DNA of 64,000 nt from Octopus vulgaris. Its lineage: Eukaryota. Positions 1-64,000 of this stretch are shown in pieces. The stretch is from NCBI GenBank assembly GCA_951406725.2, contig OX597818.1, positions 56,110,001 to 56,174,000 of the forward strand, written 5' to 3'. The first letter of the stretch is position 1. Each line of letters opens with the position of its first letter. Made by a program: the position numbers and the translations under genes. The notes under the pieces were generated by a model, which ran no database searches, was not told the origin of the DNA, and saw only the letters and a program-made list of their open reading frames with translations.

Positions 1-380
1 TCTGCTATATAGCCTCAGGAAGACCCAAGCCCTTGTGAGTAGATTTGGTAGACGGAAACTGAAAGAAGCCCGTTGTGTATGTATATATATATATATATAT
101 ATGTTTTTAGTGTGTGTGTGTTTGTCCCCCAACATCACTTGACAACTGATGTTGGTGTGTTTCAGTCTCCCCGTAACTTAGCAGTTTGGCAAAAGAGAGC
201 CCGATAGGTATATATATATATATGTTTTTATGTGTGTGTACTTGGCTTACAAAGAACTAAGTCCTGGCAAAAAGAGTCCCGACATTTGTTCGACTAAAAT
301 AAAAAGCTGATTTGTTCGATCTAAAAGCGGATACAGGCATCTAGCATGGCCACAGTCAAATGACTGAAACAAATAAAAGA
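1..380 (+). mobile_element. SINE family A (tRNA/CORE-like), partial and locally scrambled copy
   Basis: Matches other copies in the window (tatagcc...gtagacggaaactgaaagaagcccg...gcatggccacagtcaaatgactgaaacaa); internal blocks are out of order. Confidence 0.75.
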
Positions 381-663
381 ATACTATAGGCTATAGGCTT
401 AGTATATGAGGAGGTGTTTATAATAAACCTGACTGACCAGAGGCATGCTGGCTGCAACCATCCTATCTTGTTACGGGTAACTAGGATTACATTATCTAAT
501 GTGTCCTTTTGAGGTTTGATTTAGGGATTGTTTGATTACTTTACAGTAAAGACTTTATCATTGGTTCATCTGTGAAATGGCATTTTTGTGTGTAGTAGAA
601 TTATATATTCATATATGACCCATGCTACCATAGAAAAATAGGCACTTACACATTGATAAGGTC

Positions 664-725
<62 letters not shown>

Positions 726-1351
726 CACACACTAGCCCAGGCTTATGCACTCAGAAAGTTTCTAGCTTAAATAAATCAAGCTGTGCTTTTTTGGAATGTA
801 TAGAAAATAGTTTTATGATTAAAATATTAATTTGAACTGGTTATAATCATTAAAGCTCTTTATTGTTGCGAGGAAAGCCCAAGTTCGAGTTGGAAGTTAG
901 TAAAAGGAAGTTTTAATTAAGTGGATATAGTTATAGTGAATGATGAAGGTGCCAAGAATGTTATCTTACAGGGTAATGAGACACAGGCAGTGAAAGTAGA
1001 GCACCTGCTACAGCTGGAACAAAGCAAAGTGAGAAGATCGTGTGAGATGTGCAGTATGAGTTTGATAGCTGAAATGAGTTTTGTCAGGGCAAGAAGATAG
1101 AAAATTAGTGGTATCAAATATTATCAGCATTGGAGAAGATAGCTGTAAACCGAGAGTTTGTAACGCTACTAACTGTAAAAGAAGAGGGTATAGAATAAAA
1201 AGTTTATAAAGCTAAGATGTGTGTATATAATAACTGTTGTAATCTAACATGTTAACCTCATCAATAATAGTTATGTGAACAGGACCCGATAACCATGTGT
1301 ACAGAGTAAGGAGTAATTAAATCTCATAATTAAGTCTAAAAATAATCAGTA

Positions 1352-1605
1352 TATACATATATATACACACGCACACATACATTATGTATATATACACACG
1401 CACACATACATTATATATATATATACACACGCACACATACATTATTACATATATATACACACGCACACATACATTATATATATATACACATGCACACATA
1501 CATTATATATATATACACACGCACTCATACATTATATATATACACGCACTCATACATTATATATATATACACGCACACATTACATATACACACACACATA
1601 TATAT

Positions 1606-1638
<33 letters not shown>

Positions 1639-1758
1639 CATATATATATCATCATCATCATATATATATATATATATATACAAACACATACATTATATAT
1701 ACATACACATATACATACATACATACATACATATATACACACATATATTTATATATAT
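1352..1758. repeat. Compound (CA)/(TA) microsatellite with a ~25-30 bp higher-order unit (tacacacgcacacatacattata)
   Basis: Directly visible; source of the spurious HT/YI ORFs. Confidence 0.95.
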
Positions 1759-1902
1759 GCAGAATCAGTATAGAGTCACTAGTTCAAACAATATTGTTTT
1801 CATTCTGTAAACAACGAAGCTGTGTGTGTAGGTGTGAAATGAACTTCAATTTAAAAACAATCAGTGGATTTCTTCAATCTCTCTCTCTGCTGCCAGTTTT
1901 GC

Positions 1903-1933
<31 letters not shown>

Positions 1934-2351
1934 TCCTTTTTGCAGGCTTTTAAAGCACATCTTTCATTCAGCAAATACCATCTGTCAATGTGCCCTAATC
2001 TTATCTCGCTTGCAAGCAGTCCTCCCGTTCACCTTTCTATTGCCTACTTTGCTACATTACTAAGATCTGAGAAAATGCTGACACCGTCGGAACTACAAAC
2101 TAATCCACAATTTAGATAAATCTTTTCAACAAATATCAACTCCTTCATAATTCACTTCTCATAACTGTTCTTGTTACTGGAGCTGAGTAATCATTTCGAA
2201 TTAACGTACAGACTAATTACTTTTCCCCGTCTAACTTATTTAGTAGTCATACAATAAAATTATCTTTACATGTTGAAGGTATAAGAAGTTCTAACTATCT
2301 CCACAGAGCTCTAGAATATTTAGAGTTTATGAACTATCGCATATAGTTTTT

Positions 2352-2690
2352 AGGAGTGGCTGTGTGGTAAGTAGCTTGCTTACGAACCACATGGTTCTGG
2401 GTTCAGTCCCACAGCGTGGCATCTTGGCCAAGTGTCTTCTACTATAGCCTTGGGCCAACCAAAGCCTTTTGAGTGGATTTGGTAGACGGAAACTGAAAGA
2501 AGACTGTCATATATATGTGTATATATATACACACATATATATATATGTATGTATGTTTGTGTGTCAGTCTTTGTCCCCACAACATCGCTTGACAACCGAC
2601 GTTGGTGTGTTTACGTCCCGTCACTTAGCGGTTTGGCAAGAGAGATCGATACAATAAGCAATGTGTCCTTCGATTTGCTCGACTAAAAGG
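2352..2690 (+). mobile_element. SINE family A, near full length
   Basis: tRNA-like head with A box (TGGCTGTGTGG) and B box (GGTTCAGTCCC), CORE-like cttggccaagtgtc, internal TA tract; many copies in the window. Confidence 0.85.
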
Positions 2691-2691
2691 C

Positions 2692-3000
2692 AGTGTACTT
2701 ACACCATGTGTCCCGTCATTAGCACTTTGTAATAAGTCTTTGCATTAGATACTTATCACTGAGAGGCAGAAAATCTCACGCTGTGGTTCTTGGTAATGTC
2801 TTAAATTGGTCAATAAGCATTGAAATACCCTTTTTGCAGTGTGTGTGATCAAGCCATAGCATTACAGGTTTTCAATGCTTACATCCTGACAAACATTCTC
2901 TACCAAGAACCATCTGGCAGTCGATTTTCTCGCATGGTACTAGTCTCTAATGTTCTCGTTTCAGTCATGTTCAACTGTAGGCACATGGTGTAAGTACACT
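2692..3000. repeat. Degenerate foldback/MITE-like inverted repeat
   Basis: Perfect 19-bp terminal IR (agtgtacttacaccatgtg / cacatggtgtaagtacact) plus internal IR pairs tggttcttggta/taccaagaacca and aagcattgaaa/tttcaatgctt. Confidence 0.65.
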
Positions 3001-3179
3001 CAAACCAGCTTGCAGCAATTCGACCGTCCAGTTTCTATATCTGAAGAGGAGATAACTACTCCGAAATGCTTGCATCTCACAGTTTGCCGATAGGTGGCGC
3101 TGTGAGCTGATCAGGGATGTAAACACACCATTTGTCTATAGCAAGAAATGTTGGGGGGACAAACCATGACAAACACACG

Positions 3180-3210
<31 letters not shown>

Positions 3211-3669
3211 AATGTGCTTTTAGCATATTCGAATTGGTCATAATTGCATTACAAGAATTGTTTGTCAACCATCAGGCATAGTACAAGAATTGCCCATGGT
3301 GCCAGTGAAGGGGGGGACTGTGAACCCAAGAGAGCTTTTATGCTGTTACTTGATCAAACAAGCATGATCTTTGCAATACAGCCAGGACACATTGGATGAT
3401 ATAATCCATCAGTGAAGAGAGCTTTTATGCTGTTACTTGCTTTTATGCTGGTATATACCAAACCACACCATGTTCTCTTTAATAAAGAAGGACACATTGG
3501 ATGATATAATCCTAGATAAACTATATATAAAAAAGACAGTGGTTATGGGTCCATTTGATCAGTATTAACTGTAAGGGCCAAACAACACTGAAATTTTCTA
3601 TAACAATCTTCTTTATATTTTGAAGAGATAATATATATTTTTTAAAATAAGTACTTTACTGCTAGTAAT

Positions 3670-3885
3670 CCTTTCTACTAGAGATACAAGGACTGGAATC
3701 TTGTGGGATGGGGCTGGTCAATTACACTGACCCCAGTGCTCAACCAGTAATTATTTCATCGACCCTAAAAGGATAAAAGGCAAAACTGACCCCAGCAGAA
3801 TTTGAACTCAGAATGTAAAACACTGAAAGAAATGCTGCCTAGCATTTTGTCCCGTACACTGATGATTCTGGCAGGTCATCACCTT
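3670..3885 (-). mobile_element. SINE family C (Nin/Deu-like domain)
   Basis: Reverse complement contains gccttttatccttttagggtcgatgaaa; same family as 12483-12714. Confidence 0.7.
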
Positions 3886-4574
3886 CTTTACTTTTAGTAA
3901 TAATTGTTGTTTATATATACATAATTTATATATACATAATTGTATATATATACATAATTGTTGTTTATATATACATATATTGCTGACTGTTTTAATAACA
4001 GGAACACAGCATCAGATAAATTTATTCCTTGAAACTGAAATTCTTTTTCCACACTTCCCTAACATTTGCTCCATTTCTTATTGTAATTATCTGACTTAAA
4101 AGGCATTTTTATTCTTAGCCTAGTCATTGATATATGTTACTTCACTGCGATACCTCTAATCAGAAATGGTAATCTATTGTTGGTGATTTTCCTGTGCCAA
4201 TTATATGCAGTGACAAGGTTAAATGTTAAGCATTTTACATTCTAAGAAACTTCTCCCCAAGCTTTTTTCCCTCCCATTCATGTGTATAGATGTATTATAT
4301 GTTTGAAACAATCATACCTTTAACTTATGCATGAATGTCTCCTGTTTAAGACAAGAAAATACCATTATGATCAATTGCTCGTTATGAATTATTTAATCTG
4401 TCTCTAAAATTAGATAACTTAAAATAGAAGTCCTTCTTCTGTCGACTTGTGGACAGGCACTGCACTGTCTTATGTAATCATTATCTTTTCTATTAAACTT
4501 CTCTGTATCATTCCAGTTTTATTATATAAAAGTACATCCTGCTTTATGTAGCTACAAACCATTTGATGACCTCG

Positions 4575-4823
4575 TACCATGCTGTTAAAACAAGCTTTTT
4601 TAAAAGAATATATTCTGAGGTGGTGGCCACTTCTTACCTCTTTTATATCTCAACCACCTAACTCATCCCTAAACATTTGTTCAATCCTCCATCACCAGAT
4701 CTTTAGCCATCCGAAATCCTTACCAATACATTTTATAAAATGTTGAAGTTGAATAACAACTTTGGTCATGGCCACCACCTCAGAATATATTCTTTTAAAA
4801 AAGCTTGTTTTAACAGCATGGTA
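4575..4823. repeat. Perfect 55-bp inverted repeat (4575-4629 / 4769-4823), 139-bp spacer
   Basis: taccatgctgttaaaacaagc...gaggtggtggcca is the exact reverse complement of 4769-4823. Confidence 0.95.
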
Positions 4824-5273
4824 TGTGGGCATGAAATTAGAACATTTGTCTCTGTCTATGTGAGTTTGCATGTCAATCACGTTCCATGCAGAATACCTTA
4901 CTCAAAGGTAGTGCTCCAACATGGCCCCAGCCTCTGGATGAAACCAACAAGAGAATAAAAGAATCTGTTTTAAAAAAATACAGAATATGTAGGAATCCAA
5001 GTTGTGGGTCATCTCAATACATTCATGACCCCTTCTCTGTGTCTTTCCAAAGTTTCCTTTGATCTCGACTACATTTAAACATTCCACTACTCAGCATATC
5101 TACTAATACTGCCAAAGTCTTTGATCGCTAGCTTCTTTATCACCTCACAGGCTCTCAAAAGTTAGCATTCTTATTACACACACCCAATATTATCTAACTT
5201 TCATACAAAGAAACAAACCATTTCTTAGCCTTTTCCTTCCATTACAATACTATCGTTATTTTCATATTTCTAA

Positions 5274-6185
5274 CTAGCAGTATCGCCCGGCGTTGCTCGG
5301 GTTTGTAAGGGAAATAACTATATAAGCATTTTTAGAGAGTTATAGCCAAAAAATATCAAAAAATGCAAAAATGGAAAAAAAATTATGGTAAATTTTTTTT
5401 TAAATCGTTGACTCATCGTAGACATTTTTAGAGAATTACTTCCCTTATATAATAGCGAAAAAATGCATTAAAATGGAAAAAAATGATGGTAAATTTTTTT
5501 TTAAATCGTAGACTCATTGTAGATGTGCGCTAATACCCAGAAGGGCTCGATATGAATCACGACTATAAGATACCCGGTTTTGGTTAAACTGCACCGCAAA
5601 ATGTGGGAGTAGTTAGGAATCTAAATCGTAGGAGACAGACACACAACTTCTCTTTTATATATAAAGACTAGCAGTATCGCCCTGCGTTCCTCGGGTTTGT
5701 AAGGGAAATAACTATATAAGCATTTTTAGAGAGTTACTTCCTTTATAGATGCCAATTCGGGCTTTCTTAGCCATTTCTGTTTTGGTGTCTTCAAGCCATG
5801 AAGTCGTTGTTCTAAAAGAACGCTGGTCTCCTTGACAACGCATTACGACGTTGATTTCCTTAAACTCCCTTCCCCACAGCTTCACGAGGGAGAGAAGAAG
5901 GGGGAGAAGCAAACACAGGTGCAGGTGTTTGACCATGGACGCCAACTCCGCCGCCATCGACACACGAAAAATTATGCATTAAAATGGAATAAAAAATGAT
6001 GTTAAATTATTTTTAAAATCGTAGACTCATCGTAGACGCGCACTAATACTCAGACGGGCTCGATATGAATCACGACTATAAGATACCCGAATTTGGTTAA
6101 ACTGCACCGCAAAATGTGGGAAGTAGTTAGGAATCTAAATCGTAGGAGACAGACACTCACACAACTACAGTTTTATATATATAGA
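5274..6185 (-). mobile_element. Non-autonomous Helitron, head-to-tail dimer (5274-5667 and 5668-6185)
   Basis: On the minus strand each unit starts TC(TATATATA/TTTATATA) and ends with a GC hairpin (CCCGAGCAACGCCGGG in the first unit) followed by CTAG; inserted between A and T with no TSD; third copy at 35935. Confidence 0.88.
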
Positions 6186-6941
6186 TTACATCACTTTTAT
6201 CAGAGAACTTGATTACACTTTCATCAAGCTGTATGATAATTCCTAACATATCAAACAAACAGAATGACATGCTTCCATAACATCTGCATTATCATGTACA
6301 ATATCCTCCAATCCCCCAATAGAGATTTTGGTCTGATATTGAATGCAATCTTATTGTACCCGGAGTTTCACTGATCTGTCAATTAGCAAACTTGAGTCTT
6401 AGAAAATATGCAAAATCTAGCTTGGAGCTTCAAGCCTGCAATGACATTATCTAAGATATGATGAATTGTTTGCTTGGAAAGAAACTGCCACTGCCTTGAC
6501 CTGGATTACAAAGAAAGGTCAGGTATCACTTATCTAGAACAGGTTTCAGTAGATAAACAATATTTCTTCATGTCAGCAAGTACACATTTTAAAAGATGTT
6601 GCATATAGTGTGTGTGTGTGTGTGTGCCTGACAGAACTCTCAAATTTTACTGAATAAACACACTAGTGATGTAATGCTATATTTTCTTACTAATTTTCCC
6701 AGTTTTTAGTGGATGGTACATAATTTAATATATTTGATGAAAAATATAATTCCACTGGCTTTCCTACAGAATGTCTGCAAAACTGACAAGAAGTGCTAAA
6801 CTATTTGGTTAGCAAAAACAGCATCTTTCAATGTGTTTTGATCACGTGTCAGGGTCTGATCTGGCAAACTTCATTCTAAATTATCTTTTGACAATAATTG
6901 TGCGACAAATTATATTAACCACTTCCCGTTGAGCATTTCAG

Positions 6942-6942
<1 letters not shown>

Positions 6943-7000
<58 letters not shown>
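6943..7000. repeat. (TG)n microsatellite
   Basis: Directly visible. Confidence 0.95.
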
Positions 7001-7001
<1 letters not shown>

Positions 7002-7044
7002 ATACACACACACAAATACATAGAAAGAGAGAGTTTTGTTCTAG

Positions 7045-7134
7045 TTTCACTATCATCAGGATTTTGCAGAGGTGAAATGGCTAGATGGAGAAGGGATTAG
7101 ATTACCAGCTGATAAGTGTGAGATCAAATCTATT
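7045..7134 (+). CDS. Probable penultimate coding exon of an unidentified upstream gene (FHYHQDFAEVKWLDGEGIRLPADKCEIKSI)
   Basis: Acceptor gttttgttctag (in-frame alternative catcag, exon start 7060), open frame, strong donor att|GTAAGT; phase 0 matches the exon at 9873. Confidence 0.6.
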
Positions 7135-8297
7135 GTAAGTATTTTATTATATAATCTGGACACAAATACGTGCCAGATCATCTGGTATAGACTGGCAGTC
7201 TGTTCAGAAAGATCTCTTTTTCCTCTCCTCATTTGGTTCATGCCATGATATTGTCGATAAGCACTGGTCCTTAAAAGACCCCCTCGGGGCTTAGAAGATA
7301 CTTACATTACATTTACACTATACAGTTAAAACCCTGCATGTTCTCTAATTATATATAAATAACATATATAAACATATATATATATAAGCTTGGGAAAACG
7401 GATGTAAAATGATGATGATGATATATCTGTACAAATATCTGGAATTAATCATTTGGTCGTTTAAGTTTCAATGGAACTGCATACAAAAAGTTATTTAATG
7501 CCTAAGTTATCAAAAAATTAATTTTATGTATTTTAGTCAGGCTCCAAAATATTTTAGCTATTAAAACAAGCATGTGGGTGTGATAACCCATTATTTTAGC
7601 ACAACCACCTTGTGAGTGAGTGGTGGATGATAAAAGGGGCATCTGGTCTTAAAATGCCCATCAAAGTCAAATTAAATCCCAAATCGGTTTTTTAAATGAT
7701 TATCATTGTATGTCCATGTTTCATATTGGCATGGGTTGGATAATAGGGATCACAATTTGTCAAAGGAGGAGAAGTGGTTGTATTGATCTTTGCTCCAGAA
7801 ATTGGAGTGGTTAATGTTCAATCTGAATCATTGATTGATCGATCGATGCAGGATGCGAGAGATGAAACACCAATGTTAGTAATGAAGGGACTGGGAACAA
7901 GTGAAAGTAAGACAGCAAATATTTGTGGTTGGCTGATTCAGAGGAACAAAGGACATTGCAGAATCAGCGAAGAGACGAAATTGTGTGTGTTTGTGAGGTG
8001 GTGGTTATGTGCGGATGGCTACATTTTTGTCAGTCAAATGAGCCAGTGGCACATACAAAGTACCCAATACACTCTGTAATGTGGTTGGCGTTAGGAAGGG
8101 CTACCAACCACAGAAACCATGCCACTGTCCAACCAAAATGGACATTAAACGAAGTTCAATCATATTGCGTAGCCCTAAACATAGCTGAGACTACATTGTC
8201 CAGTCAGTCCTTTCTGTTGTAAGACAACGGAATTTGATTAAGAGAAGCTGACTGCTGTTTGTGGCAGCTTCAGTGACCGTACTATACTCTTTAACTC

Positions 8298-8653
8298 TTT
8301 TTACTTGTTTCAGTCATTTGACTGTGACCATGCTGGAGCACTGCCTTTAGTTGAGAAAATTTACCTCAGGACTTATTCTTTGTAAGCATAGTACTTATTC
8401 TATCGATCTCTTTTGCCGAACTGCTAAGTTACGGGGACGTAAATACACCAGCACCGGCTGTCAAGGGATTTTGTGACAAACACACACACACACACATATA
8501 TATATATACGACGGGCTTCTTTCAGTTTCCGTCTACTAAATCCACTCACAACGCTTTGGTCGGCCCGAGGCTATAGTAGAAGACACTAGCCCAAGGTACC
8601 ACACAGTGGGATTGAACCCAGAACCATGTGGTTGGTAAGCAACTCCTACGCCT
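8298..8653 (-). mobile_element. SINE family A, full length
   Basis: ttttacttgtttcagtcatttgac ... gaaccatgtggttggtaagc; reverse complement of the tRNA-headed element. Confidence 0.9.
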
Positions 8654-9872
8654 ATTTTCTTTAATATATGTAAACTTTAAGACCACATTGTTTTCAGCAT
8701 ATTCAAACATGGCAAAACTTTTCACAAGCCTAATTCTATTTTTAATATACCAGCGAATGAGAGAACTGTTAAGCGATCATTGGATCTGCTAGAAATAGCA
8801 GTGAACTATCTCTCTAGTAGTACTCATACCATCATAAAATAAGAAGGATATTGATTAATAATGTAACCGCACACATATTATACACTGGAAAATAAAATGA
8901 AATGGTCGTGGCTGGATTGATTTTGCTCATAGGTTTACTATATCAAAACTATTTTTAGGCTAATCAACAATTCTTTCCGTAGATGGAAGAAAATTAGAGA
9001 AATTTTCTTGTTAGGCAAAAGGTTTAACGAAGTCTAAAAACTGAATATTAGGGGAGACTACTCTTACATAATTAAAATGGATAGATGTCCTTGGATTATT
9101 TTATTTATTATTTTATTTTAATACCAACGTATTATTGGAAACGAAGCAATTTTTTTTACAAATTTCCTTGTGTTCTCTTTCGTAGTTTTCAAGATGAATT
9201 AAAGGTTAGAAGATATTTTTATCGTTTAACGTTTATCATGACTCTATAATCAAGCTGGATAGGTTTATGGTGATCGTTAGCCGTTCCAATACCGTGACAA
9301 ACCACGATTGTCTTACAACAGACCAGCGGAGCTATACAAACACTGTATCGTGTTTGATTTTTATTATAAAGGGAATAATTAATGGTCTTTGTTCTGGATA
9401 GCGTTTTTTTTTCTTTATTGCTGGATCAAAGACATCGCGCTCCAGACACAAGTATAACCGAGACTACATCATTCAATGTACCCTTCTTTCAGCTGGTTTG
9501 AGTGTCATGTGAAATAGATGTGGTTGCTTTTTCGAGGAGGTCGAGTGACATTGTAAAGGCTGCTGCGGCTATTGTTGTTGAATTCTGTTAATGTATTTGA
9601 TTTGTAATTATATTAAAAGAAACAATGATATTGTTTGTACCGAAATATGTATCAAATAGAATATGACCTTGCCATTATGCAAAAGAATTAATTAAACGAA
9701 TTAAAATGGCTTACTGTTAATTAAAATAACTAAACAATTAGAATGGGGTGTCTTAATTCAATTTGTTGAGGCAGAAAATAAATCTAAAGATATGTCATTG
9801 TTCCAATTGTTAATTTTTATTCTGTTTCTTAGATTAAATTTTCATAAGGATTATCTAATAATTTCCTTGCAG

Positions 9873-9965
9873 TTACCCGAGCAACAGTTGGGGCAGCTGT
9901 GTAGCAGCCGGAATAAAGTAGTTGCCGAACTGGCCTCAGATCTCCGTACTGATCTCAACTATTAA
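9873..9965 (+). CDS. Probable terminal coding exon of the upstream gene (LPEQQLGQLCSSRNKVVAELASDLRTDLNY*)
   Basis: Acceptor atttccttgcag, GC-richer protein-like open frame in an AT-rich context, stop TAA, AATAAA at ~10073. Confidence 0.6.
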   Translation, partial: LPEQQLGQLCSSRNKVVAELASDLRTDLNY

Positions 9966-10261
9966 CAGTGTTTCATGTTGTCATAAATTAGTAGGAAAGC
10001 TGAGATATTTCAGTCCAGAGAAGAAAAACCTCTCTAGGTCAAGCTTTTTTTTTTTTTTTTTTTTCTGTTGTCAATAAAAGTTTTTCATTTCATCTTCTGT
10101 ATTTTTAATTACTTTCAAGATTCACAGAAAAATATAAAAATTACTGAAGTTTTATAGTTCTATCCTCTAGTTATACGCATGCAAAGTTATTTTATTAAAA
10201 TACAATAGAAAATATATTTATATGAACATATGTTCCCATTTTATATTGTCATATATATATA

Positions 10262-10535
10262 TCATCATCATCATCGTTTAACATCCTCTTTCCATGCTGG
10301 CATGGGTTGGACGGTTTGACTGAGGACTGGCAAGCCAGGAGGTTGCACCATGCTCCAATCTGATCTGGCAAAGTTTCTACTGGTGGATACCCTTCCTCAC
10401 GTCAAGAGTGTAGTGGGTGCTTTTTATGTGCCACCTGCACAGGAACCAGTCAGGTGGCACTAGCATCCAGCATGCTTGAATGGTGCTTTTTACGTGCCAC
10501 CAGCACATGAGCCAGTCCAGCGGCACTGGCATCAA
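10262..10535 (-). mobile_element. SINE family B ((GAT)n tail, internal ggtggcacgtaaaaagcacc repeats)
   Basis: catcatcgtttaacatcc...ccatgctggcatgggttggacgg; more than ten related copies in the window. Confidence 0.8.
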
Positions 10536-10861
10536 CCAGTAAAACTCAACACATTTGATAGAAGTTGGATACAACTCCACCTAGCCAAAAGTTTTGTGGG
10601 CATGGAGGACACAACCCTCACACCAGATGCAGAACTGAATCAAACTTTATTAAAAGTATGTCTGAGTCTCTGTGTGTGTGTATGTATATATATATCTTTT
10701 ACTTGCTTCAGTCATTTGACTGTGGCCTTGCTGGGGCACTATCCTGAAGGACTTTAGTTAAATCAACTTCACGATTTTTTTTTTAAAGTCTAGTTTTTCT
10801 TCTATCAGTTTTTAAGCAGTGGTGGGGAACAAACATAGACATAGCTATAAACATATATATA

Positions 10862-11095
10862 CAGCATTAGCCATAAGTCACCCGACAGTAAATCAAAATT
10901 CCATAAATACTTTTCTGTAATTCTGTGTTGACTTGAATGGGAAAATGTGTCGCTCAAGAAGGACTTCAGTTTTAACAATTTTCATAATGTTTCATATTTA
11001 GATGCTTTTATTAAATTCATTCAGTTGTTAAACATAAATAAATCTTGGAATTAAATGGTTTTGGTTTACTGTCAGGTGACTTTTGGCCAACCCTG
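10862..11095. mobile_element. Tc1/mariner-type MITE
   Basis: ~37-bp imperfect TIRs (cagggttggccaaaagtcacctgacagtaaaccaaaa), TA on both sides. Confidence 0.75.
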
Positions 11096-11876
11096 TATAT
11101 ATACATTTTATATATATATATACATACACACACACAAAAGTTTTCTTCCAGTTACTGTCTACCAAATCCACTTAGAAGGCTTTGGTCAGCCCAAGGCTAT
11201 AGTAGAAAATACTTGCGAAATGTGCCATGCAGTGGGACTGAACCTGGAACCATGTGGTCAGAAAGCAAGCTTCTTACCACACAACCACGCTTGCACCTAT
11301 AAATATATTTCATTCAGTCCTTGGTTATGGTCAGTCAGAAAGTTACCATTGGTTTCGTGTCTGTTATTGCTCTTATAAGTAAACTCATTGGACTTGCTGG
11401 CCAGAGACACATAACTTCTTTACTAATGGAGGTAAGAATACAGTCTTGGTCAGCAAGGTTGTGAAAAAGGAAAACCCTGAAACAAAATTCTTTGAAGCGG
11501 AAACCCCACCTGGGGAAAGATAGAGTCATCTCCCTTTGAACCGTATTCTTACCTCTATTAATTAAAGAGCTTCCAGGTCAGATGAATCATCTATATTGCT
11601 TAAGACAATAATAGACATGAAATCAATGGTAATTTCCTGACCGATAATAATCAAGGACTACAAAATATATACATACATGATATACTTTTATTTGTTTCAG
11701 TCATTTGGCTGTGGTCATGCTGGAGCACTGCCTTTAGTCGAACAAACAGACCCCAGGACTTATTCTATCGGTCGTTTTTGCCAAACCACTAAGTTACAGG
11801 AATGTAAACACACCAACATCAGTTGTCAAGCAATTGTGTGGGGGAGAACAAACACAGACATACAAACATATATATA

Positions 11877-12237
11877 TATAATCAAAATAAGCAACAAGGA
11901 TATCCAAGGTAATGTAGTACAATCGTTTCATGCTACTTCATTTTATTAAACACTGTAAGGATTACATCAGTTTTAAAATGTCGAGCAATCTTCAGCCACA
12001 TACAGAATGCACATTCTTATACTTATTTCATAAGTATAAGAATGTGCAAACAAATATAAGAATGTGCAAATAGGTATAAGAATGTGCATTGTCCGTTTAA
12101 TTAAAAAATTCTATATGTGGCTGAAGATTGCTCGACATTTTAAAACTGATGTAATTCTTAGTGTTCAATAAAATTAAGTAGCATGAGACAATTGTACTAC
12201 TCTACCTTGGATATCCTTGTTGCTTATTTTGATTATA
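11877..12237. repeat. Long foldback (~130-150 bp arms) adjoining a TA tract; possibly a Penelope-like element end
   Basis: tataatcaaaataagcaacaaggatatccaaggta...gcaatcttcagccacata is mirrored by tatgtggctgaagattgc...taccttggatatccttgttgcttattttgattata; centre has three tataagaatgtgca repeats. Confidence 0.8.
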
Positions 12238-12482
12238 ATCACCCCCATTTGATTTATATGGATAATACCATGCAAAATTCTGGTGCCTTTAACTTAAGTA
12301 CCATATTCATCTGAATCTAAATTTTGCTGAACTTATATATATATATAATATATATATAATATATATAATGCGTGGCACCTTAGGCAAGTGTCTTCTACTA
12401 TAGCCTCAGGCCAACCAAAGCCTTGTGAGTGGATTGAGTAGACAGAAACTGAAAGAAGCCCATTATGTGTGTATATATATAT

Positions 12483-12711
12483 AGGCGGCTAGCTGGCAGA
12501 AACGTTAGCACGTCGGGCGAAATGCGTAGCCGTATTTCGTCTGCCGTTAAGTGTTCTGGGTTCAAATTCCGCCGAGGTCGACTTTGCCTTTCATCCTTTC
12601 GGGGTCGATAAATTAAGTACCAGTTACGCACTGGGGTCGATGTAATCGACTTAATCCCTTTGTCTGTCCTTGTTTGTCCCCTCTATGTTTAGCCCCTTGT
12701 GGGTAGTAAAG

Positions 12712-12714
<3 letters not shown>
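12483..12714 (+). mobile_element. SINE family C (tRNA-like head + Nin/Deu-like domain), full length
   Basis: gctggcagaaacgttagcac...gttcaaattcc...gcctttcatcctttcggggtcgataaattaagtaccag; the last motif resembles the Deu/Nin SINE central domain. Confidence 0.85.
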
Positions 12715-12752
<38 letters not shown>

Positions 12753-13884
12753 ACGGGCTTCTTTCAGTTTCCGTCTACCAAATGCACTGACAAGGCTTTG
12801 GTTGGCCCGAGGCTATAGTAGAGGACACTTACCCAAGGTGCCACACAGTGGGGATAGATACATAGATAGAGAGATAGATAGATAGATATATTTAATCAAG
12901 CCAAGGACCTACAATTATAATCCTTCAAGGGACGTTTATACAGTATGAAACTATTCAAAATTCCAGATGTTGGGTTTTCTATGATGTTCTTTTAATACCA
13001 CATTACACAGGATTAAATTTATCCTTGTGCATATTTTATTTATTTTTTTATATTTATTTACTTTATGCAATGCCTGTTCTAATTCATTAAATGAAGTTTT
13101 GTTTTAAATTTCTCTGACACTTCAAATTGGTTTTCAGTTATTAATTAAATGGTAATTAAAACTCCAGTTGTTGGTTGTAACCGCTTTCTTTTCTGACTTC
13201 AGTAGTGAGAAAATAGGAACTGGATTATCCCTAATCTCTTCTGAAGAATCTGATTTTGTGTTGTGTTGTGTTGGTTACCATTGATAACAAGATTACTGGA
13301 ATGATATCTGTCATCATCATCATTAACATTTAAGATCTGCTTTCCATGCTGGCATGGGTTGGACAGTTTGAGAGGAGCTGGCAAACCATAAGGCTGCACC
13401 AGGTTCCAGTTGTTTGTTTGGTATGGTTTTCACTGCTTGGTGCCATTCCTAATGCCAACCACTTCACAGAACAGACTGGGTGCTTTCTACATGGTGCCTT
13501 GCGAATGGATTTGGTAGAGAAACTGAGAGAAGCTCATTGTATATATATATATATATATATATATCTCTGTGTGTATATATAAGTCTTTGGTTCTGCGTTT
13601 GTGCCCCACCACTGCATGACAACCGGTGTTAGTGTGTTTACATCCCTTTAGCCTTGTGGTTCAGCAAAAGAGACTGATAGGCTAAAGAGCAGGCTTTAAA
13701 GGAAAGAAAAAACACTAGGGTCCATTTGTTCAACAAAAAAAATCCTTCGAGTTGGTGCCCCAGCATGGCCAAAGTCTAATGACTGAAACAAGTAAAAAAA
13801 TAAAAGATGAAGTCAATTTTATTTAATTGACCCTGAAGGAATTAAAAGCAAAGTACAAGTCAAACCCTCTGGCCAAGAGTATTG

Positions 13885-14300
13885 ACTGACTTGGTAGACA
13901 CCCACAAGACTTTCCACCATCTTTCCAATGACAACCTTGGACCCCTTTTTGAATTCCATATGTCTAACACTCACGGACAAAATTGAAAACAGGAAAATGA
14001 AAAAAACACAGCAGCCATGACTTCCAGAAACATTCTTTCGTGCTCAGAATTACTGAAGCATGGAACAAACCACCCACATGACTTGTTAGCTGTTGGGACA
14101 CTACATCCTCCAAAAACTTCCATGCTTCCTGGAATACACCAAAAGCATACCTGATATCCTCCAACCCCTTTTAGTCTTTTTAATAAGTCATTCACTGATC
14201 ACTTCCTGTGCATTATTCTATGTAATCTGCATGTGTACATTTGGCTACTCTTTCTGTTGAGTCGTAGTGCATTTGAGCATTGTATATAAGTTCTTTATTA
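13885..14300 (+). mobile_element. Degraded CR1-type LINE 3' end
   Basis: Homologous to 61215-61715 (cagccatgacttccagaaacattc...gaagcatggaacaaac). Confidence 0.7.
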
Positions 14301-14346
14301 TTTCATTGGAATAACTTTTGCTTTTTGTCTTTTCAACATCAATAAG

Positions 14347-14770
14347 TGGAGGCATGTGGCCAAGTGGTTAGAGCAGTGGACTTGTGGTCAAGGGATTGTG
14401 GGTTCGAATCTCAGACCAGGCGATGTATGCTTTTATGAGTGAAACACCTAAGCTCCACGTGGCTGCAGCAGACAGTAATGGCAAACTTCTGCTGACTCTC
14501 TCGCCACAGCTTCCTCTCACTCTCTCCTCCTGCATCTAGCAGCTCACCTGCGAAGGACCGGCGTCTGAGCAAAACACCTAAGCTCCCCACAGCTCTGGCA
14601 GAAGATAATGGCAAACTTCTGCTGACACTTTCGCCACAACTTTCTCTCACTTCTTCCTCCTGCATCTAGCAGCTCACCTGAGATGGATCAGATGGGGAAT
14701 CTATATGCCAATGAAACTGGAAAACCAGCCCTTATGAACCAGGCATTGCTTGAGAAGGAACAAACAACAA
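14347..14770 (+). mobile_element. tRNA-derived SINE (family D-related) with ~125-bp internal tandem duplication
   Basis: A box TGGCCAAGTGG, B box GGTTCGAATC; block aaacacctaagctcc...agcagctcacctg occurs twice; (ACA)n tail. Confidence 0.75.
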
Positions 14771-15092
14771 CAACAGGGTCAATAAAATGTGTACCATTAA
14801 AACACTGGAGTCAACTGAAATGACTAAATCCTCTCAGGAAATGTGTTACCCCTACCTTTGTTAGAACTCCATTGGCGCTTAAAGTCATGGGAATTGCACT
14901 AGTGGTACAAAAAAAAAAAAGAATCACCTAGTAGACTGTAAAGTGGTTGGCATTAGGAAGGGCATCCACCAGCAGAAACCCTGCCAATGCAGGTACTAGA
15001 GTATAATGCAGTCCTTGAGCCACGTCAGGTCCTGTCAAACCATCCAACCCTGGACATTAAGCAAGGATGATGATGATGATGATGGTATATGG

Positions 15093-15445
15093 TAGTGCTC
15101 TGCAACCAGTATGCTGCAGCATGCTGGTGTGCCATAAAACGATGCTAGGTGTGCCACAGTGTCACCTGAATATAATTTTTTTCCCCTTATACTTTTAATT
15201 ATATTTTACAGGTGTGCCACTGAATTTTGAAAAGAATATACTCTCTCTTTTACTCGTTTCAGTCATTTGATTGCGGCCATGCTGGAGCACCACCTTTAGT
15301 CAAACAAATCGACCCTGGGACTTATTCTTTGTAAGCCCAGTACTTATTCTATCGGTCTCTTTTGCCGAACCGCTAAGTGACGGGGACGTAAACACACCTG
15401 CATCGGTTGTCAAGCAATGCTAGGGGGACAAACACAGACACACAA

Positions 15446-15493
<48 letters not shown>

Positions 15494-15695
15494 GACAGGC
15501 TTCTTTCAGTTTCCGTCTACCAAATCCACTCACAAGGCATTGGTTGGCCCGGGGCTATAGTAAAAAACACTTGCCCAAGATGCCACGCAGTGGGACTGAA
15601 CCTGGAACCATGTGGTTGGTTAGCAAGCTACTTACCACACAGCCACTCCTGCGCCTATACGTATACAGCAAGTGAGAAACGGTTGCAGAGCACTG
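15093..15695. mobile_element. hAT-type MITE with a nested SINE A (15248-15656, minus)
   Basis: TIRs tagtgctctgcaacc / ggttgcagagcactg; degenerate 8-bp TSD gtatatgg/gaatatag. Confidence 0.65.
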
Positions 15696-15945
15696 GAATA
15701 TAGTGACAATGGGTCTTCATTGTTAAATAACGAGGATTTAGTTGCTCAATTAGCCAAATTACTTGGTACTGACTTAAGATGTAAGTGGTTGAATATTCCA
15801 CTGATGTGATTGCTCCTCACATAAACCTCAAGCAGAATTAGTATGACATGGTTGTACTTGTTGCATTACACATAGAATCTTAGCCAACGAGCATCTATAC
15901 AGTACCTGTCTACCCAATTTCAGTTAAAAGGTATGGGTTAATCCA

Positions 15946-16196
15946 ATCATCATCATCATCATCATTTAGCATCCACTTTCCATGCTAGCATGGGTTGGAC
16001 GGTTCAACTGGGGTCTTGGAAGCCAGAAGGCTGCACCAGGCCCAGTCTGATCTGGCAATGTTTCTACAGCTGGATGCCCTTCCAAAAGCCAACCACTCCG
16101 TGAGTGTAGTGGGTGCTTTTTACGTGCCACCCGCACAAGTGCCAGACGGGGCTGGCAAACGGCCACGGTCGGATGGTGCTTTTTATGTGCCACCGG
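15946..16196 (-). mobile_element. SINE family B
   Basis: (CAT)n then ccatgctagcatgggttggacgg...ggatgcccttcc; an opposite-orientation copy follows at ~16340-16538. Confidence 0.85.
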
Positions 16197-16935
16197 CTAT
16201 AGAAAATGATCTTTGCCTAAGATGCCACAGAATAGGGTCAAACCTGGGGCCTCGTAGTTGAAGAGTGAACTTCTTCACTTTGGGATGCACCTACATATTC
16301 ATTATATGTGTGTGTGGTTATATGTTTATATGTCTGCCTGACAGGCTCCTGTGCCCCCCCAATGGCTCCTGTGCCGGTGGCACATAAAAAGCACCGTCCA
16401 AATGTGGTTGATGCCAGTCTCCAGCTGTATGAATCCAGCCAAAACAGTCAGATTTTTGGTGCTGGCTTCGGCCTGGTCGGCTCTTGTGGTGCCATCCCAC
16501 CCATGCCAGCATGGAACACGGACGTTAAATGATGATGATATATACGTGTGTGTGTATTTGTTCGTCCTCCACTGATGCTGGTGTGTTTATGTCACCATAA
16601 CTTAGCAGTTCAGCAAAAGAGACTAATAGAATAAATACTAGGCTTACAAAGAATAAGCCCAGCGGTCAATTTCTTCAACTAACACCCTTTGAGGTGGTGC
16701 TCCAGCATGGCCACAGCCAAATGACTGAAACGAAAGAAAAAAAGGAAGAAAAACCATTATCTAACTTGAGTAGATGATATCACACCTGACCCTTTAATAT
16801 GTTGCTACAGGTGTTTGAGCAAGATACTTCACTCCACTTTCCTCCCATGGCTTCATTAATCTAATTATAGTTCTGGAGGTGGAATAACAAGAGAATAAGT
16901 GACAGATAAGAAAGATGTTTGAACCGTGTTCTTAC

Positions 16936-17040
16936 AATGGTTCTGAATGAAAGCACCGGATGACAGTGTTGGTTTCAGTGTAAATATTATGGTGTGATAA
17001 TCTCGGTTGAAATACACAGGATTGTTAGCATTGATGCAGG
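16936..17040 (-). CDS. Possible isolated symmetric (phase 1-1) exon, (A)CINANNPVYFNRDYHTIIFTLKPTLSSGAFIQNH
   Basis: Minus-strand acceptor ctctctctccctccag, 105 nt open frame, donor GTAAGA; no partner exons found. Confidence 0.25.
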
Positions 17041-17706
17041 CTGGAGGGAGAGAGAGAGAGGAGAGAGAATGTGGTTGAAATATGACCATTCATGCCACTA
17101 CCACCACCACCACCACCACTGCTGCCACTGCCACGGTTCCCACCTCCAGCTCCTCCTTACCCACCACGCCTTCTCAAAAGAGTAATCGAGTACAAAATTT
17201 AGGATGTAACACTATTGAGTATTTCAGACTAATCAGGGGGAAAGACAAAGTAAACAACGTTTGTCTGTTGCAAGGCACTGCTGGGCTCTGTGTTGGCGAC
17301 ATATCGTTTCCCTGCCAATGTACTGTTCTAGGACAGTTAACCAATAGGGTCAGTCAGTTCATTTAAGGGACTTGTATTATAGTAGTCAAAGAAACAACAA
17401 GTGAAATGTCAGGTTGAGTTACTTATTAGCTAGACAGTGTGACAATGTTATTTAGACAAAGCAGGCAGGGGGTATTTGTTTGGAGTATTTTAGAATAATT
17501 GTTAAGGGAGTGTGTGTGTTTATAGCAGACATGCTGCAGACGGGGCAGTTTGTCTGCCATTCAGAGTTTTCGCCCCTTCATTTTATAGAATCTATTGATA
17601 TTTTTGAAAGTGTCTGCAACATAATTATTTTCTGCCTCTAAGCCTGATGGATTACCTGCAAAGAAGATTAAAGGAATAACCTCAGAGAGTTATACCTGTA
17701 TGTATG

Positions 17707-17744
<38 letters not shown>

Positions 17745-17997
17745 TGTAACCGATGTCTGCTTTATGGCATTCTGGACATAAAGGGAAATTTCATTAAAAA
17801 TAGATTCGGCTTGATCTTTGTAAATCATAAGAAAAAGCTAGACAGGTTGTAAATAAATGATAAAGGTTTTATGACACAAACGAACTCAAAGTAAAGATCA
17901 AAGCATTTTCACATTGGAAATCACAGCCAGAGGTGAAACTGCAAAGTGCAGATTACAGAAGGGAAAATGGTTCAGTAGTGAATGTGAAAAGATATAT

Positions 17998-18037
<40 letters not shown>

Positions 18038-18892
18038 TATATTAAATTAGAGATAAAACCACTATTAGGCAAATCAAACAGTGAAAAACATAAGCCAATA
18101 CATAAAATTAATTTAAAAATATAAAAGTTAAAAATTAATAAATTATTTAAATAATTTAAATTTATAAATTTTAAATATATATATATACTATATATGTATG
18201 TGTATTTTTATATTTATATATTATTTTATTTATTAATTTATTTATTTTTTATTTATTTTTTTATATATAAATATCAAAAGTATTAAAAGTTTAATAAAAG
18301 ATAAAGATATATATATATATATATATATATAAGCAACAGATGACTGAACGGAGAGAGGTGAATAAGAGCAAGTGCTGCATTGAGACACATTCTCTTCTCT
18401 CCGCACTGGAGCAGACTTGCTATTAAGTAAGCACAGCTGCATCATCGTATTGTTTATTTAGATGCAGCAAATCTCTTTCTCAGACTCTCTAACTTTTGTT
18501 AAGTGCCACATTCCATTCACACATCGCAGGAGTGAATATGATAATAACATATTAGATATTTCAAGAAGAAATCCACTCCGCACATTCGCAGAGTAAAGGG
18601 TTTTTATGCAAGGGAAAATAAGCTTAAAAGGTGCTACAAATGGGGCCAGGTACCATTTTGAGTCTTGAGACTTCGCTTTTGATAGAGAACACAAGAAGTG
18701 AAGCTCATATCAAGCTGAAGAGGAGAAGCTGGGTATTGAACCTGCACATCCATTTCCTTACATTCATAGTAGTAGATTCCTAAAAATAGATTCTTAGATT
18801 TACACAAGCTCACAGCTGATAGAATATGGCAGAACTAATTTATTATCTATTGATAATTTTTTTTTTTTTTTTTTTAATACCTGTAGCATTAC

Positions 18893-19475
18893 TCTTTTAC
18901 TGGTTTCAGTCATTTGACTGCGGCCATGCTAGAGCACCGCCTCTAGTCAAGCAAATCGACCCCGGGACTTATTCTTTGTAAGCCCAGTACTTATTCTCTC
19001 GGTCTCTTTTTTTGCCGAACTGCTAAGTGACGGGGACGTAAACACACCAGCATTGGTTGTCAAGCAATGCTAGGGGGACAAACACAGACACACAAACACA
19101 CATACCTATATACGACAGGCTTCTTTCAGTTTCCGTCTACCAAATCCACTCACAAGGCATTGGTCGGCCCGGGGCTATAGCAGAAGACACTTGCCCAAGA
19201 TGCCATTATATTATGATAATAATAATAATCTTTTCTACTATAGGCACAAATCCTGAAATTTGTGGGGGGAGGCGGGCAAGTTGATCACATTGACCTCAGT
19301 ATTCAACTGGTACTTAATTTATTGACCCCGAAAGGATGAAAGGCAAAGTCGACCTCAGGGAAATTTGAACTCAGAATGTAGCAACGGGCAAAATACCACT
19401 AATTATTTCGTCCAGCGCGCTAACGAGTCTTCCAGTTCGCCACCTTAGTAATAATAATAAAACTACTACTACTAC

Positions 19476-19509
<34 letters not shown>

Positions 19510-20024
19510 CTTTTACTCTCTCTTTACTCTTTTACTTGTTTCAGTCATTTGACTGTGGCCATGCTGGAGCACCGCCTTTAATCGAGCAAATTGACCCCAG
19601 GACTTATTCTTTGGAAGCCTAGTATATATACGACAGGCTTCTTTCAGTTTCCGTCTACCAAATCCACTCACAAGGCTTTGGTCGACCCGAGGCTATAGCA
19701 GAAGACACTTGCCCAAGGTGCCACGCAGTGGGACTGAACCCAGAACCATGTGGTTCGTAAGCAAGCTACTTACCACAGTGCCACTCCTACGCCTATATAA
19801 TAATAATAATAATAATACTGGAAGCACAAGGCCTGAAATTTGGGGGAAGGGATTAAGTCAATTACAACGACCCCAGTGCGTAACTGGTACTTATTTAATT
19901 GACTCTGAAACGATAAAAAGCAAAGTCAACCTCGGTGGAATTTGAACTCGGAATGTAGCGACAGATGAAGTACTGCTAATCATGTTGCCTGGCGTGTTAA
20001 CGATTCTGCCAACTCGCCCCCCTT
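18893..20024 (-). mobile_element. Cluster of alternating SINE A (18893-19205, 19530-19795) and SINE C (19230-19446, 19825-20024) copies
   Basis: Family motifs as above, all on the minus strand, separated by (AAT)n tracts. Confidence 0.85.
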
Positions 20025-21944
20025 AATAATAATAATGATGATGATGATGATGTTTTTCTGTTGTTGACAATGATATGGGAGAAGACGACAGTGGGGGTGG
20101 CACGGTGTGTCCAGCTGTGGTCAATCAGTCAGATGCCTGCTTAGAAGGCTCTGCTGCAGGTTGGCCGGCACTGGTGGCCTACTGGGACTGAAGGCAAGGA
20201 GTCGGCTCTGTTTTCTTTGTGCCCCATGCGACCCCGTTCTGTTCGTAGGAGGTGGCACCTCTGTTGAATAGCTTGTAGTTATTATCATTCTAAATGCAAT
20301 ATTGAATACATAACATATTGTCTTGAGGTTATCAAACGCTGGAGGTAACCTTTGTGCAGTTGCTCAACAAGCTAGTAATAGCAGCCAAATTCCTTGAAAT
20401 TGCACTCTGTCATCTTAAAAAAGAAAACACACAGTGGATAATGTACTCCTAGATAGACACGCAAAGAAGATGGAATGGTCATGATTGGTGCAACTTTGAT
20501 TCATAGGTTTTCTCATTCAGAGCAGACCTGGGGTTAAATTATCATTTCATGCCTCTTTTTCTCTTTTTTTTCTTGCGTGTAATAAATATTGTATTTTTTT
20601 AAAGCTTTTGGCTTAACAAACAATAATTAAAAAATGAGGAGAAAAAAAATATTTAATTTATTTTCCTTATTTAAATAAATCATTTAATGTGAAACATTTA
20701 AAATTTATTTTCCTAACTGACTGTGTGTGTGTGTGTGCACGCGAACAAGAAGTGAGCAAAGAAAACTTGTAATTCTTGTTTTACACAAAAATCACTGGAA
20801 TTGTTTTTCTGCAAAGAAATCTCCTGCTATTTAAAGAGGAAGTGAAGAAAATTGGCTCAAATACCATTCTAAAACACCTGCAGCAGATATAAGAAACCAA
20901 AGTTTTGTTAAGTAGACATTTTAATTGGCATCACATATTAATGAAAATACAGATTAATTTCTTTAATTAGTAAATATCATATACAGGGATTCTTAGCAGA
21001 GCATTTAGTTGTGTTTAGCCGTGCTAAGACCTTTCCCTCTTTGTGTATATGTCTGTAGCAGCTGGTTAGTAAAATAGGGGAATAGGTGAAATACCAGAGA
21101 GTGTCTAAACATTTGTAATTTTTGGGGGTCGGAAGCAAACAAAATAATAATAAATAAAGCGCAGGAATTTACTTTCTTATCAATCATAAAACTTATGAAT
21201 GCTACCGGTTAAAAAAGAAAAAATTATCATTTCTTGAATTCCTATCATTTCAGCAAACCCTAAACAACCTTTTCTCCTGAAAATCATCATTATCATCATC
21301 ATCATCATCATTCAATATCAGTTTCCCAAGTTGGCAGTGAAGATGTGCAGCTAAGTGGCTAGGGTTTTAGCTTGTGATTGTGAGTTCGATATCCAGCAAC
21401 ATGTTGTGTCCTTGAGCAAGACTCTTTATACCACGTTGCTCCGGTGAACTCAGCCGGCATAAATGTATCTCAAAGAGCCATCCTTGTCACGTTCAGCGTC
21501 ACACTGAATCTTCCCGAGAACTTATCTTATCAAGGGTACGTGCGTCTGTTAATCTCACGAGCAGGTTGATCGGTCAATTGGATCAACTGGAACCCTCACC
21601 ACTCCACCCGCCCATGTGCTGGCACTGGTCAAGATGGTTTTATAGGAACACAAGAGCCACATAATTGTGCCAAACTCCAATGTCTGCTTCGACACGGTTT
21701 CTACGGCTGGGTACCATTCCTAATGCCTACAACTTTACCAGATGCTCTTTTCATACCACCAGCACCAGTAAGGTTCCTGAGTAACTTACAAGACAAGACC
21801 CCCCACTCCTCAAATGAGTGTGAATGGAGTAAGTATAGTTGAGGGAGAGGAGGGAATTTGTGCCAGGTGATGAGGTGGTTTGCTGTAAAGGAGATGCATC
21901 AAGTTGGAAGTTCCTTCCAAGCTATATATTGATCAAGAAAAAAT

Positions 21945-22203
21945 AAATAAATAAATGTGCCCTTTTAAAGCCTAGCCAGGCTCATGGGTCCGGTTTCCCG
22001 GTTTCTATGACATATGTGTTCCCCAGCTGGATGGGACACCAGTCCATCGAAGCGTTACTCATTTTTTCCAGCTGAGTGGACTGGAGCAACGTGAAATGAA
22101 GTGTTTTGCTCAAGAACACAACGCGTCGCCCAGCCCAGGAATTGAAACCACAATCTTACGATCATGGTGCTGACACCCTAACCACTAAGCCATGCACCTC
22201 CAC
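21945..22203 (-). mobile_element. SINE family D (tRNA head, CORE-like)
   Basis: Reverse complement ggaggtgcatggcttagtggttagggtg...gtttcaattcc...cttgagcaaaacacttcatttcacgttgctcc; related copies at ~21340-21595 (+), 27440-27822, 58647-58882, 59425-59848 (-). Confidence 0.8.
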
Positions 22204-23065
22204 TATTTACCAAGAGATCAAATATAAACTGCAATTGAGCATCCTGTGAACAAACTTTTGCTCTATTAATTTAAAACAATACCAATTTACGGGAAAGAGA
22301 GAACGGAGGTGGGGGGGTTAGACATAAGAACTAATTTTACTTGAAACACTGAAATAGGGTATCGGTAACCAATCGACTGGGGTCTACTTCATGGTGCACT
22401 CTTCTTTTTGTACTTTAAGTACATTCTTACAGTCCTATTAAAGTACAAACACACATATGTATTCTTATGTTTAGCTAACAAGAGAGCTTCTATGTGGTTT
22501 ATCAACTTGCTGAAATAGCACCCAAATGTCCCTTAAATCACACAACACCGTTGTCTCCTGAATGAGTGTTGGGCCTCATGGAGGCAAAGTGGCCGAGTTC
22601 CTTTCGAGCATTGGGAGACAATGACCAAGACCTTTGGCATTATGTTGTGCTTGAGAAGAAGACCCATCAAGCTGAACAAAATCGCAGTCGTGGCAGGTAC
22701 CGGTGTCATGCAAATGGCACCCATGCCGGTGGCACCTAAAAGCACCCATTACACTCTTGTAGTAGTTGGCGTTGCAAAGGGCAACCAGCTGTACAAAACC
22801 ATGCCAAATCAGACTGGAGCCTGGTGCAGCCTTCCAGCATGCCAGCCCAGTCAAACTGTACAACCTGTGCCAGTATGGACAACGGACATTAAATGCTGAT
22901 GATGTACCTCAATACAACACCCCTTCAGTTGTCTAGCAAGTACTTGATGAGACCTCACCAGTGCTGGTACCTTTAAAAATAAACATTTTGCCTGTACTTG
23001 TGATTACAGACGGTTCAGCACCCTTTCTGACTGTCCTGCTGCATTGTCCCTCCATCATACTTTAA

Positions 23066-23285
23066 CCCTTTAGTGTTTAAACCGGCCATATCCGGCCCAA
23101 ATATTCTATGTTTTATATTCAAACCAGCGATATCCGGCCTCTTACACCTAATCTACATTGACATTCTAAAAATAAACAATCACATCACTGAAACCTCAAA
23201 AGCTATAAGATAATGCAGGATTAATTAAAAACAATTTTAATTAAAAAAGCATTACATTTAACAGAGTAATCTGAACACTAAAGGG
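23066..23285. mobile_element. piggyBac-type MITE
   Basis: TTAA TSD on both sides; TIRs ccctttagtgtt / aacactaaaggg; partial copy at ~41240-41338. Confidence 0.85.
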
Positions 23286-23580
23286 TTAAACCTCTCACCA
23301 CATGGCATAAGGGTCACCCCTGCCCCTCAATGCTAATCCTCATTCAACTGAGGGTTCTTGACTTTCGAGTTACACGGTGAATTCACTAGTGCCAGTGACA
23401 CATAAATAAGCACCCTGTTACACTTTGTGAAGTGACTGGTGTTAAGAAGATGAATCCAACCATGGCAACCATGTCAAAGTAGACTTTGGAACTCAGCACA
23501 GCCCTCTGGCTTGTTGGTTCCTGTTAATCTATCCAGAATGGAAAAAGGGATGTTAAAAACGATGTCATATCTATATATTC

Positions 23581-23972
23581 TTTTACTTGTTTCAGTCATT
23601 TGACTGTGGCCATGCTGGAGTACAACTTTTAGTCAAGCAAATTGACCCCAGGATTTATTCTTTGCAAGCTTGATACTTATTCCATCGGTTTCTTTTTCTG
23701 AACTGTTAAGTTACGGCGATGTAAATGCACCAGCATCGGTTATCAAGCGATGTTGGGGAAACAAACACTGACACACACACACACACATACACACATATAT
23801 ATATGTACACGATGGGCTTCTTTCAGTTTCCATCTACCAAATCCACTCACAAGGCTTTGGTCAGCCTGAGGCTATAGTAGAAGATACTTGCCCAAGGTGT
23901 CATGCATGGTACTGAACCTGAGACCATGTGGTTGGTAAGCAAGCTACTTACCACACAGCCACTCCTACGCCT
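23581..23972 (-). mobile_element. SINE family A, full length
   Basis: Family motifs as above. Confidence 0.88.
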
Positions 23973-24121
23973 ATATATATATCATCATCACTTAATATCC
24001 GCCTTTCATGCTGGCATGGATGAATTTGTAGTGAAATATATGGATTCACAGAACCATGTGGTTATCACAGAAAGACTTGGTTAAATAAATATATTCACCT
24101 TTCATACCTCCTGGCATTTAT

Positions 24122-24154
<33 letters not shown>

Positions 24155-24774
24155 TAATCATCATCATCCCTTAGCGTCCATTTTCCATGCTGGCATGGGT
24201 TGGATGGTTTGACTGAGGCCTGGAAAGCCAGAAGGCTGCACCAGGCTCCAATCTGATCTGGCAGAGTTTCTACAGCTGCATGCCCTTCCTAACACCAACC
24301 ACTCCAAGGGTGTACTGGTTGCTTTTTACATGCCACCAGCACGGGGGCCAGGCAGGTGGCCCTGGCATCGATCACGTTTGAATAGTGCTTTTTACATGCC
24401 ACTTAAGTGAAAAAAATAGCTACTGGGGTTGATTCATTCAACTAAAAATTCTGCAAGGTGGTGCCCCAGCATGGCCACAGCCTTAATGATTGAAACAAGT
24501 AAAACAATAAAAGATATATATAGAGAGAAAGAAAGAAAGAGGGAGAGAAAGAGAGAAGGAGAAAGAGAGGGAGAGAGAAACCTAATTAGATGCTCACAGA
24601 GAGAGAGAGAGAGAGAGAACAAGAGAGACACCAAAACGAATGATGCCAATTGAGTCGGTGTTGAGTCAGCGATGCCAGATAGGCAGCACCAAAATGTCTC
24701 ATACCCTATTTAACCACCCCCACTGGATAACAAATGTGCCTGTGTGGACATGTGATATAAAGTTTTGACTTTCA

Positions 24775-25505
24775 GTAACATTTTTTCCTGCTAAGAGTTG
24801 CTGAAGCATGGGACAAACTGCCAGCATCAGTTGTTAGTTGTCGGAGCACTGCATCCTTCAAAACTTCCATGCTTCCTGAGATTCGCCAACACTACACCTG
24901 ATTTTCTCCCCTCCATACACACGCAAGCATGGATCTGACTCATACACTGTTCACTTTCCAGACATTTGTACATTACTGCATATGCTTTATATGCACTTTT
25001 GACAAGTTGTGGGGCACCTGAGCACTGTATACAATAATTTCGCCGAGGTCGACTTTGCCTTTCATCCTTTCGGGGTCAATAAATTAAGTACCAGTTTCGC
25101 ACTGGGGTCGGTGTAATCGACTTAATCCCTTTGTCTGTCCTTGTTTGTCCCTTCTATGTTTAGCCCCTTGTGGGCAATAAAGAAATATAAATATGAGGGC
25201 ACGTAACAAACACCATCCGAGCGTGGCCGTCCGCCAGCCCCGTCTGGCACCTGTGTCGGTGGCACATAAAAAACACCATCCGAGCGTGGCCGTCTGCCAG
25301 CCTCGTCTGGCACCTGTGTCGGTGGCACATAAAATCACCCACTACACTCTCGGAGTGGTTGGCGTTAGGAAGGGCATCCAGCTGTAGAAACACTGCCAGA
25401 TCTGACTGGCCTGGTGCAGCCTTCGGGCTTGCCAGACCCCAGTTGAACCGTCCAACCCATGCTAGCATGGAAAGCGGACGTTAAACGATGATGATGATGA
25501 TGATA
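24775..25505 (+). mobile_element. Stack of CR1-type LINE 3' end (24775-25040), SINE C (25040-25185) and SINE B (25198-25505)
   Basis: Each segment matches other copies in the window. Confidence 0.8.
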
Positions 25506-25946
25506 TATATAATTATTATTAATATTATTATTATTTTAAAGTAAAGCAGGATTATAGAAGAAAAAGAAAAAAAAGAAATAAACCTCAAATTTCCTCGCTT
25601 TAGAGAGACAGTCAATCTATTGGTGATGGTCATCATCATCATCATTGTCATCTAACGTCCGCTCGGTGTGTGTAAATAAGGAAGTTGAAGCAAACATGTT
25701 TAGATGTGAGAAAAATATAGGTAAATGCTTCCTAAACCCCCACGGGAGAGTTTAACAGTTGGTGCTTAAGTCTAGTTTTAGAGTATTAAGTTGTGGACGA
25801 GAGAGAAATCTCTTCCTGGACAGTTTCGTTGTCTGTTACTGGTTGCAGCAGCACCTGGCTCTTTGGGTTCTTTTAACAACGTCCACTCCATCGCAAGCAT
25901 TCAAAACCAAGTTTCTACTTTGAAAATAACTCCATTTCATGGTATA

Positions 25947-26178
25947 GGGTGGTGAGCTGGCAGAAACATTAGCACACCGGGCGAAATGCGTAGCCGTATT
26001 TCGTCAGCCGTTACGTTCTAAGTTCAAATTCTGCCTAGGTTGACTTTGCCTTTCATCCTTTCGAGGTCGATTAAATAAGTACCAGTTACGCACTAGGGTC
26101 GATATAATCGACTTAATCCATTTGTCTGTCCTTGTTTATCCTCTCTGTGTTTAGCCCCTTGTGGGTAGTAAAGAAATA
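25947..26178 (+). mobile_element. SINE family C, full length
   Basis: Near identical to 12483-12714. Confidence 0.88.
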
Positions 26179-26639
26179 GGTATACTGCTTCAAACTACAG
26201 CAACTTTTGAGAAAGGGTTCTTTCTTCTTCTTCATCGACTAGCATTGGAAATTGCATAAAAGACCAGAATCATTTTAGGTGGGGGGTTGGGGGGGGGGGG
26301 TGTCCTGTAAGTTACTTATTGACATTGTTGGTGCTAGTGCCACGTAAAAACCACTGGTGCTGGCATCACATAAAATGCACCCAGAACACTCTGTAAAGTG
26401 GCTGGCAATGAGAAGGGTCCCCAGCTGTACAAACCAAATCAAAACAGGCTATGGAGCCTGATGTGGCCCCTGGCCCTATCAGCTTCTCTCAAGCCATCCA
26501 ACCCATGCCAGCATGGAAAACTTGTTAAATGTTTTGATGCTGTTGATAATAAAATTATGTACCCACTCATACACATTTTAATATTTTGTACTCAGTTAAG
26601 TAATGTCTCTATAACATGTGCACATGTGCAAACACAGGT

Positions 26640-27055
26640 GCAGGCATGGCCGTGTGGTTAGGGAGCTTGCTTTGCAAATATGTGGTTTCAGGTTCAGTCC
26701 CACCGTATGGTATCTTCGGCAAGTGTCTTCTACTGAAAACTTAATCTGACCAATGCCTTACAAATGAATTACTCAGTAGATGAAAACTGTGAGGAAGCCT
26801 GTTGTGTGTTTATTATATATATATATACACACATGTATTTATTGTTTTACTTGTTTCAGTCATTTAACTGTGGCCATGCTGGAGCACCACCTTTAGTCAA
26901 ACAAATCGACACCACCACTTATTCTTCGTAAGCCTAGTACTTATTCCATCGATCTCTTTTGCCAAACCACTAAGTTACAGGGATGTAAACAGACCAACAT
27001 TGGCTGTTAAGCGATGGTGGGGGGGACAAACACAGGCACACAAATACATATATAT

Positions 27056-27094
<39 letters not shown>

Positions 27095-27265
27095 CATACA
27101 TACAACGGGCTTCTTTCAGTTTCCGTCTTCCATATCTCCTCACAAGGTTTTGGTCAGCCCGAGGCTATAGTAGAAGACACTTGCCCCAGGTGCCACGCAG
27201 TGGGACTGAACCTGGAACCATGTGGTTGAGAAGCAAGCTACTTACCACACAGCACACCTGTACCT
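26640..27265. mobile_element. Inverted pair of SINE A copies (26640-26802 +, 26845-27265 -)
   Basis: tRNA-like heads at both outer ends. Confidence 0.75.
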
Positions 27266-28480
27266 ATATATATGTATGTGTTTGTCTTTGTATTCATGAC
27301 CCCCTACCCACTCACCATCACCTGACAGCCAGTGTTGGTTTGTTTGCAACCCCATGGCTTGGTAGTTTGGCAGAGGTTGATTTGCTTGACTTAACCTTTC
27401 AAGGTGGTGCCCCAGCATGGCCGCAGCTCAGTGACAGAAACATACAAGCAACCCTCATTTACTCACAGTGGAGATGTGGAGTGGAGACCTCCTTCAGTCA
27501 CGACTGACCGTGGGATTGCACCTAGAAAGTTACCCTCCCAGGCACAACTCCGGGCAAGGTTGTTTTATGGAAGACCAGCAGTTGCCCATGCATACCAGCC
27601 TCTCATCTCCACGCCACCAGTGTTATCCAAGGGAAAAGCAAAGGGGCCGATACAGCTTGGCACTTGTGATGTCGCAACTCATTTCTGCAGCTGAGTGAAC
27701 TGGAGCAACGTGAAATAAAGTGTCTTGCTCAAGAACACAACACGCAGCCTGGTCCGGGATTCGAACTCACAACCTCACGATCGTAAGCTCAATGCTCTAA
27801 CCACTGAGCCATGTGCCTTCGCAGTAAACCATGTATTAACTCACAGTAAACCATGTATTTTTGACATGCATCTGTTTTAGTGTCATCAAACGAAAGTAGT
27901 TTAACATGCCCCCATTGTTAAATGATTTTCAAGTTTTTCCCTCTCTCTCTACTCTTAGAGATTGCGCACATCTGCTGAGGAGTCCAGATGATGTCAGAGT
28001 AAACAGAAGAGGTCGGAATGTAGTGTGGTGTCATCTGGATAAATAAACTCTTCCTCCTCACTTATCTAAATGGCCGGCTAAAGAAGGGTGTGTTATCATT
28101 GTAGAGACCTTTTCTTTAAATTTACATCTTGTTTTGTCTGCCCTACATTACAGCTATAGAGGGGTTTTTTGTTGTTTATTTTTTTTTACAAAACTACAAC
28201 CTAGACATTTTTGATCTTATCTTTATTTTGAAATACTAAAGTCTCAGAAATATTAAGCTTCCCTAACAAAGAACTTATCAAAAAAGATTAAATTTGTACC
28301 CAGTGAAACCGTATTCCCAATAAGCACATAGGGGCTCACACACACACACACACTCCTTAAAATCTTGTATTCAGTAAAATGTCCTCAGCACACACAGATA
28401 TACACACACACATGCATACACAAACACACACTTCTTCAAATCTTGTATTCAATAAAACAATGTCCTCAGCACACTCAGAG

Positions 28481-28529
<49 letters not shown>

Positions 28530-28936
28530 GAATCTTATGTTCAGCAAAACAGCTTACTCAACACAGAAACACACACACATATGCATACACAGACACATGC
28601 ATACACAGACACACATGCATACACACATCCAGATATAGAAACACACACACACACATAATCTTAAAACATTACACTCAGTGAAACAATGTCTCCAAAACAC
28701 ACACACACACAGACACACAGCCCTGCTTCATGCTGAATTCATTAAAACGGTTCTTTAAAGACACTAAAACAAGTATGTTTTTAATGACCTCCCAAGCTTC
28801 ACACAGCACGAAGTACAACTTTGCATAACAAACACTAATCCATTTATTATTCCATTTACCAAGCCAGTCTGTGTCCAACTGTCACACTGCCTTTCGGTCA
28901 AAACCAATCCCAACAGCTCAGACAGTCTTTATAAAA

Positions 28937-29012
28937 ATGACTGGCCTTTTACAATATTCCATTGTTCTATTCTATGCTCCTCTCCTAATAACCTCCCAGC
29001 GTCACAAACAAG
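28937..29012 (+). CDS. Ig-superfamily membrane protein, coding exon 1 (signal peptide MTGLLQYSIVLFYAPLLITSQRHKQ)
   Basis: aaaATG, hydrophobic core, donor caag|GTAAGC in phase 1 joining in frame to 39632 (QRHKQ-VTVELSVLPE). Confidence 0.75.
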
Positions 29013-29377
29013 GTAAGCACTTTCCTATCTCCGCTATTATGTTTCCATCATCTTCTCGTTTCTTTCACTCCTGACCAATTTAGATTATCAATTATCAACG
29101 GCCTCCAACCACACCCTCGTAAAAGGTGTGGTGTATATATAAACTCTTTTAATTGTCTGTTCTTGTATTTGATTAAGGTTGCTTTTAGTAATTTCTTCTT
29201 CGTAAGCCACCTGCTCCTAATTAGTGGTGCCGGGGGGGGGGGGGGATAGAGCTTCCACTGTCTTGGCATTGATTAGAAATGCTGCAATAGAATTATTGCA
29301 AGAGTTTGTTGAACAAAACCAATTGAGATACAGTTTTACTTGGATTTTCATTTAGATGTACCACACTCTCTCAATAT

Positions 29378-29625
29378 AGACATACACACACACACACACA
29401 TATATATAATATATATACATAATACATACATACACACACATACATATATATACACACATACATACACACACACATATATACACATATACACACACATACA
29501 TACATACATACATATACACATACACACAAACACACACATATATACATACATATACACATACATACACACATGCATACACACACACATACATTCATGCATG
29601 CATACATACACACACACACACATAC

Positions 29626-29663
<38 letters not shown>

Positions 29664-29675
29664 CATATTTATACA
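29378..29675. repeat. Compound (CA)/(TA) microsatellite
   Basis: Directly visible. Confidence 0.95.
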
Positions 29676-30647
29676 ATTTCAGCATGGAAGATGTTTGTAA
29701 GCCATTCAAGAACACACAAAAACCATTACTTTCACTTCAACATTTAAACGTCCGTTTTTCATGCTATCATGGGTTGGACGGTTCGACCGGGGTCTGGGAA
29801 GCCAGGAGGCTGCACCAGGCTCCAGTCTGATCTGGCAGTGTTTCTACAGCTGGATGCCCTTCCTAATGCCAACCACTCTGAGAGTGTAGTGGGGGCTTTT
29901 TACATGCGACTGGCACAGGGTCCAGAGGAGGCTGGCAACAGCCATGATCGGTTGGTGCTTTTTATGTGCCACCGGCATGGAGCCAGCCAAGGCGGTCGGT
30001 GCTAGCATCGGCCACATTCGGATGGTGTTTTTTATGTGCCACCAGCATGGGTATCACAACTACAATTTCTATTTGATGTTCATTTTGATGTTTATGTACT
30101 TGACTCAATAGCAGGTCACCCTACGATCCAAGGTTAGCACAGCAGGCCATCCTGTGAGCCATGAACTCACTTCATTTGTCAGATCTTTGCAGTCACAGCA
30201 TATCTCAATGGTCTCGGTCTTTCGTCATTGCCTCTGTGAGGCCCAACAGGCCACCGGCACAGGTATCACAACTACAATATCCATTTGATATTTTGATGTT
30301 GATGTACTTGACACACACACACACATATATATAGGTCAGGTGGAATTTCTTGAAGCAGATTTTCTACACCTAGGTGCCCTTCTTAATGCCCTAACCCTCA
30401 AAATAATATTTTCCTATAGCAAGACAGGTTTTTCAAAGACGACTATAAACAAACAACTTCATTTTTATGATGATGATCGTCATTTAGAACCGGCACAGGA
30501 GCCAGTCTGGTGGCACTGGCAATGACCACGCTCGAATGGTGCTTTTTACGTGCAACCAGCACTGGAGCCAGTCAGGCACCACTAGCATCAACCACACTCG
30601 AATGGTGCTTTTTACATGCCACTGGCACAGGGATCCCCACCTGTCCC

Positions 30648-31902
30648 CTGCCATGTCTTGTTTCATTCCACTAATATTGTTCAGCCATTCAACAGATATC
30701 TCTCTTCAGTACTTTATGACCGAAGCAGCAACAGAACAGGATTAACTTGGCTTAAATTAACAAATTAATCCACCCAAGATTTCTTCATTAATATTTTTTT
30801 TTTCTTCAAATGCATCTTCGTCAAAGGAGTTGCTCCTGCAAAGCAAATTAAATAAAATTTGGGATTTGCAGAGGGTCAAAGTTGGTAACAAAAACAGGAT
30901 AGTAAAAACAAACGGTATGGGCTGTTAAGCCATAACAAGGTGAAGTGGTGAATGCTGGAGAAAGCTTTGACAGGAGACAGACAAAAATGCGTGCTATCCC
31001 GGAAGCTGAACGAGAAGAAAGAAAGAAATTTGAGTTAGGAAAAGAAAGATGGCCGCGAGTCATGTGTGGGCAACGAGAGTCAAGGAGGAAGAGTGAGGGA
31101 GAGAGAAGGACAGTGAAGGAGGGAGGAGAAAAATTAGAGAAAGGATGAGAGAAAAAATGGAGATACAAAGAATATAGAAAGAGGAAGAGAGAGAGAAATA
31201 GAGATAGTGATAGAATTAGTGTTGCATCAGAATTATTAAGACAAAACTTACTTGGAAATGGATGATGCAGAAACTAGTACAACACATCTAAATTTGGGTG
31301 CAGCTCTCTGGCTTGCAAGCTCCTGTCAAACTGCCTGAACGATGGCAGCATGATGATATATATATATATATATATACAGAGTTATTCAAAAAGACTGAAC
31401 CAATTTCATTATGCAGTATTTTAATAAGGGAAAGCAATAGGAATCTCCAGCTAAGTCACAGGTATTTACTCACAATCAACTTTATTTCCTGTCTTACAAG
31501 TGGTCACTACCTGCAACATCAATGTGATAAGAGAATTCTTCCCAGTTGAGTATCAGCATATCAAAAGCAAGTTCATTATGGGACTAAAGAATTATTTTGC
31601 TTTGCTTGAGGCGATTCCAGAAGATATTGACATAGAATGAAAATGGAAAAACTTTGATAAAGCATTCAACTAGACAGCCAAAGAAGTACGCTGTGGATCG
31701 TGATATGCTGATTCGTGTCTGGGAGAAATTCTCTTATTGCATTGATGTTGCCCATGCTGCAGGTGGTGGCCACATTGAACATTTGTAAGATAGAAAATGA
31801 AAGTTGATTGTGAGTAAATACTTGTGACTTAGCTGGAGATTCCTATTGCTTTTCCTTAATAAAATATTGCATAATGAAATTGGTTCACTCTTTTGAATAA
31901 CC

Positions 31903-31954
<52 letters not shown>

Positions 31955-31955
31955 G

Positions 31956-31986
<31 letters not shown>

Positions 31987-32663
31987 GTATATATATATAT
32001 ATATTTATATATGTATATATATGTATATATAGGCTTCTTTCAGTTTCTGTCTATCAATTCCACAAGGCTTTGGTTGATCTGAGGCTATCATAGAAAACAC
32101 TTGCCTAAGGTGCCACATAGTGGGACTGAACCTAGACCCATGTTGTTGGGAAGCAAGCTTCTTACCACACAACCAAGCCTGCGCATATATATATATATAC
32201 ATACATACACACACGGTTAGTCCTTATGACTCTACAAAGAACATGGGGCCAGTTTCCTGTTTTCTCCAGAATATATATTCCTCCTTGGACAGGATTTCAG
32301 TTCATAGCAAGATTACCCACTTTTATTAGAGCTTTGTGAAATAAAGTGTTTTGTTATAGAAAATAATGCATCACCCACTCCAGGAATTGAAACCACAATC
32401 TTACAATCATAAGTATAATATATATGCATCCATACACACATATACATATATATGCACATATGCAGGCATAGCACACAGACACATATATTCTAAGCATATT
32501 TGTATGTATGTATATACATGTGTATACATACATGCATTTTTGTCTGTATTGTATATGAACACACACACACACACACACTGCCATCATTCTATGCATGCTT
32601 TTTCATGCTAGCATGGGTCAGATGGGTCAACATGGGAAAGCAGCTATATGTTGGTGGTGGTGT

Positions 32664-32720
<57 letters not shown>

Positions 32721-33249
32721 GTCTGTGTATGTGCATGTATGTATATGAATGTATGTGGGTATGTATGTAGTGATTGGAGTTTATTTTATATAAATATTGT
32801 ATTTCAACGAATATATATAAGTAAAGCTATGTCTTCAATAATACGACACCGTATCAGATGTCTTGTGTTTTAAAAGATAACGAAAGTGAAAGGTATTAAC
32901 TGACACCACATGACAGGTTTGAAGTATGATTGAGATAAGACTTGTTGAAGCAAAATATTTCATACGCCCACCCACACCAATCTATTACTTTCATCATCAG
33001 TTGACACATAACTGAGAGATTGATGGGGTGGACCTTCAGTTTTAAAAAAGCTCCACCCAAAATTTAGATGGGTTCTACTAGTTTCTACATCATTTATGGT
33101 ATGTTGAGTAAAGTGGTGTTTTAGTTAAACTGAATAATGTACCACCAGTCCTACCCCACTCCATCCCACCCCTCTCTCTCCCCCTCCACATCATCTACTT
33201 AACTTTGCACCTTATTACCCAGTTATCCCCCACCACCACTACACATAAG

Positions 33250-33298
<49 letters not shown>

Positions 33299-34373
33299 AA
33301 TTTCAGAATGATCTTCATTTCTGTTCCCTTTTCACTAACTTTCTTTTCACATTTTCACAAACCTACCAATCCAGCCAGCCAGCCCTTTTCAATTCTCTAC
33401 CCCTATTATCTCTCTATCCTCTTTCTTGTACCTTTAGGGTAAGCCCTGACATCTCGCCTTCACCATCCTTTCTCCCTCTTCCTGTTGGAGTACCCATGTA
33501 CCTCCTCTAGAGCAACATGTGTCCCTGTCCCCTCCATCATCCTTTAACCTCTCTACACCTGGCATAAAACCACCACCCTTAATACAGAACCTCCACTCGG
33601 TCAAAAAGTCTCGTCTTGCAAGGTACCTGGTGACCCCACTAAATGTTGGTACCATGAAAGAAACACCTTGGACATTCTGTAAAGGGGTTGGCATTTGGAA
33701 GGGCATCGAACCATTAGAGACTTTATAAAAAGCAGACATTGGAGACCAGCACTTAGGCTAGCTGGATCCCCTGGAACCATCGGAATATGAACTCCAAACA
33801 TGACCCATACACCTCAGCAATGAACAATGACTATGGCTACAGCATCAGCACTATCCAAGGGGCTTGCTCTTCCAGTGGGGCATTTGTCAAATCTGCAAAC
33901 TGGATTTCTGGTGATAAGATAAACATCCAGGGGTTGGAATAATAATTCTAAAAGTAGAAGACTGGAGCCAGAAATAGTCCCCTGATCCACTGGATTCTAT
34001 AGACCTATCAGACCCATGCTAACACGGAGAGCTGATACAAAATGATGATGATGATAAATGTACAGAAATCTCATAAATCAATATTTTTCCAACCATGCCA
34101 TTCCTGACTGTTCTTATAATTAAAATAGTATTAGCAATTCACCAATGTTGGTTATTTATTTATTTCCTTCTCATTAAGTTAATTAGTGTTTTTTTTTAAT
34201 TTTTGTTATTTTTAAAAAAAATTATTAATGAAGAAATCTTGGGTGGATTAATTTGTCAATTTAAGCCGAGTTAATCCTGTTCTGTTGCTGCTTCAGTCAT
34301 AAAGTACAGAAGAGAGATATCTGTTGAATGGCTGAGCAGTATTAGTGGAACGAAACAACAAGACATATGGCAG
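30648..34373. repeat. Inverted duplication of a ~150-bp non-SINE segment (30648-30793 and 34223-34373)
   Basis: cagccattcaacagatatctctcttc...cacccaagatttcttcattaata is the reverse complement of 34223-34373, with about 7 substitutions and 2 small indels. Confidence 0.9.
31377..31905 (+). mobile_element. Internally deleted Tc1/mariner-superfamily element with ~105-bp TIRs
   Basis: TIRs 31377-31482 / 31801-31905 inside TA tracts; transposase-like C-terminal remnant VDRDMLIRVWEKFSYCIDVAHAAGGGHIEHL* at ~31693-31788. Confidence 0.85.
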
Positions 34374-34728
34374 AAGTATTACATTGCCTGCTGGAACATT
34401 AGGAGGTGAATGTCAGATGTGGTCTGCATTCATGGGGGACATGGTGAACTCGTTGGTCAGAGCTGGCTCGACCCACTCTGGATGAATGCCACTGCTAATA
34501 CAAAAAGTATGGAACCATCTAATCCAAGATATTAAATGACAATGATGATGAGGATATCTTCTGGAATTCCATCATTTCTCATGTCTTCACAACAAGTGTA
34601 GACATTCATAATTTTCAGATCAAATGTTGATTTCTTCCTACCCCTCATCAAATCATCTCTAAAACCTTCCTCACCCCCACCTGTATGGGCAGACTCTGAT
34701 CCATATGAGATAGTATTCCAAACCACTA

Positions 34729-34851
34729 TGGTGCACCTGAGCAGTTGTGGTGCACCCGAGCAGTTGTGGTGCACCTGAGCAGTTGTGGTGCACCTGAGCA
34801 GTTGTGGTGCACCCGAGCAGTTGTGGTGCACCTGAGCACTATATAATAATT

Positions 34852-34887
<36 letters not shown>
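34729..34887 (+). repeat. CR1-type LINE 3'UTR tip with a 20-bp tandem repeat (gcagttgtggtgcacctga x5) and (ATT)n tail
   Basis: Matches the LINE end at 61215-61245 (ttgtggtgcacctgagcactgtatacaataatttc). Confidence 0.75.
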
Positions 34888-35057
34888 GAAAAAAACACAA
34901 ATCCACTAACTTCATCCCTCAATGAGGATTTTACGGCCAATAAAAGAAAGAAATGAAGAGTCAATGTAGGAGGATGGGCGTGTTTGCTTGACCTGCTAGA
35001 AATAACAGATAGAATTTCCCTCAAATCACACAATACCATCTTAAAAACAGAAAGATA

Positions 35058-35660
35058 TATTTATTTCTTTATTGCCCACAAGGGACTACCCACAGAGGGG
35101 ACAAAGAAGGACAGAGGGATTAAGTCGATTACATCGATTCCAGTGCATAACTGGTACTTATTTAATCAACCCCAAAAGGATGAAAGGCAAAGTCGACCTC
35201 GGCGGAATTTGAACTCAGAACATAACGGCAAATGAAATACCTATTTCTGTATTACCCACAAGGGGCTAAACACAGAGGGGACAAAGAAGGACAGACAAAT
35301 GGATTAAGTCGATTACACCGATGCCAGTGCGTAACTGGCACTTAATTTATCGACCCTGAAAGGATGAAAGGTAAAGTCGACCTCAGCAGAAGTTGAACTC
35401 AGAACTTAATGGCAAATGAAATACCTATTTCTTTACTACCCACAAGGGGCTACACACAGAGGGGACAAACAAGGACACACAAACAGATTAAGTCGATTAC
35501 ATCAACCCCAGTGTGTAACTGGTACTTAATTTATCGACCCTGAAAGGATGAAAGACAAAGTTGACCTTGGTGGAATTTGAACTCAGAACGTAAAGGCAGA
35601 CGAAAGACCGCTAAGCATTTCGCCCAGTGCACTAACAATTCTCCCAGCTCACTGCCCTAA
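35058..35660 (-). mobile_element. SINE family C, head-to-tail trimer
   Basis: Three ~185-bp units (cccacaagggg...gaactcagaac); only the last carries the 5' head. Confidence 0.88.
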
Positions 35661-35934
35661 AATGGAAAGATATACTGACTGAAAATAGGACACACCTACA
35701 CCCTCAACACACACAACAGGCTTCTTTCTGTTTCTGCCTACCAAATTCACTCTGGTTGGTTGTGATCTATAACTTCAGTAGAAGACATTTTCCCATGGTA
35801 CCACACAGTGGGGATGAAACCAGGACGATATGGTTGGCAAGCAAGCTTCTCTACCACACAGTCACACCCGCACGCCCCCTCTCCCTCTCTTTATCTATAT
35901 TATTATTATTATTACTATTATTCTTTATATCATA

Positions 35935-36338
35935 CTAGCAGTATCGCCCGGCGTTGCTCGGGTTTGTAAGGGAAATAACTATATAAGCATTTTTAGAGAG
36001 TTATAGCCAAAAAATAGCAAAAAAATGCATTAAAAATGGAAAAAAAAATGATGGTAAATTTTTTTTTAAATCGTTGACTCATCGTAGACATTTTTAGAGA
36101 GTTACTTCCCTTATTTAATAGCGAAAAAAATGCATTAAAATGGAAAAAAATGATGGTAAATTATTTTTAAAATCGTAGACTCATCGTAGACGCGCGCTAA
36201 TACCCAGAAGGGCTCGATATGAATCACGACTATAAGATACCCGGTTTTGGTTAAACTGCACCGCAAAATGTGGGAGTAGTTAGGAATCTAAATCGTAGGA
36301 GACAGACACTCACACAACTTCACTTTTATATATAAAGA
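35935..36338 (-). mobile_element. Non-autonomous Helitron, single copy
   Basis: Near identical to 5274-5667; TC...hairpin...CTAG, A|T insertion. Confidence 0.88.
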
Positions 36339-36819
36339 TTATAGTCTCCTAACAGCCAATTAATGTTACCAAATGGGTTTTTGGCTGATAACCTTCCAGA
36401 ATTGGGAAGATAAAATAGGCAATCATTAGATATGGCTGAATGGAAAAGTATGGCTTGGACTCTTTGCTGCTGGGCTCCTGAAAATATCACATCTGGTTTA
36501 TTATGGTTCTCAGAATTGTAAAAGAATCAGAATGAAATTCACGGATGAACGAACACAGCCAAAAGAAACAGATTAACAGCACAAACAGAACACAATTGAT
36601 CCTTAGGGCTACCACAGTTATGTCCCTTGTATTGGTGCTTTGTTTTTGTTTTTTTTTGTTTTGTAGCCAGTGAGCTCCATGAAATTGTTTGGTAACATTA
36701 ATCAGCTGTTATGGGGTTATAACATCTTATAAATGAAGATAATCTTACATCACCTAACGTATCAGCATCTGATTTTACTCCCTCATGAAAAGTTCATGGT
36801 CAACTTTCTCTCATATATA

Positions 36820-37066
36820 TATATAATTAATAATATCAGGTTAATAAAGATTTTAGGAATTTTTACTACCTGTGGCCTAGTGTGTAGAAAAATAATATAT
36901 AGTCAATAGACTATATATTATTCATATAAATACAGTGTACATTTAAACACATAAGGGGTATCCTTAATAGGATTCCTTTCACGCTAGAAGGAGTAGCTAA
37001 AGTTCAAACAACTATTACGGAGTAAAAATTTCTAAAATCTTAATTACCCTGATATTATTAATTATA
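36820..37066. repeat. ~47-bp imperfect inverted repeat next to a TA tract
   Basis: tataattaataatatcagg...ttttaggaatttttact mirrored by agtaaaaatttctaaaatc...cctgatattattaattata. Confidence 0.65.
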
Positions 37067-39631
37067 ATTTTTTCTGAAGAATTGTTTGAAGAAATGCTGG
37101 TATTTTTTGTGCTGCTGACAAAAAACTGCGCCTGCACGGTGGATTTGAAAAATTATAATGTATAAGCAAGAGACACATGCTGGATTTGCCTCGTACTTAT
37201 ATGTTTAATCTAGGCGAACCTGTTGATGAAGACTTCGCCTAGCAAATTATTTTATTTGCTAAAAAAAAATCAGAAACCATGGTCCAGGAAATAGATGGTA
37301 AATGTTTTTATTTTTCATTCTCTTCGAGTTTTTATCCCTAATAGTGGTTTGGACTTTAGCTGTTCCTTCTAGCATGAAAGGAATCCTATGAAGGATACCT
37401 CTTATGTGTTTGAATGTACAGTTGGCATTAGGAAGGGCATCCAGCTGTAGAAACACTGCCAGATCAGACTGGAGCCTGGTGCAGCCTTCTGGCTTCCCAG
37501 ATCCCCGGTCGAACCGTCCAACCCATGCTAGCATGGAGAACGGGCGTTAACCGATGATGATGATGATGTATATTAGTTAATTTCAATCGAGTTTGTTTTG
37601 TTTTGGAGAGAACAGAATATAAAAGCTTTCACTTTTATACTAATAACCATGGAAGACTAGTGGGAATATTATCTGCATGGACTTCAAGGGCTAGGTTGAT
37701 ATTTGGTTAGATGATTTAGGAATTAGGTATAGGTTTACTTACAGAATTATTAATTTACCGATACTGTTTTGTACTTAGGGTTAATGTGGTTTCTTTGTTG
37801 TAGTTTAATCATTAATGTTAGTGTAAACACTAACATTAATAATCTTTCCTAGAATTAAGATTGAATGAACGTGGTGATATCTGAGGTATGTTTGTTCCTA
37901 AACACTTATTTTAGTGCTGTTGACACTGCCAGATTGAATGGTACTGCCAAAGTGTCGAAACCATAGTGACATCTGTAGGGCAGCTGATGATGGGGGTATG
38001 TTGGATTGTTGATATAGCTGTTATTGTATGTGTGGAATAGTTTTATAAGACATCCATTTGATATATAAAACTGCAACATACTTGTACTTTGCTTGTCTTT
38101 GGGATTCTTAGTATTACTAAGAAGAGTTGCTGTGGTATTATGCAAGCTGTACTTGACTTAAAACCATGGTGGTGGAGCCAAAGCAGACAATAGAATCTGT
38201 CAGAGCTCTCTGGCTTGTCTGTTCTTGTTGAACCATCCAACCCATGCCAGCATGGAAAAGGGGATGTTAAATGATGATTGGTGTGTGTGTGTGGTGTGTG
38301 ATTATTTTAGCATTTACTTTTCCATGCTTGCAGGGATCAGATGGGATTAACTGAGGCAGATTTTCTGCAACTGGAGGCCCATTCCGTTTTCATAAGACAT
38401 TGGAAATGAAGGGATCCTCATTTACAACTAAATGCAATATCAGGACAAATGAGAAAACAAAAAAAAACAGAACACATGCGTTAAATCCATCCATCCATAC
38501 TCACACACAAACACAACAGGATATGTGACAGGTTTTGTGACAAGACATAACATGTGGCACTAAGTGAATATGAAGCAAAGTTATAGCTAGGATAAAGCTG
38601 AAGACTAAGAAATGGATGTATCATGTCATAACATTCACTTTTCCAGGCTTGCATGGGGCAGACAGAGTTTATTGAGGCAAATGTTCTATGGCTGGATGCC
38701 TTTCCTGTTGCTAACACTTGTTTTCAAGGGAGGTAATATTTCCCAATGGCCAGACATGTTTCTGTAGATGCTGGTTGTTAGTGAAAAACAACATTCGAGC
38801 GAGGGCGTTGCCAGTGCTGCTGGACTGGCTCCTGTGCAGGTGGCATGTAAAAACACCATTTGAGCATGGCCGTTGCCAGTACCGCCTGACTGGCCCTTGT
38901 GCCAGGGCATGTAGAAGTACCCACTACACTCTCGGAGTGGTTGGCATTATGAAGGGCATCCAACTGTAGAAACCTTGCCAGATCAGATTGGACCCTGGTG
39001 CAGCCATCTGGCTCACCAGTCCCCAGTCAAACCGTCAAACCCATGCCAGCATGGAAAACGGATGGTGACACTTGCTTACAACCATCAGACAATGTTTAGA
39101 CAAGAAGACACAAAAATACATTCACTCCACTACATGTGTGCATGTTGTGGCAGACACCCTAAGGAGAGAAGTGGACTGGCCTATTTCTGATAAATATTGG
39201 ACAGACTCAGTAAGAAGGGTCAGTCAGTGAAGTACACTGTTCGGGCCAGTCACACAGACAACGAAGTTACATCATCATAAAGTGGAACATATCAACACAC
39301 ATATACAATGAGCTTCTTTCAGTTTCCATCTAGCAAAACCACTCAAAGGGCTTTGGTTGTCTCAAAGCAATAGCAGAAAACACTTGCCCTAGTGTGGGAC
39401 TGAACCCCAAACTATCAAGTTGGGAAGCAACCTTTTTGACCATAACCATTCCTGTAAGGAAATTTAATGTCATGGATGAACTTAGAATTAACACTAACAG
39501 AGAATTGGTCTGGAGAAATAATTACAGAACTTCTCATAGCATTTCTTTCACCAATATTTTCTAATCTTCAATCCTTTTTAAAAACAATATTGTTGCACAA
39601 GAAATAAATGTTACAATTCGTTTTGTTTTAG

Positions 39632-39994
39632 TTACAGTGGAACTTTCTGTTCTGCCCGAGAAACCCGTCATTGGTGAAGACACATTGACGGTTCGCTGCC
39701 AAGGTTTGGTCAATTCTTTCCCAGACAACATCAACATTTACAGCATCTTATTCTTTGCTGCCAATGCTAAAAACGGTGAACGGACTCTTTTGGTGAACAT
39801 TGAGAAGAACCGAACCACATGGCTTGACCAACAGCTTCAACATCATGCGGAAATATCCCGTCCGAGTGATGACAACACAGTTGTTGAGTTACTAATGGCA
39901 CCAGCTCGATGTTCTGACCAGAGAGTTTATTCATGTTCTATGCAGACGTCTTATGGAACTTTTCAGTCACAGACAGAAAATACTATTTTGGAAG
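39632..39994 (+). CDS. Ig protein exon 2: N-terminal V-like Ig domain
   Basis: Acceptor ttttgttttag (in-frame alternative 6 nt later), TLTVRC...DQRVYSC (D-x-x-x-Y-x-C), donor gaag|GTAAGA, phase 1-1. Confidence 0.92.
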
Positions 39995-40535
39995 GTAAGA
40001 ACAACAATATTGAATTTAAAAAAATAAAATTAGCTTTGCACTATCTGCAGACCTCTTTGATCCCTATTTTCCTCAGGTGCATGGAACCCCCATAGCAATT
40101 TCATGTTTAAAAAGAAAAAATCCCATTATATTTTTAGAATTAAGGTAAGAAACTTGCTTCCCAACCAGATGGTTGTGGGTTCAATCCCACTGCATGGCAC
40201 CATGAGCAAGTGATTTCAACTATAGCCTCAGGCTGACCAAAGCCTTGTAAGTGGATTTGGTAGACAGAAACTGAAAGAAGGCCATCATATATATTATATA
40301 CTAGCTGGCCCCGTACTGTCAAAAATGATGGCAAATTGTATTTTATATATAAATATGGATGGTAAATCAAATTAATACACTTCTCAATATTATCTAGAGG
40401 TTTTCTTTTGAACACTAGGGTCAATGTAATCAATTTATCCCCTCCCCCCAAATTGCTGTCCTTGTGCCAAAATTTGAAATCAATCTACATCTTGACATAA
40501 ATGATTAATCAATTATTTTTCTGTGATTATTTCAG

Positions 40536-40880
40536 CCAAACCGTTCATAGAATCTTTGAATATTTATTCTGATGCATTTCACTCAGAATGGACCGTTTGG
40601 CAAAACACAGAAATTTCTCTGACATGTTCTGGTAAACTGGGGAAACCAAATGGTCGATTCCGATGGTCATTCTACCGCCAAACCATCGACGTGTTCCAAG
40701 AATATTTTGGTAAACAGATTGATAGCATTGCAGAGGAGACGGACAACTGCCAGGTGTCAGGATCAAGTGTCATCGTATACAAGACAAATGCCTGGGACCT
40801 TGGTTTGATGTTCCGCTGTGAGATTGTTAGTCCGATGGCAGACAAAGAAATCAACTTGGCTCAAAGAATAGAAGTGTTAG
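40536..40880 (+). CDS. Ig protein exon 3: C2-like Ig domain
   Basis: Acceptor ttatttcag, ISLTCSGKLGKPNGRFRW...DLGLMFRCEI, donor ttag|GTAAGT, phase 1-1. Confidence 0.92.
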
Positions 40881-41989
40881 GTAAGTAGTGGAAAAACTTG
40901 TTCAAATCAACCGAAATTTCAGTTACAAAATGGTCTGGGGCTCTTTATATTGTCTTCTTTTAAAGAACAAACAAAATTGTATAATTAGTCACACAGTTCT
41001 AGCATTTAATTGGTTTATGATAATTAACGTCTCTTACTTATAATATCTTCCCCCTCAGATAGCAGAGAAGCCTCTACATAGTCACTTGCTCTGCTAGAAA
41101 TAACAGCCAAATGGCTCCGAAGTCATAGCTTGCCATTTTAAAGCATGAAAATATTTTGACTAATATGGTCCTAGATGCAGTGACTAAAAAAAATGAAGAG
41201 ATGGTCCTGGCTGGAAAGTCTCTAATTAGGACTGACCTTAGCCCTTTAGCATTTAAAATGGCCATATCCAGCCAAAATATTCTGCCTACTTTGTGTTGAA
41301 ACTGGCCATATCTGGCCCCTTGTACCTGCCCTACAATGTTTAGATGCAGGGACCAGATTAAAACTAATCAATGTCCTGAGCACAGCCCCTCGTTTGACCC
41401 TGCCAATGTTTAGATGACATTAGGACGTAAGTACTGAGTGTGAAATACTAGGTTAAAAACACAATCTTCTTGCAAATCATTTCCCAAAGCACTCTATATA
41501 ACTGTTTCGTAATCTACTTTTTATTTTATTTAATACTAATTAGCAGTAAACATCATCATCGTCATCATCTTTCAACATCCAAGTTCCATGCTGTCATGGA
41601 TTGGATGACTTTACAGCATTCAACAGATCCAAGGATTGCATCATACTACAATATCTGTTTTTGGAATGGTTTCTGTGGTTAGATGCCCTTCCTAATGCCA
41701 ACCACTTCAGAGGCTGTGCTGGGTGCTTTTTACATGGCATCAGTATTAAAGAGGTTACCATGCATCCCACAAGACTAAGAACCTCTTTGACAGAGTGGGG
41801 TTAAAGTAGAGAAGGAGGCAGTTTTATGCTGTTGGAGGAGAGGTTAAATATGAAGGGTTCAGAACAAGTTTTATGTGGTAAAGGAGTTACATGGTTGCTC
41901 ACATTATAGAAGAGTGGATGGGAGTAACCAGGGTAGAGTTGGAAAGAGAAAGGAGTTTGTAGTGATGAGGTGCCAAGGTGAACCCTCAG

Positions 41990-43078
41990 AGTATAAGTCG
42001 GTTCCAAGGGGGAGTATAATTGCAAAACAGAAACTTAACCCTTTCATTACTGTATTTATTTTGAGATGCTCTGTGTTGCTTTCTATTAATTCTAAATATA
42101 ACAAAGAATTTAGTAAAATAATTTAGTTGTCATTCAGCTAGTGTTAGGAACGTAAATTGTAACTAAGCTTTGGTGGAAGATTTTAATTCAGAACTTTTGG
42201 AAACAAGACATTTGTACTCAGAGCCAGAGCTGGTTTCAGCCGGGTTGGTAATGAAAGGGTTAAAGGAATTGACGGAAGGCCACCACCAGGAGTGGAGCCT
42301 GTGGCTTAATTTGATTCAACATAGCAAAACTCACCGAGTTCAGACACTGGTAGGATTGACAGATCGATAGCTCTTTCTCGATTCAGTGGGTGGTGGTGCA
42401 TTTGATTCCAATAATGAACAAGACTCTGGCCTGCTAACAAGTGCATCGATTAATGCTTTTCTAGTAGCATGGCAGCACCAAAGCTGTTGTTGGTAGTTCT
42501 GCACATGGCCCAGGCTTGATGTTGCCACCGCTCTCCTTCATGTCCAACACTGCAACTGTGTTCAGTGCTGTGGCTGTGTCCAGCACTGCAGCTGCATCCA
42601 GCACTGCAGTTGCATCCAACTGCCGCCCCCTCGCAGGGCAGTTGTGGTGTGGTAGTGGCATCGGTTGTGGAGCGGGAGCAGTGAGCCGCTCGGCTCGGCC
42701 CAAGCAAGCCTGGTGGTGGCACACCATCATTTCCAAGCCATCTGGCTGGTGAACACAGGGCTTTTTAGAAGGATGGGCGACAGAAAACTGCACGAGGCAG
42801 AACGATAACAGGTCTGTGATGCCTTTAAATGTCTGGGGCTATACACGCACTACACTGGAGGTATCAGTGGGTGCATCACCCCCAGCCTGGGAGGGTTGGG
42901 AAGCCTCTGGACCACCTCCCATGATAGGGATCGGGGCCTGGTACCAACCTCGTGAACAAGAAATCCCCAGTAAACAAGGGTCATCAGCCCACGTCGATCA
43001 TGTCCCTGTCCTTTGTACATACAGCCTGTCGCTACTACCAATCAAACAGTCTGGTGAGGTCATCAGATCTGGCCTGGT
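41990..43078 (+). pseudogene. 18S rRNA pseudogene (3' half) interrupted by a MITE
   Basis: Decayed universal SSU motifs: gggagtataattgcaaaacagaaacTTAA|aggaattgacggaagg, ggagcctgtggcttaatttga, aggattgacagat, gtgggtggtggtgcat, ataacaggtctgtgatgcc, cctttgtacatacagcctgtcgctactacc; many CpG>TpG/CpA changes and deletions. Confidence 0.93.
42039..42259. mobile_element. piggyBac-type MITE inside the 18S pseudogene
   Basis: TTAA TSD (42035-38, 42260-63); TIRs ccctttcattac / gtaatgaaaggg. Confidence 0.92.
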
Positions 43079-43244
43079 GAATAGAAGTGAGTAGGAACCA
43101 AAGCAGAGTGAGTGAGGGTGGACAGAGGTTGTAAGAGTGTTTGGGAAAAGTGAGGAGATACATAAAAAATTATTTACTTATAACTAAAGTAGCAGGAAAA
43201 ATGCAAACTCGATACGCATTTTTTTTTTTTAACATAAACCATTA

Positions 43245-43461
43245 CAAGCGGGTGCTGAAAAGTTCCTGGCTCTGGGTAAAAGAAAACACAGGAGGATCAG
43301 TTAATTAAGATTTTATTTAACATATTTCCCTCTCAGATTCACACATTTATTGCAGTGGTCCTTCAGTTTTTCTACACTCTGTGAAAGAACTCAGAAGGTT
43401 TGGCCTCCAACCAGGCCTTTCACAATATCCTTAAAGCCAGGAACTTTTCTGCACCCCTTCA
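43245..43461. mobile_element. Mariner-type MITE
   Basis: TIRs gggtgctgaaaagttcctggct / agccaggaacttttctgcaccc, TA flanks. Confidence 0.75.
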
Positions 43462-43924
43462 TATATTTTATAATCAGTACCAATTTAATTTAGGCAGTGG
43501 AGGGTAAACAAAAAATGTATACTTTGTTTAATGGACAATCACGTCCAACAGGTGCCTTCCCAAATGACATGAAGGCAGTCACTAAAATGGCACATCTTGA
43601 CCATTGCATCATTCTGCCCCATTGTAGAGTCACCATAACAGGTGAGTGGATGAGTTATTGCAATCACAACTGAGGAGTTGTAAGTTCAAATCCTGAGCAA
43701 AGCTGTGAAACTCTACTCATTTACTGACAGTATTGTTGATGAGAAACTGAACAGACCTTTAAGCAAATATATTTTATTTGGACCACATTGTGTTCTTTCT
43801 TTTATCTAATACTGCAAGTATCATTTGAAGAAGACTTGACTGCTGTTTATGGCAGGTCAAGCAAAGCATTCGCAGAGGTGTGATGTTGCAGAGGGTACAA
43901 TGGTATCAATGAACTAGCTTCGTA

Positions 43925-44375
43925 TACAGTAGTAACAATGATAACTACAATAAGGAGATGATGATGGTGATGATGGCATCATTATTGATGATGGGAAATA
44001 CTGGTTTAAGTTGATAGCCATGGTAGCAATGATGTGGGTGGCAGTGGTAGTACTGGTGACAGTGATAGTGGTGGAGATGGGCCAATAGTTGTAGTTGGAG
44101 TGTTGGTAGTGTTGACATTAATGGTCTACATTAGAAAGATGGCAGTGATAACTGGGACAGTGGTGGTGGTGGTTGTGGTGGAGGTGGTGACAGTGGTGAC
44201 GGTATAATGGTAGTGATGGTAGCTGTTTCGCGAATAGTTAAGATAGTCAGGTTGTAATTACAGTGGAGGTGGAGAGGTGATGGTGTTGACATTAATGGTT
44301 AAGATGAAAGGATTGCAATGACCTTAATAATTAAAATGGTGGAAATATAAAGTGATGATGATGATGATGATGATT
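43925..44375. repeat. Degenerate (GGT)/(GAT) low-complexity tract
   Basis: Directly visible. Confidence 0.75.
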
Positions 44376-44405
44376 TCACTAATTCTTTTGATTTCTGTAT
44401 TTCAG

Positions 44406-44441
44406 GTCTTGGAATCAAGAACACAACATATCCAGCTGAAA
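44406..44441 (+). CDS. Ig protein exon 4: 36-nt stalk exon (GLGIKNTTYPAE)
   Basis: Acceptor ttctgtatttcag, donor gaaa|GTAAGT, phase 1-1; NTT sequon. Confidence 0.8.
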
Positions 44442-44650
44442 GTAAGTGCATGTTAGAGGAGGCAATGAGTTTAATATAGATAAATATTACAAAGATATAA
44501 TATGTAATGGTATGATGGTAAAATGGTAAGGTATAAGGAATTGTATGGTCAGTACTGAATTGACCTATAGGCTTGGCAGGCTGAGCTAAAGCCAACAGAC
44601 TGCTATGAGTGGTAACTGAATGACCACTATAAACAACTGACCACTATGAC

Positions 44651-44714
44651 CAGGGGTGTAGATAGGGTAAACAGCGCCCAGAGCAAGCATCAAAATTGCA
44701 CCCCCCCCATCACC

Positions 44715-44746
<32 letters not shown>

Positions 44747-44875
44747 CCACCACCAAAAAGTGGAAATTCGCATAGAAATGGCTTAATTAGAAAATGATCT
44801 TTGCCAAAACTGCACCCTGCTCAAAGTGGCGCCCAGGGTATGTGCCCTGCTTGCCCCACCCTAGTTACACCCCTG
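44651..44875. mobile_element. hAT-type MITE
   Basis: TIRs caggggtgta / tacacccctg; degenerate 8-bp TSD actatgac/gccatgac. Confidence 0.7.
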
Positions 44876-44954
44876 GCCATGACTGACCATACTGTATAAT
44901 CTCTACTTTCTGTTTTTGCTAAAATCCTTTTCTCTTTCGCATTGTTTTCTTCAG

Positions 44955-45110
44955 ATGCCAACACCGTTTCTTATGCTGCAATTTTTGTCGGGGCTGTTAT
45001 TGGTTTTATAGCCATTATAGTTCTTCTGACCACTGGAATATATTATGGTGTTCAGTATAAACAAGTGGTTTTGGAATATTTCCAGAGAATCTGTCCTTGG
45101 CTATGGAAAG
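44955..45110 (+). CDS. Ig protein exon 5: transmembrane exon (AAIFVGAVIGFIAIIVLLTTGIYYGV)
   Basis: Acceptor ttttcttcag, long hydrophobic stretch, donor aaag|GTAAAT, phase 1-1. Confidence 0.92.
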
Positions 45111-45128
45111 GTAAATGTCATTTTACTC

Positions 45129-45634
45129 TTTTACTTGTTTCAGTCATTTGAATGCGACCATGCTGGAGCACCCCCTTTAATCAAGCAAATTGAACCCCTG
45201 ATTTATTCTGTGTTAGCCTAGTACTTATTCTATCAGACTCCTTTGCCGAACCACTAAGTTACAGGGATGTAAACACACCAGCATCAGTTGTCAAGCGATG
45301 TTGGGGGGACAAACACAGACACACAAACATATACACACACGTAGCACCATCCGTTCATGGCTGTTGCCAGCCTCGCCTGGCCCCCGTGCCGGTGGCACGT
45401 AAAAAGCACCATGCGTCCGTGGCCGTTTGCCAGCTCCGTCTGGCACCTGTGCGGGTGGCACGTAAAAAGCACCCACTACACTCACGGAGTGGTTGGTGTT
45501 AGGAAGGGCATCCAGCCGTAGAAACACTGCCAGATCAGACTGGGCCTGATGCAGCCTTCTAGCTTCACAGACCCCAGTTGAACCGTCCAATCCATGCTAG
45601 CATGGAAAGCGGACGCATGATGATGATGATGATG

Positions 45635-45685
<51 letters not shown>

Positions 45686-45850
45686 CGATGGGCTTCTTTC
45701 AGTCTCCGTCTACCAAATCCACTCACAAGGCTTTGGTTGGCCCTAGGCTATTGTAAAAGATACTTGCCCAAGGTGCCACGCAGTGAGAATGAACCCAGAA
45801 CCATTTGGTTGGTAAGCAAGCTACTTACCACACAGCCACTCCTACGCCTA
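45129..45850 (-). mobile_element. SINE A (minus) with SINE B (45341-45635, plus) nested in its internal CA/TA tract
   Basis: Both halves of A are intact on either side of the B copy. Confidence 0.88.
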
Positions 45851-46129
45851 TAAATGTCATTTTAATAAAAAATAAACCACAGAAGTTTTTGAAAGAAGTG
45901 ATGAGGTTTGATCTCAAAACGTTGGTCTTCACAAAAGAGTTGAGTGATAATGTCATATTGGCTTCACATTTTGGTAGAAGGTCAACAATTTTGAGATAAG
46001 GAGGAGTTGATTACATTCACCCCAGTGATCAACTGGTTCTTGTTTTATTGACCCCAAAAGGATGAAAGACAAAGCTGACCTCAACAGAGTTTTGAACTCA
46101 GAACATAAAGATGGACAAAATGCCATTAA

Positions 46130-46584
46130 CCCTTTTAATACCAACCCAACTGAAACCGATTCTGGCTCTGTAGTACAAATGTCTTGTTTTCTGAATTAAA
46201 ATATTCCACCAAACCTTAGTTATCATTAAGCTAGTGTTAGGAACATAAATTGTGACTAACTTATTTTACTAAATTCTTTGTTATATTTAGAATTAATTGA
46301 AAGAAACCCAGAGAATCTCAACAGAACTATGGTAACAAAAGGGTTAAGAAATGATTAATTTAGCCCTTTCGATACCAACCTGGCTAAAACTGCCTCTGGC
46401 TCTGTAGTACAAATGTCTTGTTTTCATAAGTTCTGAATTAAAATCTTCCACCAAACCTTAGTCACAATCATGTTCCTAACACTAGCTGAATAATAACTAA
46501 GCTATTTTACTAAATGCTTTGTTATATTTAAAATTAATTGAAAGAAACACAGAGCATCTCAAAGTAAATACGGTAATGAAAGGG
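46130..46584. mobile_element. Two piggyBac-type MITEs (46130-46343, 46364-46584) inside a SINE C copy
   Basis: TTAA flanks, ccc...ggg ends; same family as 42039-42259 but in the opposite orientation. Confidence 0.85.
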
Positions 46585-47248
46585 TTAAGCATTTTCCCTG
46601 TCAGCTCATTACCTTTAGATATGATGTAATATTGGTTCCACAATTTGGCACAAGACCAGCAACTTCAGAGGAAGGGGTTAAATCAATTACATAGACCCCA
46701 GTACTCAACTGGTATCTATTTTACCAACTCCGAAAGGATGAAAAGCAAAGCCGGCCTCAGCAGAATTCAAACTCAGAACATAAAGATGTCTGAAATGGTG
46801 CTAAGCATTTTGCCTGGCACGGTAAGGATTCTGCCAGCTTGCCACCCTGATATGATGCAGTATATTATAATCTGGTTTTATACACCAACCCAATTTCTCT
46901 GCTGCTGCTGCTGTTGTTGTTATTGTTGTTAAGCAACAAGACAGGTAAGGGTGATTAGGTGATGGTCTAGGGTTCAGGGGCGGGAGACCCCAAACCTTGG
47001 GGAAAAAAAAAACTGGTCATCTGGTAGTCGAGGGCTCTTCGTTGATGCCCGACACCACTGGAAGGTGGCCCCCGAAGTCGCTGGAAATGGAGATCTCTAG
47101 GTCCAAATTCTTGGATGGCTGCTGCTGCTGCTCCCAGAATACACTGGTAGCCATGGGAAAGGTATTACCATTAAAAATCATAAATAAACCTTTTCACCCC
47201 CAAGTTATTTATCAGGATTCATAACATTTGTATTATTTTGTTTTTCAG

Positions 47249-47270
47249 ATGGAAAAGACACGGACAGTGT
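47249..47270 (+). CDS. Ig protein exon 6: 22-nt microexon (DGKDTDSV)
   Basis: Acceptor ttttgtttttcag, donor gt|GTAAGT; phase 1-2 is what is needed to join exon 7. Confidence 0.8.
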
Positions 47271-47465
47271 GTAAGTGTTCTATTTTCTCTTAAGAACTAT
47301 AAATCGCATATTGGTCTTCCAAAGAAGGATCTCACTATGAGGTGGACATCATTCAGATTGGTGACCCTGATGTGGTTTGTTAATCGCTTTTGTTGATAAA
47401 AATGATGCATTACCAACATATAGGTGATAAATTCAAACATTAACAGAATAGGTTGTGTTATTAAT

Positions 47466-47910
47466 ATTCTTTTCTACTCTAGCCACAAGGCCCGAAATTT
47501 TGGGGAAGGGGTGAGAGCAGTCAATTAGATCGACCCCAGTATGCAACTGGTACTCAATTTATTGGCCCTGAAAGGATGTAAGGCAAAGTTAACCTTGGCA
47601 AAATTTGAACTCAGAACGTAGACAGATGAAATACCACTAAGCATTTTGCCCAGCATGCTAACGTTTCTGCCAGCTCACCACCTTATATTTATTCTTTTCT
47701 ACTCTGGGCACAAGGCCTGAAATTTCTGGAGAGGCAGAGGCAGTCAATTAGATCAACCCCAGTATGCAACTGGTACTTAATTTATCAACTCAGAAAGGAT
47801 GAAAGGCAAAGTCAACCTCGGCAGAATTTGAACTCAGAACATAAAGACAGACGAAATACCACTAAGCATTTCGCCCGGTGTACTAACATTTCTGCCAGCT
47901 TGCCACCTTA
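47466..47910 (-). mobile_element. Two adjacent SINE C copies
   Basis: Family motifs occur twice. Confidence 0.85.
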
Positions 47911-48408
47911 TAACAGTAACATATAATATGACTTCACTTCTGATCTGTTTCCCCTTCGTATATATTAATTAGTATTTTTAACCTTTATATATTATGCACG
48001 GGTTTCCCCAAGCCAATTGTTATTACATAAGTCAGTTCTGTTACATAACACAATCAACCTACTTCCTCGGTATTACCAGCTAAAAATGGAATGTGAAGAT
48101 AGGGGCATGCCTTGATATGCTCTTATGACCGGGAGTGCAATACATTAAACTCAAGGCCATGCACCTTCAAGTTCATGTGTGAAGGAAGAAGGGATATAAT
48201 CCTCCTGTTGGAGGCCAGGTCTAAATGGTTGTGACCCCATGAGCCTGGTGATGGTGTTTAACCAGTCAACCAATTTAATTTACTAATCAAGGATTTGTAT
48301 TTAAAGAATTAACAAGTCACATATCTCTATACAACATTTTTTATTTTTTATTTATTCTCTTTGGTCATTTGTGAATAATTTTTAACAAATCAACATTCTC
48401 CATTGCAG

Positions 48409-48457
48409 CACAGATATAAGAGAGGACCAACCAAGCCCACACAGCCAGGAAGACCAG
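48409..48457 (+). CDS. Ig protein exon 7 (TDIREDQPSPHSQEDQ)
   Basis: Acceptor ttctccattgcag, donor cag|GTAAAG, phase 2-0. Confidence 0.8.
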
Positions 48458-48590
48458 GTAAAGTGTTACGTGTTTTGTGTATTTGTTGTTATAGTTGTTA
48501 TTATGAGCTAGCAGTACTTTGATCAAAAACATTCAAGCAATGCCCATACCATCTAGTTTGATCTCAACATTGTCTATCTAGGCCTATATA

Positions 48591-49156
48591 TTGGGTTGTC
48601 CGGAAAGTTTGTGCCGATTTATAGTAGCTTACCTTTCGACTTATTTTAGAACATGGTTGAGTCCATAAAATAGGATTTGACTACACCTCCACTTAGAGCA
48701 CAGTTTAAGCTATCTTTTCGTGGAAGAAGATTTATGTTCCTATAACCCCTGTTAATTCTGTAACCCTTTAAAATGGAAGATAAGAAAGTTTATTTTCGGA
48801 ACTTGATGCTTTGGGAACCAGACAAAAATTGCTGCAGCTCGGCTGGGATGTGTTCCGCCACCCTCCATATTCACCAGATATTGCTCCTTCGGATTTCCAC
48901 TTATTCAGGTCTCTGCAGAATAGTCTTAATGATAAAAATTTCAATTCCTTGGATGACATAAAAAGATACCTTGATGAATTCTTTGCCATGAAATCACCTC
49001 AATTCTGGGAAGAGGGTATTTTCAAGTTAAAGGAAAGGTGGAGGTTCATTGTGCAACAAAATGGTTCATATTTGGTTGATTAAAAATGTAATGGCAAGTA
49101 TTTATTGACCTTTTTCTTTCCTTCAAAAATCGGCACGAACTTTCCGGACAACCCAA
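48591..49156 (+). mobile_element. Internally deleted mariner transposon
   Basis: TIRs ttgggttgtccggaaagtt.gtgccgatt / aatcggcacgaactttccggacaacccaa, TA TSD; N-terminus MEDKKVYFRNLMLWE (48773) fused out of frame to the C-terminal part with HPPYSPDIAPSDFHLFRSL (to 49083). Confidence 0.95.
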
Positions 49157-50669
49157 TATATCTAATGCATATGTTTTTACCTTAAGGGAGAGTGTGGGAT
49201 GATAAAGATCTGGTTGCTGTTTCTAGTGATCCTGATGGGGTCCGTATAAGATTTTTTGAGGTCCTTACAAGCAAAATAGTAAATTAGGGACCCACACTAG
49301 TATATTAAGGGTCCATGAAAATATTTTTGATTTAGATGTATTTATTGCAAGAAATGGCTTAGTTTCTTTCTCTAGTGTTGTACATATTTCAATCTACACA
49401 AGTTAATGGATGAAAATCAAAATAGAAATTTTGTAAGAAGTTTCTATAAAACTAGTTTTTCTTTCTTTACTGGCCACAAGCTAAACATAGAGGGGACAAA
49501 CTAGTTTTTAAACATCAAATGGCTATGGGGGTCCACCAGAATAAAATAGTAACCAAAGGGGTCCATAGGTAATGGATTTGGTACATAGAAACTGTAAGAA
49601 GCCCAATATATATATATCACCATCATTTAACATCTGGCTTCTATGCTGGTGTGGGTGTGTGTATGTACACATGTGTCTCCTTGTTTTAAGAATACAGTAT
49701 GGCTATAAATGGTTGAAAATTAGGAAAACCACTTGTCATACAGTTTTTTATTTCTTTATTGCCCACAGGGTGCTAAACATAGAGGGGACAAACAAGGACA
49801 GACAAAGGGATGAAGTTGATTACATTGACTCCAGTGCATAACTGGTACTTAATTTATCGACCCCGAAAGGATGAAAGGCAAAGTTGATCTCAGCGGAATT
49901 TGAACTCAGAACGTAGCGGCAGACGAGATACCGCTAAGAATTATGCTCAGTGTGCTAATGTTTCTGCCAGCTTGCCACCTTCACTTGTCATATAGTTTCT
50001 GTCTACCAAATTCACCCACAAGCCATTGGTTAACTCAGGATTATAGTTGACACTTACCCAAGAAGCAGGATTGAACCCCAAATCCTTTAATAAGAACCAA
50101 ACTTTCTACTACACAGCTATGCTTGCATCTCTTATGAGCATGTGTGTGTAACGAGCACCTTTCGAGCATTGAGCCTCACAGAGGCAAAGTGGCTGAGTTC
50201 CTTTTGAGCGTTGGGCCTCACAAAGGCAATGACCAAGACCTTTGGCCTTTTGTCATGCTTGAGAAGACCCATCAAGCCAAGCAAAATCACAATTGTGGCA
50301 GATACTAGTGTTACACAAATGGCACCTGTGCCAGTGGCATGCAACAGCACCAATTACACTCTCAAAATGGTTGGCTTTAGGAAGGGCATCGAGCTGTAGA
50401 AAACGATACCAAATCAGACTGGAGTCTGGTGCGGCCTTCCAGTATGCCAACCCAGTCAAACCAAGTATTTGCCTCTTAGCAGTTCAAGTATGTCACAAAC
50501 ATACTTTGACCAACCTGAATTTTGCTAATGCCTAAACACTGCTTGGCGCTAACATTTTGTATGTGTGTGTGCACACACACATTTTCTGTCACATTAAACA
50601 TCCACGAACACATATAAATATTATTTATGATGCTCTTAGAATAATATATGTTAATATATGTAATTTGTA

Positions 50670-51082
50670 GGACAGCAAGCTAGCAGAATCATTAGCAGAC
50701 CAGGCGAAATGCTTAGCAGTATTTCGTCTGCCGTTACATTCTGAGTTCAAATTCCGCCGAGGTCGACTTTGCCTTTCATCCTTTCAGGGTCGATAAATTA
50801 AGTACCAGTTATGCACTGGGGTCGATATAATCAACTTATTCCTTTGTCTGTCCTTGTTTGTCCCCTCTATGTTTAGCCCCTTGTGGGTAATAAAGAAATA
50901 GGTATTTCGTCTGCCATTAAGTTCTGAGTTCAAATTCTACCGAGGTCGACTTTGCCTTTCATCCTTTTGAGGTCGATTAAATAAATACCAGTTATGCACT
51001 GGGGTCGATATAATCAACTTATTCCTTTGTCTGTTCTTGTTTGTCTCCTCTATGTTTAGCGCCCTGTGGGCAATAAAGAAAT
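50670..51082 (+). mobile_element. SINE C head-to-tail dimer
   Basis: Second unit restarts at gtatttcgtctgcc, the same junction as in the trimer at 35058. Confidence 0.88.
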
Positions 51083-51142
51083 TAATGTGTGTATTTTGTA
51101 TAAATGAATGAATGTATAAAAACTAAGTTTACTTTGTTTCAG

Positions 51143-51277
51143 GTTGACTCCAGATTTTCCTCACCAATTTTATCAGAGTCAGAAATTTGCCAACATGACT
51201 TCATCGTGAAACAAAACAATAAGGAATTTATTATCCATTTTCCTGCTAATCAACAGTCTCGGAGCACCAACGTGTAA
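51143..51277 (+). CDS. Ig protein terminal exon 8 (VDSRFSSPILSESE...NQQSRSTNV*)
   Basis: Acceptor actttgtttcag, phase 0, 44 codons to TAA; C-terminal T-N-V fits the class I PDZ ligand S/T-x-V. Confidence 0.85.
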   Translation, partial: VDSRFSSPILSESEICQHDFIVKQNNKEFIIHFPANQQSRSTNV

Positions 51278-52186
51278 AGGACAAACTCATTTCTAAGACT
51301 GTCACAAACTTTACACAAGAATAACAAGAATCAAGCTGAGACAGAGAAATGAATGTGAACCATCGTTTTTGTATTTGTATTGCAAGAATTTTTATGTGAA
51401 ATCATCATCATCATCATCATTTAGCATCCATCTTCCATGCTGGCATGAGTTGGACGGTTTGACAGTGTCGGCCAGGTATAAAACTACCTCACACTACTGT
51501 GTCTATTTTGGCAGGGTTTAAATTGATGTTCTATCTTGGGAGGGTCATACTGTCGATGAAAGACACACACTGGTTATGTTTCACTTCAGTTATATTACCA
51601 ATCAGGCAGCATTTTATCCAAAATGATAACATTTTTGCCAACTCACTTAATAAATAATAGTAACTATTTCTAATATAGACACAAAACCTAAAATTTTTAA
51701 AGGGAGCAAGTTAGTTGATACCATTGACCCAAGTACTTGACTGGCACTTTATTTTATTGACCCTAAGAATGGATGACTGGTAAAGTTGACCTGAGCAGGG
51801 TTTGAACTCCTACTGTAAAGAGAAAAAAGAAATACAGCAAGGCCATTTTTCTGATGTTTTCACAATTCTGCAAGCCTGTTGCCTTAATAATAATTCCTTC
51901 TAATTTTGGTACAAGGCCATCAGTTTTGAGGGGAGGGGGACAAGTCATTTACATTGATACTAGTACTTGACTAGTAACTTATTTTATCAACCCCAAAAGG
52001 ATGAAAAACACAGCAGACCTTAGTAGAATTTGAACTCAGAGCCTAAAGAACCACGAGGAAAGCATTTTATCTGATGCACAAATGATGGTGGATTAACAGT
52101 ATTCTTTCTAGTTCCTTATAGTTTAATTTCAAATCCTTCCATGGCCAACTCCACCTTTCATCCTTCTGGTATTGATAAGATAAAAG

Positions 52187-55100
52187 AAGTTGCCGACAGA
52201 GATCAAAGAGGTTGCCGACATAGACCAAAGATAAGTACCGAAAAAGATCAAAGATGGTGCCGACAGAGATGAAAGAGGAGTACCGAAAGAGATCTTATTC
52301 GGTACTCCTCTTTGGTCTCTGTCGGCAACCTCTTTGATCTCTGTCGGCACCCTCTTTGATCTCTTTCGATCAGAGATCAAAGAGGGTGCCGAAAGAGATC
52401 AAAGAGGGTGCCGACAGAAATCAAAGAGGGTGCCGACAGAGATCAAAGGGGAGTACCGAAAAAGATCAAAGAGGGTACCGACAGAGATCAAAGAGGGTGC
52501 CGACAGAGATCAAAGAGGAGTACCGAAAGAGATCAAAGAGGGTACCGACAGAGATCAAAGAGGGTGCCGAAAGAGATCAAAGAGGAGTCCCGAAAGAGAT
52601 CAGAGGGTGCCGACAGAGATCAAAGAGGAGTACCGAAATAGATCAAAGAGGGTGCCGACAGAGATCAAAGAGGAGTACCGGAAAAGATCAAAGAGGGTTC
52701 CGACAGAGATCAAAGAGGGTGCCGACAGAGATCAAAGAGGGTGCCGACAGAGATCAAAGAGGGTGCCGACAGAGATCAAAGAGGAGTACCAAAAAAGATC
52801 AAAGACGGTTCCGACAGAGATCAAAGAGTGTGCCGACAGAGATCAAAGAGGGTGCCGGCAGAGATCAAAGAGGGTACCGACAGAGATCAAAGAGGAGTAC
52901 CGAAAAAGATCAAATAGGGTTCTGACAGAGATCAAAGAGGGTGCTGACAGAGATCAAAGAGGAGTGCCGAAAGAGATGAAAAAGGAGTACCGAAAAGATC
53001 AAAGAGGGTGCCGACAGAGACCAAAGAGGAGTACCAAAAACAGATCAAAGAGGGTGCCGACAGAGATCAAAGACGGCGCCGACAGAGATGAAAGAGGAGT
53101 ACCGAAAAAGATCAAAGAAGGTACCGACAGAGATCAAAGAGGGTGCCGAAAGAGATCAAAGAAGGGCCGACAGAGATCAAAGAGGGTGCCGAAAGAGATC
53201 AAAGAGGGGCCGACAGAGATCAAAGAGGAGTACCGAAAAAGATCAAAGGAGGTGCCGAAAGTGATCAAAGAGGAGTACCGAAAAATATCAAAGAGGAGTA
53301 CCGAAAAAGATCAAATAGAAGTACCGAAAGAGATCAAAGAGGGTACCGACAGAGATCAAAGAGGGTGCCGAAAGAGATGAAAGAGGACTACCGAAAGAGA
53401 TCAAAGAGGGTGTCGAAAGAGATCAAAGAGGGCGCCGACAGAGATCGAAGAGGGTGCCGACAGAGATCAAAGAGGGGACCGAAAGAGATCAAAGAAGGGC
53501 CGACAGAGATCAAAGAGGGTGCCGAAAGAGATCAAAGAGGGCGCCGACAGAGATCAAAGAGGGTGCCGACAGAGATCAAAGAGGACTCCCGAAGAAGATC
53601 AAAGAGGGTGCCGACAGAGATCAAAGAGGACTACCGTAAGATATCAAAGAGGGTGTCGAAAGAGATCAAAGAGGGCGCCGACAGAGACCAAAGAGGGTGC
53701 CGACAGAGATCAAAGAGGAGTACCGAAAAGATCAAGGATGGTGCCGACAGAGATGAAAGAAGAGTACAGAAAGAGATCAAAGAGGGTACCGACAGAGATC
53801 AAAGAGGGTGTCGAAAGAGATGAAAGAGGATACCGAACAGGATCAAAGAAGGTGCCGACAGAAATCAAAGAGGGTGCCGACAGAGATCAAAGAGGAGTAC
53901 CGAAAAATATCAAATAGGAGTAACGAAAGAGATCAAAGGGGGGGCGAAAGAGATGAAAAAAGACTACCGAAAGACATCAAAGAGGGTGCCGACAGAGATC
54001 AAAGAGGTTGCCGACAGAGAACAAAGAGGAGTACCGAAAAAGATCAAAGAGGGTGCCGACAGAGATCAAAGAGGGTGCCGACAGAGATCAAAGAGGAGTA
54101 CTGAAAGAGATCAAAGAGGGTACCGACAGAGATCAAAGAGGGTACCGACAGAGATCAAAGAGGGTGCCGAAAGAGATCAAAGAGGACTCTCGAAAGAGAT
54201 CAAAGAGGGTGCCGACAGAGATCAAAGGGGAGTACCGAAAGAGATCAAAGAGGACTCCCGAAGAAGATCAAAGAGGGTGCCGACATATATCAAAGAGGGT
54301 GCCGACAGAGATCAAAGAGGGTGTCGAAAGAGATCAAAGAGGGTGCCGACAGAGATCAAAGAGGGTGCCGACAGAAATCAAAGAGGAGTACCGAAAAAGA
54401 TCAAAGAGGGTTCCAACAGAGATCAAAGGGGGTGCTGACAGAGATCAAAGAGGGTGCCGGCAGAGATCAAAGAGGGTGCCGACAGAGATCAAAGAGGAGT
54501 ACCGAAAAAGTTCAAATAGGGTTCCGAGAGAGATCAAAGATGTTGCCGACAGAGATGAAAGAGGAGTACCGAAAAAGATCAAAGAAGGTGCCGACAGAGA
54601 TCAAAGAAGGTGCCGACAGAGATCAAAGCTGGCGCCGACAGAGATGAAAGAGGAGTACCGAAAAAGATCAAAGACGGTGCCGAAAGAGATCAAAGAGGGT
54701 GCCGACAGAGATCAAAGAGGGTGCCGACAGAGATCAAAGAGGGGACCGAAAGAGATGAAAGAGGACTACCGTAAGAGATCAAAGAGGGTGTCGAAAGAGA
54801 TCAAAGAGGGCGCCGACAGAGATCAAAGAGGGTGCCGACAGAGATCAAAGATAAGTACCGAAAAAGATCAAAGAGGGTGCCGACAGAGATGAAAGAGGAG
54901 TACCGAAAGAGATCAAAGAGGGTGCCGACAGAGATCAAAGAGGGTGCCGACAGAGATCAAAGAGGGTGCCGACAGAGATCAAAGAGGGTGCCGACAGAGA
55001 TCAAAGAGGGTGCCGAAAGAGATCAAAGAGGAGTACCGAAAAAGATCAAAGAGGAGTACCGAAAGAGATCAAAGAGGGTACCGACAGAGATCAAAGAGGG

Positions 55101-57406
55101 TGCCGAAAGAGATCAAAGATAAGTACCGAAAAAGATCAAAGAGGGTGCCGACAGAGATCAAAGAGGAGTACCGAAAGAGATCAAAGAGTGGGCCGACATA
55201 GATCAAAGAGGGTGCCGACAGAGATCAAAGAGGGTGCCGACAGAGATCAAAGAGGAGTACCGAAAGAGATCAAAGAGGGAACCGACAGAGATCAAAGAGG
55301 GTGCCGAAAGAGATCAAAGAGGACTCCCGAAAGAGATCAAAGACGGTGCCGACAGAGATCAAAGAGGAGTACCGACAGAGATCAAAGAGGGTGTCGATAG
55401 AGATCAAAGAGGAGTACCGAAAAAGATCAAAGAGGGTGCCGAAAGAGATGAAAGAGGACTACCGAAAGAGATCAAAGAGGGTGCCGACAGAGATCAAAGA
55501 GGAGTACCGACAGAGATCAAAGAGGGTGTCGAAAGAGATCAAAGAGGACTCCCGAAAAAGATCAAAGAGGGTGCCGACAGAGATGAAAGAGGAGTACCGA
55601 AAAAGATCAAAGACGGTGCCGACAGAGATCAAAGAGGGTGCCGACAGAGATCAAAGAGGGTGCCGAAAGAGATGAAAGAGGACTACCGAAAGAGATCAAA
55701 GAGGGTGTCGAAAGAGATCAAAGAGGGTACCGACAGAGATCAAAGAGGGTGCCGACAGAGATCAAAGAGGTGCCGAAGAGATCAAAGAGGGTACCGACAG
55801 AGATCAAAGAGGGTACCGAAAGAGATCAAAGAGGGTGCCGACATAGATCAAAGAGGGTGCCGACAGAGATCAAAGAGGGTGCCGACAGAGATCAAAGAGG
55901 GTGCCGACAGAGATCAAAGAGGGTGCCGAAAGAGATGAAAAAGGACTACCGACAGAGATCAAAGAGGTTGCCGACAGAGATCAAAGAGGAGTACCGAAAA
56001 AGATCAAAGAGGGTGCCGACAGAGATCAAAGAGGGTGCCGACAGAGATCAAAGAGGAGTACCGAAAAAGATCAAAGAGGGTGCCGACAGAGATCAAAGAG
56101 GAGTACCGAAAAAGATCAAAGAGGGTACCGACAGAGATCAAAGAGGGTGCCGACAGAGATCAAAGAGGGTGCCGACAGAGATCAAAGAGGGTGCCGACAG
56201 AGATCAAAGAGGGTGCCGACAGAGATCAAAGAGGGTGCCGACAGAGATCAAAGAGGAGTACCGAAAAGATCAAAGAGGGTGCCGACAGAGATGAAAGAGG
56301 TTGCCGAAAGAGATCAAAGAAGGACCGACAGAGATCAAAGAGGGAGCCGAAAGATATCAAAGGGGGGCCGACAGAGATCAAAGAGGAGTACCGAAAAAGA
56401 TCAAAGAGGAGTACCGAAAAAGATCAAAGAGGGTGCCGACAGATATCAAAGAGGGTGCCGACATAGATCAAAGAGGAGTACCGAAAAAGATCAAAGAGGA
56501 GTACCGAAAAAGATCAAAGAGGGTGCCGACAGAGATCAAAGAGGGTGTCGACAGAGATCAAAGAGGAGTACCGAAAAAGATCAAAGAGGGTACCGACAGA
56601 GATCAAAGAGGGTGCTTTTTCGGTACTCCTCTTTGGTCTCTGTCGGCACCCTCTTTGATCTCTTTCGACAACCTCTTTGTTCTCTTTCGGTACTCCTTTT
56701 TCATCTCTTTCGGCACTCCTCTTTGATCTCTGTCGGCACCCTCTTTGATCTCTGTCGGCACCCTCTTTGATCTCTGTCGGCACCCTCTTTGATCTTTTTC
56801 GGTACTCCTCTTTGATCTCTGTCGACACCCTCTTTGATCTCTGTCGGCCCCTCTTTGATCTCTTTCGGCACCCTCTTTGATCTTTGATCTTTTTCGGTAC
56901 TCCTCTTTGATCTCTTTCGACAATCTCTTTGATCTCTTTCGGCACTCCTCTTTGATCTCTGTCGGTACCCTCTTTGATCTTTTTCGGTACTCCTCTTTGA
57001 TCTCTGTCGGCAACCTCTTTGCTCTCTATCGGCACCCTCTTTGATCTTTCGACAACCTCTTTGATCTCTTTCGGTACTCGTTTTTCATCTCTTTTGGTAC
57101 TCCTCTTTGATCTTTTTCGGTACTCCTCTTTGGTCTCTTTCGGCAACCTCTTTGATCTCTGTCGGCACACTCTTTGATCTCTTTCGACAACCTCTTTGAT
57201 CTCTTTCGGTACTCCTTTTTCATCTCTTTCGGTCTCTGTCGGCAACCTCTTTGATCTCTGTCGGCACCCTCTTTGATCTCTTTCGACAACGTCTTTGATC
57301 TCTTTCGGCACCCCTCTTTGATCTTTTTCGACAGAGATCAAAGAGGAGTACCGAAAAAGATCAAAGAGGGTGCCGACAGAGATCAAAGAGGAGTATCGAA
57401 AAAGAT
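52187..57406. repeat. ~5.2 kb minisatellite of 22-bp (GAGATCAAAGAGGGTGCCGACA) and 23-bp (AAGATCAAAGAGGAGTACCGAAA) variant units with internal inversions
   Basis: Directly visible; orientation + ~52187-52294, - ~52295-52368, + ~52369-56614, - ~56615-57329, + ~57330-57406. Confidence 0.97.
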
Positions 57407-59504
57407 GATAAGCAACAGCCAAATTCTAGGGTTAATGACATTGAGTGACCCCTCTCTTCCAATTTCTGGCCTTGTCTTCCTTTATCAGATGGGTAATCAT
57501 GATGGGTGTATTGATGGGTATTTCTGGCCTTGTCTATATTAGAAACCATTGTTATTGCGATTATCATCATTAAGTGAGAGAGCAGCACACACCAACAAAG
57601 TGAAGCTGGGGTACAAATATACAAAGCCCAATATACCCATCATGATTACCCATCTGATAAGGGTACACTAGGCATATGCATCTCACTCATATGTACGCAA
57701 CATTATGAGCACATATGATAAACTATACATGATCTTGCTGGTGGGGCCCAGCTAGAATTTCCTTCAGGTCAAGTAGCCGTTCCCACACAAAAGGCCCTGA
57801 ATAAGAATTGTTTAAGGATGATGAACAAAACACCCATATTTGCAATGGTGAATTATTTAAACTCCAAAGAATTCCTCTCAACACATGGTTTGATACTTTC
57901 CACTACAGCTTGTGATCAGAGATGCATATATTGTCAGTCACTAAGGGACATGCTTGACTGGCATTAAAGGTCCACAAACAAATCCATGATATTCAGCAGA
58001 ATATTTGCTGTAATCCATCTTTTACACCAAGACAAAATATTATCACCATTTATAATTACAGTAATCCCTCAACTATTGCGGGTATTACATTCCAAAACCC
58101 CCAGCAACAGGTGAAAATCTGTGAAACAGAAGCAGGACTGTACTGTATATTATTATTATTATTATAATCAAGGTGGCGAGCTGGCAGAATCATTAGCACA
58201 GGGAAAATGCTTAGCGGCATTTCATCTGAGTTCAAATTCTTCCGAGGTCAACTTTGCCTTTCATTCTTTCGGGACCAATAAAATAAGTACCAGTTGAACA
58301 TTGGGGTCGATGTAATCGACTCGTCCCCACTTCTCCCAAGCTGCCCTTGTGGTAAAAATTTGAAATGATTATTATTATAATCAGGAAGTAAGCTGACAGA
58401 CTCATTAGCATGTGGGACAAAATGCTTAGTTTACATTGATGCACCTAATATGTAAATTGGTATATCCAATAACTTAACACCGCTGTATGCAGTGGGTATA
58501 CAAGCAATGTGTTTGGAGGCAAGAATGGGTTGGATGGGTACTGATGAAGGGACAAAAACCCCTGAAATATATATATACTCATTACCCACATTTGTCTTTG
58601 ATTTGTCTTCACCGTTTGTTTACATCTGACGTCTCAATACAAAACGTTGCAAGTGGCTGAGCACTCCACAGACACGTGTACCCTTAACGTAGTTCGCAAG
58701 GAGATTCAGCATGACACAGAGTGTGACAAGGCCGGCCCTTTGAAATACAGGTACTACGCATTTTTGCCATCTGAGTGGACATAAAAATGTCTTGCTCAAG
58801 GACACAGCGCGTCACCGAGAATCGAACTCAAGACCTTACGATCATGAGCCGAATGCTCTAACCACTAAGCCACGCACCTTCACTCACGTGCATTCACATT
58901 AACTCTAGCACATTGATAGCTACCATGTTTATAGTCAACACTATTAGCAGTCAGCAACTGATAAATACAATGGCTTATGTAACACCTATACTAGCAGTGT
59001 GGCTAAATTCTCTTATAATACATTCACATCTATCTCTTATAATTCACATATATTGGAAACCATAATAGAATGGCCATAGTTTTATTATTATTATTATTAT
59101 TATTATTTTCAATAATTGATTTAGTATGTCTGTGGCTGCTTATGATTTTGTAGTGGACAGAGTTGATATTGTATTATCTGTGGTTGATATCAGATAAGCT
59201 GTGGTGATGGTGGTGGTGGGTCGATATTACATTAGTTGTGTGTGATTTGCATCGGCTGTGTCTGACATTTCATTAACATTGTGTGATATTACATTGGCTC
59301 TGGTTTGTTATAAAATTAGTTATGAGTGATATTGTTTCCGTAATATTTGAAGCACAAATTAGATTGATTAGTGTTCATCATTGATTTAATGTCTAGTTTT
59401 CCAAGCTTGCATAAAGTAAAAAGGAAAAATTATCTTCTCGAGTCATACTGACCCATAGGAACCAGTTTTCCGGTTTCGTGGTGTATGTATTCACCGTCTG
59501 GATG

Positions 59505-59670
59505 CACTAACGTAGCTAGAATGTGTACTGCCCGTGGTGGCCCCTCTGTTTGCCACCCCCATACCCCACAAAAAACATACAATGCCTACAGCAGACCCAA
59601 AAGTTCTGCCCCCTTTAAAAGATCCGCTCTGGGCAGAGCAGGCCTAATGCTTCTGCCAGCTATGCTTGTG
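59505..59670. mobile_element. hAT-like MITE nested in a SINE D copy
   Basis: 8-bp TSD tctggatg/cctggatg; imperfect TIRs cactaacgtagctag / ccagctatgcttgtg. Confidence 0.6.
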
Positions 59671-60143
59671 CCTGGATGGGACACCAATCCATCGCAAAAT
59701 TAATCATCTGTACCAGCTGAGTGGGCTGGAGCAATGTGAAATGAAGAGTTTTTCTCAAGAACACAACACGTCGCCTGGTCCAAGAACTGAAACCACAATC
59801 TTAGGATCAGGAGTCCAACATCCTAACCACTAAGCCAAGTGCCTCCACTCAAGCTTGCACGGATCAGGTCAAATTCACTGAAGCAGAATTTTCTTTGCTG
59901 GATTCTTTTCTTGATGCCTATCCTCACCTGTTTCAAGGTCGTGAAATATTTTCCCTAATCTGGACAGGTTTTCATAGAAAGTTGCCAACAAACGGCACCA
60001 TTTCTGTTGTATTTCTAAAGAACATTTGCAGAACATGATACTCATCCATTGTAACACTGGGTAACCTTAGACTCCACCTTTACTCAAGCCACACTATCAC
60101 CTTTCATATATACCTCCTCCTTTTCTCAATAACCCATCACTAA

Positions 60144-60779
60144 TACCTTCTTCTGTTCCCTACCATATTCCCCTTCCATTTTTCACTCATCTCCCCCTCG
60201 TTCCATCACCCACTTTTGTTCTCCCTTAGTTATTGGGACGACTTTGGGTCTTTGACCTTTACAAATTAGAAGACAATCCTCACTAGTGTTGGTGCCACAG
60301 AAAAAGCACCCAGCACAGTGTGTAAAATGGTTGGCATCAAAGAAGGGCATGCTGAAACCCTGCCAAATCTGACACTGGTGCCTGGTAGAGTCAGCTGACT
60401 CGTCAGTTCCTGTCCAACTCATGCCAACATGGAAACTGGACATCAAAATGATGTTGATGTACCTTCTTCTGTTCCCTACCATATTCCCCTTCCATTTTTC
60501 ACTCATCTCCCCCTCGTCCCATCACCCACTCTCTTTTGTTCTCCCTTAGTTATTGGGACGACTTTGGGTCTTTGACCTTTACAAGTTAGAAGACAATCCT
60601 CACTAGTGTTGGTGCCACAGAAAAAGCACTCAGCACAGTGTGTAAAATGGTTGGCATCAGGAAGGGCCATGTCGAAACCCTGCCTAATCTGACACTGGTG
60701 CCTGGTGGAGTGATCTGAATCATCAGATCCTGTCCAACTCATGCCAACATGGAAACTGGACATCAAAACGATGTTGATG
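60144..60779 (+). repeat. Direct tandem duplication of ~316 bp (60144-60459, 60460-60779) including a SINE B fragment
   Basis: Both units start taccttcttctgttccctacc and end gatgttgatg; scattered substitutions. Confidence 0.92.
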
Positions 60780-61169
60780 ATGGTGATACAACTCAGATAT
60801 ATCTTTTATATGATAGCAATATGGTGTTGATATCACACCTCAATAAACAACTACTGTGAGAGCAAATATCAATATGGAAAATTCTATGAACAGGGCCTCA
60901 TTAATTACCAAAAAGGAATTGGTGAGACCATATTTTATAAAATACTCGCAATGAAATATACTTGTATTCTAAAGAAATGCCTCTTAAAATGGTGATGATG
61001 ATGATGAGGGGAATAACGAAAATGAGATCTTCATAATGAACAATATGTTCTGGAAATTTATACAAATATTTTCTTTTCTGTAAGAAGTGGTAATAAAAAA
61101 AAATGTTTACCTATTTTTTCAGTATTTTCTCAAATATTTTAACGAGAGAAATTCCCAGTTAAATTGACA

Positions 61170-61715
61170 TAATAATAATGATAATAATAATAATAATAAT
61201 AATAATGAAATTATTGTATACAGTGCTCAGGTGCACCACAACTTGTCAGAAAGTGCATATAAAGTACATGCAGTAATGTAATGTCTGGAAAGTGAACATG
61301 CTTGTGTGTGTATGGAGGGGAGAAAATCAAGTGTAGTGTTGGCGAATCTCAGGAAGCATGGAAGTTTTGAAGGATGCAGTGCTCCGACAACTAACAACCG
61401 ATGCCGGCAGTTTGTTCCACGCTTCAGCAACTCTCAGCGTGAAAAAATGTTTCCTAAAGTCATGGGAGCTGTGCTGTTTTCTGACTTTGTAAATATGTCC
61501 ACGGGTGTTAGATGGGTGGAGTTTGAAGAGGTGCTCAGAGTTATTGTTTGTAAGATGGTTCATAATTTTATGGGTGTCTACTAAGTCAGTTGCCAGACGT
61601 TGGAGTTTCAATGTGTCCATGCCCAGGGAAGTAAGGCATTCAGGATATGGCAAATGCCTGATGGAGCGTATTCTCTTGGTTGCACGTCGCTGAACAGCTT
61701 CCAGACGATTGATGT
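61170..61715 (-). mobile_element. 5'-truncated CR1-type LINE (ORF2 C-terminus, 3'UTR, (ATT)n tail)
   Basis: ORF 61327-61653: ...TRGHIYKVRKQHSSHDFRKHFFTLRVAEAWNKLPASVV, the typical CR1-clade ORF2 end (RGH...FF..RV...WN.LP). Confidence 0.9.
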
Positions 61716-62385
61716 CATGACTTATATTTGATTTATTTAACCTTGATAGAATATCAGATGAAATTAATTCCTGCCAGATTTAAACACGAGTTCCCACACA
61801 GCCGTCTCCATTCGTCCGTCCTATTTCGCTGTGAACAAAATATTCGCGCAGTCGATGAATGAAATAAAAGTTTTCCTAGAGTTACTTCCCTTGTCTAGTG
61901 TTGTACTCGTAGATTACTCCCCTTGATAATATAACTTAAATAGAGAATTATTCCACAGTGGTTAGTTTTCGCTTGGTTTTAGTCATTATTTTCAAACTAC
62001 CAGGATAAGTATTTTTTTATAACGGTGATATTCAACATCCAGCAATGTTATTATCAGTTGTGTACAACCATTGTCGATAACAACAAAGGCTGGTGTTAAA
62101 TACCACAACACAACAGAAAAACTTATACAAAGATCTCTGAATGAAGTAAGGGAGGTAACTTTGTTCGTACTACCAACCCAACATGTTGATGATCATTGAA
62201 TTTGTTCCATAAATCTGACCCGTGGCTAAACAACATTGTTTTCTTAAATTGTTCGTACGGTTGATGTGTAATAGTGGTGTGTCACTTTAGTGTGCGATCT
62301 ACCTCGTCACTTACACTTAAGCGTGTAGGCTAAACATTGGTACTACTTGAGAACAGTGATCCCGGTGCGCGCACTCGCGTACTCG

Positions 62386-62552
62386 CGCATCCGCGCTAGC
62401 TAGTCATGACTAGTCGACCCTGACTGTTTTTGTGTGTTATTTACTTTAACAAAAATTGTTTACTCAGTGTAAAAAAATTATTTATTTTGTGTTTTATTTA
62501 CTTTGCTAAGAGTCGTAGGATCGACTAGTCACGACTAGCTATCGCGGATGCG
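62386..62552. repeat. CpG-rich ~35-bp inverted repeat around an AT-rich spacer
   Basis: cgcatccgcgctagctagtcatgactagtcgacc vs ggatcgactagtcacgactagctatcgcggatgcg. Confidence 0.8.
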
Positions 62553-62553
62553 A

Positions 62554-63135
62554 TTTGACTGAGGACTGGCGAACCAGATGGCTGCACCAGGCTCCAATCT
62601 GATCTGGCAGGGTTTCTACAGCTGGATGCCCTTTCTAATGCCAACCACTCAGAGAGTGTAGTGGGTGCTTTTACATGCCACCAGCACAAGGGCCAGTCTG
62701 GTGGTACTGGCAACAGCCATGCTCAGATGGTGTTTTTTATGTTCCACCTGCACAGGAGAGTCCAGTGGCACTGGCAACGACCTCACTCGAATACTTTTTC
62801 ACGTGCCACCGGCACAAGTGCCAGTAAGGAGTCACTAGTAACGATCACGTTCAAATGGTGCTTTTACGTGCCACCACCACAGAAGCCAGTCAGTTGCTCT
62901 GGCAACGATCACACTCGGATGGTGCTCTTAGCGCTTTCATTAGCACGGATGCCAGTCATGGAATCTGATTTCGATTTCTCTTGCCTCAACAGGTCTTCGC
63001 AAGCAGAGTTTAGGGTCCAAAGGAGGAAAAGGTACGCATAAGCGGGCTGGTTACACCGCTGGCATAAGCAACGAGGTTATGGTCTCACTTGGCTTGCTGG
63101 GTTTTCTCAAACACAGCTTATTTCCATAGGTCACT
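62554..63135 (-). mobile_element. SINE family B, long copy with several internal ~45-60 bp repeats
   Basis: Repeated gtgcttttacgtgccacc units. Confidence 0.8.
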
Positions 63136-63159
63136 GTTGAGACAATGATGATTAAAATG

Positions 63160-63400
63160 TTTACATTATTTACATTTGACGGATATTTGTCCTCATCTTG
63201 TTTGTTGTTAACACAATGTTTCGGCCGATATACCCTCCAGCCTTCATTAGGTGTCTTGGGGAAATTTCAAACCTGGGTTCTTATTCCTAAGGTATTTTTC
63301 AATATCATTATCATTATTATTATTCAGGTCACTGCCTGGAATCGAACTCGGAATCTTGGAGTTAATAGCCCACGCTCTTAACCTCTATGCCATATGCCTG

Positions 63401-63436
<36 letters not shown>

Positions 63437-63578
63437 TCGAAAATACCTTAGGACTGAAAACCCAGTTTTGAAATTTCCCCAAGACACCTGATGAAGGCTG
63501 GAGGGTATATCAGCCGAAACATTGTGTTAACAACAAACAAGATGAGGACAAATATCCATCAAATGTAAATAATGTAAA
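63160..63578. mobile_element. tRNA-headed element with ~145-bp inverted arms bearing Penelope-type hammerhead motifs
   Basis: Arms 63160-63305 / 63434-63578; central minus-strand tRNA-like head 63325-63400 (TGGCATAGAGG, GAGTTCGATTCC) between (AAT)n tracts. Confidence 0.8.
63483..63528 (+). ncRNA. Minimal type I hammerhead ribozyme motif
   Basis: Stem I gacac/gtgtt, core CTGATGA(A), stem II ggctg/cagcc, GAAA, vestigial stem III ACAT, putative cleavage after 63523. Confidence 0.65.
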
Positions 63579-63840
63579 TAATGTACATAATTCCTCATCT
63601 CTTAAATAGAGAATTTGTATTATTAAAAGGCAAAGTATGTTAATAACATTAGTCATTAACCCTCTCAGACCAGGGCCCCTGTGCCTAATTTTACCCTCCA
63701 CCCGGAGGGCTCCTGAGCAAAACAATAAATAGTTGCACACACAGCTCAAGAGTAACGATTGCAGGCAAACCAATGGACAGAATCACTAAAAAAATTCACA
63801 ACAATAATAATAATAATAATAAGTAGTAGTAGTAGTAGTT

Positions 63841-63873
<33 letters not shown>

Positions 63874-64000
63874 ATAATAATAACAATAACAATAAGCCTA
63901 TCTCTCAACTACCATATTTGTTCATTGCAGGCAAACCAATGGACAGAATCACAAAGCAAAACAAAAAAAATCAAGAGAATAACAATGATAAGCTTATCTT

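Follow-up and report, generated by a model that had tools for sequence, protein, structure and literature searches.

In the 2.8-Gb genome of Octopus vulgaris, a repeat with the outward look of a tRNA-headed SINE is almost certainly the terminus of a Penelope-like retroelement, and most copies of that element begin exactly at the tRNA-like head. Because they do so, RNA polymerase III (Pol III) likely switches the element on; we put at roughly 0.55 the probability that the head acts as an internal Pol III promoter, with the short copies being run-off cDNAs from master RNAs. The copy under study lies in a 64,000-nt window (contig OX597818.1, positions 56,110,001 to 56,174,000), which is the whole stretch of DNA that was analysed. 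It is a dead, 5'-truncated, inverted insertion of the pseudo-LTR of a protein-coding Penelope-like element, with the unequal 3' ends typical of such insertions; short of its 5'-edge features, the locus is an ordinary Penelope remnant. Its parts are as follows.

63322..63402, minus strand: tRNA-like head of the pseudo-LTR; the copy starts 3 nt before the tRNA-like +1 (63399)
63382..63392, minus strand: A-box-like motif, with 2 changes from the family majority
63339..63347, minus strand: B box, intact
63304..63321, minus strand: (AAT)n spacer separating the head from the arm in the minus copy
63160..63303, minus strand: arm of the minus copy, i.e. the end of the 5' UTR and the decayed ORF start, ending at the short (S) 3' site
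63210..63255, minus strand: minimal type I hammerhead, core mutated to CTAATGA, stem III ACAT (35.3 bits, covariance model)
63403..63436, plus strand: (AAT)n where the plus copy has its 5'-truncation/inversion point
63437..63620, plus strand: arm of the plus copy, i.e. the decayed ORF start and a tail of ~35 nt, ending at the long (L) 3' site
63483..63528, plus strand: minimal type I hammerhead within the reading frame, stem III ACAT versus ACGT in the family (46.6 bits)

Inspection of the sequence places a head, (AAT)n and two inverted arms at the locus, each arm with a Penelope-type minimal hammerhead. The original prediction had described a minus-strand tRNA-like head with A and B boxes reading through (AAT)n into an arm of ~145 bp, with an inverted copy of the arm opposite and a hammerhead layout in both arms, the core being intact on the plus strand and CTAATGA on the minus strand. 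All of this was borne out: the head runs from 63402, with the A-box-like motif at 63392-63382 and the B box at 63347-63339, and the arms (63153-63298 and 63440-63585, 146 nt) are 93% complementary. Its right border at 63578 was too short, as the plus arm extends to ~63620, ~35 nt past the end of the minus arm, and this extension is the Penelope 'tail'. Within the plus-arm ORF start, the start codon is mutated and in-frame stops are present; it matches the N-terminus of a family homolog (P0003) at 50% over 22 aa (E 4e-5). No tandem array occurs at the locus, and no obvious target-site duplication was seen by eye in its flanks. Elsewhere in the window are a minisatellite of ~5 kb (52371-57330) with 22/45/67-bp units and an orientation flip near 56616, a MITE-like structure (62386-62552) of 36-nt inverted repeats, 92% complementary, around a 95-nt AT-rich core, and 63-66-bp tandem units of another abundant repeat at 62664-62930, 25198-25334, 30488-30631, 38784-38913 and 45343-45473.

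The search for an autonomous element with reverse transcriptase (RT) and GIY-YIG domains sharing the arm, proposed with the original prediction, was successful, and the arm proved to be the start of that element's ORF. The majority over fetched copies is a 2,679-nt (2.68-kb) unit with a single 831-aa ORF uninterrupted by stops; it runs from the head through (AAT)n, the hammerhead-bearing start of the ORF, the RT and GIY-YIG to the stop, after which 26 nt lead to the next head. The ATG lies 155 nt after the tRNA-like +1, the hammerhead falls within the first 25 codons and is thus coding, and the stop codon precedes the next head by 26 nt. In 27 of 29 loci picked by ORF-end sequence, the end of the ORF continues straight into the head; the RT lies further upstream of that sequence, and downstream the arm leads into the 5' part of the ORF and its N-terminus. 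The order is confirmed within single loci, among them L288, where one 92% match spans head, ORF and next head, as well as L289, which is similar, and L299. Duplicated or overlapping loci (~20 and 40 identifiers) were removed before the majority unit, the counts over 195 arms given below and the 3'-end counts were derived.

The RT is supported by an RVT_1 domain match (E 5.5e-10), and 2414 homologs at E <= 1e-40 were found among 7999 scored. GIY-YIG (PF01541) is assigned to four of the 120 homologs listed; Pfam gives no GIY-YIG match on L082, and we take the C-terminus of the octopus family to be GIY-YIG by its motif. No solved structure was found by sequence. The reading frame of the arm is conserved in P0003 (55% identical overall), at 49% over aa 8-130; identity to the nearest homologs, P0001-P0005, is 55-68%. 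On every feature examined, the family is an EN+ Penelope-like element (PLE): one ORF with RT and C-terminal GIY-YIG, a pseudo-LTR arising from partial tandems, a minimal type I hammerhead with palindromic stem III within that pseudo-LTR, and an inverted 5'-truncated partner with a 30-40-bp tail at one end. The layout shared with the anole Poseidon element PAc, together with its motifs, suggests a Penelope/Poseidon-like placement. Private changes are spread evenly across the three codon positions (310/319/322) and recurrent changes favour third positions (18/13/46), which argues for at least two coding source lineages whose copies afterwards decayed neutrally. The family is present in five organisms. 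None of the copies fetched is intact, and the family may therefore be extinct.

Several other observations were made on or near family members. Internal deletions in L149, L132, L142 and L153 join the ORF N-terminus directly to a second head/arm, and the order in L149 (head, arm, N-terminus, head, arm) is possibly that of a mini non-autonomous form. Within 1 kb of one family copy lies a C2H2 zinc-finger array ORF, open over 261 aa (L042:2-784). The genome also holds a second, young Penelope-like family (L301:1540-5181, plus strand; L302; L303), with frames of up to 1214 aa and many near-identical copies, which by its motifs is presumably Neptune-like; its strand is C-rich, and a hammerhead variant with a CTGTTGA core occurs at both ends (27.1 bits).

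Linkage of head and arm holds well beyond the window. Loci picked by the arm carry the head in 24 of 29 cases and loci picked by the head carry a piece of the arm in 27 of 29. Among 94 heads sampled by position, taken in order along contig 1 and including one apparent duplicate (L208/L209), an arm follows within 600 nt downstream in 73 and is found on either side in 82; an inverted arm lies upstream of 59, and 12 have no arm on either side. In several of the armless cases, unrelated sequence starts within (AAT)n and is read as a later insertion. The spacer is often followed by unrelated repeats, some of them coding-like (L204, L218, L222, L224, L236; L038, L040), consistent with microsatellite-targeting elements inserting there. 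That (AAT)n tracts attract other elements is the sole point in favour of an unrelated SINE head having landed by chance between two hammerhead repeats at the locus, a reading already refuted by these linkage counts and by the fixed order of ORF, head and arm, and whose probability we consider practically nil.

Rfam made no hammerhead call at the locus, returning miRNA-hairpin noise only, and neither Rfam nor ARAGORN called a tRNA there; single-strand folding of the locus was no better than that of shuffles (z -1.6, -1.0, -0.3). As these tools gave no relevant calls, independent models were built. A covariance model was made from 16 hammerhead-like motifs of unrelated Penelope-like metagenome relatives, chosen by core pattern; in this training set stems I and II covary, with 60 two-sided changes, and none of 500 shuffles reached as high. 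Applied to the window, the model ranks the two arms first, at 46.6 and 35.3 bits, the next best hit having 16.7, such that the proposed check by hammerhead models failed with Rfam and succeeded with the custom model. On the plus strand, the core CTGATGA occupies 63488-63494, stem II 63496-63515 and GAAA 63516-63519, and the cut is predicted after 63523. Stem III most often reads as the palindrome GAAACGTT, present in 61 of 195 arms, with the CpG-decay forms ACAT (22) and ATGT (19) next in frequency, which argues that ACAT in the window is a product of decay, as the original prediction had guessed from an ACGT ancestor, and the consensus it called for is indeed palindromic at stem III. The minus arm has additionally lost one core G. 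Both core words are intact in 32 of the 195 arms, and co-folding of two copies did not yield a dimeric hammerhead fold, a result that speaks neither for nor against activity as a dimer. The commonest core variant, CTGAAGA (23 of 195), at arm position 59, changes Asp to Glu in frame and appears to track one ORF subfamily; the change falls on the free N7 position of the hammerhead.

The 3' ends of the arms fall at two sites ~35-40 nt apart (80 short, 52 long and five other, among 137 arms), and 35 of 42 inverted pairs join a long end to a short one, as does the pair in the window, with its long plus arm and short minus arm. PLEs are known for inverted 5'-truncated partners with a 30-40-bp tail at one end, in the part of the source available (PMC8557442), and for minimal hammerheads in opposite-strand pairs 100-700 bp apart, in the accessible text of PMC4209133. 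In the available portion of PMC11167929, the PAc protein initiates reverse transcription at two internal sites within the start of the ORF and needs RNA reaching to ORF nt 172; the hammerhead of PAc overlaps with its start codon, and it cleaves only when protein is present. For the short octopus unit, no head-to-tail arrangement was noticed, its copies being single or inverted head to head, and membership among the non-LTR retrozymes was set aside because it calls for a head-to-tail tandem array of hammerheads.

A profile of eight tRNA genes from the same genome matches the family head (E 8.6e-8), the best single match among six isotypes sampled being tRNA-Arg(TCG). The head thus resembles that of tRNA-derived SINEs in being tRNA-related and in having both A and B boxes. 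Among the 33 relatives with a visible 3' region, none has A/B boxes in that region and 21 have a hammerhead-like motif; since the boxes are missing from all 33, the head looks like a gain of the octopus lineage. Some tRNA-like matches near metagenome relatives (L310, L325, L319, L343) were discarded as flanking or spurious, as they lie outside the pseudo-LTR. By analogy with other PLEs (PMC2377424, PMC6765202), the head sits where the promoter is expected.

It is the 5' edge that speaks for a promoter. Exact 20-mer matches number 919 just upstream of the head as opposed to 4056 in its 5' part and 3864 in its 3' part, giving a rough estimate, calibrated on 17-27 ORF-linked copies, of ~2,500 copies upstream versus 11,000-16,000 of the head. 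The 5' ends of the 94 anchors fall at -22 to +9 in 63 cases, inside the head in 24, beyond -200 in seven and at -199 to -23 in none. Thus copies begin at the head as in tRNA-derived SINEs, and the start of the window head falls in the zone common to most family copies. Genuine copy sequence in the head-start class reaches to about -6/-7, 13 nt upstream of the A box; the seeming starts at -10 to -22 were rejected as fold-back sequence that resembles the native upstream by chance. In a replicate of 40 copies, which still includes apparent duplicates (L402-404, L416/L419), 32 start at the head, and the remaining eight end at about -23, -61, -180 and -215 and, in four cases (three of them apparent duplicates), beyond -300. 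As four of these eight upstream-linked copies end between -23 and -215, longer templates must also have existed. Among six N-terminus-bearing loci that reach the head, only one (L148/L297) begins exactly at the edge, with L297 at -1, and one runs past. The stops come after the tRNA-like part has been copied, which an RNA end predicts and a roadblock does not.

The same pile-up could arise without a promoter if the head were a passenger, i.e. an old tRNA/SINE retrocopy with an (AAT)n tail that became fixed in the master UTR of this Penelope-like element, the starts being due to snap-back of cDNA, processing of a tRNA fold or a coincident Pol II start. We judge this unlikely, while according it real weight. 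Head plus (AAT)n is shaped like a simple retrocopy, a 4-5-bp palindrome sits exactly at the 5' edge (-7 to +5), and at least nine of the 63 head-start junctions are fold-backs on it, so that part of the pile-up could come from snap-back even if no RNA ended at this point; however, in many copies that start at the head, the junction with flank or inverted arm shows no fold-back. The site at which RNase P processes tRNA precursors, +1, is also the commonest single start (9 of 94); yet bases -1 to -7, which would be lost on cleavage at +1, are still present in many of the head-start copies. The cloverleaf of the head is decayed whereas the B box is its best-kept part (463 of 476 matches as opposed to 3105 of 3336 elsewhere), which argues against a passenger, alignment seeding possibly contributing to the difference. 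Also in favour of this reading, and against Pol III, is the internal promoter with a DPE of Drosophila virilis Penelope, like those of Drosophila LINEs, as given in the portion of PMC2377424 consulted.

The run of four T residues (T4) that would terminate Pol III transcription bears on both readings. On the sense strand of the majority unit, there is no T4 in 2,679 nt, versus 30 runs of four A. Expectation under codon-preserving nulls is 3.0-4.6 (P 0.025 with codon shuffling and 0.003 with a four-fold-site null), and the absence is weaker under dinucleotide (Markov-1, P 0.06) and trinucleotide (Markov-2, P 0.20) nulls, a lack of significance that favours the passenger reading. Runs of four G are likewise absent from the sense strand. 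Against a passenger, a T4-free strand is rare among relatives: in a comparison with 80 metagenome relatives, none of the 49 of at least 1.5 kb is T4-free, with T4 absent from two shorter ones (L330 at 1.4 kb and another at 1 kb), and 15 low-T relatives have 1.6 T4/kb (40 observed, 37.6 expected). No T4 depletion was seen in the young Neptune-like family of the same genome. Sixteen aged copies of the octopus family have 0.53 T4/kb at scattered sites, and a synonymous change creating T4 occurs in three of 16 long copies. Taken together, T4 gives moderate support for Pol III. In three RNA-seq runs (organism B), depth is equal on both strands, with no site where many molecules begin, a pattern that gives no verdict, because copies embedded in host transcripts would look alike.

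On the preferred reading, that the head is an internal Pol III promoter, the following mechanism can be proposed. Pol III would initiate the RNA ~6 nt upstream of the tRNA-like +1, which is 13 nt ahead of the A box. The element's protein would then nick target DNA and start reverse transcription internally at two sites in the tail, as PAc does. Priming at the first (5') pseudo-LTR and run-off at the 5' end of the RNA would give a head+arm copy of ~300 nt, and priming at the second pseudo-LTR would give long copies; the small palindrome at the RNA 5' end, or a second priming event, would add the inverted partner. Thousands of SINE-looking short copies would in this manner be by-products. Run-off as the origin of the short copies is drawn from the behaviour of PAc, and a minority may stem from solo sources. 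Since the sense strand carries no T4 terminator, the entire ORF could be transcribed by Pol III, this being the weakest step. Uncapped Pol III RNA is poorly translated, and that the whole coding RNA is made by Pol III is at present a doubtful proposition. Equally tentative is the history that we would propose, in which a tRNA-derived promoter was captured into the pseudo-LTR, T4 terminators were purged from the 2.7-kb sense strand and SINE-like copies were shed by internal priming.

The original prediction was of a non-autonomous Pol III SINE with a borrowed Penelope end. What survives of it is the start of the short copies at the head, as expected of a Pol III RNA; what does not is the borrowing, since the head is part of an autonomous element (27 of 29 loci) and the arm is the start of its ORF. 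A non-autonomous family would be distinct from its partner and have a head that the partner lacks, neither of which was found; the short copies, albeit SINE-like in behaviour, fail as SINEs because their head belongs to the autonomous unit. Divergence is 4.6% among 51 short copies and 5.0% among 56 ORF-linked ones, no site outside the search anchor is diagnostic of either class, and the same two head variants occur in both; three head positions that had seemed diagnostic were discarded, since the short copies had been selected with an anchor that includes them. Subfamilies and age are thereby shared between short and long copies, giving no sign of a separate SINE. A true SINE, whose solo head+arm copies Pol III would transcribe and the Penelope protein would copy anew in trans, making them a lineage of their own, is accordingly improbable. 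It would fit the ~4:1 excess of short over ORF-linked copies, the 12 heads of 94 with no arm and the content of the short unit (A/B boxes, both RT start sites and zero T4), but several of the armless heads are the insertions within (AAT)n mentioned above, and the RNA length that PAc needs reaches past the RT start region into sequence that solo copies would, by analogy, not have (PMC11167929, in the part available). It would also fit the sharing of changes between the arms of one insertion: the arms of 83 inverted pairs share 38 of ~360 non-CpG changes, 3.5-fold above the cross-locus baseline of 10.7. These shared changes are few, if above baseline, which argues that templates were near-master, with two subfamilies; ~90% of changes are post-insertion, and the two ORF subfamilies can explain the shared remainder.

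The family bears on how PLEs are transcribed, what makes them leave short inverted copies behind and how they give rise to non-coding hammerhead repeats. It gives a genome-wide footprint that fits the internal initiation seen with PAc in vitro and through it a map of the RNA 5' end, and it means that ~10^4 repeats which annotation would file as SINEs are Penelope termini. For a transposon that codes for protein, a Pol III promoter would be out of the ordinary; if the head does work as one, a coding retroelement would be using a class of promoter that is confined, in the literature consulted, to non-autonomous elements, and how a Pol III RNA is translated and what the in-frame hammerhead does would become testable questions. 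On the tentative history proposed above, Penelope elements could lead directly to hammerhead repeats with a tRNA head, of which Sm-alpha is one. A literature search turned up no autonomous PLE for which a tRNA-derived promoter is described, Repbase/Dfam, subscription papers and supplements, which may contain the family, being outside its scope; octopus Penelope families are listed in the accessible part of PMC13282606, which gives no such detail there.

Among known systems, tRNA-derived SINEs share with the octopus copies an A/B-box head, a discrete 5' start, a length of ~300 nt and ~10^4 copies, but whereas they use a borrowed LINE tail, the 3' part of the octopus repeat is its own ORF start with PLE-type ends, no separate lineage having been found. 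The Sm-alpha/Sj-alpha repeats of Schistosoma are likewise short, tRNA-related and present in many copies, with a hammerhead downstream of a promoter of the Pol III type; they are non-coding, frequently arranged in tandem and equipped with a canonical hammerhead, the available portions of PMC6765202 and PMC2770079 naming no autonomous partner for them, whereas the octopus copies are dispersed and inverted and form the end of a coding element. Animal non-LTR retrozymes are also short hammerhead repeats related to PLE pseudo-LTRs (PMC7229834 and bioRxiv 10.64898/2026.07.22.740005, accessible parts), but they form head-to-tail tandem arrays giving circular RNAs, and no such array was noticed for the octopus short unit; the accessible text of the preprint makes no mention of tRNA, promoter or Pol III. 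The TRIMp3 elements (Cassandra, Helenus and Ajax) have in common with it a small-RNA-derived Pol III promoter within a terminal repeat, proposed to come from insertion of a SINE, yet, as far as the consulted part of PMC10886601 goes, these are non-autonomous LTR elements whose autonomous partners are argued to be Pol II-dependent, whereas the octopus head belongs to an autonomous PLE. The closest likeness is to PAc of Anolis carolinensis (PMC11167929) and to the PLE minimal hammerheads (PMC4209133), both as given in the portions available: a single ORF with RT and C-terminal GIY-YIG, a pseudo-LTR, a minimal type I hammerhead overlapping the ORF start with a palindromic stem III and a cut predicted to lie downstream of the start codon, 3' ends at two sites separated by 30-40 nt, and inverted 5'-truncated partners. 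Unlike these, the octopus family has an A/B-box head 155 nt before its ATG, a sense strand free of T4 and copies that mostly start at that head.
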